From the IMG/VR virus record IMGVR_UViG_3300032308_002578, positions 1 through 64,000 of that record: DNA of 64,000 nucleotides; one strand, written 5' to 3'. Below the pieces are notes generated by a model. The model was given only the letters and a program-made list of their open reading frames with translations. It was not told the origin of the DNA and ran no database searches. This stretch comes from a virus. The position numbers were made by a program, and so were the translations under genes. Numbering within the stretch: the first letter of the stretch is position 1; every line of letters starts with the position of its first letter. This document shows positions 1 to 64,000 of this stretch, in pieces.

Positions 1-2
1 CC

Positions 3-710
3 GCTTCCGCGTGTTGCGTTTCTGGGGCCGAGTTGGCCGAACAACTGGGCGTGACCGCCCCAATCGCGTTTGATTTAGGGGCTAATTCAACGAAGCGCGC
101 GCAAGTTCAACTGGAAGCTTTAACTCAACTGGTACAGGCTGAGCAGGCGGGTACGCGGGATTGGCCGCGCGTGGCGTTATCGTCCGCCCCGGCAGTGCAA
201 CCCATTATTGATGTACACGGCTGCCCATCTGTTAAAATGTCGGAAGTGTTACGTGGACTGGCTGACGCTGGGGTCGTGTTACCACTACGCGACTTTTTGA
301 CGTTGACAGTTAAGGCGGCTGACGAGAGACTTATAAGTGCAGTGGCGAACGCGCTGCCCAACATCTTTTCGAAGATCGCGAATAGCACTGACGTCGTTTC
401 GTTACTGGAAAACAATGCTTATTACCCGGCGCCTGCGGCTTCAACCGCTACACGGGTATGGGCTGAAAAGGTAGCACATACACACAGCATACTTCCGGCG
501 CATGTTGAAAAGCGGGCGTATTTAGCGGCGCTTCGCAACGTAACACCGGAAGACGTTTCTTTTGAAAAACAAGCAGCCGGTAATGCAGAGATCGCACTTG
601 CACAACATTACGCGTTGTATAAGATTGCTGCCTTCGCCACTGTTTGTGAAAAATATGGAAACGACTTGTTGACAGCAAACCACTGCGTACTGCAAAATTA
701 TGTCACGTAA
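3..710 (+). CDS. 5'-truncated head-module protein (C-terminal part, possibly of the prohead protease)
   Basis: Frame is open from the window start through the 33..710 ORF; lies directly upstream of scaffold/decoration/capsid genes. Function is inferred from position only. Confidence 0.45.
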   Translation, partial: ASACCVSGAELAEQLGVTAPIAFDLGANSTKRAQVQLEALTQLVQAEQAGTRDWPRVALSSAPAVQPIIDVHGCPSVKMSEVLRGLADAGVVLPLRDFLTLTVKAADERLISAVANALPNIFSKIANSTDVVSLLENNAYYPAPAASTATRVWAEKVAHTHSILPAHVEKRAYLAALRNVTPEDVSFEKQAAGNAEIALAQHYALYKIAAFATVCEKYGNDLLTANHCVLQNYVT

Positions 711-756
711 ATGGAAGCTAATCGTCGCAAACGGTTAGACCCCAAAGGAGATAACA

Positions 757-2181
757 ATGGCACGGATGCAACGTTCACTTTTTGCCCAACTCAACGCACT
801 GGCCGAAGAAATTTCGCAGAGTGCCGTTAAGGTCGCTGCCGAGAAGGCTGCCGGCCCGACCCCTGCTGATCCCGGCACGTACGTCGGATCTTCTTCGCAC
901 CCCACCGCCAGCGTTGACAACAACGTGCAGAATGCGGAAGAGGGTGAGCGCGCTCGTGAATACGAAGCCGACATCAAGAAGCAGCAGGGCGCCCTCGCCG
1001 TCGACAACACTCCTGAACTTTCTCAGGAAGGTCGGCAGAATGAGGTGCAACTGAATATCGGCACCAGCGCCAAGGCGACCGGCGAAGACCCGTCGTCTGA
1101 GAAAGATTACAAGGGCACTAAGGACGACCCGGGCACATCGCATCCGGCGAAGACCAACGATGGCGAGAAGTACAGCAGCGTTTCCTTCAAGGAAGCCCGC
1201 GTAGCCGCCGCCAATCTTGGCAACGACATCCTTGCGAACCTTATCAACTTCGGCACCAGCCAGTTGACCAAGCAGTCTGAGATGCCGGCATTCCTCAAGG
1301 AGAAGATCGAAGGAAAAAAAGAGGAAGCCGGTGAGTCCAAGAAGCACGAGGCCGCTGAATCACCGGCTAAGGAAAAAGCCGAGCACTCTGGCGAGTTAAA
1401 GGGTAACCAGCACAAACTGGACGTCGACAACGACGGCAAGATTGAGGGCTCTGACCTCGCTGCTCTGCGTAACGGCAAGGCTGCCGCGTTTAAGGCTGGC
1501 TATGAACTGGCCGCGCATCTCGGCATGGACAAGGCTGCGGCTGAAGCATCTGTCCGCGAAGTGTGTGCAAACACGATTCGCGAGGCTGACGAAATGGCCG
1601 ACCTGCTCATCGGTTTCCTCTCCACCAAGGCTGCCGCCGCTGACCCGACTGAAGAGGCCGCGGAAGGTGAAGATCACTCCGGCGAGGGCGATGCTGAATC
1701 TGGCGCGTCTGCGGCGCCGGCTGGTCTTGAGTCCATGATGGCTGGCGGCGACGCTGGCGCTGAAATTGATCCGGCTATGGCCGGTGGTGAGATGGGCGGC
1801 GCGCCGTCGGAAGACGAAGCCGTTCAAGAACTCGCTATGGCCCTTGAAGAACTCGGCATTCCGCCGGAGGCTCTGCTGCAAGCCCTGCAGTCTGGTGGCG
1901 CCGGTGGTGATCCCGCCGCTGCCGCTGGCATGGACCCTGCCGCTGCTGGCATGGACCCTGCCGCTGCTGGCATGGACCCTGCCGCTATGGGTGCTGGCAT
2001 GCCGGCAGAAGCCCCCAAGATGGCTGCTGCGAATCTTGCCGACGATCTGAACGCGATTGGCCGCGCTGTTGTGAATTTCAAGCGGGCTGGCAAGTTTCAG
2101 ATTAAGGAAGCCCGTACGAAGCGTTCGCGCCAACTGCGGGACATGATGAAGCAGCACGTTCTTGAACTCGTCAACCGCTAA
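757..2181 (+). CDS. prohead scaffolding/core protein
   Basis: 474 aa, acidic, Ala/Gly-rich, low complexity; SD AAGGAG upstream; Dx[DN]xDG motif (LDVDNDGKIEGSDL); upstream of capsid genes. Confidence 0.6.
   Translation: MARMQRSLFAQLNALAEEISQSAVKVAAEKAAGPTPADPGTYVGSSSHPTASVDNNVQNAEEGERAREYEADIKKQQGALAVDNTPELSQEGRQNEVQLNIGTSAKATGEDPSSEKDYKGTKDDPGTSHPAKTNDGEKYSSVSFKEARVAAANLGNDILANLINFGTSQLTKQSEMPAFLKEKIEGKKEEAGESKKHEAAESPAKEKAEHSGELKGNQHKLDVDNDGKIEGSDLAALRNGKAAAFKAGYELAAHLGMDKAAAEASVREVCANTIREADEMADLLIGFLSTKAAAADPTEEAAEGEDHSGEGDAESGASAAPAGLESMMAGGDAGAEIDPAMAGGEMGGAPSEDEAVQELAMALEELGIPPEALLQALQSGGAGGDPAAAAGMDPAAAGMDPAAAGMDPAAMGAGMPAEAPKMAAANLADDLNAIGRAVVNFKRAGKFQIKEARTKRSRQLRDMMKQHVLELVNR
1924..1986 (+). 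repeat. 3x 21-bp in-frame tandem repeat (AGMDPAA)
   Basis: GCTGGCATGGACCCTGCCGCT repeated exactly three times. Confidence 0.95.
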
Positions 2182-2200
2182 AAACACACGGAGGTTTTTA

Positions 2201-2626
2201 ATGTCCACGTCTAACAACGCCCTTGTGCAGAAAATCATCGACTACATCGGTTATTCCGATGCCGCGATGACCAAGGCTGCTGCCGACCTCAAGGTCCGCG
2301 AAGAGCAGCAAGAGAAACTCGCCCGCCTGATTCCCGAAGCCGTTAAGGCTTGCGTGGAGAACGAGCGGATCGAGGCGCACCAGAAGGAGGCTCTCGATTC
2401 GGCCCTCCGAGATCCGGTGCGCGCTATGGAACTCGTAATCAAATTGGCCTCGCATAAAAACGCGGCTGAGATGGCTCGTTTGGGTACACCGGTCGCCACC
2501 AAGACGGCCGGCTATGACCCGACGAGCAGCCTGACGAGCGGGTACGTGGGAGCCCGCGACGGTCGACTCAAGGCTTCCGACGTGAAACTGTTCACGGGTC
2601 TTGGACTGAATCCGCCCACTGCCTAA
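2201..2626 (+). CDS. head-module hypothetical protein
   Basis: ATG at 2201 after SD GGAGG; helical; between scaffold and decoration genes. Confidence 0.7.
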   Translation: MSTSNNALVQKIIDYIGYSDAAMTKAAADLKVREEQQEKLARLIPEAVKACVENERIEAHQKEALDSALRDPVRAMELVIKLASHKNAAEMARLGTPVATKTAGYDPTSSLTSGYVGARDGRLKASDVKLFTGLGLNPPTA

Positions 2627-2687
2627 TCGTTTCCGACAAACAACCCGGGGATGTCCCCAACAGATTTAAAGACACGGAGGTCTAACA

Positions 2688-3236
2688 ATGCCTGCTCCCG
2701 ATCTTATGTTTGAACACGGCCTTGATGTTAAGAAGGGCTGGTTCGACATGGCGTCGCTCGATTACGACGCCAAACTTAATTCGAACGTTTCTTTCGACGT
2801 TCCGCGTGGTCGCGTTGTCCACGTTGACTCGAACGGCACGTTCACGCCCGGCGCTCACAACACCGGCGTTGCGATTTTCCTGCTGAACGGTTCGGCTGAC
2901 GCCGACGTCAGCAACCCCGGCACCACAGCCGCTGGCAACTTCATGCACAAGGCCATCGCGCCGAGTGGCAAGATGTCCGGCCTCGTGGCCACCGGTGGTT
3001 ACGAGATCTCGACTACCGAGTTTGATTCGGCGCGTACGTACGCTGCTGGTGACCTGCTCACAGCCGCTATCTCGACGTCGAACGCCACCACTGGCGGTGT
3101 CCTCACCAACAACGGTGTCGTGCAGTATGTCAACCCTGTCGTCGGCGTCGTGTCGAGCGGCAAGGCCAAGAACCACAACGGCGTCATGTCGCTGTCGTTC
3201 TGGTGCGTGTGGCTGCCCGGCGCGGCCGTTGGCTGA
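2688..3236 (+). CDS. capsid decoration/cement protein
   Basis: 182 aa, Gly/Thr/Val-rich beta protein directly upstream of the major capsid gene; strong SD. Confidence 0.6.
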   Translation: MPAPDLMFEHGLDVKKGWFDMASLDYDAKLNSNVSFDVPRGRVVHVDSNGTFTPGAHNTGVAIFLLNGSADADVSNPGTTAAGNFMHKAIAPSGKMSGLVATGGYEISTTEFDSARTYAAGDLLTAAISTSNATTGGVLTNNGVVQYVNPVVGVVSSGKAKNHNGVMSLSFWCVWLPGAAVG

Positions 3237-3273
3237 AACTAACTCTTAACTTTAGGACCACGGAGGTTCCAAA

Positions 3274-4200
3274 ATGCCCACTCAGCAAGAAATCCAGTTG
3301 CTCAATGAGACGCTCTTTGAGCAACTCGATACCCCCGGCATGCAGAAGCAAGCCATTGATGCAGTTAACGACTTCACGCGCACCAAGATGCGTGAAGACG
3401 GGTTCTATCGGCGGATCATGCCGCCGCTCACCATCACCAATGACGAACTCGACCGTCAGGTCGATACCGACAAGCCGGTGAAGGTGGTCGACAAGGAGCC
3501 CGATTCCCCGGCGGCTGTGTCGCTTCCGTTTGCGACACTCCCGATCAACTTCTACATCCGTGGCCCGCGCTACCGCGTCATGTTTGACCGGATCGTGTCG
3601 CCCCGCGCTGTGAAGGACGTCGACGAACTCCGGACGTATGTCATCGACATCCGTCAGGTGCTCAGCGACAACATGATCAAGGACATGCTCGCTGAGGAAG
3701 ACGGCAAGTTCATCACCGCCTTCAACGCCGTCCTCCCGACCCCGGGCGTGGCGAATGTTGCTTCGGGCGCTGTTCAGTACGAAGAGATTCACGGCGGTAT
3801 CACCCGTGAAACGCTTGTTGATGCCCTGAAGGTCATGCCCCGTACGCCCTCGCACTTCGAGGTCGAGACTTGCCTCGTGAATAACATCACGATCAAGGAA
3901 CTCCTCAAGTTCGGTCGCGACGAGATGGGTGGTGACTTCTCGCAAGACATCATCAAGAACGGTTGGGCGGAGACGAACTTCCTCAACTGCCGCTGGATCG
4001 TCACGATCAAGCGCGATCTCGTACCTGACGACAGCCTGTTCATGTTCGCCTCGCCGAAGTTCATTGGCAAGAACTATGAACTGGAGCCCACCACGATGTA
4101 CATCCGTCGTGAGGCTTACATGCTGGAGTACTTTGCGTATCAAACGGCTGGCGGCTCGTTCGGTCACACGAACGGTCTCGCCCGCGTTGACTTCAAGTAA
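3274..4200 (+). CDS. major capsid protein (HK97-like fold, inferred)
   Basis: 308 aa, strong SD, biased codon use, position in scaffold-decoration-capsid order; sequence pattern FTRTKMREDGFYRRIMPP...DIRQVLSDNMIKDMLAEEDGKF resembles large-phage capsid proteins. Confidence 0.75.
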   Translation: MPTQQEIQLLNETLFEQLDTPGMQKQAIDAVNDFTRTKMREDGFYRRIMPPLTITNDELDRQVDTDKPVKVVDKEPDSPAAVSLPFATLPINFYIRGPRYRVMFDRIVSPRAVKDVDELRTYVIDIRQVLSDNMIKDMLAEEDGKFITAFNAVLPTPGVANVASGAVQYEEIHGGITRETLVDALKVMPRTPSHFEVETCLVNNITIKELLKFGRDEMGGDFSQDIIKNGWAETNFLNCRWIVTIKRDLVPDDSLFMFASPKFIGKNYELEPTTMYIRREAYMLEYFAYQTAGGSFGHTNGLARVDFK

Positions 4201-4231
4201 TGCCGTGTAATCAACAACAAAGGAGCACTTT

Positions 4232-4615
4232 ATGGAAAACGTAAAAGAAGCGGCGGAACAAGCGTACGCCACTATTGTGACGGAACTTGCTGCCCCGCAC
4301 TTCTTTGAGAAGTTGTCCGCTGCCGGCATCCGGCCGCGGTCTGAGCAGGAGGCCGCTGAACTGTGGTCGGCTGGTCAGAAACTTCACGTGCTCTACACGG
4401 CAGAGCAGGAAAAAGCGGCGGCTGCGCAAGTGTCGGGTCTGTCGGCTGCTAACAAGCAGTTAGACGCCGCGCTTGCAGCCGCCGGGCTCGCCCCGGCTGA
4501 GAAGGTTGCGTCGTTTGACGCCACTGCCTCCGCCGCTGCCGAGCAGCCGGAAATCGCGAATGCTGTCCTGACTCTGCAAGCTGCCGTTGCGGCATCGCTG
4601 CAGAGCGCAACATGA
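4232..4615 (+). CDS. head-associated hypothetical protein (Ala-rich, K-x-A motifs)
   Basis: SD AAGGAG; 127 aa; follows the capsid gene. Confidence 0.7.
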   Translation: MENVKEAAEQAYATIVTELAAPHFFEKLSAAGIRPRSEQEAAELWSAGQKLHVLYTAEQEKAAAAQVSGLSAANKQLDAALAAAGLAPAEKVASFDATASAAAEQPEIANAVLTLQAAVAASLQSAT

Positions 4616-4630
4616 ACAATGGAGTGAACA

Positions 4631-4996
4631 ATGCCAAATACCACTACTGACCTGTATACAACGGTCAAAAACGTCTCCGGGAGCACTGCCGTATTCGGCT
4701 TTCTCGGTACCCACGGTAAGCGCCTCGCCAACAACGAGACCTATTCGGTCCCGGGCGATCTGGTTACCAAACTGGGTTCCAAGAGGTCGCAGCGGCAGTT
4801 CAAGGCGCTTGAAAATGCCTTGACCGAGGGCGTGCTGACAATTGTGAAGTCCCCCTCGGTGTACCTGTTGAGCGAAACTGGCAACGTGACGAGGGAACTC
4901 GGCATGGCTTCGACCAAAGAACTCGGCACTACGCAGCCGTCTTTTGTCGGCGGCGGCGACTTCACCGAAGGCGACCTTAACGCCAACGACGCCTGA
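4631..4996 (+). CDS. virion-module hypothetical protein
   Basis: SD GGAG; 121 aa; followed by a terminator. Confidence 0.7.
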   Translation: MPNTTTDLYTTVKNVSGSTAVFGFLGTHGKRLANNETYSVPGDLVTKLGSKRSQRQFKALENALTEGVLTIVKSPSVYLLSETGNVTRELGMASTKELGTTQPSFVGGGDFTEGDLNANDA

Positions 4997-5021
4997 TCGT
5001 TGTAATCTGATTCTTCTCTGT

Positions 5022-5059
5022 GAAAGGGCTGGCCGATTCTCGGCCAGCCCTTTCTATTT
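5022..5059 (+). terminator. intrinsic terminator ending the capsid operon
   Basis: Perfect 15-bp stem GAAAGGGCTGGCCGA / TCGGCCAGCCCTTTC followed by TATTT. Confidence 0.8.
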
Positions 5060-5094
5060 GTATACTTAGTGCGTAATTAACACCGGAGGCTCTC

Positions 5095-6105
5095 ATGGCA
5101 GTCATCGCTACACCGACCTCGCATCCGCTGGTTGTTTGCGACCCGAACATTTCCGCCGCCCCGACGAGTCTGACGACTGTGCCGTGCGCTGGCCAGAACG
5201 TCATTAGCGCCCCGGTATCGGCAACCAACAGTCAACCCATTCTGACGCGCATGCGAGCCGTACAGGTCACGCAGGGCCAGTGCGCGACGATTGAGTGGCA
5301 GTTGCACGACAAGGATGGCAACCCCGTCGACCTGACGCCGTGCGGGCTGGCCATCGAAAGCAGTGAGCCGCTGTTTAAAGTGACACTGCGACTGAAAGAA
5401 CAACTGGCGCTGGGAAATGCCCGACCCGTCCAATCGGTAGACGCTGTCATGGTGGACGCTGGTGCCGGGAAAGTTGCCGCCACGCTGACGCAAAACATGG
5501 TGAATACGCCGGGCGTGTACTACGGCGAAATGGCGCTGATTAGTATTCCGGCTGAGGCTGCGGATACGCCGTGCGTCGTCTTCTCGAATACTTTCTACAT
5601 CATCATTAATCGCAGCACGTTTGGTCCGGGCGGTGATATGGGCGGCCCACCGAGCGTCGCCGAGATCCGCCTGCATCTGCGCGATTCCAGCCCGGCCGAG
5701 AGTTATCTGCTGGAACACCTGATGTTCGATGACGCCGAGATCGCCTTGGCCATTGCTCGCCCCGTCATGTACTGGAACGAGATCCCGCCCCCGCTCGATA
5801 TGGTCTACAACACGCAAAACTTCCCTTTTCGCTACCACTGGTTGGAAGGTATTTGCGCCAATCTGTTCATGATGGTGGCCGAGCAGTTCCGCCGCAACCA
5901 ACTGAGTTATTCAGCGGCTGGCGTTAACATCGACGATCAGAATAAAGAAGGTAGTTACGAGCGCGCCGGCCAAGCACGGTGGCAGGCTTACCGGGAATGG
6001 GTGCGGGCAACCAAGGCCAGCATCAATCTCGAAAGTTGCTACGGCGAAGTGACCAGTGCCTACAAGTACAGCGCTTACACAGACGCCCTGCGCATCCGAT
6101 ATTAG
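5095..6105 (+). CDS. head-tail adaptor/neck protein with N-terminal beta domain
   Basis: SD GGAGG; C-terminal half (IRLHLRD...FDDAEIALAI...WNEIPP...NQLSYSAAGVNIDD) resembles adaptor/neck proteins; synteny. Confidence 0.55.
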   Translation: MAVIATPTSHPLVVCDPNISAAPTSLTTVPCAGQNVISAPVSATNSQPILTRMRAVQVTQGQCATIEWQLHDKDGNPVDLTPCGLAIESSEPLFKVTLRLKEQLALGNARPVQSVDAVMVDAGAGKVAATLTQNMVNTPGVYYGEMALISIPAEAADTPCVVFSNTFYIIINRSTFGPGGDMGGPPSVAEIRLHLRDSSPAESYLLEHLMFDDAEIALAIARPVMYWNEIPPPLDMVYNTQNFPFRYHWLEGICANLFMMVAEQFRRNQLSYSAAGVNIDDQNKEGSYERAGQARWQAYREWVRATKASINLESCYGEVTSAYKYSAYTDALRIRY

Positions 6106-6131
6106 CGCGTTCTGGAAAATGGAAAATTTGC

Positions 6132-6160
6132 CGCAAGTCCTGTGTTTGCAGTGACTTACG
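6132..6160. other. imperfect 29-bp palindrome (possible recombinase or protein-binding site)
   Basis: CGCAAGTC-CTGTGTTTGCAGT-GACTTACG in intergenic DNA. Confidence 0.35.
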
Positions 6161-6239
6161 TAGTTCGCGAATTGCGAACGCCGGTGTTACAAGATTGCCG
6201 CTCAAAAAATTAAGAGCATTGGTTCTGTAACGCTCGGCG

Positions 6240-6268
6240 CTAAATATTGCCAAAAATTACGGCATATT
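6240..6268 (+). promoter_or_regulatory. candidate phage promoter CTAAAT-N8-AAATYRCGGCATATT, copy 1
   Basis: Same bipartite motif with identical spacing at 48015-48043; both copies are intergenic and upstream of non-structural gene clusters. Confidence 0.55.
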
Positions 6269-6361
6269 CTCTGACGCGCCTTCTGCTATGGGCACGTTAA
6301 CCAATACACGCTGGGCACGCATGTACTGGTTTACGCTTCCGTGCCGTAGAGGTAACGCCTG

Positions 6362-6820
6362 ATGAAGGCTGTTAACGCTCAAACGCAGTTCCTGTTGGAG
6401 AAACTGCGCACCAGACAGAAGGAGGCGATCGCGGCAGGGAAACCTTTGCCGTCGCCGTATGCGGCCCTCGACAAGGGTCGCCGTATGCTAGGCCGCGAGT
6501 GGGACGAGCCCACCAAGCGGATGGCTATTGAGGCCCTCGCGATGTGGGTCGTGAGTCTCGTGGCTGGCATGCTGACTGAGACGATGAACGAGATCAGCGC
6601 AGTCGGGCGGTTCGCTGCCAACAGCGAGTCCGAAGAGGGCAAGGCGGCGGCGCACGAACTCGTCACCTCGATGGGGTTTATCGAGTCGGTGATGAAGCTG
6701 TTTGCGGAGTCAATCGACTTCGAATACGTCGCTGAGCAACTCTTCGCCGACGGCCAGAAGGCGGGCGAGAGCGAGACAACGTCCGCCTTCGAAAAGAAGT
6801 GCAAGCCTAGCGCGAATTAA
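6362..6820 (+). CDS. hypothetical helical protein
   Basis: SD GAGGT; 152 aa; first gene of the AAA/vWA island. Confidence 0.7.
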   Translation: MKAVNAQTQFLLEKLRTRQKEAIAAGKPLPSPYAALDKGRRMLGREWDEPTKRMAIEALAMWVVSLVAGMLTETMNEISAVGRFAANSESEEGKAAAHELVTSMGFIESVMKLFAESIDFEYVAEQLFADGQKAGESETTSAFEKKCKPSAN

Positions 6821-6875
6821 CTTTCTCGCGGGCGACCGGTGTTCTGGGTTTCATTACTTCTAGGAAGGAGTCGAT

Positions 6876-7700
6876 ATGACCGAGACGCTGCTGCCGGGTT
6901 ACCATGCCCGACGCGGTGAGACCCTCGCGGCCAAGTTCTTGGCTATGGTTACGAATACCGTGCGCGCCGTGCTGCTCGTCGGCGCGCCCGGTACTGGCAA
7001 AACGTTCTTCGCGGAATGTTTTGCCAAAGGCCGGCAGGCAGAGCACTTCTTTGTGCCCTGCCATCCATGGTTGACCAACGAGGAGGTCAATCAGGGCATC
7101 GACATCGGCAAGGTCGCTGTCGGTGTCTCACACGCCGACGAGGCGTACCTCGACGGGCAGGTGCTGAAGGCGATCAAAGCCACCAAGCACCGCGAAGTTG
7201 TCCTCGTGCTGGACGAGGTCGAGAAGGCTGGAACGCGGTTCTACGCCCTGATTCTCGATTTCTTGCAGCACGGTCGGGTGCCAGACGCCCGACACCATTT
7301 CCATCAGGCAAATCTCCATAACCTCTTTATCGTGCTCACCGCGAACGAAGAGGGCGAGATCCCTGAAGCCGTGAAGCGGCGCTGCTTCAGAGTGGAAATG
7401 GAATTCCTGCCGGAGAACGTCGAGACCGACGTGCTTCGGAAGTCGACGGGCGCCCCGGGCGGCGCGTGTCGGCTTGCGGTTCGTATGGCTAACGCCATTC
7501 GGACTCGCGGGGAGTCCAAGCCCAGCCTGCAGGAGTTGCGTGAACTCCTGCGGACACGCGATCTGGTGGAGTCTGCCGACGAGGCGGACGCCCTGATCGA
7601 CGGGTTCCTTGTAAAGGACCCGAAGGACCGCGAGGCGATCGTCCGCGTGACGGCGCGTCCCGGCGCCGTTCTCTTCGGTGAGTTCAAGAAGAGCGGCTGA
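6876..7700 (+). CDS. MoxR-like AAA+ ATPase
   Basis: Walker A GAPGTGKT, Walker B LVLDEVEK, sensor LTAN, arginine finger AVKRRC; SD AAGGAG. Confidence 0.9.
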   Translation: MTETLLPGYHARRGETLAAKFLAMVTNTVRAVLLVGAPGTGKTFFAECFAKGRQAEHFFVPCHPWLTNEEVNQGIDIGKVAVGVSHADEAYLDGQVLKAIKATKHREVVLVLDEVEKAGTRFYALILDFLQHGRVPDARHHFHQANLHNLFIVLTANEEGEIPEAVKRRCFRVEMEFLPENVETDVLRKSTGAPGGACRLAVRMANAIRTRGESKPSLQELRELLRTRDLVESADEADALIDGFLVKDPKDREAIVRVTARPGAVLFGEFKKSG

Positions 7701-7710
7701 TGTTGTTTAT

Positions 7711-7753
7711 GGGGGCACGACCTTGTGGCGGAGGTCGTGCCCCCTATTCCTTT
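7711..7753 (+). terminator. intergenic hairpin (attenuator or terminator-like) between AAA and vWA genes
   Basis: 13-bp stem GGGGGCACGACCT / AGGTCGTGCCCCC followed by TATTCCTTT. Confidence 0.55.
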
Positions 7754-7772
7754 CCGCCAGCAAGGAGTGAAC

Positions 7773-9200
7773 ATGGCCGTAACCTTACGGCAATTGCAGC
7801 GGTGGCTGCACGCGTCACGGCAGAACAGCCGCGACGCGTTCGGCTACGAAGACGCCACCGAAGTTGGCCAGTTCGCCGGCTGGCTGCGGGGTGACAAAGT
7901 CGCGTCAGCGATGGTGCGTAACGGCACCATCGTTACAACGTGCACGTGTTCGCGGTGTATCGACAGCGCACCGCTTGTCGACGCGCGGGTTGGTAACCTC
8001 GTCGATTCATTGGCGAAAAAACACGGCGCAAACACCACGCTGGAGGCCCTCATGCGTCAGTCTCCGCCTGAAGGGTTTGAAAACCCGGACGGCGAGAGCA
8101 ATGATGATGAGGACGAGGGCGAGGACGAAAGCGACGGTCAGTCCGGACAGGGCGATGGCGAAGACGCTGATAACGAGTCCGACAACGAAAATGAGTCAAA
8201 TGATGGGTCGGAGTCTGAGAGCCAGAGCCAGCCGCAGCCGGGCCAAGCGAAAGGGCAGGAATCCCCGCAGCAGGCCAAAAAGCGGCAAGAGCAGGCAGCG
8301 CTGCAGGAAACCAAACAGAAGTTGCAGGACCTTCAACAGCAGATGAAGGACCGGCCGCATTCTTCTGTCGTACGGCAGCAAATCAAACGGACCAAGCGGG
8401 CGCTCAAAGAAGCGCGCCGCGCGGCGTCGTTTGGACGGGGTGACGGCCCGTCGCTCGAAGCCCGTAAGCAGATTGCCGGTGCCCACGGCAGGCTGCAAAA
8501 AGTTTCGCCCGCACTCCGGGCGCAAATGGCGGCCCTGATTAACCTGCTGGTTGGTCAGGGCAAAGCGGCCGGCGGCCAGATGGGGCCAATCCCCGTTCTG
8601 AGCCCGAGGAAGTTGGTTACGCGGATGCTTGTCCAGCGTCCGCTCGCCAACGCCCTCAAAGAAGACGTCGTGACTGGCCGCCCAGTCACGTTATTCTTGC
8701 CGGACGTTTCGCCGTCCTGTGAACGCCAAGCACAGGCGGCCTGCGACGTAGCCAACGCCGCAGGGTATTCCGGTGTGGCCGGTTCTGACGTACTGGTCTT
8801 CCCGCACAGCAACGGCTTCATCGACGAGACCGATGACGCCTACGTGCCGTGGTTTAACGGGAAAGTCCACACGACAGATCGGGCCGCCATAACCCGCCTC
8901 TTTAATGAGGTGGTAACCGGAAAGGGCAAGTGGCGTGTAAGGGCCGTCGTGATTATCGGCGATCACGACGGCGTGGACCTCTACCGACAACTCGCGGCAC
9001 TCCCGCGAATTGCTCGGATGATCTGGCTCCACAACGAGCAGAGGGATTACTCCAAACGCACGTTGTCAATGGCCGAAGGCGCCGACCGCAGGCTTGACGG
9101 CTGGCTCCCGGAAAGTTTGCAGAAGGTCTCGATGGTGTATGGGTGCGTAACCCAACCCCATATGGTGCAGGGTCTGAAAATGGCTCTGCAGGATCAATAG
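7773..9200 (+). CDS. vWA (MIDAS) domain protein with acidic linker, partner of the AAA+ ATPase
   Basis: SD AAGGAG before ATG 7773; DxSxS motif (LFLPDVSPS) and later VIIGD; D/E/Q/S-rich linker; MoxR-vWA pairing is well known. Confidence 0.75.
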   Translation: MAVTLRQLQRWLHASRQNSRDAFGYEDATEVGQFAGWLRGDKVASAMVRNGTIVTTCTCSRCIDSAPLVDARVGNLVDSLAKKHGANTTLEALMRQSPPEGFENPDGESNDDEDEGEDESDGQSGQGDGEDADNESDNENESNDGSESESQSQPQPGQAKGQESPQQAKKRQEQAALQETKQKLQDLQQQMKDRPHSSVVRQQIKRTKRALKEARRAASFGRGDGPSLEARKQIAGAHGRLQKVSPALRAQMAALINLLVGQGKAAGGQMGPIPVLSPRKLVTRMLVQRPLANALKEDVVTGRPVTLFLPDVSPSCERQAQAACDVANAAGYSGVAGSDVLVFPHSNGFIDETDDAYVPWFNGKVHTTDRAAITRLFNEVVTGKGKWRVRAVVIIGDHDGVDLYRQLAALPRIARMIWLHNEQRDYSKRTLSMAEGADRRLDGWLPESLQKVSMVYGCVTQPHMVQGLKMALQDQ

Positions 9201-9747
9201 CCCGAATGTGCAAACGGCACGCAGAAAGGTGGTTTACGATGCCATTTCCTTAACTAGGGTCTTTATACCCTACGCGACCGTGGCTCCGACGGCCGCGTAG
9301 GGAGTTGGCAAACGGGCGGTGTTGATTCGGAGTAAAAGCCTTGTCACGTAAGGCTGGTGGACAAAAGTTTTACCCTTGTTGGGTGAGACAGCGTGACGGG
9401 AGACTGGCAAATAAGCCCTAGATTTAAACTTGACTGCATTTGGGACGTCGCTTGCGAAACGCCAAATACAGTGGGAGTCGAACCAATTTTGCCCCGTGCT
9501 GCTCGTTACCTGAACAAAAGGATCAGATGAGTTCAGGTTTAACACCAGCATGGACCGTGCCGCGCGCACATATAGTCAAGTGGCAGGAACTGATCTCCGA
9601 ACCACGTGCTTTCTCGTTGTGCCCCCGCAAGGGTGTTACCGTCACGACCGGTGAACAACGAGCCCAGAGTATGCGAGCAATCGCTATTACTGGGGCAGAG
9701 GGGGGCGACGGCGCGTCATAGTACGCCGCCGTCCCCCTCTTTTTTTT
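9201..9747 (+). ncRNA. large structured non-coding RNA of unknown family
   Basis: No credible ORF; about ten helices including long-range pairs 9254-60/9415-21, 9429-36/9573-80, 9494-9501/9546-53 and 9613-20/9655-62; two GCAA tetraloops; complementary loops; ends in a terminator. 5' end is approximate. Confidence 0.7.
9697..9747 (+). terminator. intrinsic terminator
   Basis: AGAGGGG..GACGGCG / CGCCGTC-CCCCTCT followed by a T tract. Confidence 0.85.
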
Positions 9748-9787
9748 AGCTATCAGCGATCGGGTAGAATAATAATAACGCGGGTTT

Positions 9788-9817
9788 TTGACGTTGCGTT
9801 CGGTTTCGCAGTATAAA
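9788..9817 (+). promoter_or_regulatory. sigma70-like promoter
   Basis: TTGACG-N18-TATAAA upstream of the 9844 gene, just after a terminator. Confidence 0.45.
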
Positions 9818-9843
9818 ATTACGTCAAGCCACACGGAACTTCT

Positions 9844-11202
9844 ATGCCGCAAGACCGCATTTATCCGTTCCGCCGGGTTTCCGTCGACCACATGGTTCGC
9901 GGAGTAACGCGCGTCTGGTGGCAACTGGAGTCGCAATTTCGCGAGTCCGGGCCGTACGTCTTTCAACTGCAGTATGGCTACACGCCTAGCAATAAGTCTA
10001 CGGATTGGAAAAACGTCGGCGACCCGGTCACCAACGGGTATTTTGCGCTCGACCCCGGCTGGCGCGAGGGCGGCACAGAACTGCTTACCCATTACCGGGT
10101 GACGTTGACGACGCCCCAAGAGATTTACGTTTCTCAGCCAGCTAACTGCTTTGGCGAATTAACGGAGCGCGATTGGCTACTGGCCCGAGAGATTGTTCGA
10201 AAAGAGCAACTTCGGCACCGGCTCGTGTCTGTTCCCGGTTTCTTATTAAAGCAGTACCGGTATGGCAAACCGTGCAAACGCTGTCGCGATGAATTGACGC
10301 AAGAAATCACAGATAACAATTGCATTTTATGTAACGGCACAGGGTTCGAGGTCGGCTATCACCCGGCTATGCCTCTGCAGTGTTGGGACCTGTCGCCGGA
10401 AATGATAGAAGAACACGTCGACGCTGAGCTAAAAGGTTCGACACGAGAAAACGCGTATATTAAAGCCCGCGTAATCGGTTTCCCGGCGCTGAATAAAAAA
10501 GACATCTGGGTTAATGGTTCAACAGATGAGCGTTGGACAGTCGAGGTGGTGCAGGTCGTGGCAGCGGTGCGCAACGTGCCGCTGGTTTGCGAAGTGCGCC
10601 TCGGATTAGTGCCGTTTAACAACAGCATTTACGCCCTTGAAATTGGCGGAGAACCGCCGAACCGAGATCCGCGACCGCAGGTGGGGTTTGAGGGTTGCGG
10701 CGATATCGTTATCGATTCAAACTACACCGGTGATGACGCGCTGGCGTATGTTGACGCAACGGGCGACCCCATTGAAGGCGCGAGCGTATACGTTTTTAAA
10801 TTAACGGATATTGATGCAGCCAGCCCGGCGTTGCCAGACCGCGCAATAGCTGTCGCACAGACGATAACTGTGGCAAACGGTCGCTGGGCAGTACCCTTAA
10901 ACCTGTTTGCCGGTGATTACGGCGTGCTGTACGAGAAGTTGGGCGAATACGGCCCCGACTTGCAGATTATTACCGTACAGCCGGCTGCCGCGGCCCCGGG
11001 CTATATCTGGCGGATGCAGGCCCCTCTGCGCGCAGAAGCCGGTGACGGCTTTGACGGAATCGGCACGGAAACCGGCGCGCCGCTGTCAGTCGACGACAGG
11101 CAGCGCCCGGCAGCCCCCTTAAGAAGCACCGCGCGGCCGCCAGCACGCCGGGCATCGAACCGCAACACGCAAAACAACGACAACGATTTTTGGGCGGTGT
11201 AA
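9844..11202 (+). CDS. neck/head-closure-like protein with Zn-binding motif
   Basis: CKRC...CILCNGTGF motif; C-terminal beta-sandwich-like segment (DATGDPIEGASVYV); located between head and tail genes. Confidence 0.55.
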   Translation: MPQDRIYPFRRVSVDHMVRGVTRVWWQLESQFRESGPYVFQLQYGYTPSNKSTDWKNVGDPVTNGYFALDPGWREGGTELLTHYRVTLTTPQEIYVSQPANCFGELTERDWLLAREIVRKEQLRHRLVSVPGFLLKQYRYGKPCKRCRDELTQEITDNNCILCNGTGFEVGYHPAMPLQCWDLSPEMIEEHVDAELKGSTRENAYIKARVIGFPALNKKDIWVNGSTDERWTVEVVQVVAAVRNVPLVCEVRLGLVPFNNSIYALEIGGEPPNRDPRPQVGFEGCGDIVIDSNYTGDDALAYVDATGDPIEGASVYVFKLTDIDAASPALPDRAIAVAQTITVANGRWAVPLNLFAGDYGVLYEKLGEYGPDLQIITVQPAAAAPGYIWRMQAPLRAEAGDGFDGIGTETGAPLSVDDRQRPAAPLRSTARPPARRASNRNTQNNDNDFWAV

Positions 11203-11315
11203 CGTGACAAAACTCGATAAAGAAATGCAGCCAGCGGTTAAAATTAAAGACAAGCGCCAGCAACTGTTTCCAGTAATAGTTGTAAGTTCAGTTATCGACA
11301 AAAAGGACCCGCTCC

Positions 11316-12029
11316 GTGAGCACCTGCGACGACTCCCAAAATCCGCCGGAAATTGAAGCCCAGTTTCCGCCCGAGAGCGCTCCTGAAGTCCGGGTCGACC
11401 GGGTCAGTGCGCTATGTTCATACGGTATGCGCCCGCACGTCATGACGGGCCTGCTGCGGCAACTATTAGTAGGCCATTTCTCTGACCCCGAAAACATTGA
11501 CGACGCCCGAGTGCGGCGGATGGTCGAAGAGTTGGGCGGCTGGAAACCTGCCGACAACGGTTTAAACCAGACAGGTGTTTTGGTAGAAAGTATCACCCGC
11601 TGGAACCCGACTAATAACGACAAAAGACCCGGAATTTTGATTAAAAGAAATTCGTGGTCGTGGTTAAGAAAAGGTATTGGTGACAAATCAGGCGCAGATA
11701 CTTATACTGGATCTACTTCGTACACCGGGTTTTGGGAAGGCAGCCACACACTGTACTGCCTTGCCCAGAACGGCGGCGAAACCGAATTTTTGGCCACGGA
11801 AGTGGTCAAGTTTTTAGTCACATTTTCTCCGCTCATTGTTGACCAAATGGGCCTAATGCGCTTTTTTGTCAGCGAGGTTGGCGGAGTAGGAGAAGTTCAA
11901 GAGGTCGTGCAGGGTTATGCCGTACCTGTGACCGTGTCGTATGTTGCCGAGGAAGCTTGGTCGCTCCAGCCGTACGTGCCGCGTTTAAAGCGGATTGTCT
12001 TTAAGGCATCGGATTTACTGTCATATTAA
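11316..12029 (+). CDS. tail completion/terminator-like protein
   Basis: GTG start after AAGGA; directly upstream of the sheath gene. Confidence 0.5.
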   Translation: MSTCDDSQNPPEIEAQFPPESAPEVRVDRVSALCSYGMRPHVMTGLLRQLLVGHFSDPENIDDARVRRMVEELGGWKPADNGLNQTGVLVESITRWNPTNNDKRPGILIKRNSWSWLRKGIGDKSGADTYTGSTSYTGFWEGSHTLYCLAQNGGETEFLATEVVKFLVTFSPLIVDQMGLMRFFVSEVGGVGEVQEVVQGYAVPVTVSYVAEEAWSLQPYVPRLKRIVFKASDLLSY

Positions 12030-12144
12030 AATTTGCGGTGAGATGTTTTTTTGTTGATTCGGTGGTTATGTATACTACCGGCAAGCACGGAACCGCACAC
12101 ACAGGCTTACAAATCATCTAATCCAAGGCACGGAGGCCGGACGC

Positions 12145-14982
12145 ATGTCTAGTTACGTAAAACCACAAGTTCTCGTTTTCCAAGAGTTTACGATTGTTCC
12201 GACGGAGATTACGGAACCGCTGCGCGCCCACATCGCCGGTCCGCACGCCGTTCTCCATCGTTACAGCAACGTCACGGAGAAGAGCGACTGCCTGCTGGGT
12301 GATTACGACCGCCTGTCGGACACTTGCTATGCGTGGCCCCAGCGGACCGCCGGCTCGCTCGTCGACCTTGAGTACACCAAACTTTATATCGACAACGCGC
12401 TGCTCCTTTATTACGAGCACAACCTGACCGACATCGACACGGTTATTTCCCCGGTTGCAGGGCGTCAGAACTGGATTCAGTCGGACAACCTGTCGTTCAA
12501 GTCCAACACATCGGCTTACCCGCGCAGCGGCGCCTTCCACGACCGCGACGTCAAGGTGGGCGACCGTGTGTATCTCCGTTCGGTGAGCGAGGACAACGAG
12601 TGCGTCGAAACCGAACTGTGGACCGAAGTCGCTGGTTTTGCCAGTTCTATGGTTGACTCGCTGATTCAGCCGGCCACGGCTGATGTTGCCAACACCGGCA
12701 ATACCAATGCCGGCGCAAGCGTGACCAAGATTGCCGGCGCTGCTAACTGCATCGTGGCGGCTGTCGGCGGCACGTACAACGGTCTGGCTTCGGGCTATGT
12801 AAACGAAGAGTACACCATCGAAGTCGTGAAGAGTTCTGTCTCGGGTTGCAACGCTGCTCGCCTCCGCGTGCGTAGCGCCAGCGGCACCGACGATGTCGCT
12901 GAAGTCACCCCGGCCGCCATGGAAAGTGCGACAGCTATCGGCACGCGCGGCGTGACGGTGACGTTCGACGTCGTCCCGAACGAGAACTGCGAAGACGCTG
13001 CAACTGCGGCGGGTGTTGCGGCCGATCAGTTTGTGGTCGGCCAGAAGTGGCGTGTTGTTGTTGCGCAGCAGTTCATTGCTGTTACGGCGACCTCGTCTGC
13101 TGCTGGCGAGTACAGCACGGATGATGATGATAACATCGTTGGCGAGTATGCCGGCGAGAAGAATGACGTGTACGTCATCGAGTGCACAAAGGGCGGCCTC
13201 TGGGCGGCCCTGCCGGAAGTTACGGTTCGTACGGTTAAGGGTCTCGATTTCTCGGGTCCGACCGCGGTGACGAACACTGGCGTCAACGTGCCGGTTGGCA
13301 CAAACGGCGTGCAGGTGCAGTTCACAACCGGCGCCGGTCTGCGTAAAGGCGACAAGTGGTACATCACCGTGGTATCCAGCAAGGCTGGCCCGGTGCGCCA
13401 ACTTATCCTGCGCGACGACCTCCCGACCGACATGCTGTCGGCCGAAACGCTCGACCTGAAACTGTTCATCAAGGACGACATTCAGGTGTCGAAGAACCGG
13501 ACTGGTTTTGCTCCGCTGACCAACTACTACCTTGAAGCCACGCAGGTCTGCGTGCAGGAAGGCATTGTCGCCTACCACCCCGAGTGGACTGGCGGCGGCG
13601 TTGAACTGCCGCTGGAAGTGCGCGCTGGTCAACTGTACGTCGAGTACCGCGAGTGGCTGTCCGATCTCGCCGACGAGGTGAACTCGATCAGCGACGTGGC
13701 CGACCTTGATCAGATTGCGGGTCAACTCGATCCGGACAACCCGCTGAAGTGGGGCGTTTACAAGGCGCTGTCGAATTCGAACGGCACTGTGGTGAAGTAC
13801 ACCGCCGTGCTCGACCCGAAGAACCTCGACAGTTGGGTGCAGGTGCTTGAGCGACTCAAGGGTCGCGACGACCTGTACAACCTTGTTCCGATGACCTTCG
13901 ACATTCGCGTTCACAACCTGTGGGCTGCGCACATCGGCGCGGAGTCGAACGAGTACGCGAATAACTGGAAGGCCGGTTTCGTGGCGCTCAAGTCGGTGCC
14001 GCAAGTGCTGGTGGCTGGTGAGGGTGCGGCGATCGGTGGCGTTGCCGGTAACGTCGTGACCAGCCCCGTGCTGGCGACGGTTGGCGACGACCCGAATGCG
14101 ACCAACACGCAGTACACCAAACTGACGGTTACGTCTGGCAATGGTTACTTCATCACCAATGAAGTTCAGCCGGGCGACATCGTTCGTTACAACTTCGCCG
14201 TGGACGGTTTCGGTGACGAGCAGTACGAAGAGTACGTCGTCGACCGCGTGCTGTCCGAGTCGACCCTCCTGCTGTACTCGGGCACCAACACAGCGGTGAC
14301 CGTAGCCCAGCGGGTTGAGATCTACCACAATCGTAACCGCAACGAAATCGCTGACGGCATCGCCACACAGGCCGGCGCCCTCTCGAACCGTCGCGTTTGC
14401 GCCGTGTGGCCCGATCAGGTCGGCGAGGCTGGCACATTGCAGCCCGGTTATTACCTCGCTGCGGCTCTGGCTGGCCTTGTGAGCGGTGTGGTGCCGCACC
14501 AGCCGCTGACGAACGTCGAAGTGGCTGGTTTTGACGACTACAGCCGGTCCTACAAGTACTTCAATGAAACCCAACTGAACCGCATGGCGGAAGCCGGCGT
14601 GTGGATTGTCACGGAAGACCGTGACGGCACGCCTCACACCCGCCACGCGCTGACGACGGACAACCTCGACCTGAATCGTCGGGAAGAGATGATCCGCCGC
14701 AACGTGGACTCGATCTCGTATCTGTTCCTCCGTCGTCTGCGCCCGTACATCGGGCGGACGAACGCGTCGCAGAGCATGGTCGAGTTGCTGCGGACCAAGG
14801 TGGGTGACGTGATCCGTTTCCTGTCGACCAACGGCTATACACAAGAACTGGGCTCGCAGTTAATCAGCGGCGAGATCCGTGTCCTGCGTATTCACCCGCT
14901 GCTTAAGGACCGCATTGAAATCGTGCTTGACCTTGTTGTGCCGGCGCCGCTGAACAACATCGAACTGCACTTAGTTGTCTGA
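12145..14982 (+). CDS. contractile tail sheath protein
   Basis: 945 aa; N-terminal YVKPQVLVFQE; C-terminal sheath domain (LAAALAGL...PHQPLTN...RHALTT...RNVDSIS...IVLDLVVPAPLNNIELHLVV). Confidence 0.9.
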   Translation: MSSYVKPQVLVFQEFTIVPTEITEPLRAHIAGPHAVLHRYSNVTEKSDCLLGDYDRLSDTCYAWPQRTAGSLVDLEYTKLYIDNALLLYYEHNLTDIDTVISPVAGRQNWIQSDNLSFKSNTSAYPRSGAFHDRDVKVGDRVYLRSVSEDNECVETELWTEVAGFASSMVDSLIQPATADVANTGNTNAGASVTKIAGAANCIVAAVGGTYNGLASGYVNEEYTIEVVKSSVSGCNAARLRVRSASGTDDVAEVTPAAMESATAIGTRGVTVTFDVVPNENCEDAATAAGVAADQFVVGQKWRVVVAQQFIAVTATSSAAGEYSTDDDDNIVGEYAGEKNDVYVIECTKGGLWAALPEVTVRTVKGLDFSGPTAVTNTGVNVPVGTNGVQVQFTTGAGLRKGDKWYITVVSSKAGPVRQLILRDDLPTDMLSAETLDLKLFIKDDIQVSKNRTGFAPLTNYYLEATQVCVQEGIVAYHPEWTGGGVELPLEVRAGQLYVEYREWLSDLADEVNSISDVADLDQIAGQLDPDNPLKWGVYKALSNSNGTVVKYTAVLDPKNLDSWVQVLERLKGRDDLYNLVPMTFDIRVHNLWAAHIGAESNEYANNWKAGFVALKSVPQVLVAGEGAAIGGVAGNVVTSPVLATVGDDPNATNTQYTKLTVTSGNGYFITNEVQPGDIVRYNFAVDGFGDEQYEEYVVDRVLSESTLLLYSGTNTAVTVAQRVEIYHNRNRNEIADGIATQAGALSNRRVCAVWPDQVGEAGTLQPGYYLAAALAGLVSGVVPHQPLTNVEVAGFDDYSRSYKYFNETQLNRMAEAGVWIVTEDRDGTPHTRHALTTDNLDLNRREEMIRRNVDSISYLFLRRLRPYIGRTNASQSMVELLRTKVGDVIRFLSTNGYTQELGSQLISGEIRVLRIHPLLKDRIEIVLDLVVPAPLNNIELHLVV

Positions 14983-15019
14983 TCAAGTCAATAAAGACAC
15001 AAAATAGGAGATACGCAAT

Positions 15020-15496
15020 ATGGCATCTGTTTTTGCGGGCCCGGCCGGCGGAGTACAGTCCGTTCAAGGCGTCATTAAGGCCGAAGACGTCAAACTCAAA
15101 ATCAACGGCAACGACGCCGTTGGCGCGATTGTGCAACAGGCGCAGTGGTCGATTGAACGCACTGTGAACATGCTGTACGAAATCGGCACCCAAAACGTGT
15201 ACTACGTCGGCGACCGCCGCCGTGGTACCGCGCAATTCAACCGCGTGGTTGGCGGCGCGAAGGACTTTAAGGCGATTGTTGGCGCGTACGGCAACCTCTG
15301 TAACGCCAACACAAATACGCTCGGGCTTATCGCTGGCGCGCAGGGCGCCGGCGGTGGCGCGTGCAACGCGGCTGGCTCGGTGACGTACAACCTGCTCGGC
15401 GTAACGCTGAACAGCCTCGGCGCTTCTGTGACGGCGAATGACATCATCGTTACAGAATCCATGAGTTTCATGTTCGTGGACATGGAATACACCTGA
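15020..15496 (+). CDS. tail tube protein
   Basis: 158 aa directly after the sheath; SD AGGAG; R..N.LYEIG motif typical of tube proteins. Confidence 0.75.
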   Translation: MASVFAGPAGGVQSVQGVIKAEDVKLKINGNDAVGAIVQQAQWSIERTVNMLYEIGTQNVYYVGDRRRGTAQFNRVVGGAKDFKAIVGAYGNLCNANTNTLGLIAGAQGAGGGACNAAGSVTYNLLGVTLNSLGASVTANDIIVTESMSFMFVDMEYT

Positions 15497-15527
15497 GCGC
15501 TGATCGTAGTAATTAAATCGGAACCAC

Positions 15528-15595
15528 AAGCGGCGGTTGCACAAAATGCAGCCGCCGCTTAAGGTATTGGGCGGAAACGCCCGGGGCTTCGGCCC
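15528..15595 (+). terminator. hairpin cluster after the tube gene (terminator or stability element)
   Basis: 14-bp stem 15528-15560, then GGGCG-GAAA-CGCCC and GGGC-TTCG-GCCC. Confidence 0.6.
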
Positions 15596-15626
15596 GTAAC
15601 CACACCATTGAATTGGTGGACAATTT

Positions 15627-18506
15627 ATGCCGGTCGACGGAAACCCTAATAATAAGGTGTGGCAGTCGCCTTCTACGGCGCCGCAACCGACCCAAGACTC
15701 CAGTCTGCCAGCCCGGCTGGTACGGCAAGAAACGGCCTACAGTTCGCCGTTTGCGACGTCTGCGTATGCTGCGCAGATGCGCCCCGTGGCCGACCCGAAC
15801 TGCAACTTGACTGCGTATCGCACCGGTTTTATTGAATCTGGGCGGCTGCTTATCGGGTTCATTATGGACGGTACGGCGATAGCCAACTGCTATCGCGTCC
15901 ATATTGAAAAGGGCGCTGCGCCCATCATTGCCGCTGCCTGTATGCACGGCAGCGGCGTTTGCATGGGCGCCAGCGAGATCACGACCTATGCGCCGGGAAC
16001 GGCTGTAATCGTGATGACTCACGACAACCACTACGAGGGTTATATCCTCGGCGCTGCCCCGAGCGTCTTGGACGTGGGGAACCGCGCTTACCACGACTAT
16101 ATCTCGCAGGCGTCCCGCAAGCGCGTGGACGACGTTCACAAGAAACACCTCAAACAGCCCGATGGCGGGCAGCAGGTCGATTACAGCGCGTGGCGGCCGT
16201 TTGACGCCACACTAGCCAGCGAGTGGGGCGCGATCTCCACGACCGGCATGGGCGTCACGCTGGACGACTTTATGGTTCGCATGTCCGTGAACGAGTTTAC
16301 GGGCGTGTTCGGTTTCTACCACGACTCGTTGTTGCGCGTGACCGGCTACAACATGCAGGTCTGGACGTCCGGTCACGAGCGGGACGCTTTCACAGATCAG
16401 GCTGAATACAACGACGTGCAGGGTTACTCGCCGTACCCGTGGGAGGCGATGGGTTTGATGTCGCCCGGCGTGGAAATGATTCAAGAGTATCAACCCGGCA
16501 CGTATCAGTGCGCATTAGAAAAGCCGTTTTACGCGCACTGGGAAAACCAACACGAATTTCAACAGCCCTATCATCGGACGCAGCAGTTCTACGGTTATCT
16601 CGGCCAAGGTGCGCGCATGCACGTGCATGCGCCGCCGCAATCCGTACCGCGCTGGACATATGAACCCGGACAGCTTGGCGACCCCGGTAAGCCGTACGAT
16701 TCGATTGTTAATTCAAAAGACATCGGCAAAGCAGAGTGCACAGGCGGCGATAAAAAGTTAACAGACCACGAGGTTAAACCCGTCTACGGCCTGCACGAAG
16801 ATAACGTGGGACTGGATGGTCGGCGGTTTATTGCGTCTGCCAAGGGCATCGTGTTGTCTAAGCGCATCCTGCTGCCGTTCCCGCAACGCATCAAACGCCC
16901 CGAAGACGAGAAGGGCGACAATGCCGAAACTAACTACAAAGCCGCCAGCAAGTTCGGCAGCGGGCCTGAGCACAAGATTACCGGCGATATCGAAACTACA
17001 GATTCCGAATGGCCCAACATGCAAAGGGCCGCGGCTGTACTCGACCTGCACGGTTACCTGTTTAATTACGCCGGAATTCATCCGTTCTATTGGCACGCGA
17101 AGGATTACAAGACGTGGGAACAGAGCAATTTGTCGGACGAGGGATACGCTGACGTAAATCAGAAGATTCCGCAGTTCTCTGAATTGCAGGGCTCAATGTA
17201 TTTAAAACAGCCGCAGCCCAAGAAGTGGAACATCGACCACAGGTACAACGAGCAGAACTTCTACGAGTCCGAAAGTTTTATCTCGCTGCTGGAAGACGGC
17301 AGCGTAGTCATCGGCGACGGTTATGGCGCTGAAATCCGCATGGCTGGCGGGTGTTTAACACTTTCGGCCCCGGGCGACGTGTGGGTCAAATCTGGCCGCC
17401 ACGCGCAGATCTGGTCTGGAGCCGACTGCATCTTCCGCGCACACGACAGCGTGGACATCTCGACCACCGAAAAGAGCGTCCGCATCAAGAGCGAGAAGCA
17501 CGTTATGGTGCTGGCTGGCAACGAGGAAAACGACGGCGGCGTGCTCATTGAAAGCCGCTCGAACCGCAAAGACTACGACTTCGAGACGTGCGGCGACGAT
17601 GTCAAGTTCGGCGGCGTGGTTCTGCGCGCGCCCAATTCAAATGTCGTTGGCCTTGGCAACCAGATTTACATGCGCACAGGCGGCGGCGGCATCCAGCCGG
17701 GCGAGATCGTGCTGGACGCCGCAAAGGGCGACAAAGACATCATCACTAAGTCGAACAACTTGTTTAACTACGTCGGGCGTAGCGGGTCCGTATATCACTT
17801 CTTCGGCCAAACAGACTACCAGAAAGCCAACAAGTTTTCGGAGCAGAACACACTGCTGTCTGGCATGGTCGGCACAGAAAAAATGATCGTGGCGGGCGGC
17901 GGCATCTTGAGCGACGGCAGCGTGCTCGTAAAGAAGGGTCACATTCTGACGCAGGCCGCCGATCAGGGCGCGTTCTTCGTCGGCCCGTGCGACGGCGACT
18001 GCCAAGGACAGGTGGGCGCGGCTATCGAAACTATTCGAAATTTAATTGATGACACGTTGCCGCAGTTGGGCGCGCAGATCGACAACAGTCTGCTTGAAAT
18101 GCAGTTCTACGGCGACAAGAAGCCCGGCAACGACCGCGTTATCAACATCATGGAATTCTCGTTCCGCACAGACGAACAATACGCCGTTCCAGACTTCCTA
18201 CTCTATGAAGACCGCTGGCAGCAGATGGCAGACATCGGCGGCCAGACGACCAAGAAGTGGGAAGAAAAGGGCGTGAAGTCGAAAGTGTGCGACAAGACGT
18301 ACCCATTCCCCGGTAAGAAATGGTTAATCGACGAAGATGCGTATGTGCAGCAAGAGTTCAACATTGTCGAATTCCAAGACGGCGGATTCAGGGACGCCGA
18401 TCGTGGCGAGGCTCCGGGGCTGATTGGCGCGTACAGTCAGCCAAAATTTGCGGAGAACAATAAGACAATTATTAACGGGAACTACCCCATCATCGGAAGG
18501 AAGTGA
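15627..18506 (+). CDS. baseplate central spike/hub-like protein (gp5/VgrG-like)
   Basis: 959 aa; OB-fold-like N-terminus and beta-helix-like stretch (SFISLLEDGSVVIGDGYGAEIRMAGGCLTLSAPGDVWVKSG). Confidence 0.55.
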   Translation: MPVDGNPNNKVWQSPSTAPQPTQDSSLPARLVRQETAYSSPFATSAYAAQMRPVADPNCNLTAYRTGFIESGRLLIGFIMDGTAIANCYRVHIEKGAAPIIAAACMHGSGVCMGASEITTYAPGTAVIVMTHDNHYEGYILGAAPSVLDVGNRAYHDYISQASRKRVDDVHKKHLKQPDGGQQVDYSAWRPFDATLASEWGAISTTGMGVTLDDFMVRMSVNEFTGVFGFYHDSLLRVTGYNMQVWTSGHERDAFTDQAEYNDVQGYSPYPWEAMGLMSPGVEMIQEYQPGTYQCALEKPFYAHWENQHEFQQPYHRTQQFYGYLGQGARMHVHAPPQSVPRWTYEPGQLGDPGKPYDSIVNSKDIGKAECTGGDKKLTDHEVKPVYGLHEDNVGLDGRRFIASAKGIVLSKRILLPFPQRIKRPEDEKGDNAETNYKAASKFGSGPEHKITGDIETTDSEWPNMQRAAAVLDLHGYLFNYAGIHPFYWHAKDYKTWEQSNLSDEGYADVNQKIPQFSELQGSMYLKQPQPKKWNIDHRYNEQNFYESESFISLLEDGSVVIGDGYGAEIRMAGGCLTLSAPGDVWVKSGRHAQIWSGADCIFRAHDSVDISTTEKSVRIKSEKHVMVLAGNEENDGGVLIESRSNRKDYDFETCGDDVKFGGVVLRAPNSNVVGLGNQIYMRTGGGGIQPGEIVLDAAKGDKDIITKSNNLFNYVGRSGSVYHFFGQTDYQKANKFSEQNTLLSGMVGTEKMIVAGGGILSDGSVLVKKGHILTQAADQGAFFVGPCDGDCQGQVGAAIETIRNLIDDTLPQLGAQIDNSLLEMQFYGDKKPGNDRVINIMEFSFRTDEQYAVPDFLLYEDRWQQMADIGGQTTKKWEEKGVKSKVCDKTYPFPGKKWLIDEDAYVQQEFNIVEFQDGGFRDADRGEAPGLIGAYSQPKFAENNKTIINGNYPIIGRK

Positions 18507-18507
18507 C

Positions 18508-19506
18508 ATGGAACTGGTCGAAAATCCCTACGTCTCCGAATTCACCCGTAAAACGCTGGAGCAGTTCGGGTGGAAGACCAACGACCCGATTCCAGCTTCG
18601 CTGGGCGATCTTTTGGTCAAAATTAAAGAAACGCTGCCGCCACCCAAGCGCGCCGACGTCTTAATTGACGCAGCATCAATGCCGCCCGAGTCAGTCGCCG
18701 AAGTTAAAGAAATGCTGGCCGCGGCCAAAGGCGCCGCGGCAGAATTAGCCAAGCAGCAAGCCAAGCAGCAGGAGGTGGAGAAGATCGCCCCCCATTTGCG
18801 CGCGCAGTACGAAAGCGTGATGAGCCAGTTTGAGATTGTCGATGATCGCGAACAACCCGTTCCCGCCACGCCCACCATTCCGGCAACAGAAAACAAACCC
18901 GCGGAACCGCCGCCACCAGAGCCGACTGCGCCGGCTCCCGCGGCACAGGCGTCCTCCGCGCCGGCAATCTTGCCGTTCTGCCCGCGTTGCGGGTGGGACA
19001 TGATGCAGAAGTTTGAGGTGGTGCCGACGGACCGCGATAAAGAAGATTTTTTGGCTACGATCCTTGGCGGGTCGCGATTTCGCAAGCAGTACGAATTATT
19101 TGGCGGCAAGATCATCGTGACGTTCCGCGGACTGCTAGCCGAAGAAAACAAACTGATCTATCGGCAACTTGTGCTCGACCAGCAAGAGGGCCGCATCGCG
19201 TCCGAGGCTGAGTGGTTTACGCAGTTAATGGATTACCGGCTGTCGTGCTCGCTGGAGGCGATTGCCAGCAACACCGGCAAAGTCATTTCCATCGTGCCCG
19301 AACTGGCCGAGATGCCGGCCGTGCAGGATAAAGAGAAGCCGCTGGCTACGCCGCTCGTAGATCAGTTGAATTTTGTTAATAACACGGTACTGGCGCAAGA
19401 AGTAACAAGGCGCCTCGTCGGCCTGCACCTCCGACAGTTTCAGAGACTTCTTGAAGCACTTGAGGCCATGGCGCTTGAACCAAGTTTTTGGACAGGGATC
19501 GCGTAG
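18508..19506 (+). CDS. tail assembly chaperone-like protein
   Basis: ATG 18508 after the previous stop; Pro-rich linker, CPRC motif; two genes upstream of the tape measure. Confidence 0.55.
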   Translation: MELVENPYVSEFTRKTLEQFGWKTNDPIPASLGDLLVKIKETLPPPKRADVLIDAASMPPESVAEVKEMLAAAKGAAAELAKQQAKQQEVEKIAPHLRAQYESVMSQFEIVDDREQPVPATPTIPATENKPAEPPPPEPTAPAPAAQASSAPAILPFCPRCGWDMMQKFEVVPTDRDKEDFLATILGGSRFRKQYELFGGKIIVTFRGLLAEENKLIYRQLVLDQQEGRIASEAEWFTQLMDYRLSCSLEAIASNTGKVISIVPELAEMPAVQDKEKPLATPLVDQLNFVNNTVLAQEVTRRLVGLHLRQFQRLLEALEAMALEPSFWTGIA

Positions 19507-19889
19507 CGGCCTATATGGTGCGGGCCGCCGCCTCCGGAGCGTTCGACTACTCCGGTGCCGATCCCCTGAACAAAAACTGGCGAATAAAGCACCGGTTGTT
19601 GCTGTTGGAAATTCACCGGCAAGAAGAGCACCGCCTGCTGGGGCATGTGCATCAGCACTGGTGCGCTTATCTGTCTCATGGCGGGCTGGAGCCGGACAGT
19701 TTCAAGAACGTAAAAGAGTCGACGAGTGGCTCGCTGACCCGGCTGCAGCGCGTCATTTTTCCGTGGGACAGCCAGCCAGAAGTTAAAACCGAATCACCGA
19801 CCGGAAATAGTACAATAGACCCGGAAACACAGCGCTTAATCGACAGATATAAAACAGCGGTCGCCGGCCAACGGCCGGCCGCAGGGTGA
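19488..19889 (+). CDS. second chaperone segment (likely -1 frameshift extension)
   Basis: Overlaps the end of the previous gene in the -1 frame at AGT TTT TGG; no clear SD; directly upstream of the tape measure. Confidence 0.55.
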   Translation: MDRDRVAAYMVRAAASGAFDYSGADPLNKNWRIKHRLLLLEIHRQEEHRLLGHVHQHWCAYLSHGGLEPDSFKNVKESTSGSLTRLQRVIFPWDSQPEVKTESPTGNSTIDPETQRLIDRYKTAVAGQRPAAG

Positions 19890-19892
19890 TTT

Positions 19893-22800
19893 ATGTCAGA
19901 TCAACCGTTTGATTTTAAAAATCCATCGTATTATTCGCCGGGCCAGATTGCGTTCAATAACAACGCAGAAATGTCCCGGCTTATTTCGTTATTCGGCGGC
20001 GGGCTCCTGCAAAACCTTGCCGGGCCGGGCAATTTCATGCCCCACATGACGCCGTCGCAAAACGTTATAGATCAATACATAGCCCGGCAATATCAAAATC
20101 AAACCCGCGCAAGTGAGTTTTACATGGCAGGCGCGGGCAACCAAGATGTTGCCAAGCGCCTACTGGCCCTGCGCACAGCGTCCACGCACAAACCTGCCAC
20201 CGAGTTAAACAGGATGCAGGCCGAGCAGTTTGCCGGGTTTATTAACAATCCTATGACCAAGGCGATCGCAGGCGCCATCATTGGCCCCGAAAACCTTGAA
20301 GCCGCCCTGCACGGACGGAAAGGCGACGTGGCGGGGCTAAATCAGGTCGTCAATCGCATTGGATTTTTTCGTCGCGATCCTTCGGGCGGGCGCCGCATGG
20401 ACGCGCAGTCGCTGGAAGATTTTTCCCGCGGCGTCTACGCGCACCTGTACGACGAGGGTGGCAATCTTAGCGGCGCTGAGCGGGATGCTCGCATCGGCGG
20501 CGGTAGCGTAGAGGATTACAACCAAAAAAATACCGGCGTCCAGCGGCTGAAAAAATTCGCGCGAATGGAAACTAAGAATGTAGTCTCAGACGACGAAATT
20601 GTAAGTCGGATCACTAAGCGTCTCGCCGCGAAAGAACTCGATAACGAGGACGTCAGCGCCGCGTATAAAAAGTACGTTTCTGGCGACGAAAAAGACGTTA
20701 CCAAACAAGCCGAAGCGTTAACCAAATTTGACGACGCCATCAAAGCGCTCGACCAGACTGTTAAGGGCAAGACCACCGACAGAACTGGATTGCTAAAAAA
20801 AGACGAGGTCACCCTCGACCAAACCATCAAACAGGCGCGCGAAAACAGTCTCGGCCAAATGCACGGATTTATGGCCGGACAGATCGGGCAGATGACCGAG
20901 CAAATGTTCCAGCGCGGAATGTTGCCGCAGGCGATCGGTGCGATGTCGCCGGCTGCTCGCGTCAAACTGTTGTCAGACGAACGCGAGCGCGATCCTGAAA
21001 CGCTGCGGCGGCTCGCTGAAGAATTTGGCCACCGCGACCTGATGGCTCGTGACGCCGAGTACGCGAAAATGCTGCCGGCAGATCAGCGCAAAGTATTAAA
21101 TGAAAGAATCGGCGCATCCGGCGGATATCAAGACAAATTAACCAACGTTTTTAATGCTGTTGACGAGTTCAACGCCGGTAATCGAACAGACGTGCAGCAA
21201 ATTGAAAAGATGGAAGGCTTCGACGCCGTTGCCGGTAACGTCGACGCCAAGCGTAGCGCCGCGGCTATTAAGAAGTACACCGGGGCTGTCGCCGCTGTGC
21301 GCGAGATCTTCGGCGAAAACGGCAACCCCAATGCGCCGATGCCCGCGCTGTTGGCAGCCCTTGACCACCTGAGTCAAGGCGCCATGGGGCAAATGGACCC
21401 CAAACAGATTGAAACAGCCTTGCGAGCAATGCAGCAAACAGCCCGAGAGTCTGGCATTGGTTTCGAGCAGATGGCCGCGATGGCAGCCCAAATGGGCGGC
21501 ATGGGTGACATGCTGGGTATTTCTAAATCCCAGACAATGCACAACCAAGTAAACGCCATGGCCATGATCAAGACCATGCGTGACGACGGAGCCTTTTCGC
21601 GGCCGGTGTTTGGCAGCCTAAATCAAGCGGAAGCGACACAATTTGCGGCGCAGCAACAACAAGCCGCGACGGCCAGCGACAACGGCCGCATGATGGCGGG
21701 GTTCGCGGGCATATACAAAACATCACCGAACTCGTTCAAGATAAAAGACAAAAACGGCGCAGAGGTTGACAGTGAATTCGCCAAAGCCATGCAGGCATAC
21801 CTAGATGAATCTTCGGGTGGTGAGTACGAATTCAATGGTGTTAAGAAAAACGTCTATAAGTTGCTGGGCGAAGGCGGGCCGCAGGCAGTGCTGTCGTTGT
21901 TTAAACAAACCGGCGGCACCGAAGCCGAAGCCGCAGCAGCATTTAGGAATCCAAATAACCAGCAATTTGCCAATAAGATTAACGGCGTATTACAGTCGCA
22001 GAAATACGAAATGCTGCGCGATATAAATAACGCGGCCGTGCGTGGCAAACTTGAAACGCAACTGGAAGCCGCCAGAAAAGCCAATCCGGGGTCAGAACTT
22101 TCGAAACTCGATACTGAAGCAGTGGCCAACACGACAGGCAGCGCGCTAACCGAGTTAATTTTTGAATCGTCCGACAAACCGCACGACGAGCAAATCAAGC
22201 ACATTCGCGAAAACATGGTCCCGACGCTCAAGTCGTCGTTTATGGCCAGCGGGATCGCCGAACCGGAAGCCGAGCGGCTCGCGCATCAGGCCGCAGCCGC
22301 CTACATGGGTTCCGGCAACGCAGAGAGCCAGAATCGTGCCATTAATGAAATGGTTAACGAAGCGAACGCATTTGTATTCGACGAGTCTGGTAAAACAATG
22401 GCGGCGCATCATTTGGTGCACGGTAAGAATCGCGCGGTCAGGAGCGCGAAAGAAGCGCTCAGATCTCAAAATATCGCGCAGCGCAAGTCTGAAGCCGGGC
22501 TGAACTTTAACTCGCCCGTACTGGCCGGCGTATCAGACTATCTGCTTGAAATGGGCGAGAAGGGCGGAAACGTCACGCAAGAAGGGCTATTCAAAGCGCT
22601 ATTCAAAGCCATTCCAGAGCAAGATCTGCGCGACAAATATAGCGCCGGTATGGAAACTGGGCTTAACGCGCTGCAAGAGCAAATCAACGCGCTGAGCGTT
22701 ACAGAAAAGACTATTGGCGATCTCGGCACGGCCAGCAAGTCCGACAACGCGGCTGAGGCTGAAACTGCGCTAAGCCGGCTGAAAAAACTTGCTGGCGTTA

Positions 22801-23879
22801 AAGACGACACAAAAATTATCAGCGACAGCGAGGTCAAGCGCAGGCAAACCGACAAAGCGACCGAGGCGCTCACCGACGACAAAAAGGTCACAGAACTTTA
22901 CAAGCGGTTCGTCAATGGCGGTGCGGACACGACAATTTCACTGGCGGAACAGCGAAAGCAGTTGCTGGTCAGGGCCGACGTGCTGCAAGAGTTGGGCGGT
23001 AACGGCGTGGCCGAAGGCGAAATGTCGCACGGACAATTGTTAGCTCAATCCCTCGAAAAAGGGATCGGACAGGCGCACTGGAACAATACTGCACAGCAAA
23101 ACGAGCAACGTGAGCGTGCGCGCCGCGTTATGAGTGGTACGTTCAACGCCGCAAACGACGAAAGCGTGCTGGCGTCTACGGTCTACGAGGCGCTGACCCT
23201 CGCCGGCATCGATCCGACAAAGAAAGACGATAAGGGGCAAACGGCCGCAGAAAAAATCGCCGGGCTCGCCGGCAGAAACGCGGTCGACGATGGCGAGGAC
23301 GAAGGGCATAAAAATAATCTAACAACTGCGCTTTCTGAATTGGGGATCAGTGACGAAAAGCAGCAAAGCGTTTTCGAGAATATCCGACTTGGTAATAGGA
23401 TTGATCTCGGCGGCACAATCGGCGACGCGCAGCAGGCAGCCGCCGGGGCTGAAAATACAGCGCAGCAGATATCGCAGCAAATTGCCAACGCCAGTATCGC
23501 CGCGACAAGCGTGACGATTAACGCAGATAAAGTCGAAGGTGGAAAATCGGCTACCGACGCTGCGGCAAACGATCCGGCGGCAAACGCCCTGCCCGGATCT
23601 GCCAGCGGTGACAGGGGTGCCGCAGGTAGTACAGCGGCTGGTGCTGCGGGAAGCGCCAGCGCCGCCGCCCAAAACACGACGGAAGCATCCAAGACAGTGG
23701 CGCCTGCGCCGCCGCCTGCGCCCGGCGGTCCGGGCGGTGGCGGGCAAGAATTAACCGTATCGGGCGAATTGCGTATTACGAATCTTGAAAAAGGCATACT
23801 GCAAGTAATGGGCAAAAATAAACAACCGACGGCGACGCCCGGCGGCGGCTCGCCCATATACGGCGCGACACAGCAATAA
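19893..23879 (+). CDS. tape measure protein
   Basis: 1328 aa, Ala/Gln/Met-rich and helical; follows the chaperone pair in the tail module. Confidence 0.75.
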   Translation: MSDQPFDFKNPSYYSPGQIAFNNNAEMSRLISLFGGGLLQNLAGPGNFMPHMTPSQNVIDQYIARQYQNQTRASEFYMAGAGNQDVAKRLLALRTASTHKPATELNRMQAEQFAGFINNPMTKAIAGAIIGPENLEAALHGRKGDVAGLNQVVNRIGFFRRDPSGGRRMDAQSLEDFSRGVYAHLYDEGGNLSGAERDARIGGGSVEDYNQKNTGVQRLKKFARMETKNVVSDDEIVSRITKRLAAKELDNEDVSAAYKKYVSGDEKDVTKQAEALTKFDDAIKALDQTVKGKTTDRTGLLKKDEVTLDQTIKQARENSLGQMHGFMAGQIGQMTEQMFQRGMLPQAIGAMSPAARVKLLSDERERDPETLRRLAEEFGHRDLMARDAEYAKMLPADQRKVLNERIGASGGYQDKLTNVFNAVDEFNAGNRTDVQQIEKMEGFDAVAGNVDAKRSAAAIKKYTGAVAAVREIFGENGNPNAPMPALLAALDHLSQGAMGQMDPKQIETALRAMQQTARESGIGFEQMAAMAAQMGGMGDMLGISKSQTMHNQVNAMAMIKTMRDDGAFSRPVFGSLNQAEATQFAAQQQQAATASDNGRMMAGFAGIYKTSPNSFKIKDKNGAEVDSEFAKAMQAYLDESSGGEYEFNGVKKNVYKLLGEGGPQAVLSLFKQTGGTEAEAAAAFRNPNNQQFANKINGVLQSQKYEMLRDINNAAVRGKLETQLEAARKANPGSELSKLDTEAVANTTGSALTELIFESSDKPHDEQIKHIRENMVPTLKSSFMASGIAEPEAERLAHQAAAAYMGSGNAESQNRAINEMVNEANAFVFDESGKTMAAHHLVHGKNRAVRSAKEALRSQNIAQRKSEAGLNFNSPVLAGVSDYLLEMGEKGGNVTQEGLFKALFKAIPEQDLRDKYSAGMETGLNALQEQINALSVTEKTIGDLGTASKSDNAAEAETALSRLKKLAGVKDDTKIISDSEVKRRQTDKATEALTDDKKVTELYKRFVNGGADTTISLAEQRKQLLVRADVLQELGGNGVAEGEMSHGQLLAQSLEKGIGQAHWNNTAQQNEQRERARRVMSGTFNAANDESVLASTVYEALTLAGIDPTKKDDKGQTAAEKIAGLAGRNAVDDGEDEGHKNNLTTALSELGISDEKQQSVFENIRLGNRIDLGGTIGDAQQAAAGAENTAQQISQQIANASIAATSVTINADKVEGGKSATDAAANDPAANALPGSASGDRGAAGSTAAGAAGSASAAAQNTTEASKTVAPAPPPAPGGPGGGGQELTVSGELRITNLEKGILQVMGKNKQPTATPGGGSPIYGATQQ

Positions 23880-23893
23880 TAAAGGTAATTAGT

Positions 23894-24484
23894 ATGTCAC
23901 TCGTATTTACTCCCTGCGCCGGCGTCGTCGAGATCAAACGCACGTGGTGTGGCGACGACACATTTTTCACTCTCAAAGTAGACGGACAAGAAATTAACGG
24001 CATTGCTACCGGCATTGAAATTGAAATGTCCGGCAATTATCAGTTCCAGCACACGGTCAACAATTTCATCTATTTTTATGCGTTTGGTGACCGCATTGGC
24101 TCGATCAATGTTACGGGTATTGGCTTCGTAAAAGGTTGCGGTAGCTCGCGCTGGAACAATATTTTCGACGTGCAGAAAAAAGGCGAACTGCTGCAATTGT
24201 ATGATTATTACATGCAGCATCGAGCCGCGGCCAGCGGTAACAAATCGTCGAAATTAACCATCTCTAGCGCGGACGGCGGCACCAAAACACTGCGCGGGTT
24301 TTTAACCGGTATGCGCATGGACATCAAAGCCACGGAAGCACTCGGCACTGTTGGTTACTGGACGTTCCGCTTCGAAGTTATTCCCGAAAGACCAAACACC
24401 GCTTTTCGCTTTCCTGTCGCTTTCGGGCCCGGCGGCAATGCGTCAAGCGGCGCCGGTGCAACAGACGTTGGAATAGGTAGATAG
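23894..24484 (+). CDS. tail tube initiator/baseplate protein
   Basis: Directly after the tape measure; beta-rich (YFYAFGDRIGSINVTG...LRGFLTGM). Confidence 0.5.
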   Translation: MSLVFTPCAGVVEIKRTWCGDDTFFTLKVDGQEINGIATGIEIEMSGNYQFQHTVNNFIYFYAFGDRIGSINVTGIGFVKGCGSSRWNNIFDVQKKGELLQLYDYYMQHRAAASGNKSSKLTISSADGGTKTLRGFLTGMRMDIKATEALGTVGYWTFRFEVIPERPNTAFRFPVAFGPGGNASSGAGATDVGIGR

Positions 24485-24485
24485 C

Positions 24486-25469
24486 ATGATCAACCACGCG
24501 CGCACCCTGCTGCTGAACGTCAGCCCGCAGAAAAACCAACGACAAGACGCCGGCTATGAATACATGTCAGCCGCGTTTTGGCCCAGTACGTTGTCGCCCG
24601 CGCTCGCCGCGGTCTACAAGATCCTGTTCGGTCGCCAGCCAGACATGTACTTCTTGAATCTGCGCGCCCGCGAACTGCTCACGTATGTTCACCAAACGGA
24701 ACTGGCTGACTACGTTTACAAACTCGACCCGCGCGTCACGTATTGGCCGACGACAGACGCTGCGTTTTTTGAAAACGCCAAGGCGACACTGGTCGTCACG
24801 CAAACTGTCGGGCCGCCGCTGCCGCTGAACTGGGGCGGCGGTTTCGTTGCCAGTAACTCGCTGGGCGTCACCACGAAGCAATTTGAGATCACAGCCAGCA
24901 ACACAGACGCCATCTACATAAGCATCCGTGATCTAAACAGCCTTACCGCGCCGCAGGTTACACTGCTGCCCGATCCGATGCAGCCGCCCACGATTCCGTT
25001 GCCTGAGACAAACCTGCAGTTCAAATTCAACCCGCAGGTTACGACCGAAGTCTACGCCACACTAACCGAACTCGAACAACTGCTTATTCTGGAGCAGTAC
25101 GACGCGGAAATCGGACTCGGGCTTGATCCGGCCGTGATCGTGCAACCGCAGCCGCCGGCAATGCCGTTTAAAGAGCGGCGGCCTATCTTGCGCATGACAG
25201 GGCAGTCGCTGCCCCAAGGCGTAGACACAGCCAAGTGGCTCGTGACAGCGCGCGCAAACCCACAACCAGCAATTACCTCGGTCCTGCCTGTGTTAGAGAT
25301 TCTGGGTGAACCGTTGTTTCTAGAGTTGTTTGGCGTTGCGCCCGTTGAGCCGTACGCTACCTTTAAAAACCTGTGGTTTGACCACCCGTTGTCCGCGTAT
25401 CGACTGGCTGGGCTTGTGCTGGCATTTATTTACCGAGCCGAGGAACTGCGAAAGGCAAATGATGGCTGA
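24486..25469 (+). CDS. baseplate-module hypothetical protein
   Basis: 327 aa, closely packed with its neighbours. Confidence 0.65.
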   Translation: MINHARTLLLNVSPQKNQRQDAGYEYMSAAFWPSTLSPALAAVYKILFGRQPDMYFLNLRARELLTYVHQTELADYVYKLDPRVTYWPTTDAAFFENAKATLVVTQTVGPPLPLNWGGGFVASNSLGVTTKQFEITASNTDAIYISIRDLNSLTAPQVTLLPDPMQPPTIPLPETNLQFKFNPQVTTEVYATLTELEQLLILEQYDAEIGLGLDPAVIVQPQPPAMPFKERRPILRMTGQSLPQGVDTAKWLVTARANPQPAITSVLPVLEILGEPLFLELFGVAPVEPYATFKNLWFDHPLSAYRLAGLVLAFIYRAEELRKANDG

Positions 25470-27135
25470 AAATTTTGTCCGGTCTGAATTTGAACTAACG
25501 GCAGAATTCACCGACGCAAAGTCCGGTGCGAGGAAAGCACTGTTTAAAGACATCCTTTCGATTTCGGCTACGTTTGCGCTGAATTCAATTCCGGTTGCGT
25601 CCCTTGTGGTCGCGTGCGGGCGGAACGTGTCAGACAAGTCGCAGCCCGCCACCATTGACGCCGCGCTAAAAGTGTTAAAGCCGCGCGACAAGGTCAAAGT
25701 TACGCTGACAATCAGGACAAACGACGGCGAGACAAGTTTAATGCCCGAGGGTCGCGGCGTAATTTTCGACGGGTATTACGCCGGTGCGGGCTATCAGCGG
25801 TCAAATAATTCGGTTAGTTATGCGCTGCATTTGATTCATTGGTTGGACGATTTAAACTGCTCTTCCATGATCAACGGCAACTGGCACCCCGGCGTGCCGC
25901 ACGATTTGGCGCAAGCCGCCAACTCTGACGTGGCGCTCATGCGCGGCGGTGCGGACTGGACAGGCAAGAATAAAGGTCTGACAAATCCCGTGCCGATTGT
26001 GGACGCGACAGGAAGCATTATTAATAAATCCAACATGCAAGATGATTTATGGGAAAAAGTCCTCAAGCCCATGTTCAAAGAAATCGCGTCGTTCAGCCAC
26101 CCCCGCGAGCAAAACTACGCGCGAGACAATAACCCGCTTACAAACGGCAACAACGCGGCGGCATTACTGGCGCTGGAGCGCATGCCTGGCACGGCGCCTT
26201 TTCCGGGAAAACTGCCGCTCTTTATGGGCGGCGTAAACGCCAAGGCTATCGCTGACGGCGCAAACAAAGGGATTAGCGGTATCGCCAAAAACGGAATGGC
26301 CTACTCGTCATTCTGGAGCAAACTCGTCGGCGAATATGCGCCTGAATTTTTGTTTGCCGTGTCGCCGTGCCCTGAGTTTGCAAACGTTGTTCCGTTCTTT
26401 GGCGGTCTTCGTGGCTACTGGAAAGAGATCGACGGCCGGGAATATACCTACGCGAATTTTGATTCCAACCTCGCGAGCCTTATTGAGTCGATCGAGATTC
26501 GGTATTCTCAAAAGGCCACGTCTAATTGGGCGCTTGGCGGCAGAGCCCCCGGGCTTTCATATTTCAGGCCGTGGGGTCGGTTTCCAAAAAAGAATAATGA
26601 TCTCCGCGGCCAAATTATCGTAAAAGATCCGCCGGGTTGGCTGGCAAACGCTATTTCGCAGGGCGCATTCTCGCCACTGACGACCGGCTTTGGTCGACGC
26701 CTTGGCGACACTGCGTGCCCCGGCAAGGGCCCCGAAGATACGCCGGCGGGTGTGCTCCGCCCGGCGGACGCTGAAAAAGATGTAGAGAAATCGAACATCG
26801 TCAACATATTTTGCGAGCACTGGTACAAAACTGAAGTGCTCTCTAAGCGGTACGGTGAAATGTCTGGAAAGTTACGTTTTGACATTGCACCCGGCAGCAT
26901 TGTCAAAATTAAAGAGCCAGATCTAAGCGCCGGTAGCGAACTCACGACATACGCCGCTGTCACGCATGTGTCATTTTTGATTAACACAGAGCAACACACA
27001 GCCGGCACGTCGTTTACACTATTAAATCTGCGGTCGGAACTTGAGAACAACGACGATTTATTTACAAGCGCTGCGCCGCCCCTGTACCCGACCGCAAAGT
27101 GGGTTGGCGGGCCGCTGGTAAGAGGGTTATCCTGA
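25459..27135 (+). CDS. baseplate hub-like protein (gp27/gpD-like)
   Basis: ATG 25459 or 25462; motifs IFDGYY and GKLRFDIAPGSIVKI...VTHVSF resemble hub proteins; synteny. Confidence 0.55.
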   Translation: MMAENFVRSEFELTAEFTDAKSGARKALFKDILSISATFALNSIPVASLVVACGRNVSDKSQPATIDAALKVLKPRDKVKVTLTIRTNDGETSLMPEGRGVIFDGYYAGAGYQRSNNSVSYALHLIHWLDDLNCSSMINGNWHPGVPHDLAQAANSDVALMRGGADWTGKNKGLTNPVPIVDATGSIINKSNMQDDLWEKVLKPMFKEIASFSHPREQNYARDNNPLTNGNNAAALLALERMPGTAPFPGKLPLFMGGVNAKAIADGANKGISGIAKNGMAYSSFWSKLVGEYAPEFLFAVSPCPEFANVVPFFGGLRGYWKEIDGREYTYANFDSNLASLIESIEIRYSQKATSNWALGGRAPGLSYFRPWGRFPKKNNDLRGQIIVKDPPGWLANAISQGAFSPLTTGFGRRLGDTACPGKGPEDTPAGVLRPADAEKDVEKSNIVNIFCEHWYKTEVLSKRYGEMSGKLRFDIAPGSIVKIKEPDLSAGSELTTYAAVTHVSFLINTEQHTAGTSFTLLNLRSELENNDDLFTSAAPPLYPTAKWVGGPLVRGLS

Positions 27136-27947
27136 TGCCAACACAGCCGCAACCAAAAGGTATGCCGTCTATCCTCGGTGACGTAGATGCGCCGTTCTCT
27201 GCCCCAACCCGGATTACCGGCGTTGCGGATGACTTCACGGACATTCACACCCAGTGGCTGAAAAACAAGACGCCAGACACGAACACGCAACTGCTGAAAC
27301 GCGTGCAGCCCGTGATCGACACGGCTGTCAGCAGTTACGGCGGCGCATCTTCCAGTCCTGTGTTTAAGTCGCGCGCGCGACTAATGGCGCTAAAAGCCAT
27401 GGAGACGTACGACCCCAAGCGCGGTAACGTCAGAACACACCTCCTGTCGCAACTGCAGAGTCTCCGCCGCTTGTCCGCGCAGGAGCAGAACATCATTTCG
27501 ATTCCGGAGCAGGTCGGGTTGGACTACCAGCGGCTCCACGCCGCCGAGAACGAACTGCGCGACAGTCTTAGCCGCGACCCTAGTGACGAGGAACTGGCTG
27601 ACGCCACGGGCCTGTCGATCAAGCGGCTGCGAAAAGTGCGCGCGTTTAACCAGCCGATTGCGTCCGGTACCACAGTGCGCGAAACAGCCGAAGAAAACTA
27701 CGACGGCGACATCGCTAGTTCTATCCCAAACCAGAACCGGTCAGCGGATGCGTGGCTGGATTTTGTATATGGCGATTTGACACCCACGGATCGGCTCGTT
27801 ATGGACATGACGCTCGGCAGAAACGGCCGGAGGCGCGCCAGCACGCAAGACATCGCGGCTCGTTTAAATATCACGCCGGGCGCTGTCAGCCAGCGCGCAG
27901 CCAAAATTCAGGCCATGATCGACAAAAGGTACGAGCACAATTTTTAA
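27135..27947 (+). CDS. phage-encoded sigma70-family sigma factor (group 3, FliA/SigB-like)
   Basis: Region 2 (AMETYDPKRGNVRTHL), region 3 (LSRDPSDEELADATGLS) and region 4 HTH (STQDIAARLNITPGAVSQ); TGATG overlap with the hub gene. Confidence 0.85.
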   Translation: MPTQPQPKGMPSILGDVDAPFSAPTRITGVADDFTDIHTQWLKNKTPDTNTQLLKRVQPVIDTAVSSYGGASSSPVFKSRARLMALKAMETYDPKRGNVRTHLLSQLQSLRRLSAQEQNIISIPEQVGLDYQRLHAAENELRDSLSRDPSDEELADATGLSIKRLRKVRAFNQPIASGTTVRETAEENYDGDIASSIPNQNRSADAWLDFVYGDLTPTDRLVMDMTLGRNGRRRASTQDIAARLNITPGAVSQRAAKIQAMIDKRYEHNF

Positions 27948-27956
27948 GGAAACGCC

Positions 27957-28469
27957 ATGGCGCACGGAACTAAAAAAGGCCAAGTTGATTCGCAATTCGA
28001 GAATCGCGTTAACGAACTCGAGGCGTGCGCTAAAAGCATGGCGTATCAATTCAAAACTTTTAACGACTACCGCCTGTGGCATACACCCAAGGGGACCGGA
28101 GATTTGCTGGACGTGCCTGCGCTGCACATTCCAGCGTGGGAGCGTAACAAAATCAACGAACTGTACTCCGAAACTATTTTGGCGGGCACCGGTGACGAAA
28201 GCGGCACCTGCGGCGATCTAATCGCTATGAAGTGGCAGGCTGATTTTATGGCTGCCGAAGAGCGGGCGTTTAGGACACGGCACGCCAGTTACGCCCGCTG
28301 TGCTTCATTGATGCACGGGCGGCTCAAAGGTCACGGTACCGAGAAATTTGGTATTTTTTCGTTTTTGAGAGACGCCATCCAGACGCACATCGACGTGGGC
28401 GGCCTGTACAGCCCATACGACGGCTCCCTCGGCATCGATCCGAGCGGCGGCATTTCAACACAGGTATAG
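27957..28469 (+). CDS. hypothetical protein
   Basis: SD AAGGA; 170 aa. Confidence 0.7.
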   Translation: MAHGTKKGQVDSQFENRVNELEACAKSMAYQFKTFNDYRLWHTPKGTGDLLDVPALHIPAWERNKINELYSETILAGTGDESGTCGDLIAMKWQADFMAAEERAFRTRHASYARCASLMHGRLKGHGTEKFGIFSFLRDAIQTHIDVGGLYSPYDGSLGIDPSGGISTQV

Positions 28470-28476
28470 GTGGCCC

Positions 28477-28944
28477 ATGAGTTTACAAGACTACGCACAA
28501 CGTAAATACGACTACCTCGGGCTGCGAAATGTAAATCCAGCCAAAGAGGCCAAACTTGGCCTTGAGTTGTTTAACACTGCCAGTAACGGACAGATCTGTG
28601 TCGGCGTGCAAAAACTAGCCCAGCGTTGGCTGCTGGAGTTTATGACCGAAGTTGGGTCGATGCCCGGGCTGTCTGACCGCGGTTGCGACTTTATGACGTA
28701 CGTCCGCCAAGGTCGCCTGCGCACACAAATCGAGGTGCAGGCGCTGTTTTCGGCTGCCGAACTTGACGTGCGTCGCAACCTGCAGCGAGAAGAATACGCC
28801 GGCATGCCTAACGACGAGCGCCTTAATTTCGCCGAGTTATTGTCGTCGTCGATTCTGCCGGGTTATTTACAGATTCGTGTTAAAATTAACAACGTTCTAG
28901 GCGACACGCGTGAGATCATCGTGCCGGTCTCGACACTTCCGTAG
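28477..28944 (+). CDS. baseplate wedge protein (gp25/gpW-like)
   Basis: 155 aa; GVQKLAQRWLLEFMTEVGS...GCDF and DERL motifs; directly before the baseplate J-like gene. Confidence 0.7.
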   Translation: MSLQDYAQRKYDYLGLRNVNPAKEAKLGLELFNTASNGQICVGVQKLAQRWLLEFMTEVGSMPGLSDRGCDFMTYVRQGRLRTQIEVQALFSAAELDVRRNLQREEYAGMPNDERLNFAELLSSSILPGYLQIRVKINNVLGDTREIIVPVSTLP

Positions 28945-28952
28945 GGTGAAAC

Positions 28953-30602
28953 ATGGCTATTGAAATCGCAAGTTTGAGCGAACTGGATACTGCAAAAGTT
29001 GAGCAAATGGTTGCGAAACTTGCGCAGTATATGCAGGAGCGGCATCCGGAAGTGGAGTTGACCCGCGGCGTGTTTCATGACCTCGTGCTGTACTTCAACG
29101 GTGTTCTGAATGCGGCTATCCAAGAGAACATCGACCGGGTGCGGCAAAGCCAAAGCCTGTACGCCATCACGCAGAATCCGGCCCTTGCGGAGCCGGCTAT
29201 CGTCGATCAGGTACTGTCGAACTACAACCTGACCCGAGACGCAGGCACACCAGCCACCGGCGTAGTAACGCTGTTGCTTAATTTGCCGCTTACCACTCGA
29301 CTGACGACAGACGCGCTGTTCACGGCAAACGACGTGCAGTTCGCGCCTACGCAGAACTTTACCGCACTGCCGCCCGGGTCGACGCCAACCAACGACGGCG
29401 ACCGCGTCATGATCGACGTAGGCGACGGTACGTATGCGATCAACATCACGGCGCAGGCACTGACAGTCGGCGCAGCGGGTAATATTCGTCGGGGCGTCAC
29501 CGTGACACCGAACTTCGTGACCAACAACACGCTGGCGGCATTTGCGGCGTCGGACTTCATCGACGGACGCGACCCGCTGACCAACGCCGAGTACATCCAG
29601 AAGTTGCCCGAGGCGCTAGCGGCCAAGACGGTCGGCGGCCGGGCCAGTTACACCGCTACGATCAAAGCGCAACCGGCGTTTCAGAACATCAAACACCTGT
29701 CGATTCTCGGCTGCGGCGACGCTGAACAACAACGCGATCAACACAGCCTGTTTCCGATCTCCGGCGGCGGGAAGATTGACGTCTACGCGCAGACGAACAG
29801 TTATGCTCAAGAAACAGAGCACTTGCTGCGCGCGACATTCATCGGCACGTCGGCAAACGGGACGATTTGGCAGGTTACGCTGGACAAGAATACGTCGGCT
29901 GGGTTTTATGAGGTGCGCCGAATAGCCGCCGCAAATGACACGACAAGTTCTGGCTATCAGATCCTCACGGACGTCCGCGGCGTAGACACGGCTGACGCGC
30001 TGTTCGTGCCCGATATGCGCTATCTGGCCGAGACAGCCTACACGCGCTACCAGACCGCCGTGATCCAGTTCGAGGACCCGGACGTACCCACAGCCGGACT
30101 TGTGCCGAACGTTAGCAAGGCGTACTACCGCGTGCGTACGGTCGGCCTGCCGCTGGTGGCCGAACTGAACGACTTCCTGACCACGCGCGACCGGCGACCA
30201 CGCGGCACCGACATTCTGGTCAAAGCCGCGGTGCCGTGTTTCACCAAGATTGCGTTCCAGATCAGGACCGAGACTAACGACACGATTACAGACGCCACCA
30301 TCGCTGAAATCAAACAAGCGGTGGTAGACGCCGCGGCTAAGGTTGGCTTCTCTGGCCAACTCCACGCCTCAATCGTCGACAGCGCTGCGCACAAGTACCT
30401 ATCTGGCCGGCAGGTGGTCAGCAAAATCGACATGTTTGGGCGGATTCGTCGGCCAGACGGCTCTGCGGCGTATCTGCGCGACCCGGCGGTGCTGACGATC
30501 CCGAACGACCCGGCACGCTTGGTGACTGGCAGGACGACTGTATTTCTTGTAGGGGTCGACGACGTTTCAGTATCAGTCGCCGCGGCTGGCTTTCTGAATT
30601 GA
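28953..30602 (+). CDS. baseplate J-like protein
   Basis: GVFHDLV, SNYNLTR.AGT.ATG, A.TVGAAGNI and DG.D..TN.EY motifs of gpJ-like proteins. Confidence 0.8.
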   Translation: MAIEIASLSELDTAKVEQMVAKLAQYMQERHPEVELTRGVFHDLVLYFNGVLNAAIQENIDRVRQSQSLYAITQNPALAEPAIVDQVLSNYNLTRDAGTPATGVVTLLLNLPLTTRLTTDALFTANDVQFAPTQNFTALPPGSTPTNDGDRVMIDVGDGTYAINITAQALTVGAAGNIRRGVTVTPNFVTNNTLAAFAASDFIDGRDPLTNAEYIQKLPEALAAKTVGGRASYTATIKAQPAFQNIKHLSILGCGDAEQQRDQHSLFPISGGGKIDVYAQTNSYAQETEHLLRATFIGTSANGTIWQVTLDKNTSAGFYEVRRIAAANDTTSSGYQILTDVRGVDTADALFVPDMRYLAETAYTRYQTAVIQFEDPDVPTAGLVPNVSKAYYRVRTVGLPLVAELNDFLTTRDRRPRGTDILVKAAVPCFTKIAFQIRTETNDTITDATIAEIKQAVVDAAAKVGFSGQLHASIVDSAAHKYLSGRQVVSKIDMFGRIRRPDGSAAYLRDPAVLTIPNDPARLVTGRTTVFLVGVDDVSVSVAAAGFLN

Positions 30603-30612
30603 TAGGGCTGCC

Positions 30613-32334
30613 ATGCAAAAACAAGAATTCGTATATCCCGGTTCAGATCTTGACCGGAGCCGCAATTTGATTGCGCTGCTCGGCAGTTTCTGGTCGCGCA
30701 ACTATGCCGGGATCGATCAGATTCACTCGTACGTGGACGCAGTTGGCGAAACGGTCACCCAGTCGTATCGGAACGTGCTGGAAGCTGCCGCAGCCGTAAG
30801 CCGGTTTGACGTTCCGCTGTTTCACGAAGAACTGCTGGTTCCCGTGACGTTAAAAAAGCGCGAATTAAACAAAGGCGTCACAAGTCGGGACTTGTTCGAC
30901 CGTGGCGTAAAAACAATCGACGGTACGCTGACATTCGACCGGCCGCTGCAGAAAGAGTTCTTCGCGTTTCCCCTGCCGAAGAATCTTGTCGATGTCGCGC
31001 ACTTCTTTAACCGCATCGCATTTCCGACTGCAGCGTTCGCCAAAAACATTGACTTCCTCATTGACATCGAGCGCGGCGCCATCGTTTTTGCTTCGAACCC
31101 GTTTGAGAACGCGGCGTTTATTAAGCGGTTGTACGATCACGCCGGCGGGACAGACGAGGAAATCACGCTGTGGGGTTTCTGCGGCCAGTACGATTACAAC
31201 TACGTCTTTGAGCAGTTTGCCTACGCCATCAGCCTGAAACTGAAAACCAGCCAAGGCTACAAAGATCTGACAAACGCCATTATTACGGCGCTCATTGACG
31301 GTGGCTCGACCGCAAAAACACTGGATACGGCACTGACGGCGATCTGTGGTATTCCAGTCACAAGCGATCCGTATGAGACAGTCGAAGTCGTACAGTACGA
31401 CCGACAGGGCTTATTCATAGCCACCGACCGCAACGTGTACCGGTTCAGTTATAGCGCCACACCACTCGTGACTGTTGGGCAAAAACTTTCTGCCGGGAGT
31501 TATTTAGTGCGCGGGTTTGACGTAAGTGAGTTCTACACCGGAAACACTTACATCGCAGCCGACAACACACAGCAAGTTATCTGTCAAAGCGTCAGCGGCA
31601 CTGTCCTAGAGACAAATGAAAACGCCGATTTAACGACAGAGACTGATGAAGACCTCGTAATCAATCTGGACGCCACCACGTGCCGGCGGGTGCGGCAGGA
31701 CATCTCGGCGCTCGCGCTGGATGCTGGCTTCCTGTCGGCCTGTTTCTACGGCGATCTAGTATTTGAAAACAAAGACGTACCGTTAGAGGTCGACGTCGAT
31801 CATCCAAGCGGTTTTACGTACGTGAAATTTGGCCTCGGCGGCCTTCCGGCGGACGTCGAGCATTTTTTCGACGAATTACACGCGCGGGGCATACATTACG
31901 CCACGCAGCCGCCGAACCCGTGCCACCCCGGCCGCCGCCAAGGCACGCTGGCGCAAATGCTCGATAGCCGTGTGCAGCCAGAAACACAGCCAACAACCGC
32001 GCATTTACCGAATACTATTAATCCGCTGAAATTCCTCATCGAAAACGTGCTGCGTAACAACGTTTTCGTGGTCAGAATCTTCGTACCCGCGTTGGGGCAA
32101 AATCATCTCGGACTGTACAATATTAGGCACCTTCGGCAATTAATACCGCCGCAGACGGCTATGGTGGTCGTTTTTGAACTAGTTATGGATTTAGATACGA
32201 TTGACGCTAACGACCATATTGCAGAGGATGTAAATACGTTTACCGGGCTGGAACCGCAGGCAGACACGATCTCCGACACCCTGCTGCGGGATATCGGGGT
32301 TACCGCGCATCTGGTGTCCGGCACGTGCCAATAA
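30613..32334 (+). CDS. baseplate wedge protein
   Basis: 573 aa after the J-like gene; ends with LRQLIPPQT, typical of gpI-like wedge proteins. Confidence 0.55.
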   Translation: MQKQEFVYPGSDLDRSRNLIALLGSFWSRNYAGIDQIHSYVDAVGETVTQSYRNVLEAAAAVSRFDVPLFHEELLVPVTLKKRELNKGVTSRDLFDRGVKTIDGTLTFDRPLQKEFFAFPLPKNLVDVAHFFNRIAFPTAAFAKNIDFLIDIERGAIVFASNPFENAAFIKRLYDHAGGTDEEITLWGFCGQYDYNYVFEQFAYAISLKLKTSQGYKDLTNAIITALIDGGSTAKTLDTALTAICGIPVTSDPYETVEVVQYDRQGLFIATDRNVYRFSYSATPLVTVGQKLSAGSYLVRGFDVSEFYTGNTYIAADNTQQVICQSVSGTVLETNENADLTTETDEDLVINLDATTCRRVRQDISALALDAGFLSACFYGDLVFENKDVPLEVDVDHPSGFTYVKFGLGGLPADVEHFFDELHARGIHYATQPPNPCHPGRRQGTLAQMLDSRVQPETQPTTAHLPNTINPLKFLIENVLRNNVFVVRIFVPALGQNHLGLYNIRHLRQLIPPQTAMVVVFELVMDLDTIDANDHIAEDVNTFTGLEPQADTISDTLLRDIGVTAHLVSGTCQ

Positions 32335-32343
32335 GGAAACGCT

Positions 32344-32973
32344 ATGGCTACCGACAAAATCAATGCTGGCGGGTTTGGCGTTCGTGGGCACGTCACCCTG
32401 TGGCAAGTAGACGAAAAAACCGGCCTGAAGCTCCCCCTAGGCGCGCAACCGAATCAAATTCAATATTCGTGGGGTTTTGCTGCGGCCAAGCAACTGGGCT
32501 TCCGGCCAAACCCGGAGCGCCCGAGCTACCACATTTCGGCTATGTATATCGAATTCGAAAATCAGGCTGATCCGGCGGTCGTGATCGCCGTTTCGCCGTT
32601 CGACCGAGATCTGGGGATCGGCTACTACAACGGCCTGCTCACCTCCGGCAACCGCGACTTTCTCCGCATCCCACTCAGCGTCGAGCCGGCCACGTCGGTC
32701 TCTGCTGGGTTTGAAGCCAACCTGCCTGTTGATCAGCAGGCGAACCAACTCACGTTTTTTGTGCAGACGTCGGGCACTACGGGCGTTCACGGCAAAACAT
32801 TCAGCCACGTAGTAAACAGCAAAGTGTATTCGGCTGCGCTCGTCGCCGCGCCGCACATTGGCGACCGGACGAAAGACGTAATATTTGCGCGGACAATTCT
32901 TTCGCCGGCCAATCAGGTCACAAAAGAAGCGTCATCGCAAGTCGGAATCACATGGGACGTGGCGTTCGAATAA
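32344..32973 (+). CDS. baseplate/tail-fibre attachment protein
   Basis: GHVTLW...N.I and IFARTIL...K...QVGITW motifs; SD AAGGA. Confidence 0.55.
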   Translation: MATDKINAGGFGVRGHVTLWQVDEKTGLKLPLGAQPNQIQYSWGFAAAKQLGFRPNPERPSYHISAMYIEFENQADPAVVIAVSPFDRDLGIGYYNGLLTSGNRDFLRIPLSVEPATSVSAGFEANLPVDQQANQLTFFVQTSGTTGVHGKTFSHVVNSKVYSAALVAAPHIGDRTKDVIFARTILSPANQVTKEASSQVGITWDVAFE

Positions 32974-33001
32974 TCGCGTAAATATACGCCGGAGGACACG
33001 G

Positions 33002-34873
33002 ATGTCCGGAAACTGGCTTCATAACATTAAACACGTTCAGCCCGGCGAACCCGTCGAGGCTGGTGTCGTCGGTCGTCCGGATCGCACCCTTGAGGAGCGC
33101 ACCGAGTATTTAAAAGACCGGCTCGACGCCGCCGAACTTGGGCGGGCGTTGTTTGACAGTGACGCCTCGATTGCGCCGGACGTTATGCCGGGCCATCCGG
33201 TGTACTGGAACTACGTCAGCCAGCGCTACGAAAAGGCTCTGGCCGCTGTCTCTGTTGAGCAAACGACACAGACACTGACTGTGCAGCCGTCCTCGGACTG
33301 CGTAGGCATCTGCTACCGCAAGAAGTCGTCCACGCTGGCCGACATCGTCCTGCGTGGCATCGTAGCTATCCCCGAGTTAACAAACGCCATCGGGCCGACC
33401 ATTGCGCCCGGGCGGTATTACCTGTCCGCGGTCGAGCCGGGCAAACTCGTTCAACAGCGGCCCGCGGTAACTGTTTACGTTTGTTACGTGCAGGGCCCGA
33501 AGGACAACTGCTCGGACGTGCCGCGCGTGGTGGTCATGCCGCACGTGCGCGACTTCCTCGATGATCATACGCACTACCGGTTTGATCTGGTGTGTCAGCC
33601 CGCCGGCAATCTGGCAAGCACAATAGTTAACGATGTACAGCAAGTCAGCATCTTGACCACCCCGCAGAGTCCGAATCTGCCCGGTTGGCTCCCGGCAAAC
33701 CACGAGATTTTCGCTGGCAAGGCGCCCGCTGGTGCTGTGTTTGGTTACAACCTGTCGCAGCATTTGGCGCTGTCGCGCGTCTGGCCGCCACTTCCCGTGC
33801 AATCCGTGGCCGTGCTGTGGGACAAGGGCCTCGACCACGTTGGCGCGACTGAGGTACCGCTAGGCCGCACCGGGCTCGTGACCTGTGACGTCAACGGTAT
33901 TTGGTGGATGAGCAACTGTTACGGCGACACGCCGTGGCCTGCTAATTACACCAGCGCACCGATTGAGGTCACAAACCCGCCTGTCGCCGAGTGCCCGCGC
34001 GAAGAGGGTATGCGCATTTCGGTTGTGTACTTGCGTATGCTGCTCAGCAATGACCGCCGAATGGTGACAAAACTTGAGCCGGGACCGGACAGCCCGATCA
34101 CAGTGACAAACTGCGACGGCCTGCCCGCGACCACTGGCGACCTTGAATTAAACCTCAACCTGCAAGTCGACCCCACCGAAATCAAAGGCGGCGAGGCGTT
34201 CAAGGCTGTCCTGAACGGGCGCAAACTGCAGAAGGGTTGGCTAGCCGAAGGTTTTATCGCGCACAACCAGCCGCAGGTAACAGTCACCAGTAGCCGCACG
34301 CGTAATTTGACTACGAACGAAAAAGATCTGCTGGAATTGCCGCTGACCGATACGGTTGTCGCGCATCAGGGCTTAATCAATTTCAACTTCGACAACCAGT
34401 TTGCGGATCGGGAGATTTTGCCGCAAATCATCAGACTGAGCGACACGGTTGAGCGGCTGTACATGGATATCCCGTATCTGGGCTTCCCGGCCGGGCAGGC
34501 GTCGCTGCTGCGTATCCGATTGAACGTACCCGACGCCAATCTGGGTACAAATTTGCAAATGAAAATCCGCGTGCGGTACTTCGGGCGCGGCACCGCGGCG
34601 CAGTCGATACCGGCGCTGTATATGACGTACCGCCGGCTTGTGAAACCCGCTACGACTGGCACGGGGCTGGTGCTGGAAGACAACACTGACGTGACGTTTA
34701 ATTCAGTCGTAGCGCTTCCGGTTAATACCGTTGTCGAACGCGACAGTTCAAATTTTGATGTCGCTGAGGGCGACGTAGTCCTCGTAACTCTCGGCCGCGC
34801 GGATGGCGATAGCTACCCGGAAGTCGGCGTACTTCGTATCTCGGGGATTATCTCTAAAAAGCCGACAGTGTAA
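33002..34873 (+). CDS. virion structural protein (fibre/baseplate)
   Basis: ATG 33002 after GGAGG; N-terminal V..RPDRTLEERTEYLKDRL as in proximal fibre proteins. Confidence 0.6.
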   Translation: MSGNWLHNIKHVQPGEPVEAGVVGRPDRTLEERTEYLKDRLDAAELGRALFDSDASIAPDVMPGHPVYWNYVSQRYEKALAAVSVEQTTQTLTVQPSSDCVGICYRKKSSTLADIVLRGIVAIPELTNAIGPTIAPGRYYLSAVEPGKLVQQRPAVTVYVCYVQGPKDNCSDVPRVVVMPHVRDFLDDHTHYRFDLVCQPAGNLASTIVNDVQQVSILTTPQSPNLPGWLPANHEIFAGKAPAGAVFGYNLSQHLALSRVWPPLPVQSVAVLWDKGLDHVGATEVPLGRTGLVTCDVNGIWWMSNCYGDTPWPANYTSAPIEVTNPPVAECPREEGMRISVVYLRMLLSNDRRMVTKLEPGPDSPITVTNCDGLPATTGDLELNLNLQVDPTEIKGGEAFKAVLNGRKLQKGWLAEGFIAHNQPQVTVTSSRTRNLTTNEKDLLELPLTDTVVAHQGLINFNFDNQFADREILPQIIRLSDTVERLYMDIPYLGFPAGQASLLRIRLNVPDANLGTNLQMKIRVRYFGRGTAAQSIPALYMTYRRLVKPATTGTGLVLEDNTDVTFNSVVALPVNTVVERDSSNFDVAEGDVVLVTLGRADGDSYPEVGVLRISGIISKKPTV

Positions 34874-34881
34874 GGTGAGCC

Positions 34882-35826
34882 ATGCCTATCGGAAATTGGA
34901 ACCTACAATGGCTCAACCACAACTCGCAGCGGTCGTACCCGCTGACTGAGCGGGCCACTAAGGTAGACACAACTGAAACTATCCGCATTCCCGACAGTTT
35001 CATTGTCGGGCTGTATTTTCCCGTCCATGCCGGCACGGCAGTTTCGCCTAGCAACTTTTTTGTTAAATCGCTGTTAATTGCTCCCACCGGCTTTAATATC
35101 GTCATCGGCTACAGTGACGGGACCACTACCGTCGACGTAGCCGCGGCGAACGTAGTCCGCAGCAACTACCTGCCCAACAGGTCATACGCGCTGGGCGGAC
35201 TCGATGGGTTTGACGAATCTGTCGGGCAGGTCGTGCTCGGACCGCTGGACGAAATCAATCCGTTGCCGTACGGCCTGTATACGTTTACGCCAGAAGCCGG
35301 CGAACTGGAATCAGACGCCATTCGGCCGATGATTCGTGGCGTCAGTAGCCTGCGTGTCGTAAACGGACAAGAAACAAGCGCTGCCATCTACGGGCACGTC
35401 ACGCTGGTGGCTGGGCCCAACATTCGGCTCGACGTGGGCACTGCGTCTGGCGGCGAAACCGAGATCACGTTCAGGGCCATCTCCGGCGAGAACCTGACGC
35501 AAGACTGCGCCTGCGATATTCCAGATTCGGGTGAGTGCATCCGGTGCATCAACGGCGTGTGCAGTACGGACGGCACATTTATTCTGGCCCAAGACGACTG
35601 TATTGAAATTACGCCAATTACAAACGGGCTGTCGTTCGCCGATACGTGCGCGCAGCCATGCTGCGGCTGCGCAGAACTGGACGCCATCACAACGCAAATC
35701 AATCGCTTTGGCGACGGCGTAACAACGCTGCAAAATTTTGTCACGCGGCTCGGGTCTGAAGTTACACAGATGAGCCTTGTCGTACTAGGCAGCAAATTGG
35801 GCGATTCCAGTTGCTCGGGAGGGTGA
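34882..35826 (+). CDS. Cys-rich fibre-associated protein, paralog 1
   Basis: N-terminal WLNHNSQRSYPL and IRCINGV..DGTF motifs; CAQPCCGC. Confidence 0.65.
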   Translation: MPIGNWNLQWLNHNSQRSYPLTERATKVDTTETIRIPDSFIVGLYFPVHAGTAVSPSNFFVKSLLIAPTGFNIVIGYSDGTTTVDVAAANVVRSNYLPNRSYALGGLDGFDESVGQVVLGPLDEINPLPYGLYTFTPEAGELESDAIRPMIRGVSSLRVVNGQETSAAIYGHVTLVAGPNIRLDVGTASGGETEITFRAISGENLTQDCACDIPDSGECIRCINGVCSTDGTFILAQDDCIEITPITNGLSFADTCAQPCCGCAELDAITTQINRFGDGVTTLQNFVTRLGSEVTQMSLVVLGSKLGDSSCSGG

Positions 35827-35829
35827 GTC

Positions 35830-37350
35830 ATGGCGTGCCCAGATTTCGCCATTTCCCAGTCCGGCCGCCGCGGGGTCGGCGTTATCCAAGCCCACAGCGG
35901 CTTGGACTATCCGTTCTTCGCCCCGTCGGAAGATATTCGCTATCTCGTCGCTGACTTTTATCTGGCGTACGAAGCCCCGGAAAGCGAATGGCGCAATCAG
36001 CCGCCATCCCCGCCGTTCCGCCTGCAATATCTTTACAATTTTGGCTGCATTGTAAATACACGACCAGTCGGGTTTCCGGAAGAACCGGCCAACAGCTCAG
36101 GTATTATTGTCGTCGACGCGCATGACAATACAGTATTTGACTCAATCACTCAGCCGGCGGAGTACGCAGCGCGGGACTGGGGCGCCGACTACACGGTGAT
36201 CGAATGGCGTACGGACACAGCGACGTGTCGGATGCTGATTTACAAGACATGGCCTGAAACAGACGACAACAAACGCAATTACCCTGTCTATTTAGCGCCG
36301 CAACAGGCAGTGCTGGACGCCCGCACGCTCTACCGGATTCCAGACCGTGTAAAGTCGATCAGCGTTCGCAACGGCACAGCGCCATCGGAGCAGTTCCGCG
36401 GCGACATCGTTTTTCGCAACAGCTACAACACCGAAATTGTCGCCGGCGCTCCCGCTACGACTAATTTCAAAGTTACGACGCCAGTCACGTTCTCTGCTGT
36501 CCCGGGTTCAGGCGAAGGAAAATATCCCTGCGACGCAGATTTCAATATCAATGATTTGCGTGTAATTACGCAAATCAATGGCCTGTCCGGGAATAACGGC
36601 GATTTTACATTGTCAGGCAAAGACTGCCTGTGGCTGCGACGCCCGACGATTTACGCCGACGAAACGGCCACCGCGTCGCCAACAGCAAACCTTCAAATTG
36701 GTGCGGACTGTAAGCCGTGCTGCGCCTGCGAAGATTACGCCAGTACAGCGCTGTACATGAATAGTGTCCGCGACCGCTACAAACTGATCGGCACCCGCGC
36801 TGAGGCTGTGCGGTCGCGGCACGAGGAAAACATCGCGCGTTGGAACGAGTATCGTATTTGCAGCGTGCAGTCGCCGTTGCGTTTAATTTTCGTGCCCCAG
36901 CGCTGCCCGTACATAGACGTAGTGCTGCTGCTTTGCAATCCGTGCCAGTCGTGCCTGCCGACCAGCACGCTGACGTTAACACTGACCGCTGAGGGCGACG
37001 CCGTCACATCCGCCGAAGAGCCAGTAACTGCCGAAATCGCCTGCGGTTACACGGCGATGTACGCCACTGGAATTAATGGCGCTGCAACGTCAATCGACAC
37101 GACCGGCACGATGACGTACGCCGTCACGTTCCCGCAACTGCAACCGGGCGATTCGGCTTATGTTAAATTCCGACTCAAGTTCTCATTGAAAGCGCCGTAC
37201 CTTATTCGTGGCGCGCTGACTGGTGTACTTACTGTCTCTGAGCAACCTATCACCATCGACTGTGACGGCGTTTCGACAGAACCGGCGCAGGCAGAAGCCG
37301 CACAGACGATCTACTGCGACGAAACCGGCAACACTGAGATGCCCTGTTAA
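35830..37350 (+). CDS. Cys-rich fibre-associated protein, paralog 2
   Basis: DYPF and ITQINGL..NGDFTL motifs; CKPCCAC. Confidence 0.65.
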   Translation: MACPDFAISQSGRRGVGVIQAHSGLDYPFFAPSEDIRYLVADFYLAYEAPESEWRNQPPSPPFRLQYLYNFGCIVNTRPVGFPEEPANSSGIIVVDAHDNTVFDSITQPAEYAARDWGADYTVIEWRTDTATCRMLIYKTWPETDDNKRNYPVYLAPQQAVLDARTLYRIPDRVKSISVRNGTAPSEQFRGDIVFRNSYNTEIVAGAPATTNFKVTTPVTFSAVPGSGEGKYPCDADFNINDLRVITQINGLSGNNGDFTLSGKDCLWLRRPTIYADETATASPTANLQIGADCKPCCACEDYASTALYMNSVRDRYKLIGTRAEAVRSRHEENIARWNEYRICSVQSPLRLIFVPQRCPYIDVVLLLCNPCQSCLPTSTLTLTLTAEGDAVTSAEEPVTAEIACGYTAMYATGINGAATSIDTTGTMTYAVTFPQLQPGDSAYVKFRLKFSLKAPYLIRGALTGVLTVSEQPITIDCDGVSTEPAQAEAAQTIYCDETGNTEMPC

Positions 37351-37352
37351 TC

Positions 37353-38972
37353 ATGTCTATCCGTAATCAAAACTGGTACAACCTGCAATCGACACGGCGC
37401 TACCCGCTGGACGAAACCAGCACGGGCGACGGCGATGACGGCACGACTATGCGCGACGACATTCTCGTCGATTGCCATATTCGTTTCCCCAGCACCTACG
37501 GCGAATACCTGTACGTGCAGGGCATTACCGTGTCGGCTGGTCTGGTTACGGTACTCTTCGGAGCAGCAAACAATTTACAAGCCGCTACGGGCGTGACGAT
37601 TGCGACAGTAGCGCTGCCGAAACCCGTAGCGCCTAGCGTCAATTACGCCGTGACTGGATTGATTCCCGGTGTATCTGGCTGGGTGGTGTTCGGCCCGGGT
37701 ATCGACACAAATTTTGTCGGGCGTTACACAAAGCCCAGCCAGAGTCTGGTGGCTCCTCGCTGCGGCCGGCCGATTCGCGCGCTGCCGATTCCGACGATGG
37801 GCAAACTCGGCGTCGCAACATCGCTACAAGGGCTTGTCACTTTAAATGCGGTGACGCCGGTCAAAGTCACGTACAAAGAAAATGCCGGCGACGTGGTCCT
37901 TGGCGCTAATGGTCACATTATTCGGCAGGCCAAGCAGGCGCTCATATTTGAATTAGATCAGTCGCTCGCCAACGACACCTACAATCCGCTGTCGTTGTTT
38001 TTGGGTCCGTGTAGCCAGCGCCCCGAAAGTGGCACATGCCCCAAGACGCCGATTGAGTCAATTAACGGCGTCACGCCGGATTGCGACGGTAATATTGAAA
38101 TTGAATTCCCAGGTTTTACGGCGCGCGATATTTCTTGCGGGTATTCCTGTTGCGGCGTCGATGTACTAGCTGACGTAAGTCTGTCGGAAACGTGCTTGGC
38201 TGGGCTGCCAGATCCGCAAAAACAGTTCACAGACATCTGCTGCACGCCGCAACCAAACACGCCTGTTGATGAGTATTGCTGGGCTGACCCGACGCCAAAT
38301 ATCGACGTAGTTATCGATGATCCGCTGCAATTTAATTACACCTGCGCGACGTTGCCCGTGTGCCTCGATTTTTCATCCTGCGCCGAGCCGATTGACATGC
38401 TCACGGCGTCGGGTTCGTTCATGCCCGTGCAGACCGAGGCGCCGGATTTGTGTAACAGCCCAAACACGTCCGGCAATCACTTCACCTACGCCGCGATCGG
38501 CAATGCGCTTAATCTTGCGTTATTTAAAAACTGCACATCAGATTGGGCGTTGAATCACACGATCCGTACGCAATTAAAAATTAGCGCAAAAGGCATAAAC
38601 CGAAATGGCGGTCTCGTATTGAACTACCGGCAAGAAGTCGGCACTGCGGCGCTCCGCACGACATACATCGTCGTGCTGCTTGACGTAAATCGCCACCGGT
38701 TGCGTGTGCTGCGATATACAGGCAGTAGTTTTATTGAAGAACATTTCGTCACAATCAGCGCTAAGACTAATACGTGGTACACCATCTCAGCCACACCGAT
38801 TGCCAACGAAAACGACACGGTGACGCTTGAGTTTGCGGCTGCGGTGCTGGACGGGAGTAAGCCCACGGTTACCGGCAGCGTCACACTAAGCCAATACGGC
38901 ACGCCGACCGGCCAAGCGGGCATATTTACTCGCCAGTCTTATGCGTATTTCAACCAGTTTAGAATCGATTAA
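37353..38972 (+). CDS. Cys-rich fibre-associated protein, paralog 3 (possible C-terminal lectin-like beta domain)
   Basis: WYNLQSTRRYPL and IESINGVTPDCDGNI motifs; C-terminus NGGLVLNY...NTWYTI...GQAGIF...FNQFRI. Confidence 0.65.
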   Translation: MSIRNQNWYNLQSTRRYPLDETSTGDGDDGTTMRDDILVDCHIRFPSTYGEYLYVQGITVSAGLVTVLFGAANNLQAATGVTIATVALPKPVAPSVNYAVTGLIPGVSGWVVFGPGIDTNFVGRYTKPSQSLVAPRCGRPIRALPIPTMGKLGVATSLQGLVTLNAVTPVKVTYKENAGDVVLGANGHIIRQAKQALIFELDQSLANDTYNPLSLFLGPCSQRPESGTCPKTPIESINGVTPDCDGNIEIEFPGFTARDISCGYSCCGVDVLADVSLSETCLAGLPDPQKQFTDICCTPQPNTPVDEYCWADPTPNIDVVIDDPLQFNYTCATLPVCLDFSSCAEPIDMLTASGSFMPVQTEAPDLCNSPNTSGNHFTYAAIGNALNLALFKNCTSDWALNHTIRTQLKISAKGINRNGGLVLNYRQEVGTAALRTTYIVVLLDVNRHRLRVLRYTGSSFIEEHFVTISAKTNTWYTISATPIANENDTVTLEFAAAVLDGSKPTVTGSVTLSQYGTPTGQAGIFTRQSYAYFNQFRID

Positions 38973-38974
38973 TC

Positions 38975-39769
38975 ATGGCAGACGCGCGCATACTATTTCC
39001 AGAGTTTCGCGACGAGCAGTCGGATTCAAAGTATCCGTTTGCGGATTACGTCACGCTTGCCGCGAACGAACGCGCGGTCACTATCGCCAGCGATACATTT
39101 GTCGACGCCACGTTTTTTCCGATTGACGCTGGCGCTGGTTTGTACATCTCTGCCATTACAGTCACGGCACAAACTATTTCAATCGCGGTAGGCGACCGCA
39201 ACACACCTGCGCTGATTACAAGCACGTACTCTGCGCCGTCTCCGCCAGCCGACGGCGTATTACCGTTTTTTGACACGTATGGCCGGCCAGCCGGCATGCT
39301 GTTGTCGACCCCGCTGAATCTTGGGCGGCTTTCAACGTGGCTAGAGGGTACATATACGTTTGACCGCACTGCCACGGAATTTGTTGCCACCGTTTGCATA
39401 CCCGCGCGGGAGCCGGGCGTACGCGGCATTTTGACGCCAGCCGGCGAATTACTGGCAGGTGACGTGTGGTTGGTCGGCGACGCTGGCGTGATTATTCGCG
39501 GCGCCGAAGAAAGCGGCATTCGCGTCGACGTAATCGGCGTGCCGCTCTTTAAGCGGTTTGTCTGCGAGCCGCTCGACGACTTTCCCGCCAAGAATTACTT
39601 GCGCACGATCAACGGCTGCGGCCCTGATCAGTTCGGCAATTTTACAATTACCGCAACTGGACAGGGCGTCAACGCGCGGACAGCCGGTACGAAAGACGAC
39701 ACAGTGTTGCGTGTTTACCCGCAGAACGGAACAATCGTATTCGACACCGTCGGTAGGAGTACGAACTAA
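38975..39769 (+). CDS. fibre-associated protein, paralog 4
   Basis: FRDEQSDSKYPF and LRTINGCGPDQFGNFTI motifs. Confidence 0.65.
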   Translation: MADARILFPEFRDEQSDSKYPFADYVTLAANERAVTIASDTFVDATFFPIDAGAGLYISAITVTAQTISIAVGDRNTPALITSTYSAPSPPADGVLPFFDTYGRPAGMLLSTPLNLGRLSTWLEGTYTFDRTATEFVATVCIPAREPGVRGILTPAGELLAGDVWLVGDAGVIIRGAEESGIRVDVIGVPLFKRFVCEPLDDFPAKNYLRTINGCGPDQFGNFTITATGQGVNARTAGTKDDTVLRVYPQNGTIVFDTVGRSTN

Positions 39770-41007
39770 TGCCTCGTCCCGGATTTTACAACGACAACGA
39801 ATATCGCGCGTATCCGTTCATTTACACGGGCAGCGCTGATACTTCGTTGCCAACTAGCCTCATTGTAGACGCCGGCGTTGTTATGGGGCTGGATGCAGAA
39901 TTCGACCCGGCCAGCCACAGTGTGTGGCTCAGCAGTATTGCGCGCATAAATCAAATGCTGACAGTTGAATTTGCCACAGACGCGCCCGGCGCGCTAGAGG
40001 TGCCGCTCCAATTTACTATGACCATCGCCGACAACGTGTGGCAAACAGGGTTCGCAGAAACGCGCACGGCAGATCTTACCGCGGTGCCGTGCGCTGCCGA
40101 ACCCATTTGGGAGGGATTTTTAACGACAGGCGCGCTGGCGGCCGATTTGGACCCGTATTTCATAATTACATTTGCCGCGAACCAGCACCAACTCGAACCA
40201 GCGCGAATTCAAAATCTCGCCAAATCGTATTTACGCTCTATTAGCGTCGGTAATTTTGCCAGAACAACCATTCCGGCCTGCGACACGCTCAACAATACAA
40301 ACCGTCCGATTGTGTTAAACACCGAGTGCATACAAGGCGACATTCGATTTAGAGAAGGGTATAACTGCGCCATTACGCAAACAGATCGTAATCGCGAAAT
40401 TAGTATTGCCGCGACAAAAGGCGCTGGCGCTGGCGCGACAGGCGACGAACTGTGCGAAAAAAGCGGCGAATTGCCGCTGTATACCGGCGAACAGTTACCG
40501 CTCGGCCCGATTAAAGAGACAACTTTTATCGCAGCTTTTGATGTTCATGGTCAAAATCCGCCAACTGACGAGCAACTTGCAGGCTTGTTGCCAGCCACGT
40601 GCGCCGGAAACAAGACTGGTGATACATACGGCTGGAAATCAGATCTTAAACAAGCGCCCGACGTCGTACCGCCGCTACTCTACTACGATGCGCGTTATTA
40701 CACATGGAACAATATAAGCTGGATGCAGTCGTCAATTGTACGATTTAATGAAATTGTAAGCGAAAACGTCGCGGCGCCGGCGCGCGAGTTTGAAGACTTC
40801 CCGACACACATGCCGCCTGACGTGCAATCTGTGCAGGCGTTTTTAAGTGGTGGCCCGCGGTGTTGCGAACTAATTACCACAATAAACGGCGCAGGTGGCC
40901 GCACGCTTAATATCATTGGCGGTACAGGCGTTCAAATCGGTACAGCGCCGCACAAGATCACTGTGACGCTCAATACAAACTCACAAAATAGTTGCGCTAC
41001 GCCATGA
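39769..41007 (+). CDS. fibre-associated protein, paralog 5
   Basis: FYNDNEYRAYPF and ITTINGAG motifs. Confidence 0.65.
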   Translation: MPRPGFYNDNEYRAYPFIYTGSADTSLPTSLIVDAGVVMGLDAEFDPASHSVWLSSIARINQMLTVEFATDAPGALEVPLQFTMTIADNVWQTGFAETRTADLTAVPCAAEPIWEGFLTTGALAADLDPYFIITFAANQHQLEPARIQNLAKSYLRSISVGNFARTTIPACDTLNNTNRPIVLNTECIQGDIRFREGYNCAITQTDRNREISIAATKGAGAGATGDELCEKSGELPLYTGEQLPLGPIKETTFIAAFDVHGQNPPTDEQLAGLLPATCAGNKTGDTYGWKSDLKQAPDVVPPLLYYDARYYTWNNISWMQSSIVRFNEIVSENVAAPAREFEDFPTHMPPDVQSVQAFLSGGPRCCELITTINGAGGRTLNIIGGTGVQIGTAPHKITVTLNTNSQNSCATP

Positions 41008-44000
41008 GCGAAAATTTATTTAAAGACTCGCAGTGCCCGATTCAGGACGTCCCGGCCGTCGACTTCGATTTCATCACAATCGACGTCTGCTCGCCGGTCC
41101 CGATCCCGCCACCTATTTTCGGCTGCATGACGCCGGTCGTGCCGCGCGAGCCGGACACGGAACTCGGCCTGAAGTGCCCGGCGTTTGCGACAACAACTGA
41201 CATTGCAGTCGGGTACGTCGGCGATGGAAATACCGATTGCGGTGTCGACCCGAATCCGCGCCTCACGCTCGCGTTCGTCAAGACAGCCATTGATCCGTGC
41301 AATTACGAGGTCGCGGTAGACCTTAACGTGCCGATTCCTAGACCGCCGTGTGCGCCGACGGTTACGGCTGGTGAATTTATCGTCGAGGCCGGTTTTGACG
41401 ACTGCGTCGCGCCGGGCGGAGCAATTTTGGTCACGAAGAACACCACGCCGGGCGATTGCACAACGCCCGACCAGTGCGAGTTCGTCATCGATTTCAATTT
41501 GAATGTGCCGATTCCCCGCACGCCCTGCCCCGTAATCGACGCCGGAGTGTTTAAAGTCTCTTCCGGTTATTCCGATTCGCCGTGCATGCAGAACACGAAC
41601 AACAGGTTCTCAATCCGGTCAAATGTCATTCCCGGGAGTTGCAACGTCGCCGACCAGTGCGAATTTCTGGTCGATCTTGAAATTGCCGTACCGATCCCTC
41701 GCACGCCCTGCCCGGAAATCAACCTCAATAATTTTGCTGTCAGCAGCGGTTATCAAGATGCCGCGTGCATGCAGGATAAGCAAAACAAATTCAGCATTGT
41801 GGCAACCAACATTCCGGGTGACTGCAATACACCGGACCGGTGCGCGTTCGACGTTGAACTTGAAATTGCTATTCCAATTCCGCGGACACCGTGCCCAGAA
41901 ATTGGCATTACAGCACTATCGGTGTCGACGGGGTACAACGACTCGGCGTGCGTGACCGACAAAGACAACCGGTTTGAAATCACTACCCGGCATGTTCCGG
42001 GCGTAGATTGCAACGACCCGGGTACTTGCAGTTTCGATATCGAGTTGGAGTTAGTCGTTCCAATTCCAAAACCGCCGTGCCCGGAAATTAATATTACAAA
42101 ATTTTCGGTGTCGACGGGGTACAACGACTCGGCGTGCGTGACCGACAAAGACAACCGGTTTGAAATCACTACCCGGCATGTTCCGGGCGTAGATTGCAAC
42201 GACCCGGGTACTTGCAGTTTCGATGTCGAATTGGAGCTAGTCGTTCCGGTTCCGAAACCGACGTGCCCAAACATTTACGTCAACAAATTCGAGATCACTG
42301 CCGGCTATTCGCAGCAGGCGTGCGTCAAAGACAAAGACAGTAAATTTGAGATTATCGCGACGACGACGCCGAGCACAGATTGCAACACGCCGGACGCATG
42401 TGATTTTGAAATCAATCTGGAACTGTACGTTCCGATTCCAGAAACGCCGTGTCCTGAGATCAACGTTAATAAATTTGAAGTAGTTACCGCGTACGCTGGG
42501 TCGTCGTGCCTGATTAACAAGACAAACACGTTCGTTATTACGTCGACAAAAAAGCCCGGCGCCGGTTGCAATGATCCTGAGACGTGCGCGTTCGACGTAG
42601 AACTTGAGATCTATGTGCCGGTTCCGCCGCCGCCCTGCGTCGAGTTAAACGCGGGAGTTGTTACTGTCTATTCTGGCTATGCGGGTTTTGAGTGCGTCAA
42701 CAAAACCAGTGAATTACGAATTACCAAAACTACGACGCCGGCAGAGGGGTGTGATACGCCGGACACGTGCTCGTTCGATATCGACATTGACGTCGTTGTG
42801 CCAATTCCGTTGCCGCCGTGCCCTATTATCTCGAACAGCAGCACGTTCTTCACGCGCTACTCCGACGTGCCAGCGGTGCGGCAGGGTAGTTTTTTTAGGC
42901 TGATCACGCTTCCGCCGACGCCCGACTGTCAAGACCCCGGCACATGCGTGTATGTGCTCGATATTAACGTAGATACTGTTATGCCGCGGCCGCCGTGCCC
43001 GGAGTTCAACAAACAGAACATCAGAATCACGGCGGAGTACGACAATTGGAATAACCTCAATTTCAATATCACGCCGAACCACGAACTCAATATCGGTACC
43101 AACGATCCGCCAGAGTGCAAATACGACATCGATCTTGAAATTGATGTAAACATCCCGCGCCCGCCATGCACGGAAATCATTGACGGCGGCGTGTACAACA
43201 AAGGCGAACTTGTCGGGCGTTTCATCATTCAGCCCAATTTTTCTCCGGGCGATTACTGCATCAATACGCTCGGCCTCGATCTTAACCTGTGCGAAACAGA
43301 AATCGCGTTCGACCCAACAGGGGCGAAGACCGGTGGCCCTGCCGACAATTTCAAAATTTGGTATCACGACAAGGGCGAACCGTGCTCGATCGAGCCGCGT
43401 TTTGAACTGTTCATTGCGCGCGATGAAATAGACAAGTGCAAGTGGTGGATTTCGCCGTACGTCAAAATTTGTATTGAGCAGCCCAAATTTATCGTAGACG
43501 ACACGGTATACGAAGGCTGCACCTCCAGCAGCGGTGTCTATCAGCCTATTGACGAAGTAACACTTGAGACTACGACCACCGGCGGTCAGGGCGAGGAGCC
43601 GGCTGACATCAAGCACCAACTCACCGTTAAAATGAATTGCCTGCAGCCGGGCACAGTTACAATTTCGCCCAGCAGCATTGGCAGCGGCACGCTTGAGATT
43701 GCCGAAAATAAAATCAATCTTAACTTAGAGTTTAATGTTACAGACTGCCCGACAAGCGGCGGTTCAGGCGGCAGCGGTTCAGGCAGCGGTGGTTCAGGCG
43801 GCGGTGGCGGTTCTTGCGGCGGGCAAGGTGACCCCGGACCCACAGGCCCAGAAGGGCCGCAAGGGCGACCGGGCCAAAAAGGCGACAAAGGCGACAAAGG
43901 AAATGACGGACCGGCTGGGCCGGCAGGCCCGATGGGTCCTATGGGCTTGCAAGGCCCGCCGGGTGACCCCGGACCACAAGGCCAAAAGGGCGACCGCGGC

Positions 44001-45572
44001 CCGCAAGGTTTAAGGGGCCCGCAGGGTTTAATGGGTCCGATGGGTGTAGGTTTGCAGGGCCTCATGGGGCCGACAGGCTGCCGCGGCGAGCAGGGCGAGA
44101 CCGGCCTGCGCGGAATAGATGGGCCAGCAGGCGCCACAGGCGTCTCGGGCGTTACCGGGCCCACGGGCATGACAGGCCCCACTGGCGGCATAGGTGTAAC
44201 TGGCCCGTCTGGCCCGAGCGGCGCCACTGGCGCTATAGGCCCAGCTGGCGCGAGAGGAGTTACAGGCCCGTCAGGCTTGCGTGGCGCCGCAGGCCCCGCT
44301 GGCCCCGCAGGCCCCGCTGGCGCGAAAGGCGCAACGGGCGCAAACGGGCCTACAGGCCCGCAGGGCGCTACAGGCGTTGGCATTAGGGGCGCGACTGGTG
44401 TAACCGGCCCCGCAGGCCCACAGGGCGTTACGGGCGTGATAGGCGCCACCGGGGCCACAGGTGTCGGCGTTACGGGCGCAACGGGGCAGATCGGAGCTAC
44501 TGGGCTGCGGGGCGCCACCGGAGTCGGCACTACGGGCGCAACTGGTCCGGCCGGACAACGCGGCCTACAAGGCGCGCCCGGTAGTCGTGGGGCAACGGGT
44601 GTAACTGGCCCGAGCGGTATATCCGGCACAGCCGGTGTTACAGGTGCTACAGGGCCGTGCGGGCCTGCCGGGGCGCCCGCGATTGCGCCGCGGTGGCTCG
44701 GCGTAGCGTACGACGACCCGAGAAAATTTGGACCATATGTACGTAAAGGCGACTATTATCTCGCAAGTGCGCGAGCAGAAAAAATTTCAGCCGCCGCCGC
44801 CGAGCCGAACGCTAACTTGTCGCCATTTATTGATATTCAATTACATGCACAAGACATCGCTGAAGACGATATTTTTATTGCTGTGTACTACAACTGGGAC
44901 GCCGAGGAACGCGAATTTTGTCTAGACGCGCTCACCGAAACGGAAGCTAACGCGTTGTGGCACGACAATTCTCACAATATTTCTTGGCTGCACATTCCAG
45001 CAATTGCTGGACTGCGAGAATCATTAGAGACAACCGGCGCGCCAACAAACGAACAAGCAGCAATCATACGAACAACCGTACTTGAAACTATAATTGCGTT
45101 GTGCCCCGGCGGAGACGACCCTGAAGACGCAATTTTAATTTACGCTACGCTTTTTAACGTAGGTAATTTTTTAGGTTCGTGCGACGACAGCCCGAATCGA
45201 ATTTACAGCGCAACACGAACAGCAATAAAAACATTTGGCTTGTTTGCGGGCGCAACGTTTTTAGTCGACTATACGTCGTTGAATGACGAGCCGTCGCCAG
45301 CGCAAATAAACGACGACGGCAAGTGTTACATGTTTGCGCCGGAACCGCCCGTTATACCGGTTAACACCACGCCCGGCAGAGGAGTGGTCCGTGCGCCAGC
45401 GGTTGAAAATTTAAGCTGGCAAGCGTTTGGTAATCTGTACAACCCAGCACGCGTGACAAACGTGACAGCGTTAATCGGGGCTCTAGCGACCGACGGCGCA
45501 GGCAACCCACTGCACCCGACGTTCTACAACAGTTTCAAAACTGTTTTACAAACCATGTTGGGTTTAACATAA
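41004..45572 (+). CDS. long fibre protein: Cys-rich ~60-aa repeats, collagen-like region, C-terminal domain
   Basis: About 10 repeats of PIPxxPCPxI...C...C...CxFxxxLxxxV, a Gly/Ser linker, then a long Gly-X-Y run. Confidence 0.8.
41919..42224 (+). repeat. exact 120-bp duplication (41919-42038 and 42105-42224), period 186 bp
   Basis: Identical sequence TCGGTGTCGACGGGGTAC...TGCAGTTTCGAT in adjacent protein repeats. Confidence 0.9.
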
Positions 45573-45579
45573 TTGAAAA

Positions 45580-46356
45580 ATGAACAATTTCGACGAGCAA
45601 TTACCCGACGTTGAGGCCATGCAGCCGTTTGACGGCCCCGTACTGGCTAATACCGACGGCTGCACCAGTTGCCCACCCGGCCCGCGCGGCCCGCAAGGCC
45701 CGCAAGGTTTACGCGGCCCGATGGGGCCGTCTGGCCCACGCGGCAATGTTGGCCCAGCCGGCGCAACCGGCGTTAAAGGGCAGACGGGCGCTACCGGTGC
45801 GACTGGGCCGTCGGGGCCAAAGGGTCAAACGGGTGTTACAGGGGCCATAGGCACAAAAGGGCAGACTGGCGCTACAGGAGCCCCCGGACCCACAGGCCAA
45901 ACTGGTGTCACGGGTATAACGGGTGTCACCGGCCCGCGTGGCGCAACTGGGGCGTCTGGTGTAACTGGCGTTCAGGGCGCTACCGGACCTACTGGTGTAA
46001 CCGGCGTGACAGGACTTAGCGGCCCTACTGGCGCGACCGGCGCTACCGGGCCTACTGGTATAACCGGCGTGACAGGACTGCGCGGCCCGGCGGGACAAAC
46101 TGGCCCGCGCGGAGCTACCGGTTTACTTGGCATGACGGGCCCTATCGGCCCGACCGGCATAACTGGTCCGGTTGGTGTTACTGGCGCCACTGGCGCGAGC
46201 GGTCCGAAGGGCGACACCGGCGCGGCAGGCCCGCAGGGCGCGACTGGACCGTGCGGCTCGCTAACATTGACTCCGGCATTTGTATCGCAATTGATTGCAG
46301 AAATCGGTACAAATACGGCGCTGCGTACTGCGATTCAAGACGCGGCTGCCAGCTAA
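45580..46356 (+). CDS. short collagen-like protein
   Basis: Gly-X-Y repeats (GAT/GPT/GVT) flanked by CTSC and GPC. Confidence 0.85.
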
Positions 46357-46388
46357 GCCCACTCGCATTAACCCGCAAGGAAGCGCAA

Positions 46389-46760
46389 ATGACACGCCGG
46401 TTTTCCCGCATGATCTCGTTGAGTCGAGAAAACATTACGCGTTTTGTCACTGAACCGGAGTTCTTCACCAAAAACCCCGGATTGCAACCACTGGCCGCAC
46501 AGATGGCTGAGTGCAACGCCGCATTCGCCAAGTCTGCTGCCGAAAAGGGCTGCCGGTGCCGGGCTGACGCAAACACGCTCACGCCGTGCATGACAGCATT
46601 TATTCAAACGCTGCTGGACGCAAAAGAGAATAATCCCAGCGTCGTACAAGACTTTGTGAAATATGCGGCAAAAAAAGATCAAGTTGATGACACCGGGATT
46701 ACAATATATTTCGCGGCCTTAGACGGCAGTAAGGCACTCCAACGGTACGAGTTTCCATGA
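46389..46760 (+). CDS. small Cys-containing hypothetical protein
   Basis: ATG 46389 after AAGGAAG; KSAAEKGCRC motif shared with the 47583 gene. Confidence 0.6.
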   Translation: MTRRFSRMISLSRENITRFVTEPEFFTKNPGLQPLAAQMAECNAAFAKSAAEKGCRCRADANTLTPCMTAFIQTLLDAKENNPSVVQDFVKYAAKKDQVDDTGITIYFAALDGSKALQRYEFP

Positions 46761-47038
46761 GTTACGTCAGCCCAGCACACTCCAAACTGCTATACGGCGC
46801 ACAACCGCATGTACTGGCGAACGGCGTGCAGCAGGGCATCGTAAAAATACGCTTGCGGGACGACCACGACCAGCCCGTCGCTGGCCGCCAAGTCGAACTA
46901 ATTGCTGATCGCGCAAACGTAGCCATCGAGCAGCCCGGCCTAACTGACGCGAACGGTACAGCACTGGCGTATGTCACGTCGACCGTTCCCGGGCCGGTCA
47001 ATATTAGTGGTCGTGTTGTTCCGGTCACACCCACATGA
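46757..47038 (+). CDS. Ig-like (Big_1/invasin-type) domain protein
   Basis: ANG...VKIRLRD..DQPVAG..V.L...TDANGTA...VTST.PG.V.I pattern. Confidence 0.75.
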   Translation: MSYVSPAHSKLLYGAQPHVLANGVQQGIVKIRLRDDHDQPVAGRQVELIADRANVAIEQPGLTDANGTALAYVTSTVPGPVNISGRVVPVTPT

Positions 47039-47045
47039 GGATGCC

Positions 47046-47570
47046 ATGAGTTGTAACCCAATTAACAACGACGATCAGATCATCGAACTGCCCGACGCGA
47101 TTAATCTGAATTTCTACGACCCACAAATTGAGCCCCCGCCACCGCAGCCAGACAACGGCCGGCGTTTAAAACTCACATGGCAAGTCAGCCGCTACAACTT
47201 TAACAGGGTCGACGGCATTCGCGTTAGAATTGCGGCGACCAACGCGGCCGGGATGTCGGATAAGGTGTTCGCGTACCTGATGCTGCCACTCAAGGCCGGC
47301 GCTGATTCCAAAGCCGGCGCGTTCGACCACGTGTGCTCGCCGGCCGATCTTGAAGAATACCCCGAAGATGACCCGATTCCGAATAGCCGCCCGGCGTGGT
47401 TCCGATTGAGTTACGTAGACGTGCTCTTGCGGTCACGAGCGGAAGTCGAAGCGTTTATTCGAGACGTGGTTGAAGATGTGCAACGGCTCAAGAACACGCT
47501 CGATCTGATGGACGACTTGTTGCCCGGTAACGAAGTATGGATCGGCGTACCACCCACCCCGCCAGCATGA
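47046..47570 (+). CDS. virion-module hypothetical protein
   Basis: ATG 47046 after GAGG; 174 aa. Confidence 0.65.
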   Translation: MSCNPINNDDQIIELPDAINLNFYDPQIEPPPPQPDNGRRLKLTWQVSRYNFNRVDGIRVRIAATNAAGMSDKVFAYLMLPLKAGADSKAGAFDHVCSPADLEEYPEDDPIPNSRPAWFRLSYVDVLLRSRAEVEAFIRDVVEDVQRLKNTLDLMDDLLPGNEVWIGVPPTPPA

Positions 47571-47582
47571 TTGGAGCGCAGG

Positions 47583-47888
47583 ATGTCAGCCCTCATTGTT
47601 TTGGACGACAGCACGATCATGAGCATGTTGAACAACACGGCTTTTTCAACGCAATTTCCGTGTCTGTTCAATAAGCGCGATATTTTCAAATCAGCGGCGG
47701 CATCCGGTTGCGGTATGTGCGCCAAGAAACGGCAAGAACGGCAGCGCAAAGAAATGGCCGCGCTCAAAACCTGTCTGGCCGGCATGGGCCCAGAAAAAAA
47801 GGCCATGCTTAAAAAAATGCTGGAAGCCGAGCAGATCCGTATCGTGTACACCAATCTCGCCGGTCAGGTTGTGCAACTGACCTTCTGA
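47583..47888 (+). CDS. small Cys-containing hypothetical protein
   Basis: ATG 47583 after GGAG; KSAAASGCGMC motif. Confidence 0.65.
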   Translation: MSALIVLDDSTIMSMLNNTAFSTQFPCLFNKRDIFKSAAASGCGMCAKKRQERQRKEMAALKTCLAGMGPEKKAMLKKMLEAEQIRIVYTNLAGQVVQLTF

Positions 47889-47890
47889 CG

Positions 47891-47999
47891 CCGCACCTGC
47901 CACGCGTAGGTTGCGATCTTCCGCCGCCCTGCGCTGACTGAACGGCTGCGTTCCACGCGGCCACCGGGCTCCACGCCCTAGGTCAGCGCGGGGCGGCGG
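47891..47999 (+). other. GC-rich branched RNA structure at the end of the structural operon
   Basis: 19-bp stem 47921-39/47981-99 enclosing two hairpins; CCACGC occurs three times. Confidence 0.55.
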
Positions 48000-48014
48000 T
48001 TGCATTCTGCCGCC

Positions 48015-48043
48015 CTAAATTTCGGGGCAAATCGCGGCATATT
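48015..48043 (+). promoter_or_regulatory. candidate phage promoter CTAAAT-N8-AAATYRCGGCATATT, copy 2
   Basis: Matches 6240-6268; upstream of the 48105 gene. Confidence 0.55.
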
Positions 48044-48104
48044 AAGTGTACCCACTGTGTCGTATCAGTGGATTCTCATCACCGCCTTACAAGGGAGTTA
48101 AGGC

Positions 48105-48545
48105 ATGAGCGTTCTGCTGCTGAGTGCTGCCGATGTCAAGAAGACGTGGGCTGCGGTCGAGGCTCGTATTAAGAAGCGACCGGTGTTTCAGGTCGTGCCC
48201 GAGGAGGCGATGGTGACGATTGAGAACGTCATCCTCGCCAACGAGGACGAGGCGTGGGATCGCTTCCCCGCCGACCAGAAGTGCCGTGTGCACTTCTGGA
48301 AAACGCTGTTGCTCGCCGCCGTCCCCGAGAACGAGCGGGGATTGTGGGCAGTGTACTTCCACGAGTACATTGCGGCTTCTCTCCGCGGCGATGGCGCTGC
48401 AGGCGTCGAGGTCGACGATGACACTGACGTCATCGTCTACTCCCGGCGCAGTGTTTCCCCGGCTATCGCCCAACGGGCATTGGCCGAAGCGTACCAGACC
48501 TGCGCTGCGGGTCTGGAAGGCTACAGGGTTTCGTGGGACGAATAG
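48105..48545 (+). CDS. hypothetical protein
   Basis: SD AGGGAG; 146 aa; bounded by the promoter motif and a long hairpin. Confidence 0.7.
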   Translation: MSVLLLSAADVKKTWAAVEARIKKRPVFQVVPEEAMVTIENVILANEDEAWDRFPADQKCRVHFWKTLLLAAVPENERGLWAVYFHEYIAASLRGDGAAGVEVDDDTDVIVYSRRSVSPAIAQRALAEAYQTCAAGLEGYRVSWDE

Positions 48546-48562
48546 TCCTGCAACCCACATGT

Positions 48563-48636
48563 GTTAACGACGATGCCGTCGGACACGTATTACCTTTACA
48601 GGTGATATGTTGTCCGACGGCATCCGTTAACTTTTT
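48563..48636 (+). terminator. long imperfect hairpin with T tract
   Basis: GTTAACG..GATGCCGTCGGACA..TATTACCT / AGGTGATA..TGTCCGACGGCATC.CGTTAAC followed by TTTTT. Confidence 0.7.
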
Positions 48637-48730
48637 CTATTGACCTTTTCCTTAGATATCAACGAGGGCCACCATCAAAAAGAAATATCGGCTCGACAAA
48701 AAGGTTGATGTGGTCAAGCCGCCTTTTGTC

Positions 48731-49159
48731 ATGGCAGACCCAAATGACGACTCGGCGGCGTTCGGTTGGTCGCTCGGGAAGCTGCGCTACCCGGGCGAGC
48801 CAGACCCAAACGACCCCGGAACTAATTGGCCCGGTTCGCATGTCTTCAGTGTGCCGACGCCGTTGGAAGTCCGACAGGTTTACGGGCACAACATCGAGTT
48901 TGTCTGCCCGGCTTTCGTGCAGTTGATGCTCGACGCTGAGCCGGAGATCCGCAAAGGCGCCGAGCGGGTTCGCGCCGCGGGCTACACGCCCGAGGCGCTC
49001 AATAAATACCGCCGGGTCGTGTTGACTGTATTTAACGAAAAAATTCTGCCGCAGATGGTTAAACGGTTCGAAGAAGTTTCTGGGCTGGTGGCTGAATTTT
49101 ACGCCGCCCGCCTTGCCCACATTGACGCTTTTGGAATTGAGGACGAAGAAGAACAATGA
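48731..49159 (+). CDS. hypothetical protein
   Basis: Coherent ORF overlapping the next gene by ATGA; start uncertain (48710 or 48731). Confidence 0.6.
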   Translation: MADPNDDSAAFGWSLGKLRYPGEPDPNDPGTNWPGSHVFSVPTPLEVRQVYGHNIEFVCPAFVQLMLDAEPEIRKGAERVRAAGYTPEALNKYRRVVLTVFNEKILPQMVKRFEEVSGLVAEFYAARLAHIDAFGIEDEEEQ

Positions 49160-49485
49160 AAACCAAGACCAAATCCAAGACCAAGATCTTGAAGCGTGCG
49201 TCCAAGAAAAAGGCTGCGCCGCGTAAGGTGCGCAGCGCAGCCAAGTCCGGTATGTCCGGTTACGTTGTGGTGTGGCGTCACACGATGGACGACATCCCGC
49301 TCGGGCTGTACGCCGACGAAAAGGACGCCATCAAGGTGGCCACGACGATTACGTGGAAACAGGCTTACGCCATCGCGCGTCGACTGGATATCGACGCGTC
49401 GACGCCGGTGTGCTTTGCGTACGCTGCGTTTAAGGCCGGCCTTGCGACAACGTTCACCATTGTAGATCGCAAGGACGACGCTTGA
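49156..49485 (+). CDS. hypothetical protein with Lys-rich N-terminus
   Basis: 109 aa; ATGA coupling with the previous gene. Confidence 0.65.
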   Translation: MKTKTKSKTKILKRASKKKAAPRKVRSAAKSGMSGYVVVWRHTMDDIPLGLYADEKDAIKVATTITWKQAYAIARRLDIDASTPVCFAYAAFKAGLATTFTIVDRKDDA

Positions 49486-49761
49486 TTACAGGGACGCCAG
49501 CACTACGAAGTCGCGGCGATACCCAACCACCGGACCACGTTTGCCGAGGAGCAGGTCATCGTCGGTCTTGCCGTCGGTGTCCACAGGGTACGGCCCGCCG
49601 GCGTTCGACACGCCCGGACGATTCAACCCCAGCGCCGCGGCTTTCTGCAGCACAATGTTCGACGTTGCAGCCGACATCAGTTCTTCGATATTATCGCCGA
49701 AGACTACGAACTCAGCCCGACCATGCGTGGTATTAGAAAGGTCATCAAGAATGGAAACCAT
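49486..49761 (-). CDS. hypothetical protein (91 aa)
   Basis: On the - strand CACCGGAGGTTTCC precedes the ATG (good SD); stop abuts the convergent 49156 gene. Confidence 0.6.
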   Translation of the reverse strand: MVSILDDLSNTTHGRAEFVVFGDNIEELMSAATSNIVLQKAAALGLNRPGVSNAGGPYPVDTDGKTDDDLLLGKRGPVVGYRRDFVVLASL

Positions 49762-50251
49762 GGAAACCTCCGGTGAGAAAAAAGATCTGACGTTGCGTAT
49801 GGTAATCCCTGTGCTTAATTTGAGCAAGTTGCAAATTCGCTCAATTTTCACGGCTGTTTTAAATAAGCCGCAGCCGGAAATAGACACACCGCTGGATAAG
49901 CGCGCCGTGTTCTTTTTGCTGGTCGGCGACATGCTGGAGCGCTTGGCGTTTTTAAAGCCGGAGCAACGCACACTGATCTTGCAGGAACTCCAGTCCCTGT
50001 TCGATGACGCAGATGGCTGTCGCGATTGCCTCAAGCAATTGGTGTTCGCGGACGGCAAACTCTGCACGTGGACTGGACAGTCCGGTTTCACCGATCTGGA
50101 GTCTGGGGAACAGGTTACGACTCTTCCGCACCCGCCTATGGAGACCATTGCGTATAATCTAGATGAACTGTACCGCCGGGGCGTACTGCTGATCGAAAAA
50201 AGGAATGGACTCCATGCCCAAAAATCTCCTGCAGGAAGCGTGGACGAGTAA
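49760..50251 (+). CDS. hypothetical protein
   Basis: Globular-looking sequence; start at 49751 or 49760. Confidence 0.6.
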   Translation: METSGEKKDLTLRMVIPVLNLSKLQIRSIFTAVLNKPQPEIDTPLDKRAVFFLLVGDMLERLAFLKPEQRTLILQELQSLFDDADGCRDCLKQLVFADGKLCTWTGQSGFTDLESGEQVTTLPHPPMETIAYNLDELYRRGVLLIEKRNGLHAQKSPAGSVDE

Positions 50252-50888
50252 GGAAACGTTCGCCAGCGTTCTGCTGACGCTATTTATCGACAAGTTCGGG
50301 ACCGAGAGCCTGCAGTGGGACCCGGCGACCATCGCCATGGAAATCGAAGAAGATTTTCATGTCGAACTCCCGCAACAGTCGATGGACAAGTTAATGGTCG
50401 CAATTCAACTGCTGACCACAGATCGGTTCTTCAAGAGCCTGCCCGACTTTATTACCTTCTGCAACATCCTCGGCGGGGACACATACAACCCCGATATGTG
50501 GGACCCAGCCGACGCTGAGGAGGTGGCGTGGGGGATCACCGAGGCCCTGCTCATCTCCCCGCCGGACGACGAGGACGAAGAACCGTTCACCAATGAGATC
50601 CGCGCCTACATCGGCTCAGCGCTGGACAGCGAGGGCATTATTAACCCGCCGGACATCCTGCGGATCGCGCTCCGTACAGCCCGCGTCTCCCCCAGCGTCG
50701 GCGACTTCTCGGACGACCCTGCGATGTTTAACGCCATCTACGACATGGAAGAAGGCAAGAAAGAAGACATCAACCAGTCGATTCTGATGAAGACGAAGTT
50801 GTTGGCAGCCCAGTTAGCGGCGTTGAACTTAGAGAACGGTAAAACCCAGTACGTGGCTGAGATGCTGCAGCGGTCACTGCAGAATTAA
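50214..50888 (+). CDS. acidic helical hypothetical protein
   Basis: About 224 aa with strong coding-type codon bias. Confidence 0.75.
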   Translation: MPKNLLQEAWTSKETFASVLLTLFIDKFGTESLQWDPATIAMEIEEDFHVELPQQSMDKLMVAIQLLTTDRFFKSLPDFITFCNILGGDTYNPDMWDPADAEEVAWGITEALLISPPDDEDEEPFTNEIRAYIGSALDSEGIINPPDILRIALRTARVSPSVGDFSDDPAMFNAIYDMEEGKKEDINQSILMKTKLLAAQLAALNLENGKTQYVAEMLQRSLQN

Positions 50889-50905
50889 ACCCAGAAAGCG
50901 TTATT

Positions 50906-51106
50906 ATGTTAGTGCTATCGCGGAAAAAAGAAGAGCAGATTGTGATCGGGAACGGCATCGTGGTGAAGGTAATCGAGATTTGCGGCAACCGCGTCAAACT
51001 TGGTTTGACGGCGCCGCCGTCGGTACCCATTGCCCGCGGTGAGATTTACACCGCCGAAAAGAAGGAGAAGAAGGAAAAAAATGGGGTGGAACGACAGACT
51101 TCCTGA
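50906..51106 (+). CDS. csrA: carbon storage regulator CsrA/RsmA homolog
   Basis: MLVLSRKKEEQIVIGNGIVVKVIEICGNRVKLGLTAPPSVPIARGEI matches the CsrA family pattern. Confidence 0.92.
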   Translation: MLVLSRKKEEQIVIGNGIVVKVIEICGNRVKLGLTAPPSVPIARGEIYTAEKKEKKEKNGVERQTS

Positions 51107-51362
51107 AGACCCCTATATCCCGTACGAGTCGCAGGACGACCGGGACGCCTACGAAAACTGGGCGATGTACATAGAGTTCTTGAGCGCCGAGGCCGAGTCT
51201 CGCGGTTTGACGTCAAACAATATCCAGCCCGGCGACCTACCCGTGAAAGAAACGCAGGACAACGTGGAGATCCTTGCCCGCCTGCGTGAATTGCCGCTAA
51301 AAACAGAGCGAAAAAATGAAGACCAGAATTCACGTCAATCAGCAGATCATCAAGAAAAATAA
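51081..51362 (+). CDS. hypothetical protein
   Basis: ATG 51081 after AAGGA. Confidence 0.55.
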   Translation: MGWNDRLPEDPYIPYESQDDRDAYENWAMYIEFLSAEAESRGLTSNNIQPGDLPVKETQDNVEILARLRELPLKTERKNEDQNSRQSADHQEK

Positions 51363-51645
51363 CAAGACAGGACGCCGAACGCCGCCGATCACTGTCAAGA
51401 ACTACAAAATTAACATCAAGGCGCGGGATGTATTTATTGACGGCCCGTGCCGTGTTGTTTATATGCCAGACAAGCCGCTCTCGTGCGGCGCCCGGGTATG
51501 GATCGAGACCGACAGTGAAATTGTTGTTAATCCTTTAGACACACACGAGACAACTAATGCCGGTAAAGGCAAAAACAAAGGTAAAGGCAAAGCCAAAGCG
51601 GCGCGCACGCCTGCCGTCACCCCAAGATTTTATTGCTGCCGGTGA
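51316..51645 (+). CDS. small phage hypothetical protein
   Basis: IHVNQ.IIK.N.K....PPITVK...GP..VVY.PDKPLSCGARVWIET resembles a widespread phage family. Confidence 0.7.
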   Translation: MKTRIHVNQQIIKKNNKTGRRTPPITVKNYKINIKARDVFIDGPCRVVYMPDKPLSCGARVWIETDSEIVVNPLDTHETTNAGKGKNKGKGKAKAARTPAVTPRFYCCR

Positions 51646-52009
51646 CATGCAAATCGAAGAGGTGCAGCAGTACCGGTGGTCTAGTTATGGCCCGTACGCG
51701 TTTTTTGTGGACATCGTTATGCCGCTTGAAATTGGTTCGGCGCAGATGATCGTGGACCTCGCCCACAACCGGATCTGCGAAATGACCGTCTGCGACTACA
51801 CCCAACCCAAAAACAAGGAGGCGTACCTGTGGCGTAATCCACTGTTTCGCAAGGCCCACGCCGCCGAAGCCCGGCAGCGCGGCTACACGAAGAAACAGAT
51901 GTCGTACGCGTGGGACAACACACCGTGGGTCAACGTGCCGCCGGCGCAGATATTCAAACGGCTGCGGGAAATGGTAGCCCGGGCAAAAAAGAAAAACCCG
52001 CCGAAGTGA
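51557..52009 (+). CDS. hypothetical protein
   Basis: 150 aa ORF; start uncertain. Confidence 0.6.
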   Translation: MPVKAKTKVKAKPKRRARLPSPQDFIAAGDMQIEEVQQYRWSSYGPYAFFVDIVMPLEIGSAQMIVDLAHNRICEMTVCDYTQPKNKEAYLWRNPLFRKAHAAEARQRGYTKKQMSYAWDNTPWVNVPPAQIFKRLREMVARAKKKNPPK

Positions 52010-52058
52010 GCATCGTTGAGAGGCCCGGCGGGTTTGCTGCGCGCAACTAATTAACGTG

Positions 52059-53231
52059 TCAGGCTTCTTCCTGCGCGGCCAGTTCAAACAACCGGTCAAT
52101 GGTCAGGAGATCCTCGGCGGCTGGGTTGCGGGCAACCACCGACGCCTGCTTCTCGGACATCAACTGGTCGAGTGTGGTCGCCATGCCGCGGTCGAGCGTG
52201 GGAACAATAGCCGCTAATTTATCGCGGTCCATGTACACCCCGCCGGCACTCACGGCCTCAGCGAAATCATCGCCTAAGTAGGCGCGAACATCTTCGACGG
52301 CCAACTTCTCAAGGTCGTCAAGCGCGTACACGTTGCCCGTGGTTGTCTCGACGTTCTGGTTCAGGAACTCGCGCGCAACCTTCTCGGTCACGGCAAACAG
52401 AACCTCCTCGGGCCGCGGCAGGCCACCCGCATCGTACAGTCGATACAGGTGGGTGCTGCGGTCGAAATTATCGACCGCGCTCGCCAACTTCAGCCGAGTG
52501 TCAACGGCCCGAGCCCTTTCGGGGTTCTGGTCGATGATCTCGGCCAACTTGGACAACTCACCAGCCAGATCTTTGTACTGGCGCTGGGTAAGCCGTACGC
52601 GGTCTTTAAGCATTTGGCTGGCCATCTTCGCGGCGCACGCGCCGTAGCCCGCAGCCAGTTCCAGCGTACCCTCGGCCACGCTGACATCGGCGTTAAAGTG
52701 GGCAGCCTTTTCCAGAATCTTGGTGGCAATGCGATTACGATCTTCGAAGACAAATTCGTCGCGGTACTGCTTAAAGTGCGCAGCGGCAAACTTGACCTCG
52801 CTGCCGTTCCGCAGGGGCCAGTGCCGTTCCTTGCGCCCGTCAGCCGCCACCCACACGATGCCGAAATCGTCGTCGGATACCGCGTCGAGCCCGGTCGAAG
52901 CAGTCTTTTCAAGTCCGGCGATCAGGCCCGAAATACCGAAGTACTCGGCGGCCTTATTAATGCGGGATTTAATGACATCGGCCTGCTTTTCCTCGAACTG
53001 CGCCTGCTTGTCCGCGAAGAACAAAGCCGACATCCACGTTGCGGGAGCCGTGTGACATGGGTAAAGTTTATTGTGCTGGTCCGCGTACAGGTGCCGAGGC
53101 AGCGTTTCGTCGCCGTTGAGACGCTCGTCCGCCGCAGACTTAACGAAGTCGGGCGCCGGGTGCAGCGCGGTCAACCTGTGCGTTTCACGGCCACTGATGT
53201 CGTGAGCATGGTCCAGCGGGATATTTGTCAT
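52059..53231 (-). CDS. K-x-A-rich protein, candidate internal head protein
   Basis: 390 aa from ATG 53231; 14 of 21 lysines sit in K-x-A. Confidence 0.75.
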   Translation of the reverse strand: MTNIPLDHAHDISGRETHRLTALHPAPDFVKSAADERLNGDETLPRHLYADQHNKLYPCHTAPATWMSALFFADKQAQFEEKQADVIKSRINKAAEYFGISGLIAGLEKTASTGLDAVSDDDFGIVWVAADGRKERHWPLRNGSEVKFAAAHFKQYRDEFVFEDRNRIATKILEKAAHFNADVSVAEGTLELAAGYGACAAKMASQMLKDRVRLTQRQYKDLAGELSKLAEIIDQNPERARAVDTRLKLASAVDNFDRSTHLYRLYDAGGLPRPEEVLFAVTEKVAREFLNQNVETTTGNVYALDDLEKLAVEDVRAYLGDDFAEAVSAGGVYMDRDKLAAIVPTLDRGMATTLDQLMSEKQASVVARNPAAEDLLTIDRLFELAAQEEA

Positions 53232-55866
53232 GGGTCTGCCTATTTCTTTAGTCCGCCGACATAACCACATGGGTGCCCTGTCGGCTTTGGGGGTGGCGCC
53301 GGAAATTCCAGCATTTCCGGCTGTGGTCAGTTGTCCATTATGTCAGCAAAATACGCTTCATCTATTCGACGATATCGTAACAGATGGTATTTGGCTGTAC
53401 TGTAACTCCTGTCTCGCCCATGGAAATATCATAACGTTTGGAGCCCAGATCTGGAATACAAGCCTCCCGGCCGTATTAACCCGGTTGACCGACCTTGGGT
53501 TTATAGCCCCGGGCGATGGCGATAAGTGCGCTGGCGAGTACGAGCGCGCCCACAGCAAGTTACAGGCCGCCAACGTTTTCTGGGACGCGGCTGCTTCTCA
53601 GGTCTGGAATCACGGTGACGACATCATTGCCGTCCGGCTCCGCGAAGTGGGCGTGCAGCACGAGATTGTCGCCTGTCAGGGGCTCGTCGGCGTAGCCCAC
53701 ACCGACCAGATTGCAGAACTGTATGCCGCTATGGGTCGGTCCAAACCGGCAGCGCTGCGCCCGCGGGCTCCCAGCATCGTGTTTCCGTACTACGACCTGC
53801 CCGGGCGATTTACAGGGTTTTTTCTGGTCCAGTACGACGAAGACTTTGCCGTGAAAACATCGTTCGTTTCACGGGAGTATAAAAAGCGCCGAGCGGACGC
53901 TGGTTACTGGCATCTTATTTCGGGATTATTGCCTGTGCCGCAATTATTGCGGAATAGAATGTTTATCGTTGACGACCCGTTTTGGGCACTTTCGGCCCAG
54001 TGTCGGCAACTAAAATACGGCCTGCCGTTCTTGCCGCTGGCCGCCAGTTATAGCGGGCCGGAAGCCACCAGTTACGGCCAGAACTGGCAGTCCTTTTATC
54101 CGACCACCCGATTGTTTCAGGGCCGCGTCAGCACGCCTGAGCTTGTCAGCCAAGCCTGCACGGCCAAGGGCTACGTATGTATTGCCCCGTTGGACAAAAA
54201 CGAGTACACGCAAAAAAAGCCTAAATACAATCTGGTCCGGCTGGCGGCGCTTCAGGCCGTCGCCGAGACGTGGCAGTCGAACCTCCTTAACACGCTTACC
54301 GCATCCAGCGAACTTACGGCGTTTGCGTTCGCTACCCGGCTCCGAATTTCGGTTGACCGCCTGCAGATGTTTTTCAACAAACACGCCGATAAGTTTTCGA
54401 CCAGGTTTGCCGAAAAAGTGCTCGACACCGTGAAACTGGCACCGGCAGCACCCACCAAGATCTTCCGGCGGTGGACGCTGATCGAGCGCGACAACAAATG
54501 GTGGACGCAAGTCGGCCAGCAAATCTGCAACGCGCGGCCCGTCATTACCAAGATTTTGCAAGACGATGATGGCGAAAAAATGTACGGCGGGCAGATCTAC
54601 GTCGGCGAAGAGGTTTACGAATTTACCGACAGCGCCGAAAAGATTGAACGGATGGGGCTGCTCGCGTACGCGTTCGCGCACATGGCGCCGCTGGGCAAAC
54701 TGATCACCTACGACCGGCACTGGAACCCCAAGAGCCATTTGCTGGCCATGCAGTTGCACCCACCAGCGCTCGAAGTCGTGTCGTCCAAGATCGGCTGGGA
54801 CGAACAAACAAATACGTTTCGGCTTGGTGCGTACGGCATCACGAATAGTGGCGAAATCACCGAAACACCAACGTTGCCCAACAAGCGGTTAAAGACCAGT
54901 TTTCCGGAACCCGTGCTCGTGGCGCCGATCAGCATTCGGCAGTTTTTAACGACTAGTCCGCAAAACGCGTTTGTCTGGAATGTGTTCTCGTCTGTCACTG
55001 CGGCATTAATTGCGCCCATTCTGCGCAAAGACCCGGAAGGCACGATCATTTGCGGCCCGGCGTTCAATACCGCGGCCAAGATCGGGGCTGCCTTGAACTG
55101 CGAGCACGTCCAGACATCGGCGCTACGCAAATACGACGCCGGCCGGTTTCTGGACGCCGCGACCCGGGAAAGATCATGGCCGGTCTTTGCCTCTAGCGCG
55201 TTTAACGACACCCTGTTCAATGCCGCCTTGAGCAAATGCCACAATCAGGCGGCCGTCGTACGCATGACCGAAGATGCTGCGGCGGTGGGTGTCGGCTACG
55301 GTTGGCAGAGCATTGTCGGTGTCGCGCCGCCGCCCGATACCGATTTCTCGGCGCTGCAGTATGTGCTGCCGGGTTATATTCAGCGGCTGCTCAAAATGCG
55401 GATGAGTTTCGCCGCGCAAAATAAACATTTAACGACAGGTGTGCTGCAGGACATCCATAAATGGCTGCAGGAAACCTACGACGCCACGTTTCATTTACCC
55501 CAAGCCTTAAATCAGTTAACGACCCCCGCAGACGCGCACAAAGCCATTATGCGGGAAATTAACAGAGCCGTTCAGGCCGATAAAATAGCGATTATTCCCA
55601 GACCACGCCGGCGCGATCAGGCCAGTAATTACGTACTGCGCCGCAAAGACCACTGGTGGTTAAACCGCAGGGCTATCGACAACTATCTTGCCGCCTGTAA
55701 AAATATTCCACCGAACTGGCTGGCAATTATAGACTTAATGCTTGCTGCCGGTGTGTACGCCGGAGAGGAAACCATCCACAACCTGCCCGGCATACTCGTC
55801 GATACGCGGTGGTGCGATCAATTCTGGGAAGATTGCGATTTGTCATCTAGTCGTGAAATTGGGTGA
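53230..55866 (+). CDS. large protein with N-terminal primase-like Zn finger (replication-related, inferred)
   Basis: CPLC...CNSC.AHGNII; IVFPYYDLPGRFTGF resembles primase cores; KIGWDEQ..F.LG resembles DUF927-like regions. Confidence 0.6.
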   Translation: MGLPISLVRRHNHMGALSALGVAPEIPAFPAVVSCPLCQQNTLHLFDDIVTDGIWLYCNSCLAHGNIITFGAQIWNTSLPAVLTRLTDLGFIAPGDGDKCAGEYERAHSKLQAANVFWDAAASQVWNHGDDIIAVRLREVGVQHEIVACQGLVGVAHTDQIAELYAAMGRSKPAALRPRAPSIVFPYYDLPGRFTGFFLVQYDEDFAVKTSFVSREYKKRRADAGYWHLISGLLPVPQLLRNRMFIVDDPFWALSAQCRQLKYGLPFLPLAASYSGPEATSYGQNWQSFYPTTRLFQGRVSTPELVSQACTAKGYVCIAPLDKNEYTQKKPKYNLVRLAALQAVAETWQSNLLNTLTASSELTAFAFATRLRISVDRLQMFFNKHADKFSTRFAEKVLDTVKLAPAAPTKIFRRWTLIERDNKWWTQVGQQICNARPVITKILQDDDGEKMYGGQIYVGEEVYEFTDSAEKIERMGLLAYAFAHMAPLGKLITYDRHWNPKSHLLAMQLHPPALEVVSSKIGWDEQTNTFRLGAYGITNSGEITETPTLPNKRLKTSFPEPVLVAPISIRQFLTTSPQNAFVWNVFSSVTAALIAPILRKDPEGTIICGPAFNTAAKIGAALNCEHVQTSALRKYDAGRFLDAATRERSWPVFASSAFNDTLFNAALSKCHNQAAVVRMTEDAAAVGVGYGWQSIVGVAPPPDTDFSALQYVLPGYIQRLLKMRMSFAAQNKHLTTGVLQDIHKWLQETYDATFHLPQALNQLTTPADAHKAIMREINRAVQADKIAIIPRPRRRDQASNYVLRRKDHWWLNRRAIDNYLAACKNIPPNWLAIIDLMLAAGVYAGEETIHNLPGILVDTRWCDQFWEDCDLSSSREIG

Positions 55867-55870
55867 ATAA

Positions 55871-56197
55871 ATGAAGCGTCGTCGAAACCGGTATAACTCA
55901 GACCGCCAGCCGTTCAATCAAAACGATGATCTCGACGACGATTTCATCGAAGAGGAATGGCAATTTGTCGACGACGAGGATGACGACGACGAGGACGACT
56001 TTGATTTCGACAGCGGCCATAAAACCGACTGGTACATCCCCGACGACAACGACGAAGATGAAGACGACGAAGACTACGAGGACGAAGATTACGAAAACGA
56101 AGACGACGACGCTGACGACGCCGCGTTTAACTGGGACGATGACGACGATGAGGACGACGACCCAGCGTACGAGGACAATTTCAACATAGACGAATAG
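55871..56197 (+). CDS. extremely acidic small protein
   Basis: Basic MKRRRNR N-terminus followed by a mostly D/E tract with spaced aromatic residues. Confidence 0.7.
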   Translation: MKRRRNRYNSDRQPFNQNDDLDDDFIEEEWQFVDDEDDDDEDDFDFDSGHKTDWYIPDDNDEDEDDEDYEDEDYENEDDDADDAAFNWDDDDDEDDDPAYEDNFNIDE

Positions 56198-56202
56198 GTG
56201 TC

Positions 56203-56682
56203 ATGCAAACATTTCTGCCGCTACCGAGATTTAAACATTCGGCGGCAGTTCTTGATAACAAACGACTCGGCAAACAACGGGTCGAATGCAAACAGATCTT
56301 GTTGTGTTTGGGTGTGCCAATTGGCGACCATACGCCAACGCCCGGCGGTTCGAAGTGGCGCAATCACCCAGCCGTGCGCATGTGGGCTGGCCATGAGATT
56401 GCCCTCGCGGCATACTCCATCGTGGTTTGCCGAGAATGGCGCCGGCGTGGCTTTCGCGACACGCTGCTCGCGCAGTTCATGGCCTGCTACGGCGTGCTGC
56501 GGCCGACAGTAACGCGCGTGGACTATCCGCCATGGTTTGGCGACTATGACTTGCACGCCAGCCACCGCAGCAATTTGTTACGCAAGGACTATCGCTTTTA
56601 TTCGCAGTTTGGATGGATGGAGCCCATCGACCTACCGTACATTTGGCCCGTGGAGAAAGAACATGCAGGCAGTGCTCATTGA
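56203..56682 (+). CDS. pyrimidine-dimer DNA glycosylase-like protein (MSMEG_6728/DenV-like)
   Basis: MQTFLP...LDNKRLGKQRVECKQIL...WRNHPAVRMW...SHRSNLLRKD signature. Confidence 0.85.
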   Translation: MQTFLPLPRFKHSAAVLDNKRLGKQRVECKQILLCLGVPIGDHTPTPGGSKWRNHPAVRMWAGHEIALAAYSIVVCREWRRRGFRDTLLAQFMACYGVLRPTVTRVDYPPWFGDYDLHASHRSNLLRKDYRFYSQFGWMEPIDLPYIWPVEKEHAGSAH

Positions 56683-57010
56683 CCCGTACAAAGAAGAAGT
56701 CACAAACGTCGAGTACAACGGCGACTATAAGCAGATCTATGACCACATTAAGGCTGACTGTTTTACGCTGGTGCGGCTACACGACAACGACGACGTATTC
56801 GTGGACGATGAGGGTCTGCTCAAAGTCACCAAGGACACGAAATTTTTCATGCTCAAGGACTACCCACAGCCGCTCGCGGGCTACGGGTTGATTCTCGGCA
56901 ACGACGACGAGGGCGAATCGGTAGCCGTGCACCACACTGCCGAATTCTACCGGCCCAAGGTACAATTCCTCGACGCGCAGATGGTGCGGGTGTTTGGTTA
57001 CTTTAAGTAA
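56663..57010 (+). CDS. DUF3846-like hypothetical protein
   Basis: SD GGAG; LIDP...FVDDEGLL...PLAG.GLILG.D.EGES pattern. Confidence 0.7.
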   Translation: MQAVLIDPYKEEVTNVEYNGDYKQIYDHIKADCFTLVRLHDNDDVFVDDEGLLKVTKDTKFFMLKDYPQPLAGYGLILGNDDEGESVAVHHTAEFYRPKVQFLDAQMVRVFGYFK

Positions 57011-57080
57011 TTGCTGATTTGTAATTTAGGTTGTAGTTACAACGTAAAACCGCTAAACAGTTTAAATGGCCCGCAAAAAC

Positions 57081-57151
57081 GCCCCCATAGCATAATGATA
57101 ATGCGGCTGATTTGTAATCAGCGGATGAAGGTTTGATTCCTTCTGGGGGCT
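57081..57151 (+). tRNA. tRNA-Thr (UGU), CCA not encoded
   Basis: Acceptor GCCCCCA/TGGGGGC, D stem GCAT/ATGC, anticodon arm GCTGA-TTTGTAA-TCAGC, T arm GAAGG-TTTGATT-CCTTC. Confidence 0.85.
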
Positions 57152-57191
57152 TTTAAACTGTTAAAATCATGGCACACACGGAGGTGTTGCC

Positions 57192-57635
57192 ATGAACGAG
57201 TTTACGATCAAGATCCGCGATATTAACAAGTTGAGCCTGATCGACGCGACGGCTATCTACAGCCGGCTGTCGTGGCCTGACTCCGGTAGCACGAGTTCCA
57301 TTCAGCGAGAATTGGAAAAACGCTACCTCACGCCAGAGCCCGGACCGCACCCGGAGATGGCCATTGCGCTGATCTGGCACAACAGCCTGCTCGTCGCGTG
57401 GGTCGGGAGCCGGCTGTGGCCGGAACGATTCAAGGGCGAGACGATCATGGCCCAGACTATCGAGTGCTTCACAGATCCGGAACTGCGACAGCGGGGATAT
57501 GCCGCGCTAGGCTTGCAAGCATTGCTTACGGCCGGATTTATTGATAGAGCTAAGCACGTCGCAGTCTACGCCAAGAACGTGGTCAAGATAGCCGAGCGCT
57601 GCGGCTGCAAAAGCGTGCTGCTGTGCGAGCCGTAA
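57192..57635 (+). CDS. GNAT-like acetyltransferase
   Basis: Acetyl-CoA motif A-like FTDPELRQRGYAALGLQAL; SD GGAGGT. Confidence 0.65.
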   Translation: MNEFTIKIRDINKLSLIDATAIYSRLSWPDSGSTSSIQRELEKRYLTPEPGPHPEMAIALIWHNSLLVAWVGSRLWPERFKGETIMAQTIECFTDPELRQRGYAALGLQALLTAGFIDRAKHVAVYAKNVVKIAERCGCKSVLLCEP

Positions 57636-57668
57636 ACAAACACACAGTTAACTTACTGTATGCAGTTT

Positions 57669-57699
57669 AAACCCGTGGCATGATTGCCGCGGGTTTTTT
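57669..57699 (+). terminator. intrinsic terminator upstream of the RAMP locus
   Basis: AAACCCGTGGCA-TGAT-TGCCGCGGGTTT followed by TTT. Confidence 0.8.
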
Positions 57700-57759
57700 A
57701 TTTACACAATTAGTTTGCGTATGTGAGTGTTTTTAACAATAACTAACAAAGGAAAAGAC

Positions 57760-58518
57760 ATGGCAACCATGCTCAAGGGTTCGAAGAAGACGCAAGCCAA
57801 GGCCAAGACGACAAAGACTGCCGCCAAAGAGCACCTCGGCCCCGATGACGATAAGGGCGATTTGGCAATTGCTGATCGCGTGGGCGTGACGATCACAGCG
57901 CCCAACTTCAAGACCGTGGAGATCACAATCCGCGGCACGGCGCCGTACGTGCAGTTGGCGTTCGGCAAGAAGGCGCGCGAAATGATGCGCGAGAAGCAGG
58001 CTGCCGGCTCGACCGCCGCCAAGGGCAAGAAGCGCGAAGCCAAGGACTTCGATGCGAACTTCAAGGAAGCCCAGCACGTCTCAACCAAGGGCTGGTGTGG
58101 CATCCCAGCCAGCGCCCTTCGTAACGCGCTGGTTGACTCCTGCGTGGTCGTGGGCTATCACAAGACCAAGGCGAAGAAGGCTATTTTCGTCGAGGCCGAC
58201 GGTTTCGACGCTGTCGAAGGCACGCCGCTCATCCGGTTGTACAATGACGGCAAGGGTAAGTTGGTAGACGCCAAGCCGAAGCACGTCGAGCACACCGTTC
58301 GCAACGCGACCGGCGTTGCCGATATCCGTGTTCGAGCGATGTTTGAGCAGTGGCAGGCCAAGGTCCGCGTGCGTTTTGATGCCGACATGTTCACGCCGGC
58401 CGACATTGCCAATCTCATGCTGCGCGCTGGTATGCAAGTCGGAATCGGCGAAGGCCGCGCAGATTCGCCCAATTCGTGCGGTATGGGCTGGGGTCATTTC
58501 GAGTGCGTGAAGGGTTAA
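57760..58518 (+). CDS. stand-alone Cas7/RAMP-like RNA-binding protein (Vipr-like)
   Basis: First strand VEITIRGTAPY, GIPASALRNAL helix motif and C-terminal glycine-rich loop GIGEGR...GMGWGHF are RAMP hallmarks; ATG 57760 after AAAGGA. Confidence 0.75.
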   Translation: MATMLKGSKKTQAKAKTTKTAAKEHLGPDDDKGDLAIADRVGVTITAPNFKTVEITIRGTAPYVQLAFGKKAREMMREKQAAGSTAAKGKKREAKDFDANFKEAQHVSTKGWCGIPASALRNALVDSCVVVGYHKTKAKKAIFVEADGFDAVEGTPLIRLYNDGKGKLVDAKPKHVEHTVRNATGVADIRVRAMFEQWQAKVRVRFDADMFTPADIANLMLRAGMQVGIGEGRADSPNSCGMGWGHFECVKG

Positions 58519-58537
58519 TTTAACAAGGAGAAATGTT

Positions 58538-59017
58538 ATGGGGCGTAAACGGCAAATGTCTTCCATCAAGGAAGAACTGACGCAGATTTTTCAAAAGCAC
58601 AACGGCAATCTTCCGCCCGAAGCCGTTGTCGAATTTGCGCGCAATAAAAACACCGCGTTGCACGCAGAGTTTGAGTGGGATGATACAGAAGCGGCGCATC
58701 AGTTTCGGCTAGTGCAGGCACGAAATATCATCCGACTGAACATAGACATCGTCGAAACGCCCAACGGCAATGTTCGCGTTCCCGTGTATGTGTCGCTTGT
58801 TTCAGACCGACGCAGCGGCCTCGGCTACCGGGCGCTCACAGACGTCATGAGCGACGCCGACATGCGTGCTCAGTTATTGCAACAGGCGATCGACGAGTTG
58901 CAGCGAGTTCGGCGCAAGTATGAATCGCTGCGCGAATTGGCGCCTGTGTTCTCGGCTTTAGATCGCGTCGCCCGCAACGCCAGCAGGCGGCCAACACGTC
59001 GCGCCGCTCGGGCTTAA
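58538..59017 (+). CDS. partner protein between the RAMP gene and the array
   Basis: SD AAGGAG; LPPEAVVEFARNKNTALHAEFEWDDTEAAHQFRLVQARNIIR, helical and Arg-rich C-terminus. Confidence 0.8.
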   Translation: MGRKRQMSSIKEELTQIFQKHNGNLPPEAVVEFARNKNTALHAEFEWDDTEAAHQFRLVQARNIIRLNIDIVETPNGNVRVPVYVSLVSDRRSGLGYRALTDVMSDADMRAQLLQQAIDELQRVRRKYESLRELAPVFSALDRVARNASRRPTRRAARA

Positions 59018-59022
59018 ATATT

Positions 59023-59630
59023 TAGACACGGCAGGCTTGGCAGGGCAACGCTAGGCTCGGCTACGCACGGCGCGGATCGGCAGGCGTGGAATGACGCTGC
59101 TCGGTTCGGCATGCCTAGGCATGGGTCGTTTTGGCTTGGCAGGTATGGCACGGCGAGGCGGGGCGACGAGCGGTGAGGTGTGGATAGCCAAGACTTGGTT
59201 CGGATCGGCAGGCTGGGTAAGGCACGGCGTGGACGCGCGAGCAGCGACATGGCGAGGCAGGCAGAGCAAGGCACGGCATGCTTTGGTGAGGATCGGTGTC
59301 GCTTAGACATGGCAGGCACGGACAGGCAAGGCGCGCTTTGGTAGGGTTTGGCTCGGCAAGGCAGGCTAGGCACGGCTCGTCTCGACGCGGCCAGATAGGC
59401 TCGGCAGGCGAGGTATGGCAAGGCCGGGAGCGCCCCGGCCGGGATAGACATGGCAGGAATGGCATGGCTGGGTTCGGCACGGCGCGGTACGGATGGGCTT
59501 TAGACATGGCAGGCGTGGACAGGCTAGGCGGGGAATGCCGGCGCGCGCAGACGCATAGACACGGCAGGCAGGGTTAGGCAGGGCGAGGAGAGGCCGGGAG
59601 TGGCTCGGCAAATCACGGCAGGCTCGGAAT
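59023..59630 (+). ncRNA. GGN-NN pentamer array of 11 units delimited by GGCA; putative guide-RNA array
   Basis: Manual parse: 79 of 107 pentamers start with GG and the last two bases vary; GGCA punctuation at 59030, 59079, 59138, 59207, 59256, 59311, 59360, 59403, 59452, 59508, 59563, 59617. Confidence 0.85.
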
Positions 59631-59640
59631 TACATAAATT

Positions 59641-59679
59641 AAACAGGGGGCGGTTATTAACGTAGCCGCCCCCTGTTTT
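59641..59679 (+). terminator. intrinsic terminator closing the array
   Basis: AAACAGGGGGCGGTTA / TAGCCGCCCCCTGTTT then T. Confidence 0.85.
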
Positions 59680-59690
59680 ACAATCACAGT

Positions 59691-59936
59691 ATGAAAAGAT
59701 ACCACGCTGAAAAGCACATCATCGACAGTCGCGTAAAAAAGTATAAGCAGATCGCAGGCTGGCTTGACCCGGCGGATACGCGGTTCCTGCCCGATGCGGG
59801 CCGTTTCCGCAAATCTATCCGCTGCTCAGGCTGCGGCCGGGCGCGGTGCCAATTGTGCCACCCGGAGAAGTTTCCGCGGCGTATTCCAACAATTAAAGAA
59901 CAACAGGCGCAGTATGACTGGCGCGATTACGAATAA
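59691..59936 (+). CDS. small Cys/His-containing hypothetical protein
   Basis: CSGC..ARCQLCHP motif. Confidence 0.65.
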   Translation: MKRYHAEKHIIDSRVKKYKQIAGWLDPADTRFLPDAGRFRKSIRCSGCGRARCQLCHPEKFPRRIPTIKEQQAQYDWRDYE

Positions 59937-59974
59937 ACCAGTCACGTTTTAACAACTAACTTTTTGGAGAATTC

Positions 59975-60286
59975 ATGCCTAACTTCGTAAACAACATCGT
60001 CCAAGCCTCGGGCCGGCTCGCCGATGCCGTAATGTCTGAGATGGCGTACGAGGACAACCGGCACAACGTCAAGATGCAGGTGATCGAGCGACTTATGGCC
60101 GGCGAGAACAAGTTGACCGGCAAGCCCCATTCGTTCAGTTCGGCCGAGACCGCGGCGGCCTCTGACCCGGCCTACACCGATTATCTTGAGCAGTTGCGCA
60201 ACGCCACCCGCGAGCGTATTCTCGCCAAGGGCGTCTATGACGCAGCCGTGGCTGCCGCCCGGCTGCAGGAGGTGGTCAGTGACTGA
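59975..60286 (+). CDS. hypothetical protein
   Basis: SD GGAG; 103 aa, helical. Confidence 0.7.
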   Translation: MPNFVNNIVQASGRLADAVMSEMAYEDNRHNVKMQVIERLMAGENKLTGKPHSFSSAETAAASDPAYTDYLEQLRNATRERILAKGVYDAAVAAARLQEVVSD

Positions 60287-60755
60287 CGAACCGGAGTTTG
60301 ACGGCCGTATCGCTGCCACGCTTGAAATGCTGCGTGATGAGGCGATTTCACTATTTGACCGTTTTGTTGCGCACCGTAGCGGCATGCCGCCGGCCGGCGC
60401 TGTAAACGCGACGCTAGAAGACAAACAGAAATTTCTTACGCTGGCCGAAACTGAAAATATCGTTAAAGAACATGCTGTGATCACTGAAGACGCGTACGCC
60501 ATCGGCGGTGACACGCCTGAAGAGGCTGCGCGGCAGATTCGAATCGTCATGGCCGCGCTCATGCAACGCATTCTGTCTAACGTGCTGAATGCTGGTGCGG
60601 GACTTGAGTTGTTTGACGTTTCATTTGACGAGAAACGAAATGATTTTTGTTTTCAAGTCAGTGAAAAAGGGAAAAAGTTAAATGACCGTATCCAAAAGCA
60701 AATCGAAAACGGCGAAGAAGTCGATTACGATCTCGACGCGGATGAAGACAATTAA
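60279..60755 (+). CDS. hypothetical protein
   Basis: GTG 60279 after AGGAGGT. Confidence 0.7.
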   Translation: MTDEPEFDGRIAATLEMLRDEAISLFDRFVAHRSGMPPAGAVNATLEDKQKFLTLAETENIVKEHAVITEDAYAIGGDTPEEAARQIRIVMAALMQRILSNVLNAGAGLELFDVSFDEKRNDFCFQVSEKGKKLNDRIQKQIENGEEVDYDLDADEDN

Positions 60756-61059
60756 GTCTTATATTGCCGACTTCGAAAAATGCCGCACAAAGCATAAAAA
60801 GTACGGCGCCAGTGACACCGAGCCTGACACTGTATTTCAAATTCTTATTGACCGCGCCAGCCGCGGTACGCAGCCAGAGGTTCCCCGCACACCCAGCGGC
60901 TGGGAACTGCTGCACGGTTCTGATCCCGGCTGCGGCAGAGCGGCAATGGCGCTACATCATGCGGCATGTAACGTTGTGGACGCGATTGAAGCCTGTCCTG
61001 TGCGGGAAATAAACGACCTGCGCGCTCTGGTGCGCGACTACTGCTGGAGGCTCGGATGA
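60742..61059 (+). CDS. hypothetical protein
   Basis: ATG 60742 overlapping the previous gene end; KKYGASDTEPD motif. Confidence 0.6.
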   Translation: MKTIKSYIADFEKCRTKHKKYGASDTEPDTVFQILIDRASRGTQPEVPRTPSGWELLHGSDPGCGRAAMALHHAACNVVDAIEACPVREINDLRALVRDYCWRLG

Positions 61060-61283
61060 TGGCGTTTCATGGAAAAGCCGGTGACCGCGTGCAGATGGTT
61101 TTCATGCCTAACGACCCCGAGCCTATTCCGGTTGGCACGACCGGCACCGTCGTTGGCGTTAACGATATGCCGTGGGGCCAAGATCGCATGACGCAGGTCA
61201 TGGTCAAATGGGATAACGGCCGCAACCTGTCGTGCATCTGCCCGCCAGACCATCTGGAAATCATTCCAGCCACGGCTGATTAG
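61056..61283 (+). CDS. DUF4314-like protein
   Basis: GDRV.M..M.NDP.PIPVGT.GTV..V...Q..VKWDNG..L pattern; SD GGAGG. Confidence 0.75.
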   Translation: MMAFHGKAGDRVQMVFMPNDPEPIPVGTTGTVVGVNDMPWGQDRMTQVMVKWDNGRNLSCICPPDHLEIIPATAD

Positions 61284-64000
61284 TATTGGAAGTAGCCGCT
61301 GCCAATAGCGTCGTCGGCCCAGTCTTCGCCCGGTGTCTGGGCGGCAACGGCCCGTTCCGTTACGCGGCCAATGCCGGCTAACTGCGCGAAGTTGGGCCAC
61401 GCGTCGTTAATGTGCCACGCGGCGGCACAGCCAATATTGACAGCCTGCGCGAAGTCATCGCTGAGCAGCGTATTTCGCGTGATTGTATAAATGTCGCCGC
61501 CCATACGAGACTCGGCTTTGTTTTCCACCAGCGCCAAGAAGTCGGCGATAAGTCCGGGCGAGTCTTGCGACGCCCAATCGTATTGGAAGAACCTGATCTG
61601 TTTTAACTTAATCGCCTGACAGGTGTAGAGCAACGACCGGGTCTTATCAAGACTGTAATGGGCCCGGTGATTAATCGGCGTCGGCGGCTTGTAAATCATC
61701 AAGTCCTGCGCGGCCGACCGGACAAGCCGCAGAGCCAGCACCCGGTCTAAATTAAAGCCAGCCTGCACCATGACTGTTTCGCGGACCGTGCCGGCACCGG
61801 TGTAATCGTGCGCGACAAAATCGCAATTAAACGTGTTCGACCACTTCATGCACTCAATGGCTTCGGCCAGATGGTCGCCGCCGATCAGCAGGCGTTTCGA
61901 CCAAATAACATCGATAGTGCCGTCCGGCCGAAAACCAAGTACGGCTACGACAGTAAACGAGATACCCTCTTCGCCACCGCCGCCCCAGTCGATGGCCAGA
62001 ATCCGATGTTTGTACTCCTGCAGGTGTTGGAAGCATTTTGGGTTAGGTTCTTTCTTGTTCTCCCAGTCGAGTAAACACGCCGCGCGCAGTTCTGTCTCGC
62101 TGATCAATTTCTGCCCGGCGTCAACAGACTCGCCCAAAACTTCGTTGTAGAACTGCGCCTGCGTCATGTTGCCGTAGCCTTCGCGCTTGAGCAGCAGCGT
62201 GTTCCATTTCTCGGGATCTGAGAAATGCAACGGCAGAATTAACTGCGGCACGTGATATCCGGCGAACTGCCAGCGGCGATCAGGGTGCCTGTGCACCCAA
62301 CGTCCGTGCCGCGGGCTGATAGGCTTGCGACATTTCGCGCAAATTGTGCCCGGATTCTTTTCACTAATGTGAATATTAAACGGGCCAATAATAGCGTCGA
62401 GGTCATGGTCGATAGATGGAATGTTCCAATACTTACAAGAGCGGCACGGGATAAACCATTCAGCCTGCGATGAACGTTTGTATAACCCCTCTAACGGGTT
62501 ATCTACGGATTTTGGCGTTCCTGTGAAATGGCTAATGGCATAGCGTGAATAACTCATCGTCTCTTGAATGATTGGAATATGATCCGGGTCCATGTCTTGA
62601 ATTTCGTCAAGCGCGATACGGTCAGCAGACACACCGCGGACACGATCTGCGTCGAGCAGCGCGAACGAGAACAGCATTAACGACTTGTTCTTAAAGCTGC
62701 GCTGCAATACAGAATTCTCAGTATCGCTCCCCGCCCACTGCGACTTGATGGGCGACTGATCAATGAATGGGCGCACGTAGTTGTTCGAGAATCTGCGGAT
62801 CTGCTCGTACAACGGCGTAACGTACAGAGTCTTGAAAAACGGAATCGAGTTCGCCACCACGATGCCGTGCGCCGCGAGCGAGGTTGAATTGTGATTTACA
62901 ATACCGTCGACGACGTAATTGTGCTCGCCGCTGACTTCGATGTCCCAGCACGGCAGCACGCCCAGCGGCTCGATCTTTTCGATTTTGTCCCAAATAATAT
63001 CCGGACTTGCGAGCCGCTCTAGTTCTGAAAGTTTTGGATGTTCGGGACAATGTTCTCGAAAATGCTCAATGTACTTTTTGAGTTTGGCGCGGGTCAACGC
63101 GTGCTTGGGTTTTAGACGCAGACCGCCGCTCAAAAGAGATTTGCCGTTTTGCGCCCAGCGAATACTCTCGGCAATCTCGCTGATTAATTCGCGAACTTCC
63201 AGCGGCACGGTGTCGCGGTTGTTGTTTTCAACCGCTTCAGGCAGCACTACAGGCGGTTTTCCCGGCACTTGGAATTCATCAAGAAAACGACGCCAGCCAT
63301 CTCTTGTTTCGACGTGCACGATGTACGCATCGTTGCAGTGTACGCGTGCGCCGTTTTTATCGCGGTAACCAGTTGGTCGGACTTTGATTGTGGCCGGAAT
63401 GCCGAACTTTAACAGCATCGCTTTGATATCAAACGCCAGATCTCGCGATATAGTGCAATATGTGATCGCTGGCGCCCGCTGCTTGCCGCTAGCGGGGCGG
63501 ATCATACCATCCGTTGCCCATAAGCGGCTCAAAAACAGCGCGGCGTCACCGCGCGACAGATCAAAAACCCAATCGGGCAGGCTTTTTTCTAACGCGTTTT
63601 TACCGTACAGCCTGTCTTCTTCCAGCCAGCCGCGAATCACACCGCCACGACTCTTTGAGATGTCGATACGTACGGCATTCGTTTTGACTTTGCTGACAAA
63701 CGTAGCGGGGCTACCCTGCACACGCGTGATTACCCCGTTCACCTCGTTTATCACTTCAGCGCTGTCTGTTGTAATATTAATTGCGTTAGTCACGCATCCG
63801 TCACCGATAAGATACGCCGTGATGATGATGCGATCACGATCCACGCGTCGATCGCCGAACGTGCCGCCTTTACGCACTGCGCAGACGCGGTCGCCAACCC
63901 GTAAGTTCGCACCGGTTGTCCAGCCGCTGACTTTGAGTAATGGATGCGTGTCGGCCAGTTCGATCACGGCACCCGTTCGCGTCGTAACTCGGTAGACGTG
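61280..64000 (-). CDS. terminase large subunit (GpA-like), 5'-truncated, intein-containing
   Basis: Extein begins STS (Walker A end), Walker B RIALDEIQD, TGTPK coupling motif, CxxC pairs, RNase H-like LAIDWGGG; frame open to the window end. Confidence 0.9.
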   Translation of the reverse strand, partial: HVYRVTTRTGAVIELADTHPLLKVSGWTTGANLRVGDRVCAVRKGGTFGDRRVDRDRIIITAYLIGDGCVTNAINITTDSAEVINEVNGVITRVQGSPATFVSKVKTNAVRIDISKSRGGVIRGWLEEDRLYGKNALEKSLPDWVFDLSRGDAALFLSRLWATDGMIRPASGKQRAPAITYCTISRDLAFDIKAMLLKFGIPATIKVRPTGYRDKNGARVHCNDAYIVHVETRDGWRRFLDEFQVPGKPPVVLPEAVENNNRDTVPLEVRELISEIAESIRWAQNGKSLLSGGLRLKPKHALTRAKLKKYIEHFREHCPEHPKLSELERLASPDIIWDKIEKIEPLGVLPCWDIEVSGEHNYVVDGIVNHNSTSLAAHGIVVANSIPFFKTLYVTPLYEQIRRFSNNYVRPFIDQSPIKSQWAGSDTENSVLQRSFKNKSLMLFSFALLDADRVRGVSADRIALDEIQDMDPDHIPIIQETMSYSRYAISHFTGTPKSVDNPLEGLYKRSSQAEWFIPCRSCKYWNIPSIDHDLDAIIGPFNIHISEKNPGTICAKCRKPISPRHGRWVHRHPDRRWQFAGYHVPQLILPLHFSDPEKWNTLLLKREGYGNMTQAQFYNEVLGESVDAGQKLISETELRAACLLDWENKKEPNPKCFQHLQEYKHRILAIDWGGGGEEGISFTVVAVLGFRPDGTIDVIWSKRLLIGGDHLAEAIECMKWSNTFNCDFVAHDYTGAGTVRETVMVQAGFNLDRVLALRLVRSAAQDLMIYKPPTPINHRAHYSLDKTRSLLYTCQAIKLKQIRFFQYDWASQDSPGLIADFLALVENKAESRMGGDIYTITRNTLLSDDFAQAVNIGCAAAWHINDAWPNFAQLAGIGRVTERAVAAQTPGEDWADDAIGSGYFQY
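62888..64000 (-). mobile_element. intein with LAGLIDADG homing endonuclease
   Basis: Block B VYRVTTRTGAVIELADTHPLL, LAGLIDADG motifs AYLIGDG and SRLWATDG, C-terminal WDIEVSGEHNYVVDGIVNHN followed by Ser. Confidence 0.92.

What the first reader, a model, noticed from the sequence alone, without database searches (positions are those of the whole stretch)
9201..9747. About 500-nt highly structured ncRNA with predicted kissing loops and pseudoknot
Seen: domain 1 is closed by CTAGGGT/GCCCTAG (9254/9415) and holds hairpins 9268-9302, 9337-9355 and 9371-9385. Domain 2 is closed by CTTGACTG/TAGTCAAG (9429/9573) and holds a long hairpin 9494-9553 whose loop GATCAG complements the loop CTGATC of hairpin 9580-9604. 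A three-way junction 9613-9662 and hairpin 9663-9693 both have GCAA tetraloops. CGTGACGG (9392) complements CCGTCACG (9639) and the loop GTCACG (9343). Inference: a large folded RNA comparable in scale to phage ROOL/GOLLD-class RNAs or a ribozyme. I cannot match it to tmRNA, RNase P or an intron.
Basis: partly seen in the sequence, partly recalled or inferred. Interest (0 to 1): 0.78.

Follow-up and report, generated by a model that had tools for sequence, protein, structure and literature searches.

The report
New large folded phage RNA
The stretch is a real, uncatalogued, roughly 550-base intricately folded non-coding RNA that a group of large freshwater phages carries right behind a chaperone-type gene pair, adding a new member to the short list of big 'ornate' RNAs whose jobs are unknown.

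Summary
Window 9201-9747 (+) lies between a vWA-domain gene and a conserved 452-aa virion-module gene and ends in an intrinsic terminator. I found 8 further distinct homologues in related ~200-kb phage contigs. Most hairpins covary: RNAalifold gave 82 pairs, 51 with compensatory change. In the 5' core 85% of cells pair, against 73% shuffled and 35-45% slid. The pseudoknot (9343-9348 with 9392-9397) and the kissing loop (9521-9526 with 9590-9595) both covary. Two 'domain-closing' helices and the 9392/9639 pairing are not supported by the homologues. No Rfam 15 family matches. All nine carry a Shine-Dalgarno site plus a 3-5-codon mini-ORF inside the fold. In 39 related phage records searched, the RNA occurs only in the 10 that carry the MoxR-type ATPase + vWA pair. 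Function is unknown. My best guess is a trans-acting folded RNA, possibly a partner of that chaperone pair. No expression data could be obtained.

The parts
9201..9747 (+). Whole structured non-coding RNA, from just after the vWA gene's stop codon (TAG 9198-9200) to the end of the terminator's U-run
   Evidence: Intergenic. Homologous in 8 other distinct sequences. 82 consensus pairs, 51 with compensatory change. No conserved ORF. G-U plus U-G 27 against A-C plus C-A 4 in the paired columns, so the + strand is the folded strand.
9206..9221 (+).
   Evidence: pair I3; also in the MFE fold. Own-sequence duplex -20.2 against -14.7 kcal/mol between sequences, 27 of 100000 permutations as good. L007 has 11 consecutive pairs of different sequence.
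9556..9571 (+). P1, 3' strand
9224..9232 (+). Shine-Dalgarno-like GAAAGGTGG (GAAAGGAGG in most homologues)
   Evidence: Conserved in 9 of 9 homologues, with a 3-7-nt spacer to a start codon
9239..9253 (+). Mini-ORF ATG CCA TTT CCT TAA (MPFP*)
   Evidence: A 3-5-codon ORF sits at the same place in 9 of 9 homologues: MPFP four times (one possibly MMPFP), MTWP, MHWPR, MFT, MNFT, MGTQ. The four MPFP copies differ only at third codon positions. Only 2 such signatures occur on both strands of the 64-kb window.
9268..9302 (+). Hairpin H1
   Evidence: A 9-15-bp hairpin at this place in all 9 homologues, with different stem sequences; the loop is similar in 6
9337..9355 (+). Hairpin H2 (AGCCTT/AAGGCT); its loop 9343-9348 is the 5' strand of the pseudoknot
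   Evidence: helix 1: 92.5% of cells paired, 3 of 6 pairs with compensatory change
9359..9367 (+). Conserved single-stranded GGACAAAAG
   Evidence: Nearly invariant in the alignment
9367..9389 (+). Hairpin H3 with conserved loop CYTYGTYGG
   Evidence: helices 3 and 4: 6 of 7 and 2 of 2 pairs with compensatory change
9392..9397 (+). Pseudoknot 3' strand CGTGAC, pairs with 9343-9348
   Evidence: helix 2 (6 of 6 pairs compensatory)
9398..9418 (+). Hairpin H4 (GGG...CCC) with conserved TGG in the loop
   Evidence: GGGTG/CACCC in most homologues, GGGAC/GTCCC in L026. Weakest helix: 69% of cells paired in the MAFFT register.
9438..9467 (+). Hairpin H5: ATTTGG-GA-CG-TCGC / GCGA-AA-CG-CCAAAT, the most conserved sequence block (GGGACGTC...GAAACGCC)
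   Evidence: helix 6. The distal and outer pairs covary; the core is invariant.
9496..9552 (+). Long arm whose apical loop (9516-9530) carries kissing strand GATCAG (9521-9526)
   Evidence: A3 columns 418-434 with 466-482, compensatory changes; I16
9580..9605 (+). Hairpin whose loop carries kissing strand CTGATC (9590-9595)
   Evidence: A3 columns 547-551 with 607-611; for example CG 5 / UA 4 at one pair
9613..9662 (+). Three-way junction. Outer helix CTCGTTGT/ACAACGAG. Arm a 9623-9633 has a GCAA loop. Arm b 9636-9654 has the conserved loop TCACGAC.
   Evidence: The outer helix is mostly invariant, with compensatory changes in L026 and L072. The arm b closing pair is A-U, G-U or G-C.
9663..9694 (+). 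Hairpin with GCAA tetraloop (9677-9680)
   Evidence: A3 columns 728-735 with 769-776. By my reading, GNRA loops occur in 5 of 9 homologues.
9697..9747 (+). Intrinsic terminator: 17-bp G+C-rich stem (9697-9713 / 9724-9740) and a run of 8 T (9740-9747)
   Evidence: (I1). A hairpin plus T-run ends all 9 homologues.
9745..9770 (+). Promoter-like motif TTTAGCTATCAGCG-N-TAGAAT for the downstream 452-aa gene; not part of the RNA
   Evidence: Conserved behind the terminator in all 9 homologues, and twice in L015 and L072
6876..7700 (+). MoxR-type AAA+ ATPase gene of the same operon
   Evidence: Pfam AAA_5 at 5e-13. Best solved relative is NorQ, over the full length. JGI names it 'MoxR-like ATPase'.
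7773..9200 (+). vWA/MIDAS-domain protein gene (the ORF is listed from GTG 7725; ATG 7773 is the conserved start)
   Evidence: DxSxS motif (DVSPS) is invariant. In the AF2 model the C-terminal domain best matches the vWA domain of Thermus phage Ro60: Z 9.8, rmsd 3.5, 142 residues aligned. It also matches Rea1/MDN1 MIDAS and NorD vWA.

Best explanation
Shown: this is a conserved, complex-folded non-coding RNA of about 550 nt (555-700 nt in relatives) that belongs to no catalogued family. It is most likely transcribed as the untranslated tail of a phage operon (152-aa ORF, MoxR-type AAA+ ATPase, vWA protein) and ends at its own intrinsic terminator. Its fold has a large 5' domain closed by helix P1 (9206-9221 with 9556-9571). 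That domain holds a ribosome-binding site with a 3-5-codon mini-ORF, hairpins H1-H5, an H-type pseudoknot and a long arm. A 3' domain follows (hairpin 9580-9605, a three-way junction, a GNRA hairpin and the terminator). The two domains are tied together by a 6-bp loop-loop contact. Inferred: the RNA acts as a folded molecule in its own right, not as a switch for a neighbouring gene. The downstream gene has its own promoter behind the terminator, and the RNA's loops and junctions are more conserved than its stems. My odds: a real structured RNA family, about 0.9. A trans-acting RNA that works with the MoxR-vWA pair as a ribonucleoprotein, plausibly in virion morphogenesis, about 0.3. An RNA-only device of the ROOL/GOLLD kind, perhaps multimerising through the complementary loops, about 0.25. 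The mini-ORF is probably translated, and in 5 of 9 it ends in Pro-stop. It may keep a ribosome on the otherwise naked 5' leader. That role is speculation. The confidence given (0.55) is for the whole statement, that is, a real structured RNA that acts in trans as a folded molecule.
For: Nine distinct homologues lie at the same place. RNAalifold gives 82 pairs, 51 with compensatory change. In the 5' core, 85.4% of cells pair, against 73.0% shuffled (0 of 500 shuffles reach it) and 35-45% when partners are slid; 21 of 38 pairs show compensatory change. The pseudoknot, kissing loop and P1 each pair far better within a sequence than between sequences: 0 of 20000, 3 of 50000 and 27 of 100000 permutations as good. 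G-U/U-G 27 against A-C/C-A 4, and the MFE is lower on the + strand in 9 of 9, so the + strand is the one that folds. A terminator ends all 9. There is no conserved ORF and no Rfam match. Model R1 hits 10 of 39 related phage records searched, one copy each, and these are exactly the records that carry the ATPase+vWA pair; only 2 of the 18 records at least 90% complete have it. No sigma-70-like promoter was found between the ATPase gene and the RNA. The mini-ORF signature is in 9 of 9 homologues and is rare in the window, 2 on both strands. MoxR-vWA pairs in jumbo phages and in the archaeal virus ATV have been proposed as virion-assembly chaperones (PMC7824862, passages read). The cassette sits at the head of the neck/tail gene block: sheath, Neck1-like and baseplate J hits.
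Against: There is no expression evidence of any kind, and the host is unknown. All homologues come from one phage clade. The tree of the neighbouring 452-aa protein allows a single origin of the cassette, since 6 of 8 carriers form one clade. So the RNA-cassette linkage may be shared ancestry and not function, and relatedness can inflate covariation counts. The vWA protein's N-terminal domain shows no recognised RNA-binding fold (best Z 3.0). Pfam finds no TROVE or other RNA-binding domain. More distant relatives of the ATPase (29-33% identity, ~42-kb phages) have no match to R1. The minus strand also folds well in shuffling tests. P1's 5' strand starts 0-9 nt after the vWA stop codon, so terminating ribosomes should disturb it. 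This fits a cis role about as well as a trans role.
Confidence: 0.55

Rival explanations
1. It is a cis-acting 3' untranslated region. The fold protects the operon mRNA from 3' exonucleases, or sets its processing and translation, and has no function away from that mRNA.
For: The RNA starts directly after the vWA stop codon, and no promoter-like site was found in front of it. P1's 5' strand lies within a terminating ribosome's footprint. A second conserved RNA element, a hairpin plus pseudoknot, sits in the ATPase-vWA spacer next to the vWA ribosome-binding site. That shows this operon uses RNA structure for its own control.
Against: A terminator hairpin alone would protect a 3' end. About 500 nt with a covarying pseudoknot, a kissing loop, GNRA loops and nearly invariant loops and junctions is far more than known stabilisers need. 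The conserved parts are mostly unpaired nucleotides, which is typical of binding or tertiary-contact sites.
Confidence: 0.15
2. It is a sensor that gates read-through from the cassette operon into the late virion genes. The big fold and the mini-ORF would decide whether the terminator at 9697-9747 forms.
For: It has a leader-peptide-like mini-ORF, ends in a terminator and lies directly upstream of the structural gene block.
Against: The terminator stem has no evident alternative partner that is conserved. The mini-ORF lies about 450 nt from the terminator. A conserved promoter-like motif stands between the terminator and the next gene in all 9. In L015 and L072 an extra gene with its own terminator is inserted there. 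No riboswitch family matches.
Confidence: 0.08
3. It is a ribozyme of a new class, self-cleaving or otherwise catalytic.
For: Its size, pseudoknot, three-way junction and invariant unpaired nucleotides resemble the make-up of large ribozymes.
Against: No match to any ribozyme, intron or RNase P family. There is no exon context and no conserved cleavage-site signature. Most large bacterial ncRNAs of this kind have shown no catalysis (recalled knowledge).
Confidence: 0.07
4. It is not a functional RNA: a decayed gene or neutral spacer that happens to fold.
For: G+C-rich sequence folds well on both strands.
Against: Compensatory changes occur in dozens of pairs. Tertiary pairings covary. Sequence islands are conserved at 47% mean column identity, while the stems between them change. 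Indels are not in multiples of three, and the short translated matches fall in different frames among homologues.
Confidence: 0.02

Closest known systems
ROOL and GOLLD RNAs (large 'ornate' RNAs of bacteria and their phages; cryo-EM shows homo-oligomeric RNA-only assemblies: PMC12286853, title and start of abstract seen)
   Same: Several hundred nucleotides, many helices, tertiary contacts, phage-borne, no known function. Complementary loops could in principle pair between molecules.
   Different: No sequence or structure match to either family model. A different host range (large freshwater phages). An internal ribosome-binding site and mini-ORF. Fixed position behind a MoxR-vWA gene pair. 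Oligomerisation not tested.
phi29 packaging RNA (pRNA) (recalled knowledge; its Rfam family was among those scanned)
   Same: A phage-encoded structured RNA used with an ATPase in virion morphogenesis. Two loops of the same molecule are complementary and covary.
   Different: pRNA is about 120-174 nt and occurs in small phi29-like phages. Its loops pair between molecules to form a ring on the portal. Here the RNA is three to four times larger, the neighbouring ATPase is MoxR-type and not a packaging ATPase, and it is unknown whether the loops pair within or between molecules. No model match.
Ro60 (Rsr) with Y RNA, including phage Ro60 (PMC12135203 and PMC4201824, titles and starts of abstracts seen)
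   Same: A vWA/MIDAS-domain protein encoded next to a structured ncRNA. The best structural match of this vWA domain is the vWA domain of Thermus phage phiLo Ro60 (Z 9.8).
   Different: No TROVE ring domain was found. Y RNAs are about 100-200 nt with a tRNA-like module, and ARAGORN and Rfam find none here. A vWA domain alone does not bind RNA in Ro60.
MoxR-vWA chaperone pairs (NorQ/NorD, CbbQ/CbbO; pairs in jumbo phages and in virus ATV, PMC7824862 passages) and Rea1/Midasin
   Same: The two protein genes upstream are of this type. Rea1, a dynein-type AAA protein with a MIDAS domain, remodels an RNA-protein particle, the pre-60S ribosome (entry titles; the function is recalled).
   Different: No RNA partner is described for bacterial or phage MoxR-vWA pairs in the papers I searched. 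The link to the RNA here is adjacency only.

Membership tests
Any Rfam 15 family (including ROOL, GOLLD, OLE, raiA, HEARO, pRNA, Y RNA, tmRNA, RNase P, group I/II introns, riboswitches) | Match to the family's covariance model | tested here: not met
   No match in 9201-9690 at the gathering scores or at E up to 10. The only hits, microRNA-type models, lie on the terminator hairpin. Eight homologous loci give nothing consistent at E up to 1.
tmRNA / tRNA-like RNA | tRNA-like domain and tag reading frame recognisable by ARAGORN | tested here: not met
   ARAGORN finds 0 genes in 8800-10200. The mini-ORF has its own SD and AUG, unlike a tmRNA tag frame.
Conserved structured ncRNA (generic) | Base pairs kept through compensatory changes in homologues, above controls | tested here: met
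Conserved structured ncRNA (generic) | Not protein-coding | tested here: met
   No conserved ORF. The short translated matches fall in different frames. The 3-5-codon mini-ORF is the only exception.
Conserved structured ncRNA (generic) | Transcribed | not testable with these tools
   No RNA run was listed for the stretch
Intrinsic terminator (3' end of the RNA) | G+C-rich hairpin followed by a run of U | tested here: met
   17-bp stem 9697-9713/9724-9740, then 8 T. The same arrangement is in all 9 homologues. The tool's own terminator scan did not list it.
phi29-type pRNA | Two complementary loops that pair between molecules to form a ring | tested here: inconclusive
   Complementary, covarying loops exist. 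Whether they pair within or between molecules cannot be told from sequence.
Ro60-Y RNA ribonucleoprotein | TROVE-domain protein encoded beside the RNA | tested here: not met
   No Pfam TROVE hit in the window protein or in 28 family members. Only the vWA domain resembles Ro60.
MoxR-vWA chaperone pair (the neighbouring genes) | AAA_5/MoxR-type ATPase next to a protein with a vWA domain and DxSxS MIDAS motif | tested here: met
   Pfam's own vWA models do not reach significance, so the vWA call rests on the motif and the predicted fold.

The most novel reading that the evidence does not exclude
The RNA is the third subunit of a phage MoxR-vWA machine. It would be a large RNA scaffold, possibly ring- or cage-forming through its complementary loops as in phi29 pRNA or ROOL/GOLLD, that the ATPase-vWA pair loads or remodels during head-tail morphogenesis. 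That would be the first RNA partner of a MoxR-class chaperone, and a second, independent invention of an RNA part in phage assembly.
Probability: 0.18. Interest if true: 0.9.

Novelty: new variant of a known kind. Interest (0 to 1): 0.7.

Why it matters
Only about a dozen classes of large (over 300 nt), intricately folded bacterial or phage RNAs are known, and most still lack a function (recalled knowledge). Each new class has been a source of new RNA architecture. This one offers three testable handles. The first is a fixed protein context, a MoxR-type ATPase and a vWA/MIDAS protein, a pair otherwise known to remodel protein or RNA-protein complexes. The second is a pair of covarying complementary loops that could act within or between molecules. 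The third is a conserved, probably translated mini-ORF enclosed in the fold, which is unusual for such RNAs. At 550 nt with well-defined helices it is a practical target for chemical probing and cryo-EM.

Tried and rejected
- Nucleotide search of the INPHARED phage records found no match.
- An exact-motif scan of IMG/VR with an 18-mer found none.
- A 16-specified-base motif in IMG/VR gave 29 places, about the number expected by chance. Only those in the already known phage records (L079, L086, L094, L099) were real. The 25 that I scanned had no R1 match apart from one weak partial hit in L075 (9.8 bits, E 0.7).
- A 19-specified-base motif in 185,579 species genomes gave 21 places, none with an R1 match.
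- Single-protein locus searches found no close relatives; alignments were needed.
- The metagenome scan added only 2 loci.
- Sequencing runs: no RNA holder was listed.
- Earlier notes of this scan held nothing by sequence or by place.
- Literature: no paper holds MoxR + von Willebrand + noncoding RNA + phage.
- The catalogue of about 10,000 viral candidate RNAs (PMC10690425) reports motifs of 29-151 nt only (passages). Five conserved strings of this RNA were absent from the 6 supplementary files that could be searched; three files were not searched, so a sub-motif may still be listed there.
- The Minerva preprint mentions no MoxR or vWA.
- vWA protein: Pfam, PHROGs, NCBIfam, PADLOC and a PDB sequence profile gave nothing meaningful.
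- The ESM Atlas gave only sub-threshold leads, including a CobT cluster at 0.83.
- The N-terminal domain model (pLDDT 82) has no clear structural relative. The best Z is 3.0, and several of the weak rows are winged-helix DNA-binding domains, which proves nothing.
- Distant ATPase relatives in ~42-kb phages (L144-L149) have a different gene after the ATPase and no R1 match.
- Considered and dropped: pairing of the SD region with the terminator's U-run, predicted by RNAalifold (purine/U-rich, not covarying).
- Considered and dropped: pairing of GGACAAAAG with the H3 loop (a U-to-C change in the loop is not compensated).
- Considered and dropped: a k-turn in H5 (the sequence does not fit the consensus as I recall it).

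Full report
WHERE IT LIES. The window belongs to an IMG/VR virus record of 87,750 bases, estimated to be 43% complete. Its relatives are phage contigs of about 200 kb, several with terminal repeats. Positions 9201-9843 hold no long conserved ORF. They lie between ORF 7725-9200 and ORF 9844-11202, both on the + strand. The downstream 452-aa protein has 224 relatives at E <= 0.001 and the upstream protein 72, almost all unnamed. Downstream come a Neck1-like protein (weak), a sheath-like protein and a baseplate J protein. So the stretch stands at the head of the neck/tail gene block.

THE NEIGHBOURING GENES. ORF 6876-7700 is an AAA_5 ATPase (Pfam 5e-13). Its best solved relative is NorQ, matched over the full length. 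JGI names a cluster member 'MoxR-like ATPase'.

The next protein has an invariant DxSxS motif. In its AlphaFold model (mean pLDDT 70), the C-terminal domain best matches the vWA domain of Thermus phage phiLo Ro60: Z 9.8, rmsd 3.5, 142 residues aligned. It also matches Rea1/MDN1 MIDAS and NorD vWA domains (Foldseek probability 0.91-0.97, E about 2e-3). Pfam's own vWA models do not reach significance. Its conserved start is ATG 7773.

Together the two genes are a MoxR-vWA chaperone-type pair. Most related phages lack them: there the 452-aa gene follows a 330-aa ORF directly, or follows a homologue of the window's 152-aa ORF.

HOMOLOGUES OF THE RNA. In 11 of the 58 IMG/VR loci found with the 452-aa protein, the vWA gene lies upstream, separated by 594-1158 nt. 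Two metagenome contigs add one more distinct copy and one partial copy. After removing duplicates there are 9 distinct sequences including the window, 548-701 nt long, with 47% mean column identity. The alignment shows nearly invariant islands: GAAAGGAGG, GGACAAAAG, GGGACGTC...GAAACGCC, TTTCTCGTTGT and CCGYCAYGRYCGGNGAACAACGAGCC. Segments of variable length and sequence separate them.

SECONDARY STRUCTURE.
- RNAalifold on the whole alignment predicts 82 pairs, 51 of them with at least one compensatory double change.
- For the 5' core (window 9327-9470) I wrote a structure with five nested helices and one pseudoknot and counted it. 85.4% of cells pair, against 73.0% after shuffling (0 of 500 shuffles reach it) and 35-45% when partners are slid by 1-3 columns. 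21 of 38 pairs carry compensatory changes.
- H4 is the weakest helix (69% of cells paired), partly because MAFFT misplaces the window by one column.
- H1 exists in all nine as a 9-15-bp hairpin with different stem sequences.
- G-U plus U-G pairs number 27 against 4 A-C plus C-A, and the + strand has the lower MFE in 9 of 9. So the + strand is the RNA strand, in line with the terminator and the gene direction.

TERTIARY AND LONG-RANGE PAIRINGS. MAFFT cannot hold the register of short loop pairings. I therefore compared the duplex energy of each sequence's own two partners with that of partners taken from other sequences, and permuted the assignments.
- Pseudoknot (H2 loop with the strand before H4): own -6.36, cross -2.53 kcal/mol, 0 of 20000 permutations as good.
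- Kissing loop: own -9.34, cross -6.00, 3 of 50000. Examples are GATCAG/CTGATC in the window, GGTTGG/CCAACC in L016, AATAGG/CCTATT in L072 and GTCAAG/CTTGAC in L009.
It has 11 consecutive pairs of quite different sequence in L007 and 9-11 in L009 and L016. This P1 encloses the ribosome-binding site, the mini-ORF, H1-H5 and the long arm.

- CTAGGGT/GCCCTAG fails the same test (36609 of 50000). It also competes with the conserved H4.
- CTTGACTG/TAGTCAAG fails it too (28780 of 50000).
- The match of 9392 to 9639 is perfect in the window (I14). But 9639 is the nearly invariant loop of arm b, while 9392 changes together with the H2 loop. So that match is a by-product in this one sequence.

THE MINI-ORF. 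All nine sequences have an SD-like core, a spacer of 3-7 nt, ATG (GTG in one), 3-5 sense codons and a stop. The peptides are MPFP in four (one may start one codon earlier), MTWP, MHWPR, MFT, MNFT and MGTQ. The four MPFP copies differ only at third codon positions, and L009 replaces TAA with TGA. Only 2 such signatures exist on both strands of the 64-kb window among 353 SD-like cores, and one is this one. I take translation as likely but not shown. In some copies the TTT codon could instead pair with GAAAGG, although that pairing is absent in L009 and L026. The distance from the stop codon to H1 varies from 2 to 20 nt, so there is no fixed geometry between a terminating ribosome and H1.

ENDS AND TRANSCRIPTION. 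A 17-bp G+C-rich hairpin and eight T end the window's RNA, and all homologues end alike. Behind it stands a conserved motif, TTTAGCTATCAGCG, a few bases, then TAtAAT. It recurs after other terminators in L015 and L072, and I read it as the promoter of the next gene. No sigma-70-like site was found between the ATPase gene and the RNA. A different conserved motif lies upstream of the 152-aa ORF. The RNA is therefore most simply the tail of the operon transcript. This is inference: no RNA run was listed.

WHAT IT IS NOT. Rfam 15 gives no match in 9201-9690, at gathering scores or at E up to 10. Nothing consistent appears in eight homologous loci. ARAGORN finds nothing. There is no conserved ORF.

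DISTRIBUTION. A covariance model of the 5' core (R1, 148 positions) finds only the known copies in 77 held loci. It hits 10 of 39 whole phage records, one copy each. Those are exactly the records with the ATPase-vWA pair, and only 2 of the 18 records at least 90% complete have it. It finds nothing at 21 motif matches in bacterial and archaeal genomes. It also finds nothing in ~42-kb phages whose ATPase is 29-33% identical.

On a tree of the 452-aa protein, 6 of the 8 distinct carriers form one clade. The window and L026 sit on long unresolved branches, and a single origin is not excluded. The linkage of RNA and gene pair is therefore absolute in the data, but it may reflect one ancestral insertion.

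HOW IT MAY WORK. Shown: a conserved, intricate fold. Inferred: it acts as a folded RNA and not as a switch for its neighbours. The next gene has its own promoter, an extra gene can be inserted after the RNA (L015, L072), and conservation is highest in loops and junctions.

The closest functional analogies are as follows.
- The phage-borne ornate RNAs ROOL and GOLLD, which self-assemble (PMC12286853, abstract seen).
- phi29 pRNA, whose two complementary loops pair between molecules (recalled).
- RNA-protein machines built on vWA/MIDAS domains: Ro60 with Y RNA, and Rea1 on pre-ribosomes.

MoxR-vWA pairs of jumbo phages and of virus ATV have been proposed as virion-assembly chaperones (PMC7824862, passages). 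That fits the position of this cassette.

Three earlier notes of this scan report other RNAs beside MoxR-vWA genes. They are unchecked leads, not evidence. I did find a conserved hairpin-pseudoknot in the ATPase-vWA spacer of this clade as well.

Against a direct RNA-protein partnership: the vWA protein's N-terminal domain has no recognisable RNA-binding fold, and nothing but adjacency links the parts.

VERDICT. This is a real, new family of large structured RNA, a new variant within the known kind of 'ornate' phage/bacterial RNAs. Its function is unknown.

Noticed in passing
window 7711-7744, 7726-7731 with 7754-7759: In the spacer between the ATPase and vWA genes there is a 12-bp G+C-rich hairpin. 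Its loop (TGGCGG) is complementary to CCGCCA just upstream of the vWA gene's Shine-Dalgarno site (7762-7767). The stem covaries and the loop/partner pair is kept in 4 of 6 relatives compared; L004 and L026 lack the element. It is likely a pseudoknot that controls or couples vWA translation.
   Followed up: partly
window 7725-7773: The vWA ORF is listed from GTG 7725. The conserved start with its own SD is ATG 7773, giving 475 aa, as in the homologues.
   Followed up: partly
window 51996-52032 (-), 47923-47997 (+), 57081-57151 (+): Rfam matches above the gathering scores elsewhere in the window: abiF RNA (45.8 bits), DUF3800-VIII RNA (42.6 bits) and one tRNA (67.5 bits).
   Followed up: no
window 9745-9770 and 48650-48665; L015:2972 and 3469; L072:1673 and 2309: A phage-specific promoter-like motif, TTTAG(C/A)TATCAGCG, a few bases, then TA(t/g)AAT, directly follows intrinsic terminators in front of structural genes. 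A looser copy lies at 48652.
   Followed up: partly
window 6237-6280; L015 about 2985-3030; L072 about 1690-1740 and 2325-2375: A second conserved upstream motif (GCTAAATA...CAAAAA...GGCATAT...) precedes the 152-aa ORF that heads the cassette operon. It also precedes extra small genes in L015 and L072. It may be another promoter class.
   Followed up: no
window 27099-27947 and 40992-45572: The phage encodes a sigma-70-family protein (region 3, 1.3e-10) and a 1526-aa protein with collagen triple-helix repeats (5.8e-32).
   Followed up: no
window 6876-7700 versus 7773-9200: The ATPase is far better conserved among the cassette-bearing phages (66-82% identity) than its vWA partner (about 37-45% for the same phages). 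The vWA protein carries a long acidic, disordered linker (residues about 120-178 of the listed ORF).
   Followed up: no
L015:3022-3411; L072 about 1760-2290: In two relatives an extra gene with its own promoter-like motif and terminator is inserted between the RNA's terminator and the 452-aa gene.
   Followed up: no

Follow-up and report, generated by a model that had tools for sequence, protein, structure and literature searches.

A terminator-bounded locus with a lone Cas7-like gene and a staggered pentamer array in an uncultured freshwater jumbo phage is very probably a VIPR module

At 57760-59679, the jumbo-phage genome analyzed here carries an accessory module that is very probably a VIPR (Viral Interference Programmable Repeat) system. 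VIPR is a kind of system already described in 2026 preprints, which present it as a CRISPR-related, RNA-guided DNA silencer (bioRxiv 10.64898/2026.04.26.720920 and 10.64898/2026.04.26.720927; a third VIPR preprint is bioRxiv 10.64898/2026.10.15.759431), and our locus is a further genuine example of it. It combines homology to the Vipr protein of Escherichia phage SUSP1, a Cas7-like fold, a GGY/NN array on the same strand and the layout of a two-gene phage locus, and the association of the three parts recurs across relatives. The locus lies in a window of 64,000 nucleotides, which is the whole stretch of DNA that was analyzed and part of an 87,750-bp virus record; positions are those of the window. 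The source is an uncultured freshwater (lake water) jumbo phage of ~200 kb, the complete genome of a relative has 198 kb with terminal repeats, and relatives were found in lake metagenomes and in Planctomycetota MAGs. A sequence-only reading of this DNA had suggested a link to VIPR systems with their Vipr protein and GGY/NN RNAs, and this suggestion was right; the family profile matches SUSP1 Vipr (PDB 36pp_D). The locus leaves the published picture of VIPR unchanged and adds to it an intact and clearly delimited module of a freshwater jumbo phage that is not in culture.

The module is set off on both sides by terminator structures, and all its features are on the plus strand. An intrinsic-terminator-like hairpin with a T run (57669-57704; hairpin at 57669-57696, 12-pair stem with 7 GC pairs, tail TTTATTTACA) terminates the gene upstream and delimits the module on that side, and the unit ends at a second terminator (59641-59679), an inverted repeat with 16-nt arms (59641-59656 and 59663-59678) that are 94% complementary, a 6-nt loop and T's after it. 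Both hairpin/T structures are thus present where the sequence-only reading had placed the limits of a self-contained unit, and its two protein claims hold as well. Between the terminators there are only two genes, namely vipr (57760-58518), a 252-aa ORF that contains GIPASALRNAL and GIGEGR...GMGWGHF and was assigned as a Cas7-like RAMP by ORF, profile and fold model, and a vap-like accessory gene of 159 aa (58538-59017), assigned by its ORF and by homologs beside Vipr. A leader at 59023-59033 begins 5 nt past the stop codon of the partner gene and is already junction-like (TAGACAC-GGCA). No sigma-70-like promoter was found upstream of vipr, and TTTTAACAAY was rejected as a promoter motif, as its two occurrences in the window are equaled in 5 of 100 shuffles. 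Searches of the 87,750-bp record gave no match to Cas1 (PF01867) or to the Pfam RAMP family (PF03787), no CRISPR-DR or ribozyme family with Rfam, and no CRISPR-like repeat with TRF. The absence of cas1 and of a CRISPR array, already seen by eye, therefore extends over the whole record, and by these Cas1, RAMP, Rfam and TRF searches the locus lacks the combination of Cas7, repeat-spacer array and other cas genes that marks class 1 CRISPR-Cas systems.

The relationship to Vipr is carried by the C-terminal part of the protein. A profile built from 63 family members matches PDB 36pp_D ("SUSP1 Vipr protein") with an E-value of 4.3e-7, the sole other row of this PDB search being CopZ (E 0.69), and in the SUSP1 genome the same profile gives a single match (E 2.6e-8), within AVU07_agp039, a gene that adjoins intergenic gaps of 450-530 nt. 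The hhalign comparison of the window Vipr family with SUSP1 Vipr yields 95.5% probability and an E-value of 1.6e-8 over 55 columns, the sequence likeness being restricted to the C-terminal ~55 residues. In this alignment, R138 and R179 of SUSP1 Vipr are kept as R192 (at least 90% conserved) and R233 (invariant), D177 is conservatively replaced by the invariant E231, and the position of W178 is taken by the invariant G232. According to the cryo-EM preprint (10.64898/2026.04.26.720927), R138, D177 and R179 are the guanine- and pyrimidine-holding residues of SUSP1 Vipr, silencing is lost in the mutants R138A and D177A, and W178 stacks on G2. In the window protein, the first 45 residues form a basic, disordered stretch, the G-loop comprises G228-R233 plus GMGWG, and the Gly-rich stretch G228-G245 is invariant.

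The AlphaFold2 model of the 252-aa protein (pLDDT 88.5, pTM 0.81) resembles Cas7, Csm3 and Cmr4 chains and bears out the RAMP fold that had been suspected from the sequence motifs. Foldseek against the PDB returned 50 matches with E-values of at most 1e-3, and among the matches listed all rows are CRISPR effector complexes (type VII, III-A Csm, III-B Cmr, III-D and Craspase), with 8z4j_J on top (E 2.1e-5); in the BFVD library, a viral "Cas system-associated RAMP superfamily protein" was matched (E 2.7e-6). The TM-scores against Cas7 chains are modest, at 0.30-0.42 on the query with an rmsd of 7-14 Å. A beta-hairpin at 156-181 of the model probably represents the thumb.

The partner protein carries an FEWDD motif, and its predicted structure is helical and includes a beta-hairpin and, at the C-terminus, two long helices. 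Of 80 related viral loci, 71 encode it next to the RAMP homolog, and it is homologous to the gene adjoining the Vipr homolog in Cyanophage Cy-LDV1, Mycobacterium phage Quico and Gordonia phage Ecliptus (E 2e-17, 2e-15 and 3e-21). It is unrelated to vap1 of SUSP1 (BLASTP E 0.33, hhalign probability 0.3%), and nothing significant was obtained from Pfam, NCBIfam, PADLOC, a PDB sequence search, Foldseek against the PDB or the ESM Atlas; it matches PHROG 15946, a family of unknown function.

The non-coding DNA behind the two genes shows the 5-nt register that had been proposed for it. The region 59018-59640 holds ~600 nt of GGY-NN sequence with 110 pentamers, and its identity at lag 5 is 0.469 as compared with 0.289 +/- 0.017 in 2000 mononucleotide shuffles (maximum 0.340; z = 10.4), with further peaks at lags 10 and 15. 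A Fourier scan for GG with period 5 detected one sustained signal in the 87,750-bp record, at 58981-59691 (peak 14.7; record mean 2.4, sd 1.5), the remaining spots being a single window at 8341 (8.1) and weak CC-strand signals at 48761 and 53681 (at most 9.1). The first position is G in 100 of the 110 pentamers, the second is G in 94 and the third is C or T in 91, and positions 4 and 5 have entropies of 1.83 and 1.99 bits; strict GGY is found in 69 units and GGN in 85, leaving 25 that are not GGN. Eleven guide-sized units can be read from the array, each set off from the next by a register slip of one base at GGCA/GG (the slash marks the slip), and this separator belongs to the whole family: 82 loci with 5785 units contain 482 four-nt steps versus 23 six-nt steps, GGCA/GG accounts for 345 of the 482, and the spacing between junctions peaks at 10-11 units. 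In 354 junction contexts, regular GGC-NN units were seen on both sides of GGCA/GG and no conserved 3' tail, and an Rfam search of the array returned nothing. The VIPR preprint (10.64898/2026.04.26.720920) gives 9-16 repeats for a vrRNA, and the legend of its fig. S18 describes staggered arrays with a 1-nt overlap; the units found here, most commonly of 10 pentamers, and the junction spacing of 10-11 agree with this.

The candidate guides measure 44-70 nt, which corresponds to 6-14 pentamers with 10 as the commonest number, with boundaries that we deduced from the sequence, and much of their content is shared with a close relative (L005, complete, Vipr 84% identical), which has 8 of the 11 units in common with the window and differs in the others. 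The putative vrRNA v1 (59034-59083) has 10 pentamers and is 90% identical in L005; v2 (59083-59142) has 12 pentamers and a palindrome at 59110-59123; v3 (59142-59211) has 14 pentamers, of which the 3' units are changed in L005 and in run X5; and v4 (59211-59260), with 10 pentamers, has an identical copy in L005. They are followed by v5 (59260-59315; 56 nt, 3' end AGACAT-GGCAG), v6 (59315-59364; 10 pentamers, absent from L005), v7 (59364-59407; 44 nt, one of its inner units having 4 nt) and v8 (59407-59456; 10 pentamers, with a 7-bp GC hairpin at 59422-59440). Candidate v9 (59456-59512), also absent from L005, consists of 9 clean GGN units plus TAGACAT-GGCAG, v10 (59512-59567) has 56 nt, and v11 (59567-59621) has 11 pentamers, after which a 2-unit stub remains (59621-59630). 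Some of these parsed units may be no guides, because 25 of the 110 pentamers are not GGN and some units contain palindromes. Turnover of the array is evident also from a further relative (L006, 81% identical), which shares no visible unit, and from a 2015 freshwater contig in which 59337-59501 is swapped for 85 different letters. Where the window and L005 differ by substitutions, no pentamer position is clearly favored (3, 5, 8, 6 and 4 per ~65 each).

None of the target searches that we ran revealed a convincing target. Within the 87,750-bp record, the best scores of the 11 guides are at shuffle level; a slightly higher v9 match (15 of 18, at 68365-68390) was discarded as chance, as it falls within a 499-aa ORF but not in phase with it. 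The 89 fetched loci, mostly VIPR loci of relatives, gave nothing above unit-shuffled guides, and v6 matches within them were set aside, as they come from the same loci that the v6 scan had brought in. Exact scans of IMG/VR, to which mismatched targets are invisible, gave 0 to 5 viral matches per guide, about the chance expectation: none for v3 (10 units), v11 and v1; two for v4, in a DHFR gene and in a 684-aa ORF, at loci that no further guide matches; one for v9, in an HNH gene on a contig of 31% GC; and five for v6, which we rejected, as they lie on AT-rich, mostly unrelated contigs, none extends to the next unit and two are out of phase. In metagenome scans, v2 had no match and v4 matched 37 loci, of which eight (six distinct genes) are C-5 methylases matched in phase. 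Among 30 C-5 methylase loci taken from 61 Planctomycetota genomes, one matches at least 80% of the v4 NN letters (unit-shuffled mean 0.05, largest 1), v4 with at most one mismatch occurs in none of 151 Planctomycetota genomes, and the genomes G000, G004, G005 and G001 are without a PF00145 gene. Thirteen units of v3 with at most three mismatches were found neither in 5 records nor in 401 Planctomycetota genomes.

These searches bear on the explanation that the array guides nothing, as the remnant of a decayed VIPR, or acts as a sponge for the Vipr proteins of rival phages; a VIPR preprint reports that solo vrRNAs redirect such proteins (10.64898/2026.10.15.759431). We consider this improbable. 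The lack of a target find would fit it, as would the units that deviate from GGN and the palindromes in several of them, but internal degeneracy is usual according to the VIPR preprint, and exact-match scans are blind to mismatched targets. Moreover, a decayed or decoy locus does not account well for two intact genes with conserved residues kept, nor for the eight units shared with L005, including the identical v4.

A comparison with further relatives argues for a guide-encoding VIPR array and bears on an alternative in which the array acts as DNA. With 2001 cluster representatives at 50% identity and 516 IMG/VR loci, the clade of this Vipr is a very large one, and it has members also in cultured mycobacteriophages, Gordonia phages and cyanophages. 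As had been proposed as a check, homologs were examined for adjacent 5-nt periodicity, and a GG array of period 5 was present close to the gene and on its strand in 79 of the 80 related IMG/VR loci; at a stricter score of 9, same-strand arrays are seen in 76 of 80 loci and opposite-strand arrays in 1 of 80, and at score 7 the opposite strand has one in 14 of 80. Arrays adjoin the homologs also in Cy-LDV1, Quico and Ecliptus. Together with the Vipr homology and the fold, this recurrence supports the earlier suggestion of a non-CRISPR, RNA-guided system with a lone Cas7-like protein. If the array were instead a series of phased GGC sites, comparable to iterons or a centromere and bound by the partner or the RAMP protein for replication, partition or packaging, the weak fold rows of the partner, which are the winged-helix DNA binders BlaI, MecI and FoxP3 (E 0.6-4), would find an explanation, and it would agree with this that none of the 17 listed sequencing runs holding the locus is recorded as RNA. 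We nevertheless regard this DNA-site explanation as very improbable, as the array keeps to the strand of the gene and is placed between operon and terminator, its variable dinucleotides turn over among close relatives while the frame is kept, a 5-bp step would put successive sites on differing faces of B-DNA, and the homologous SUSP1 Vipr is reported in preprint form to bind GGY/NN RNAs. That the gene is an orphaned Cas7 (type III, IV or VII) of a stripped CRISPR-Cas system, borrowing crRNAs beside an unrelated simple sequence, is scarcely credible. Its top fold matches among solved structures are indeed Cas7-family chains, but in sequence the family resembles SUSP1 Vipr and none of the Cas proteins, the 87.7-kb record has no Cas1, Pfam RAMP match or CRISPR repeat, and the array accompanies the gene in nearly all relatives.

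For a VIPR module of this kind, we infer transcription, processing, RNA binding, the one-nucleotide-skip rule of the clade and the existence of targets as follows. The vipr gene, the vap-like gene and the array would form one operon, probably with one transcript, that ends at the terminator at 59641-59679, and the array RNA would be cut or phased into ~11 vrRNAs of roughly 50-70 nt, with breaks at the GGCA/G junctions, where neighboring guides have a G in common, the last of one and the first of its successor. As judged from the homologous SUSP1 Vipr, each pentamer would be bound by one Vipr protomer, which sequesters GGY and displays the two variable bases. The sequence-only reading had likewise proposed polymerization on a constant GGN with a variable NN and silencing as the output; the cryo-EM preprint (10.64898/2026.04.26.720927) reports this for SUSP1 Vipr, and it may be extended to our locus by homology. 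The filament would pair with double-stranded DNA in the pattern NN-x-NN-x, with one base skipped that is usually the codon wobble position, and could block the transcription of a gene of a rival mobile element or possibly of the host. As no nuclease domain is present, we expect silencing and not cutting.

More speculatively, a staggered, tail-less array might be metered by the Vipr filament itself and some guides might be aimed at conserved coding motifs of gene families, a combination that we think doubtful. The one-base slip at GGCA/G may then serve as a stop-and-restart mark in place of a ribozyme or a structured tail. The NN string of v4 encodes [C/W][K/N]TVR[D/E]A[I/M][D/E], which may be read as WKTVR[D/E]AI[D/E], a C-5 DNA methylase motif, and the antisense reading of v9 encodes [K/N][H/Q]VAV[D/E][H/Q][I/M][I/M], which may correspond to the HNH nuclease catalytic motif ..VDHII.., and both guides may thereby aim at whole families. 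As pointers to possible targets, the two motifs are leads only. If the idea is true, genes for restriction-modification or for homing endonucleases, in competitors or in the host, would be silenced by the phage despite synonymous drift.

Among known systems, the class 1 effectors are the more distant kin. Csm3, Cmr4 and type VII Cas7 share with Vipr the core of RRM type, the loop rich in glycine and a thumb-like hairpin, and in Cas7 RAMPs as in Vipr a single subunit covers a fixed step of the guide RNA; this step is 5 nt with three bases hidden in VIPR, whereas it is 6 nt with one base flipped in Cas7. In contrast to class 1 effectors, the window shows neither a repeat handle for a crRNA nor Cas5, Cas6, Cas10 or Cas1-2, and a match to the Pfam RAMP family is likewise absent, the family searches having covered Cas1 and RAMP. 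Closer are gene pairs of cultured phages, all annotated as "hypothetical protein": g34/g33 of Cy-LDV1, gp57/gp58 of Quico (and 26 further Mycobacterium phage records) and gp19/gp20 of the Gordonia phages Ecliptus and ODay. They contain both gene families and same-strand GGY-NN arrays with GGCA/GG slips, but their protein identity is 24-49%, and the position of the array varies: Quico has it upstream of the gene, the other phages have it between the two genes or after them.

The type II VIPR of SUSP1, a member of the SUSP1 / P. fulva clade with Vipr AVU07_agp039 (PDB 36pp) and vap1 AVU07_agp038, resembles our locus in its homologous Vipr, its GGY/NN repeats and its two-gene phage operon, and the binding mode and one-nucleotide-skip silencing are presumably the same. 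However, the window Vipr is longer by an N-terminal tail, basic and ~45 residues in length, and by 8 residues inserted in the region of the G-loop, and its guides are arranged head to tail, whereas those of SUSP1 are separate ~100-nt transcripts. The locus is not a characterized type II VIPR, because its guides are without the conserved 3' tail and pseudoknot of that type and its partner is unrelated to vap1. The best counterpart is the staggered VIPR (10.64898/2026.04.26.720920), as it is presented in the text of the preprint and in the fig. S18 legend; in its account of VIPR, which has types I-VII, that preprint ties sRNA-seq confirmation to the ribozyme and single-vrRNA layouts only. Like our locus, the staggered VIPR is found in phages and combines a lone Vipr RAMP with one accessory gene and a GGY/NN array, free of cas genes and of a CRISPR array, and its adjacent guides overlap by one base, so that the end of one is the start of the next.

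The 252-aa protein encoded at 57760-58518 (+) is a Vipr. A family profile of 63 sequences matched the PDB entry 'SUSP1 Vipr protein' (36pp_D, E 4.3e-7) from Escherichia phage SUSP1, and in the SUSP1 genome the profile found exactly one place, within the Vipr gene AVU07_agp039; hhalign gave 95.5% for the family against SUSP1 Vipr. The aligned segment comprises the final strands together with the helix and glycine loop, with R138, D177, and R179 of SUSP1 Vipr aligned to R192, E231, and R233 of the 252-aa protein, and W178 to an invariant glycine of its family. The VIPR link that the sequence-only reading had proposed is borne out, and the RAMP motifs it had quoted are present in the translation. 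The protein has no Pfam, NCBIfam, or PADLOC match, and its sole PHROGs match, phrog_4652, is annotated without function. It belongs to a very large family: of 4719 candidate proteins, 4098 passed E <= 1e-3, and a second search gave 2001 cluster representatives (50% identity).

The proposed Cas7 relationship was also recovered by structure prediction. The AF2 model (pLDDT 88.5) is confident except for an N-terminal tail of about 45 residues, which is basic and disordered in the model, and the PDB structures that Foldseek places nearest to it are subunits of the Cas7 family from effectors of type VII, III-A, III-B, III-D, and III-E (best E 2e-5; query TM 0.3-0.4), with no Vipr entry among the matches from the PDB copy searched (up to 2026-04-08). 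Residues 1-45 (57760-57894) are Lys/Ala-rich, and among the listed matches those of at least 75% identity mostly include this tail; most of the more distant listed matches start aligning at about residue 43.

The module (57760-59679) is part of an 87,750-bp IMG/VR virus record with an estimated completeness of 43% (CheckV). A hairpin with a T run (57669-57696, +) closes the upstream gene, and the vipr gene is followed after a short gap by the 159-aa partner gene (58538-59017, +) and by roughly 600 nt lacking any credible ORF, which extend to an inverted repeat with 16-nt arms and subsequent T's (59641-59679, +). Immediately upstream of the module are a 108-aa Asp/Glu-rich ORF (55871-56197), a pyrimidine-dimer DNA glycosylase gene (PF03013, 56203-56682) overlapped by a DUF3846 ORF (56537-57010), and, about 600 nt away, a phage-borne tRNA-Thr (anticodon tgt; 57081-57151, +). 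The window has only two copies of TTTTAACAAY (57731-57740 and 59947-59956, +), each about 28 nt ahead of a start codon (vipr and the ORF at 59975), and two matches were also reached in 5 of 100 shuffles. Elsewhere in the window, two Rfam motifs score above gathering, abiF (51996-52032, -; 45.8 bits) and DUF3800-VIII (47923-47997, +; 42.6 bits), and an 895-aa large terminase ORF (61280-63967, -), whose gene may extend beyond the window, matches phage TerL only from residue 363 onward; judged by sequence, its N-terminal part looks intein-like.

The 5-nt register that had been noticed in the non-coding DNA is real, as lag-5 identity is 0.469 against 0.289 +/- 0.017 in 2000 shuffles (z = 10.4), with echoes at lags 10, 15, and 20, and this stretch alone carries a sustained GG period-5 signal in the entire record. 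Dynamic-programming parsing yielded 110 pentamers, of which 100 begin with G, 94 have G as the second base, and 91 have C or T as the third; the fourth and fifth bases are near random. TRF did not report the array as a tandem repeat, which we attribute to the pentamer units being too dissimilar. A slip of the register by -1 recurs at twelve GGCA|GG sites and breaks the array into 11 segments, the candidate guide RNAs v1-v11, with lengths of 50, 60, 70, 50, 56, 50, 44, 50, 57, 56, and 55 nt, plus a two-unit stub. Across 82 loci, 482 four-nt steps stand against 23 six-nt steps; GGCA|GG accounts for 345 of the 482, with a spacing peak at 10-11 units, and 354 junctions are tail-less and flanked on either side by regular GGC-NN units. 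AGACAY precedes a subset of junctions in this subclade. The heptamer TAGACAY stands ahead of 5 of the 12 junctions in the window (59023-59029, 59304-59310, 59445-59451, 59501-59507, and 59556-59562), and also occurs in the relatives L005 and L006; it may be a mark for processing, a start site, or a degenerate unit.

Gene, partner, and array travel together. Among the best 80 of 516 IMG/VR stretches encoding a Vipr relative, a GG period-5 array lies on the gene's strand between -1.5 and +2.5 kb of the gene in 79, and in the remaining one (L049) the locus as fetched ends 49 nt past the partner. By a stricter score, the array is on the gene's strand in 76/80 and on the other strand in 1/80. Of the 80, strong arrays on both strands were seen only in L058 (IMGVR_UViG_3300047160_014545; CC-strand scores 12.4 and 10.0). 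The partner, present in 71 of the 80 related loci by single-sequence tblastn, is a conserved accessory gene, homologous to the Vipr neighbour in Cyanophage Cy-LDV1, Mycobacterium phage Quico, and Gordonia phage Ecliptus. In the structure predicted for it (pLDDT 92), a helical fold carries a beta-hairpin and ends in two long C-terminal helices; Foldseek gave no match at E <= 1e-3, and the weak top rows, winged-helix repressors, are a hint only. Family-profile searches found no nuclease or helicase match for it.

The closest relative, L005, whose Vipr is 84% identical, comes from a genome of 198,312 bp that is complete and has terminal repeats; it shares v1-v5, v7, v8, and v11 with the window, and the array differs elsewhere. 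The guides of L006 (81% identical) differ from those of the window. Lake and freshwater metagenomes from several studies have contigs that contain the locus, and in a 2015 freshwater contig (run X5) 163 nt of array (59337-59501), covering parts of v6 to v9, are replaced by 85 other letters with the flanks kept. The nearest cellular-genome matches are lake Planctomycetota MAGs (70%, 62%, and 58% identity), for which binning of phage contigs is unreliable, and the Vipr family is distributed over many phyla.

Targets were sought by the published rule, in which every GGY becomes one wildcard. The guides have no self-target in the record, none matched in the relatives' loci, and exact-match counts were near a rough chance estimate, with the v4 metagenome scan as the exception. 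For v4 (59211-59260), 8 of 37 metagenome loci (6 distinct genes) are C-5 cytosine methylases. Its NN letters, with one base skipped, match all six exactly (18/18; L155, L157, L161, L165, L176, and L180), in phase on the motif WKTVR[D/E]AI[D/E]-DLP. These genes come from contigs spanning 34-59% GC and vary among themselves only at the skipped wobble bases. The matched peptide also occurs in three DUF499-type ORFs. Results in Planctomycetota speak against a methylase target: v4 matched at >= 80% in only 1/30 methylase loci and at <= 1 mismatch in 0/151 genomes. The sole exact IMG/VR match of v9 (59456-59512) lies in phase and antisense in an HNH gene on a viral contig of 31% GC (L154:6298-6323), on the KQVAVDHII motif (HNH catalytic DH) of a 129-aa protein. 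Both matches are leads to candidate targets.

By homology to SUSP1 Vipr (10.64898/2026.04.26.720920; 10.64898/2026.04.26.720927), one protomer would bind each pentamer, hiding GGY and displaying NN in a filament that may form a gapped R-loop on double-stranded DNA and block transcription of the target; the module has no nuclease domain, which fits a silencing output. The SUSP1 accessory gene vap1 is reported to enhance protection; the 159-aa partner is unrelated to it. In a further source, 99 clusters are described as VIPR-like, with a period of 5 nt (10.64898/2026.10.21.760802). The original identification was correct: by homology, array, and co-occurrence, the module is a new example of the already described VIPR system.

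What the first reader, a model, noticed from the sequence alone, without database searches (positions are those of the whole stretch)
59023..59630. Grammar of the array: 11 guide-sized units and their decoded variable dinucleotides
Seen: GGCA 4-mers split the array into units of 49, 59, 69, 49, 55, 49, 43, 49, 56, 55 and 54 nt, seven of them exactly 4+5n. Five boundaries carry TAGACAY before GGCAGG (59023, 59304, 59445, 59501, 59556), a possible processing signal. NN strings: U1 TT AG AA TA TC TA AC GC TC; U2 GT AT GC TC TC AT TA AT TC TT TT; U3 AT AC GA GG GA GC GA GT TA AA TT TC TC; U4 TG AA AC GT CG GA GC AT GA; U5 AG AA AC AT TT GA TC GT TT; U6 AC CA AA GC TT AG TT TC AA; U7 TA AC TC TC GC CA; U8 GA AT AA CG GC CC CG TA; U9 AT AT TG TC AC GC AC TG TT; U10 GT CA TA GG AT GG GC GA AT; U11 AG TA AG GA GA CG GT TC AA. 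All differ, so each unit carries its own information. Some non-GG pentamers create short hairpins (59187-59199, 59422-59440). Inference: if targets are read as NN-x-NN-x, the skipped base could fall on codon wobble positions and resist synonymous escape.
Basis: partly seen in the sequence, partly recalled or inferred. Interest (0 to 1): 0.88.

Follow-up and report, generated by a model that had tools for sequence, protein, structure and literature searches.

The report
Phage VIPR guide-RNA array (GGY/NN pentamers)

Summary
All 11 dinucleotide strings and the five TAGACAY-GGCAGG sites are as written. The array follows two genes on the same strand. A profile of the first matches the solved SUSP1 Vipr protein (E 6e-7). 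The second is a conserved partner. The trio recurs in 136 of 145 related loci, including Mycobacterium phages. This is a VIPR system (bioRxiv 2026.04.26.720920): GGY/NN pentamer guide RNAs that bind DNA as NN-x-NN-x, with x usually on codon wobble positions. The GGCA punctuation fits that paper's "staggered arrays". I could not show expression, because no RNA run holds the stretch. One guide, U10, matches 89 IMG/VR contigs exactly under the one-base-skip rule. All 80 sites examined are in frame, and 79 lie at the C-terminus of one virion-module protein family. The other five guides scanned gave 0-2 chance-level hits. A related array has a perfect in-frame 20/20 hit on a rival phage's Sak4-like gene, with none in controls. 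Verdict: real, correctly read, and a new member of a known kind.

The parts
57669..57696 (+). Terminator-like hairpin that closes the preceding genes and forms the left edge of the cassette
   Evidence: 12-bp stem with 7 GC pairs followed by a T run
57760..58518 (+). vipr gene, the RAMP-type guide-RNA-binding protein. It is 252 aa from the ATG used by database homologues. The ORF with a GTG start begins at 57727.
   Evidence: phrog_4652. 2344 homologues, none with a Pfam domain. Profile A3 matches PDB 36pp_D 'SUSP1 Vipr protein' at E 6e-7 over the thumb and G-loop stretch. The narrower profile A1 gives E 0.0012.
58538..59017 (+). vap-like accessory gene, 159 aa
   Evidence: phrog_15946. A homologue lies beside vipr in 73 of 82 loci. 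Same gene pair in Mycobacterium phage Brocalys gp45/gp46. No Pfam, NCBIfam or PDB match.
59023..59630 (+). vrRNA array: 11 GGCA-delimited guide units plus a 14-nt remnant. U1 59030-59078, U2 59079-59137, U3 59138-59206, U4 59207-59255, U5 59256-59310, U6 59311-59359, U7 59360-59402, U8 59403-59451, U9 59452-59507, U10 59508-59562, U11 59563-59616, remnant 59617-59630.
   Evidence: The same punctuation holds across the clade: 712 of 871 four-mers are GGCA, with spacing peaks at 49, 54, 44 and 59 nt.
59508..59562 (+). Guide unit U10, the only unit with a candidate natural target
   Evidence: Its 9 NN joined by one wildcard match 89 IMG/VR stretches exactly. In the 80 loci kept, 80 of 80 sites are in frame on the coding strand. 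79 of 80 lie at the C-terminal motif VQYGIGA(D/E)I of one ~310-aa protein family.
59641..59678 (+). Strong terminator hairpin that ends the cassette
   Evidence: 17-bp stem, -30.8 kcal/mol, z -7.37, 0 of 200 shuffles fold as well, followed by TTTT

Best explanation
The stretch is the guide-RNA (vrRNA) array of a phage-encoded VIPR system (Viral Interference Programmable Repeat). The cassette 57697-59680 is bounded by two terminator hairpins. It holds vipr, a vap-like accessory gene and the array, all on the + strand.

The mechanism below is inferred from the published type II systems and was not shown here. The array is transcribed. Vipr protomers bind one pentamer each, burying GG plus the third base and presenting the two variable bases. 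The filament pairs those NN with double-stranded DNA that reads NN-x-NN-x, forming a gapped R-loop. This blocks transcription of a rival mobile element.

The one-base-short GGCA unit (Y-N-GG instead of Y-NN-GG) shifts the register by one. It marks where one guide ends and the next begins, as in the 'staggered arrays' of the VIPR paper. This gives about 11 guides of 6-13 dinucleotides.

Because two paired bases and one skipped base follow codon periodicity, guides aimed in frame at conserved peptide motifs tolerate synonymous change. U10 probably aims at the C-terminal motif of a virion-module (probable capsid) gene of an abundant family of ~30-37-kb aquatic phages. The targets of the other ten guides are unknown.
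For: Homology. A profile of the upstream gene's family matches the solved SUSP1 Vipr at E 6e-7. SUSP1 R138 (thumb) aligns with the near-invariant R192. The G-loop D177-W178-R179 aligns with E231-G232-R233. The Mycobacterium-phage member keeps GVGDWRP.

Conserved module. phrog_4652, phrog_15946 and a same-strand pentamer array occur together here and in Mycobacterium phage Brocalys, where the array lies upstream of the two genes. 80 of 82 loci have a same-strand array beside vipr, and 136 of 145 loci when the GTDB loci are added.

Grammar. GG is fixed, the third base is C/T/A and almost never G, and NN has high entropy. Across 143 loci the third base is C 80%, T 10%, A 9.5%.

Punctuation is clade-wide. 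129 of 136 loci with arrays carry four-mers, and 78% of 657 spacings are 4+5n.

No self-target. In the phage's own 87.75-kb genome no guide beats its shuffles at skip 0, 1 or 2, as the paper reports for its systems.

Skip rule in this clade. 322 guides were scanned against 1.09 Mb of masked loci. Skip 1 gives one 20/20 hit, in frame on the Walker A codons of a Sak4-like gene next to a rival's VIPR array. The guide-bearing phage's own orthologue scores 17/20. Skips 0, 2 and 3, three shuffles and the reversed guide all stay at or below 0.94.

This window. U10 gives 89 exact stretches, against 0, 0, 2, 1 and 0 for U3, U2, U4, U5 and U11, and 0 for a backwards control. The 80 sites examined show 22 DNA variants that differ at all 8 skipped bases.

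Codon-phase likelihood. 7 of 11 guides fit codon positions 1-2 best. Summed log2 likelihoods are -389.8 against -404.8 and -428.0.

Evolution by cassette. A 198-kb relative shares U1, U3, U4, U5, U7, U8 and U11 and differs at the other units. One metagenome contig replaces 163 nt with 85 nt.
Against: No expression or processing data exist, so transcription, RNA ends and binding to Vipr are all inferred.

The PDB match aligns only 47 residues.

18 of 101 pentamers are GGA, whereas type II Vipr excludes purines at that position, and the G-loop Trp is Gly here. The recognition details must therefore differ.

There is no 3' tail or pseudoknot like that of type II vrRNAs.

Ten of eleven guides have no target. 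U4's two hits fall in unrelated genes (a DHFR gene and a portal gene). U5 and the 10-NN U3 pattern gave one hit each. These counts are what chance gives.

U10's 89 hits are one family, so they count as one event. No other guide of this phage, of its two relatives, or of 352 clade guides converges on those loci. Those loci have a median GC of 0.40 against about 0.57 for this phage. Their nearest cultured relative infects a marine flavobacterium. A shared host is therefore doubtful.

Half of U10's pentamers (5 of 10) lack GG.

The codon-phase result is marginal: about p 0.05 by my own hand calculation from the calibration.
Confidence: 0.9

Rival explanations
1. It is a VIPR array, but the reader's GGCA-delimited units are not the mature guides. 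The real vrRNAs would be cut elsewhere, for example at the five TAGACAY sites. That would give RNAs of about 281, 141, 56, 55 and 80 nt, or RNAs that span several units.
For: TAGACAY-GGCAGG recurs five times here and is kept in the 198-kb relative. GACAT-GGCA-GGC also occurs in Mycobacterium phage arrays. Four units are not 4+5n, so their register is ambiguous. The staggered arrays of the paper were not among the architectures it confirmed by sRNA-seq.
Against: Across 136 loci the spacing of four-mers peaks sharply at 44-59 nt, which is 8-11 pentamers. That is close to the 9-16 repeats of proven vrRNAs. GACAC precedes only 20 of 871 four-mers. The perfect 20/20 hit in the clade and the U10 hits both use exactly one GGCA-to-GGCA unit.
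Confidence: 0.15
2. It is a periodic G-rich RNA or DNA element that acts without guiding. Examples are a sponge for a ring-shaped RNA-binding protein (TRAP- or CsrA-like), a run of two-tetrad G-quadruplexes, or an R-loop-prone origin.
For: It has GG every 5 nt on the sense strand and 43% G. It has no significant secondary structure. No target was found for ten guides.
Against: The flanking gene is homologous to a protein solved with this kind of RNA. NN strings are conserved between orthologous units while the scaffold drifts. Exact in-frame matches appear only under the one-base skip. A sponge or quadruplex would not need unit-specific dinucleotides.
Confidence: 0.04
3. It is protein-coding or a neutral slippage satellite. 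Long ORFs cross the array, and Mycobacterium phage Donkeykong annotates a CDS (gp48) over its copy.
For: ORFs of 71-145 aa cross the array on both strands. Donkeykong gp48 is annotated over its array.
Against: The array has no 3-nt periodicity (P3 0.4, against 18.3 and 5.1 in the two genes). Four-mers shift the frame every ~50 nt. Relatives swap whole units of lengths that are not multiples of three. Brocalys leaves the same stretch unannotated. A pure satellite would not keep GG while varying NN in 136 loci from many phyla.
Confidence: 0.01

Closest known systems
Type II VIPR of Escherichia phage SUSP1 and the Pseudomonas fulva prophage (bioRxiv 10.64898/2026.04.26.720920 and .720927)
   Same: A phage-borne two-gene locus (vipr plus an accessory gene) with a same-strand array of GG(Y)NN pentamers. 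The proteins are homologous (E 6e-7). The thumb Arg and the G-loop Arg are kept. There is no self-target. One-base-skip, in-frame matches to other phages' genes are found.
   Different: Units are 43-69 nt with no conserved 3' tail or pseudoknot, and they are separated only by a GGCA register slip. SUSP1 has ~100-nt vrRNAs with tails. The third base is A in 18 of 101 pentamers. The G-loop reads E-G-R instead of D-W-R. The accessory protein shows no detectable match to anything solved. The host is unknown.
'Staggered vrRNA arrays' of the same paper (legend of fig. S18, seen)
   Same: Guides abut with a one-nucleotide overlap or slip, so the end of one marks the start of the next. The GGCA (Y-N-GG) four-mers do this here and in 129 of 136 related loci that have arrays.
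   Different: I saw only the legend. The figure and data S4 are closed, so I cannot say whether this clade is the one shown or which of types I-VII it belongs to. The paper lists this architecture among those not confirmed by sRNA-seq.
Class 1 CRISPR-Cas (Cas7 backbone filaments on crRNA)
   Same: A RAMP-type protein polymerises on a guide RNA, and a thumb interrupts pairing at regular intervals (every 6th base in class 1). This comparison is drawn in the papers read.
   Different: There are no repeat-spacer units, and no cas1, cas2 or nuclease gene in the cassette. The guide is non-contiguous (2 of every 5 RNA bases pair with 2 of every 3 DNA bases). The system is carried by the phage.
Mycobacterium phages of genus Cheoctovirus (Brocalys, Donkeykong and others)
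   Same: The same three parts are present: phrog_4652, phrog_15946 and a GGCNN array with GACAT-GGCA-GGC punctuation. The Vipr proteins are 31% identical.
   Different: The array lies upstream of the genes. The third base is C in 83 of 85 pentamers. The G-loop is D-W-R as in SUSP1. The records call the genes hypothetical, and one annotates a CDS over the array.

Membership tests
VIPR system | A Vipr protein (RAMP homologue) encoded next to the array | tested here: met
   Profile A3 matches PDB 36pp_D 'SUSP1 Vipr protein' at E 6e-7, 32.5 bits, with 47 residues aligned and the envelope covering residues 1-188 of the 202-residue chain. Profile A1 gives E 0.0012.
VIPR system | RAMP fold: RRM core, glycine-rich loop and thumb | tested here: inconclusive
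   An invariant G-rich loop, G-x-Q-V-G-I-G-E-G-R-P, and the aligned thumb Arg are present.
VIPR system | vrRNA region of tandem pentamers with a fixed GGY and a variable NN | tested here: met
   Of 101 pentamers, 78 start with GG, 62 are GGY and 15 are GGA. NN shows 15 different dinucleotides with entropy 1.86 and 1.95 bits. The strict Y is relaxed to 'not G'. The paper allows related consensus motifs.
VIPR system | Array on the same strand beside vipr, conserved among relatives | tested here: met
   80 of 82 loci and 136 of 145 loci. One of the two blanks, L036, ends 49 nt after its vap match.
VIPR system | A vap accessory gene | tested here: inconclusive
   A conserved 150-160-aa partner (phrog_15946) is present in 73 of 82 loci. 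Whether it is one of vap1-6 cannot be told, because the figures and supplements are closed. It has no family or PDB match.
VIPR system | vrRNAs are expressed and co-purify with Vipr | not testable with these tools
   No run on record as RNA holds the stretch.
VIPR system | Targets follow the one-base-skip rule (NN-x-NN), mostly in frame in other mobile elements | tested here: inconclusive
   For this window, 1 of 6 guides scanned (U10) gives an 89-contig in-frame family hit. The other five give 0-2 hits each. For the clade, one perfect 20/20 hit appears under skip 1 only.
VIPR system | No self-targeting | tested here: met
   The best skip-1 match in the phage's own genome is at or below 15 of 18. 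U9's 15/18 is one above its shuffles' maximum of 14. All other guides lie within their shuffles.
VIPR type II (SUSP1-like) | An invariant structured 3' tail (pseudoknot) after 9-16 repeats | tested here: not met
   Units abut directly. No conserved tail is present, and the unit folds are no better than shuffles. It is therefore not filed as type II.
CRISPR array | Direct repeats of ~25-40 nt alternating with spacers, with cas genes nearby | tested here: not met
   The period is 5 nt, not 60-79 nt. Rfam gives no CRISPR repeat family over 58400-60000. The seven ORFs between 56203 and 60286 that I scanned have no Cas family in Pfam.

The most novel reading that the evidence does not exclude
The array is a catalogue of conserved peptide motifs of rival phages, not of satellites or prophages. 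Each ~50-nt guide would be aimed in frame at an invariant motif of an essential gene of an unrelated phage family. U10 would aim at the C-terminal VQYGIGA(D/E)I of a probable capsid protein carried by at least 79 aquatic phage contigs. A related array aims at the Walker A loop of a Sak4-like gene. On this reading a single one-base register slip (GGCA) is the whole punctuation that partitions one transcript into a dozen guides, with no tail, ribozyme or nuclease. The cassette also hops between genome positions: it shares 83-84% DNA identity with a phage whose other genes are mostly 40-75% identical at protein level.
Probability: 0.35. Interest if true: 0.6.

Novelty: new member of a known kind. 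Interest (0 to 1): 0.42.

Why it matters
VIPR was described only in April 2026, and only type II systems from E. coli and Pseudomonas phages have been worked out. This window adds an intact tail-less 'staggered' array of 11 guides in a large freshwater phage. It belongs to a very widespread clade: more than 2,300 homologues, spread from Mycobacterium phages to contigs in MAGs labelled Planctomycetota, Cyanobacteria and candidate phyla. It offers concrete tests. Does a one-base register slip suffice to delimit guides? Can a Vipr with an E-G-R loop accept GGA? Does a guide against a conserved capsid motif silence an unrelated phage? It also shows that a reader working from sequence alone can recover the non-contiguous code. 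It does not open a new category.

Tried and rejected
Rfam search over 58400-60000 gave only a sub-threshold Termite-leu match on the terminator.

Two literature searches on pentanucleotide repeats in phages found nothing on point. The PDB hit gave the name that led to the papers.

My early ideas were a TRAP- or CsrA-type sponge, G-quadruplex runs, an R-loop origin, a pac site and a pentapeptide-coding repeat. I dropped them once the Vipr homology and the module conservation were seen.

No fold search was made.

The closest relatives (85-92% identical Vipr) could not be fetched. L003 (84%) and L004 (81%) were used instead.

No RNA holder was listed for the stretch. Only DNA contigs were laid.

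The ESM Atlas gave only unnamed viral clusters for Vipr and for a vap homologue.

Target searches that found nothing above chance:
- The phage's own genome and 0.5 Mb of related loci.
- The whole 198-kb and 73-kb relatives, in both directions.
- U3 with up to 3 mismatches in 5 records and in 401 genomes of the phylum of the closest MAG, with controls also 0.
- Exact IMG/VR scans for the 10-NN U3 pattern, U2 and U11, each 0 hits.
- U4 gave 2 hits, in a DHFR gene and a portal gene. U5 gave 1 hit.
- Metagenome scans: the 13-NN U3 pattern gave 0 hits. The 10-NN pattern gave 1 hit that does not extend.
- No other guide converges on the four hit loci L146-L149 or on the U10 target loci.

The host could not be fixed. 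The closest Vipr in a named genome is 70% identical, in a Planctomycetaceae MAG contig. The U10 target family's nearest cultured relative is a Nonlabens (flavobacterial) phage at 31.6%.

Supplementary files of the VIPR papers (tables S2 and S3, data S3 and S4, figs S16-S18) are closed. They may already list this clade, its type and its vap.
Full report
**What is there.** The stretch 59023-59630 lies on the + strand directly after two genes. It ends 10 nt before a very strong terminator hairpin at 59641-59678 (-30.8 kcal/mol, z -7.37). Read on GG anchors it is a chain of 94 units. Of these, 60 are exactly 5 nt and 12 are 4 nt, and all 12 four-mers are GGCA.

Seven of the eleven are 4+5n. The five TAGACAY-GGCAGG sites are at the stated places. 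All eleven dinucleotide strings are correct to the letter.

Position 3 is C 65, A 18, T 17, G 1. Positions 4 and 5 are close to random, at 1.86 and 1.95 bits. The signal has a period of 5, not 3. It occurs nowhere else in the 87,750-nt phage genome on either strand.

**How it was identified.** A distant blastn search of the region against cultured phages hit Mycobacterium phages of the genus Cheoctovirus over the array itself. Reading those loci showed the same GGCNN chain, with the same GACAT-GGCA-GGC punctuation.

In Brocalys the array is followed by gp45 and gp46, which belong to phrog_4652 and phrog_15946. These are the same two families as the two genes that precede the array in the window. 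A three-part module is therefore shared by phages of very distant hosts.

The first gene has 2344 homologues and no Pfam domain. A profile of 34 of them hit one solved structure, 36pp chain D, 'SUSP1 Vipr protein', at E 0.0012. A more diverse profile of 29 sequences raised this to E 6e-7.

That name led to three preprints and one further paper. From bioRxiv 10.64898/2026.04.26.720920 I read the abstract, the whole Results, four Methods sections and passages of the figure legends. From 10.64898/2026.04.26.720927 I read the abstract and the first part of the Results. From 10.64898/2026.10.15.759431 I read the abstract and one Methods section. From 10.64898/2026.10.21.760802 I read passages only.

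**What the papers establish.** VIPR systems are mostly phage-borne loci with a vipr gene (a RAMP homologue) and an accessory vap gene. They also carry vrRNAs made of 9-16 repeats in which GGY alternates with hypervariable NN. One Vipr protomer binds each repeat and buries GGY. The NN bases pair with DNA that reads NN-x-NN-x.

Natural targets are mostly coding sequences of rival phages or satellites, with x on the wobble position, and there is no self-targeting. Seven types are described. Their array forms include 'staggered arrays' in which one vrRNA ends where the next begins, with a one-nucleotide overlap.

**Membership.** The Vipr homology is by sequence only. The alignment covers the thumb and the G-loop. 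SUSP1 R138 aligns with the near-invariant R192 of the window's protein. D177-W178-R179 aligns with E231-G232-R233. The Mycobacterium-phage protein keeps G-V-G-D-W-R-P.

The module is conserved. 80 of 82 loci with a Vipr homologue have a same-strand pentamer array beside the genes, and 73 of 82 have the accessory gene. With 63 further loci from named genomes, 136 of 145 have arrays.

The GGCA punctuation is a property of the whole clade. 129 of those 136 loci have four-mers, and 712 of 871 four-mers are GGCA. The spacing between them peaks at 49 (92 cases), 54 (78), 44 (67) and 59 nt (49). 78% of the 657 spacings are 4+5n.

TAGACAY is not general. GACAC is the pentamer before only 20 of 871 four-mers.

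The system is not type II. It has no 3' tail, and the units do not fold better than shuffles. I cannot name its type because the figures and supplements are closed.

**Variation.** A complete 198-kb phage with direct terminal repeats (G004) has a Vipr that is 84% identical. Its array shares seven of the window's units and differs at the others, and it has extra units.

Over six aligned orthologous units the changes fall on pentamer positions 1 to 5 as 2, 2, 5, 1 and 3. That is 9 of 172 scaffold sites and 4 of 114 NN sites. The dinucleotides are kept while the third base drifts between C and T. This is what purifying selection on guide content predicts.

Metagenome contigs show the same pattern. 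There are single changes at both scaffold and NN sites, and one contig replaces 163 nt (59338-59500) with 85 other letters.

The two phages are syntenic at protein level. 130 of 212 ORFs have a hit, most at 40-75% identity. Only 7.2% of the window's genome aligns as DNA. The cassette is among the best-conserved parts (83-84% DNA identity), and it sits at a different place in each genome. It is bounded by terminator hairpins on both sides. It behaves as a mobile cassette.

**Targets.** I used the published scan: an ungapped match of the NN positions only, with shuffled-guide nulls.

There is no self-target at skip 0, 1 or 2. There is no cross-target between this phage and its two relatives.

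U3 with up to three mismatches found nothing in 5 records. It also found nothing in 401 genomes of the phylum of the closest MAG.

Exact one-base-skip scans of IMG/VR gave these counts:

| Pattern | Stretches with an exact match |
|---|---|
| U3 (10 NN) | 0 |
| U2 | 0 |
| U4 | 2 |
| U5 | 1 |
| U11 | 0 |
| U4 read backwards (control) | 0 |

U4's two hits lie in a DHFR gene and a portal gene of unrelated contigs. These counts are at chance level.

U10 gave 89 stretches. In the 80 loci kept:
- Every site is on the coding strand with the first paired base on codon position 1.
- 79 of the 80 lie in one family of 307-320-aa proteins, at the C-terminal motif VQYGIGA(D/E)I.
- There are 22 DNA variants, which differ at all eight skipped bases.

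The family is phrog_11320, with a weak match to a virion structural family. Its nearest cultured relative is gene 2 of Nonlabens phage P12024L, which lies near the portal gene.

Several cautions apply to the U10 result. The 89 hits are one family and so one event. By my own rough estimate, which is not a computed result, a random 18-base pattern would land on so large a family well under 1% of the time. No second guide converges on these contigs. Their median GC is 0.40 against about 0.57 for this phage. Half of U10's pentamers are degenerate. I rate it as a candidate target, at about even odds.

Two further results bear on the reading rule. A likelihood test with this phage's own codon usage assigns 7 of 11 guides to codon positions 1-2, close to the 58% expected for true in-frame strings. 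The summed likelihood favours that phase by 15 and 38 bits.

In an all-against-all scan, 322 GGCA-delimited guides from the clade were run against 1.09 Mb of their own loci with the arrays masked. The one-base skip gave one perfect 20/20 match. Skips 0, 2 and 3, three shuffles and the reversed guides never passed 0.94.

That match is in frame on the Walker A codons (YGQPGVGKTT) of a Sak4-like gene just downstream of another phage's VIPR array. The guide-bearing phage's own orthologue differs at three paired bases. The rule therefore holds in this clade, outside type II.

**Verdict.** It is a VIPR array, a kind of system in print since April 2026, so it is a new member of a known kind.

What is new is modest:
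- an intact staggered, tail-less array in a large freshwater phage;
- clade-wide evidence for the GGCA register slip as the unit boundary;
- a relaxed third base together with an E-G-R loop;
- cassette mobility;
- one candidate target in a capsid-module gene of an unrelated phage family.

Expression, processing and binding remain untested.

Noticed in passing
L001 2452-2838 (Mycobacterium phage Donkeykong gp48); L002 2430-2670 (Brocalys): Cheoctovirus phages carry the same VIPR module; 27 of the 28 phage records hit by tblastn are Mycobacterium phages. Donkeykong annotates a 'hypothetical protein' CDS over the pentamer array, which is probably not a gene. The vipr and vap homologues are labelled hypothetical.
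   Followed up: partly
L019 ~4395-4449 (guide) and L016 2611-2639 (target): A guide of one uncultured phage matches 20 of 20 paired bases, in frame, on the Walker A codons of the Sak4-like gene next to another phage's VIPR array. Its own orthologue matches 17 of 20. A guide of L017 matches the same gene at 18 of 20 in three loci.
   Followed up: yes
window 56683-59960 against G004 (L150-L159): The VIPR cassette lies in an accessory island that also holds a DUF3846 gene, a weak GNAT-like gene and a small Cys-rich ORF. The island sits between genes whose homologues are adjacent in the 198-kb relative. In that relative the cassette sits about 84 kb away.
   Followed up: partly
window 59691-59936 (+): An 81-aa ORF with two Cys pairs (C-x2-C ... 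C-x2-C) lies directly after the cassette terminator. It has no family match and no homologue in the 198-kb relative. A link to the cassette was not tested.
   Followed up: no
window 55871-56197 (+): A 108-aa ORF made up mostly of Asp and Glu runs. This composition recalls DNA-mimic anti-restriction proteins; that comparison is recalled and was not tested.
   Followed up: no
window 56203-56682 (+): Pyrimidine dimer DNA glycosylase domain (Pfam PF03013, E 1.2e-18), about 1 kb upstream of the cassette.
   Followed up: no
window 61280-64000 (-): A long ORF (over 900 aa, running off the window) that I took by eye to be a large terminase interrupted by an intein-like insert. No family search was run on it.
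   Followed up: no
window 59056, 59377, 59538, 59591, 59600; 59338-59500: Metagenome contigs of other samples carry single-base variants in the array, at both scaffold and NN sites. One contig swaps 163 nt for 85 nt.
   Followed up: partly
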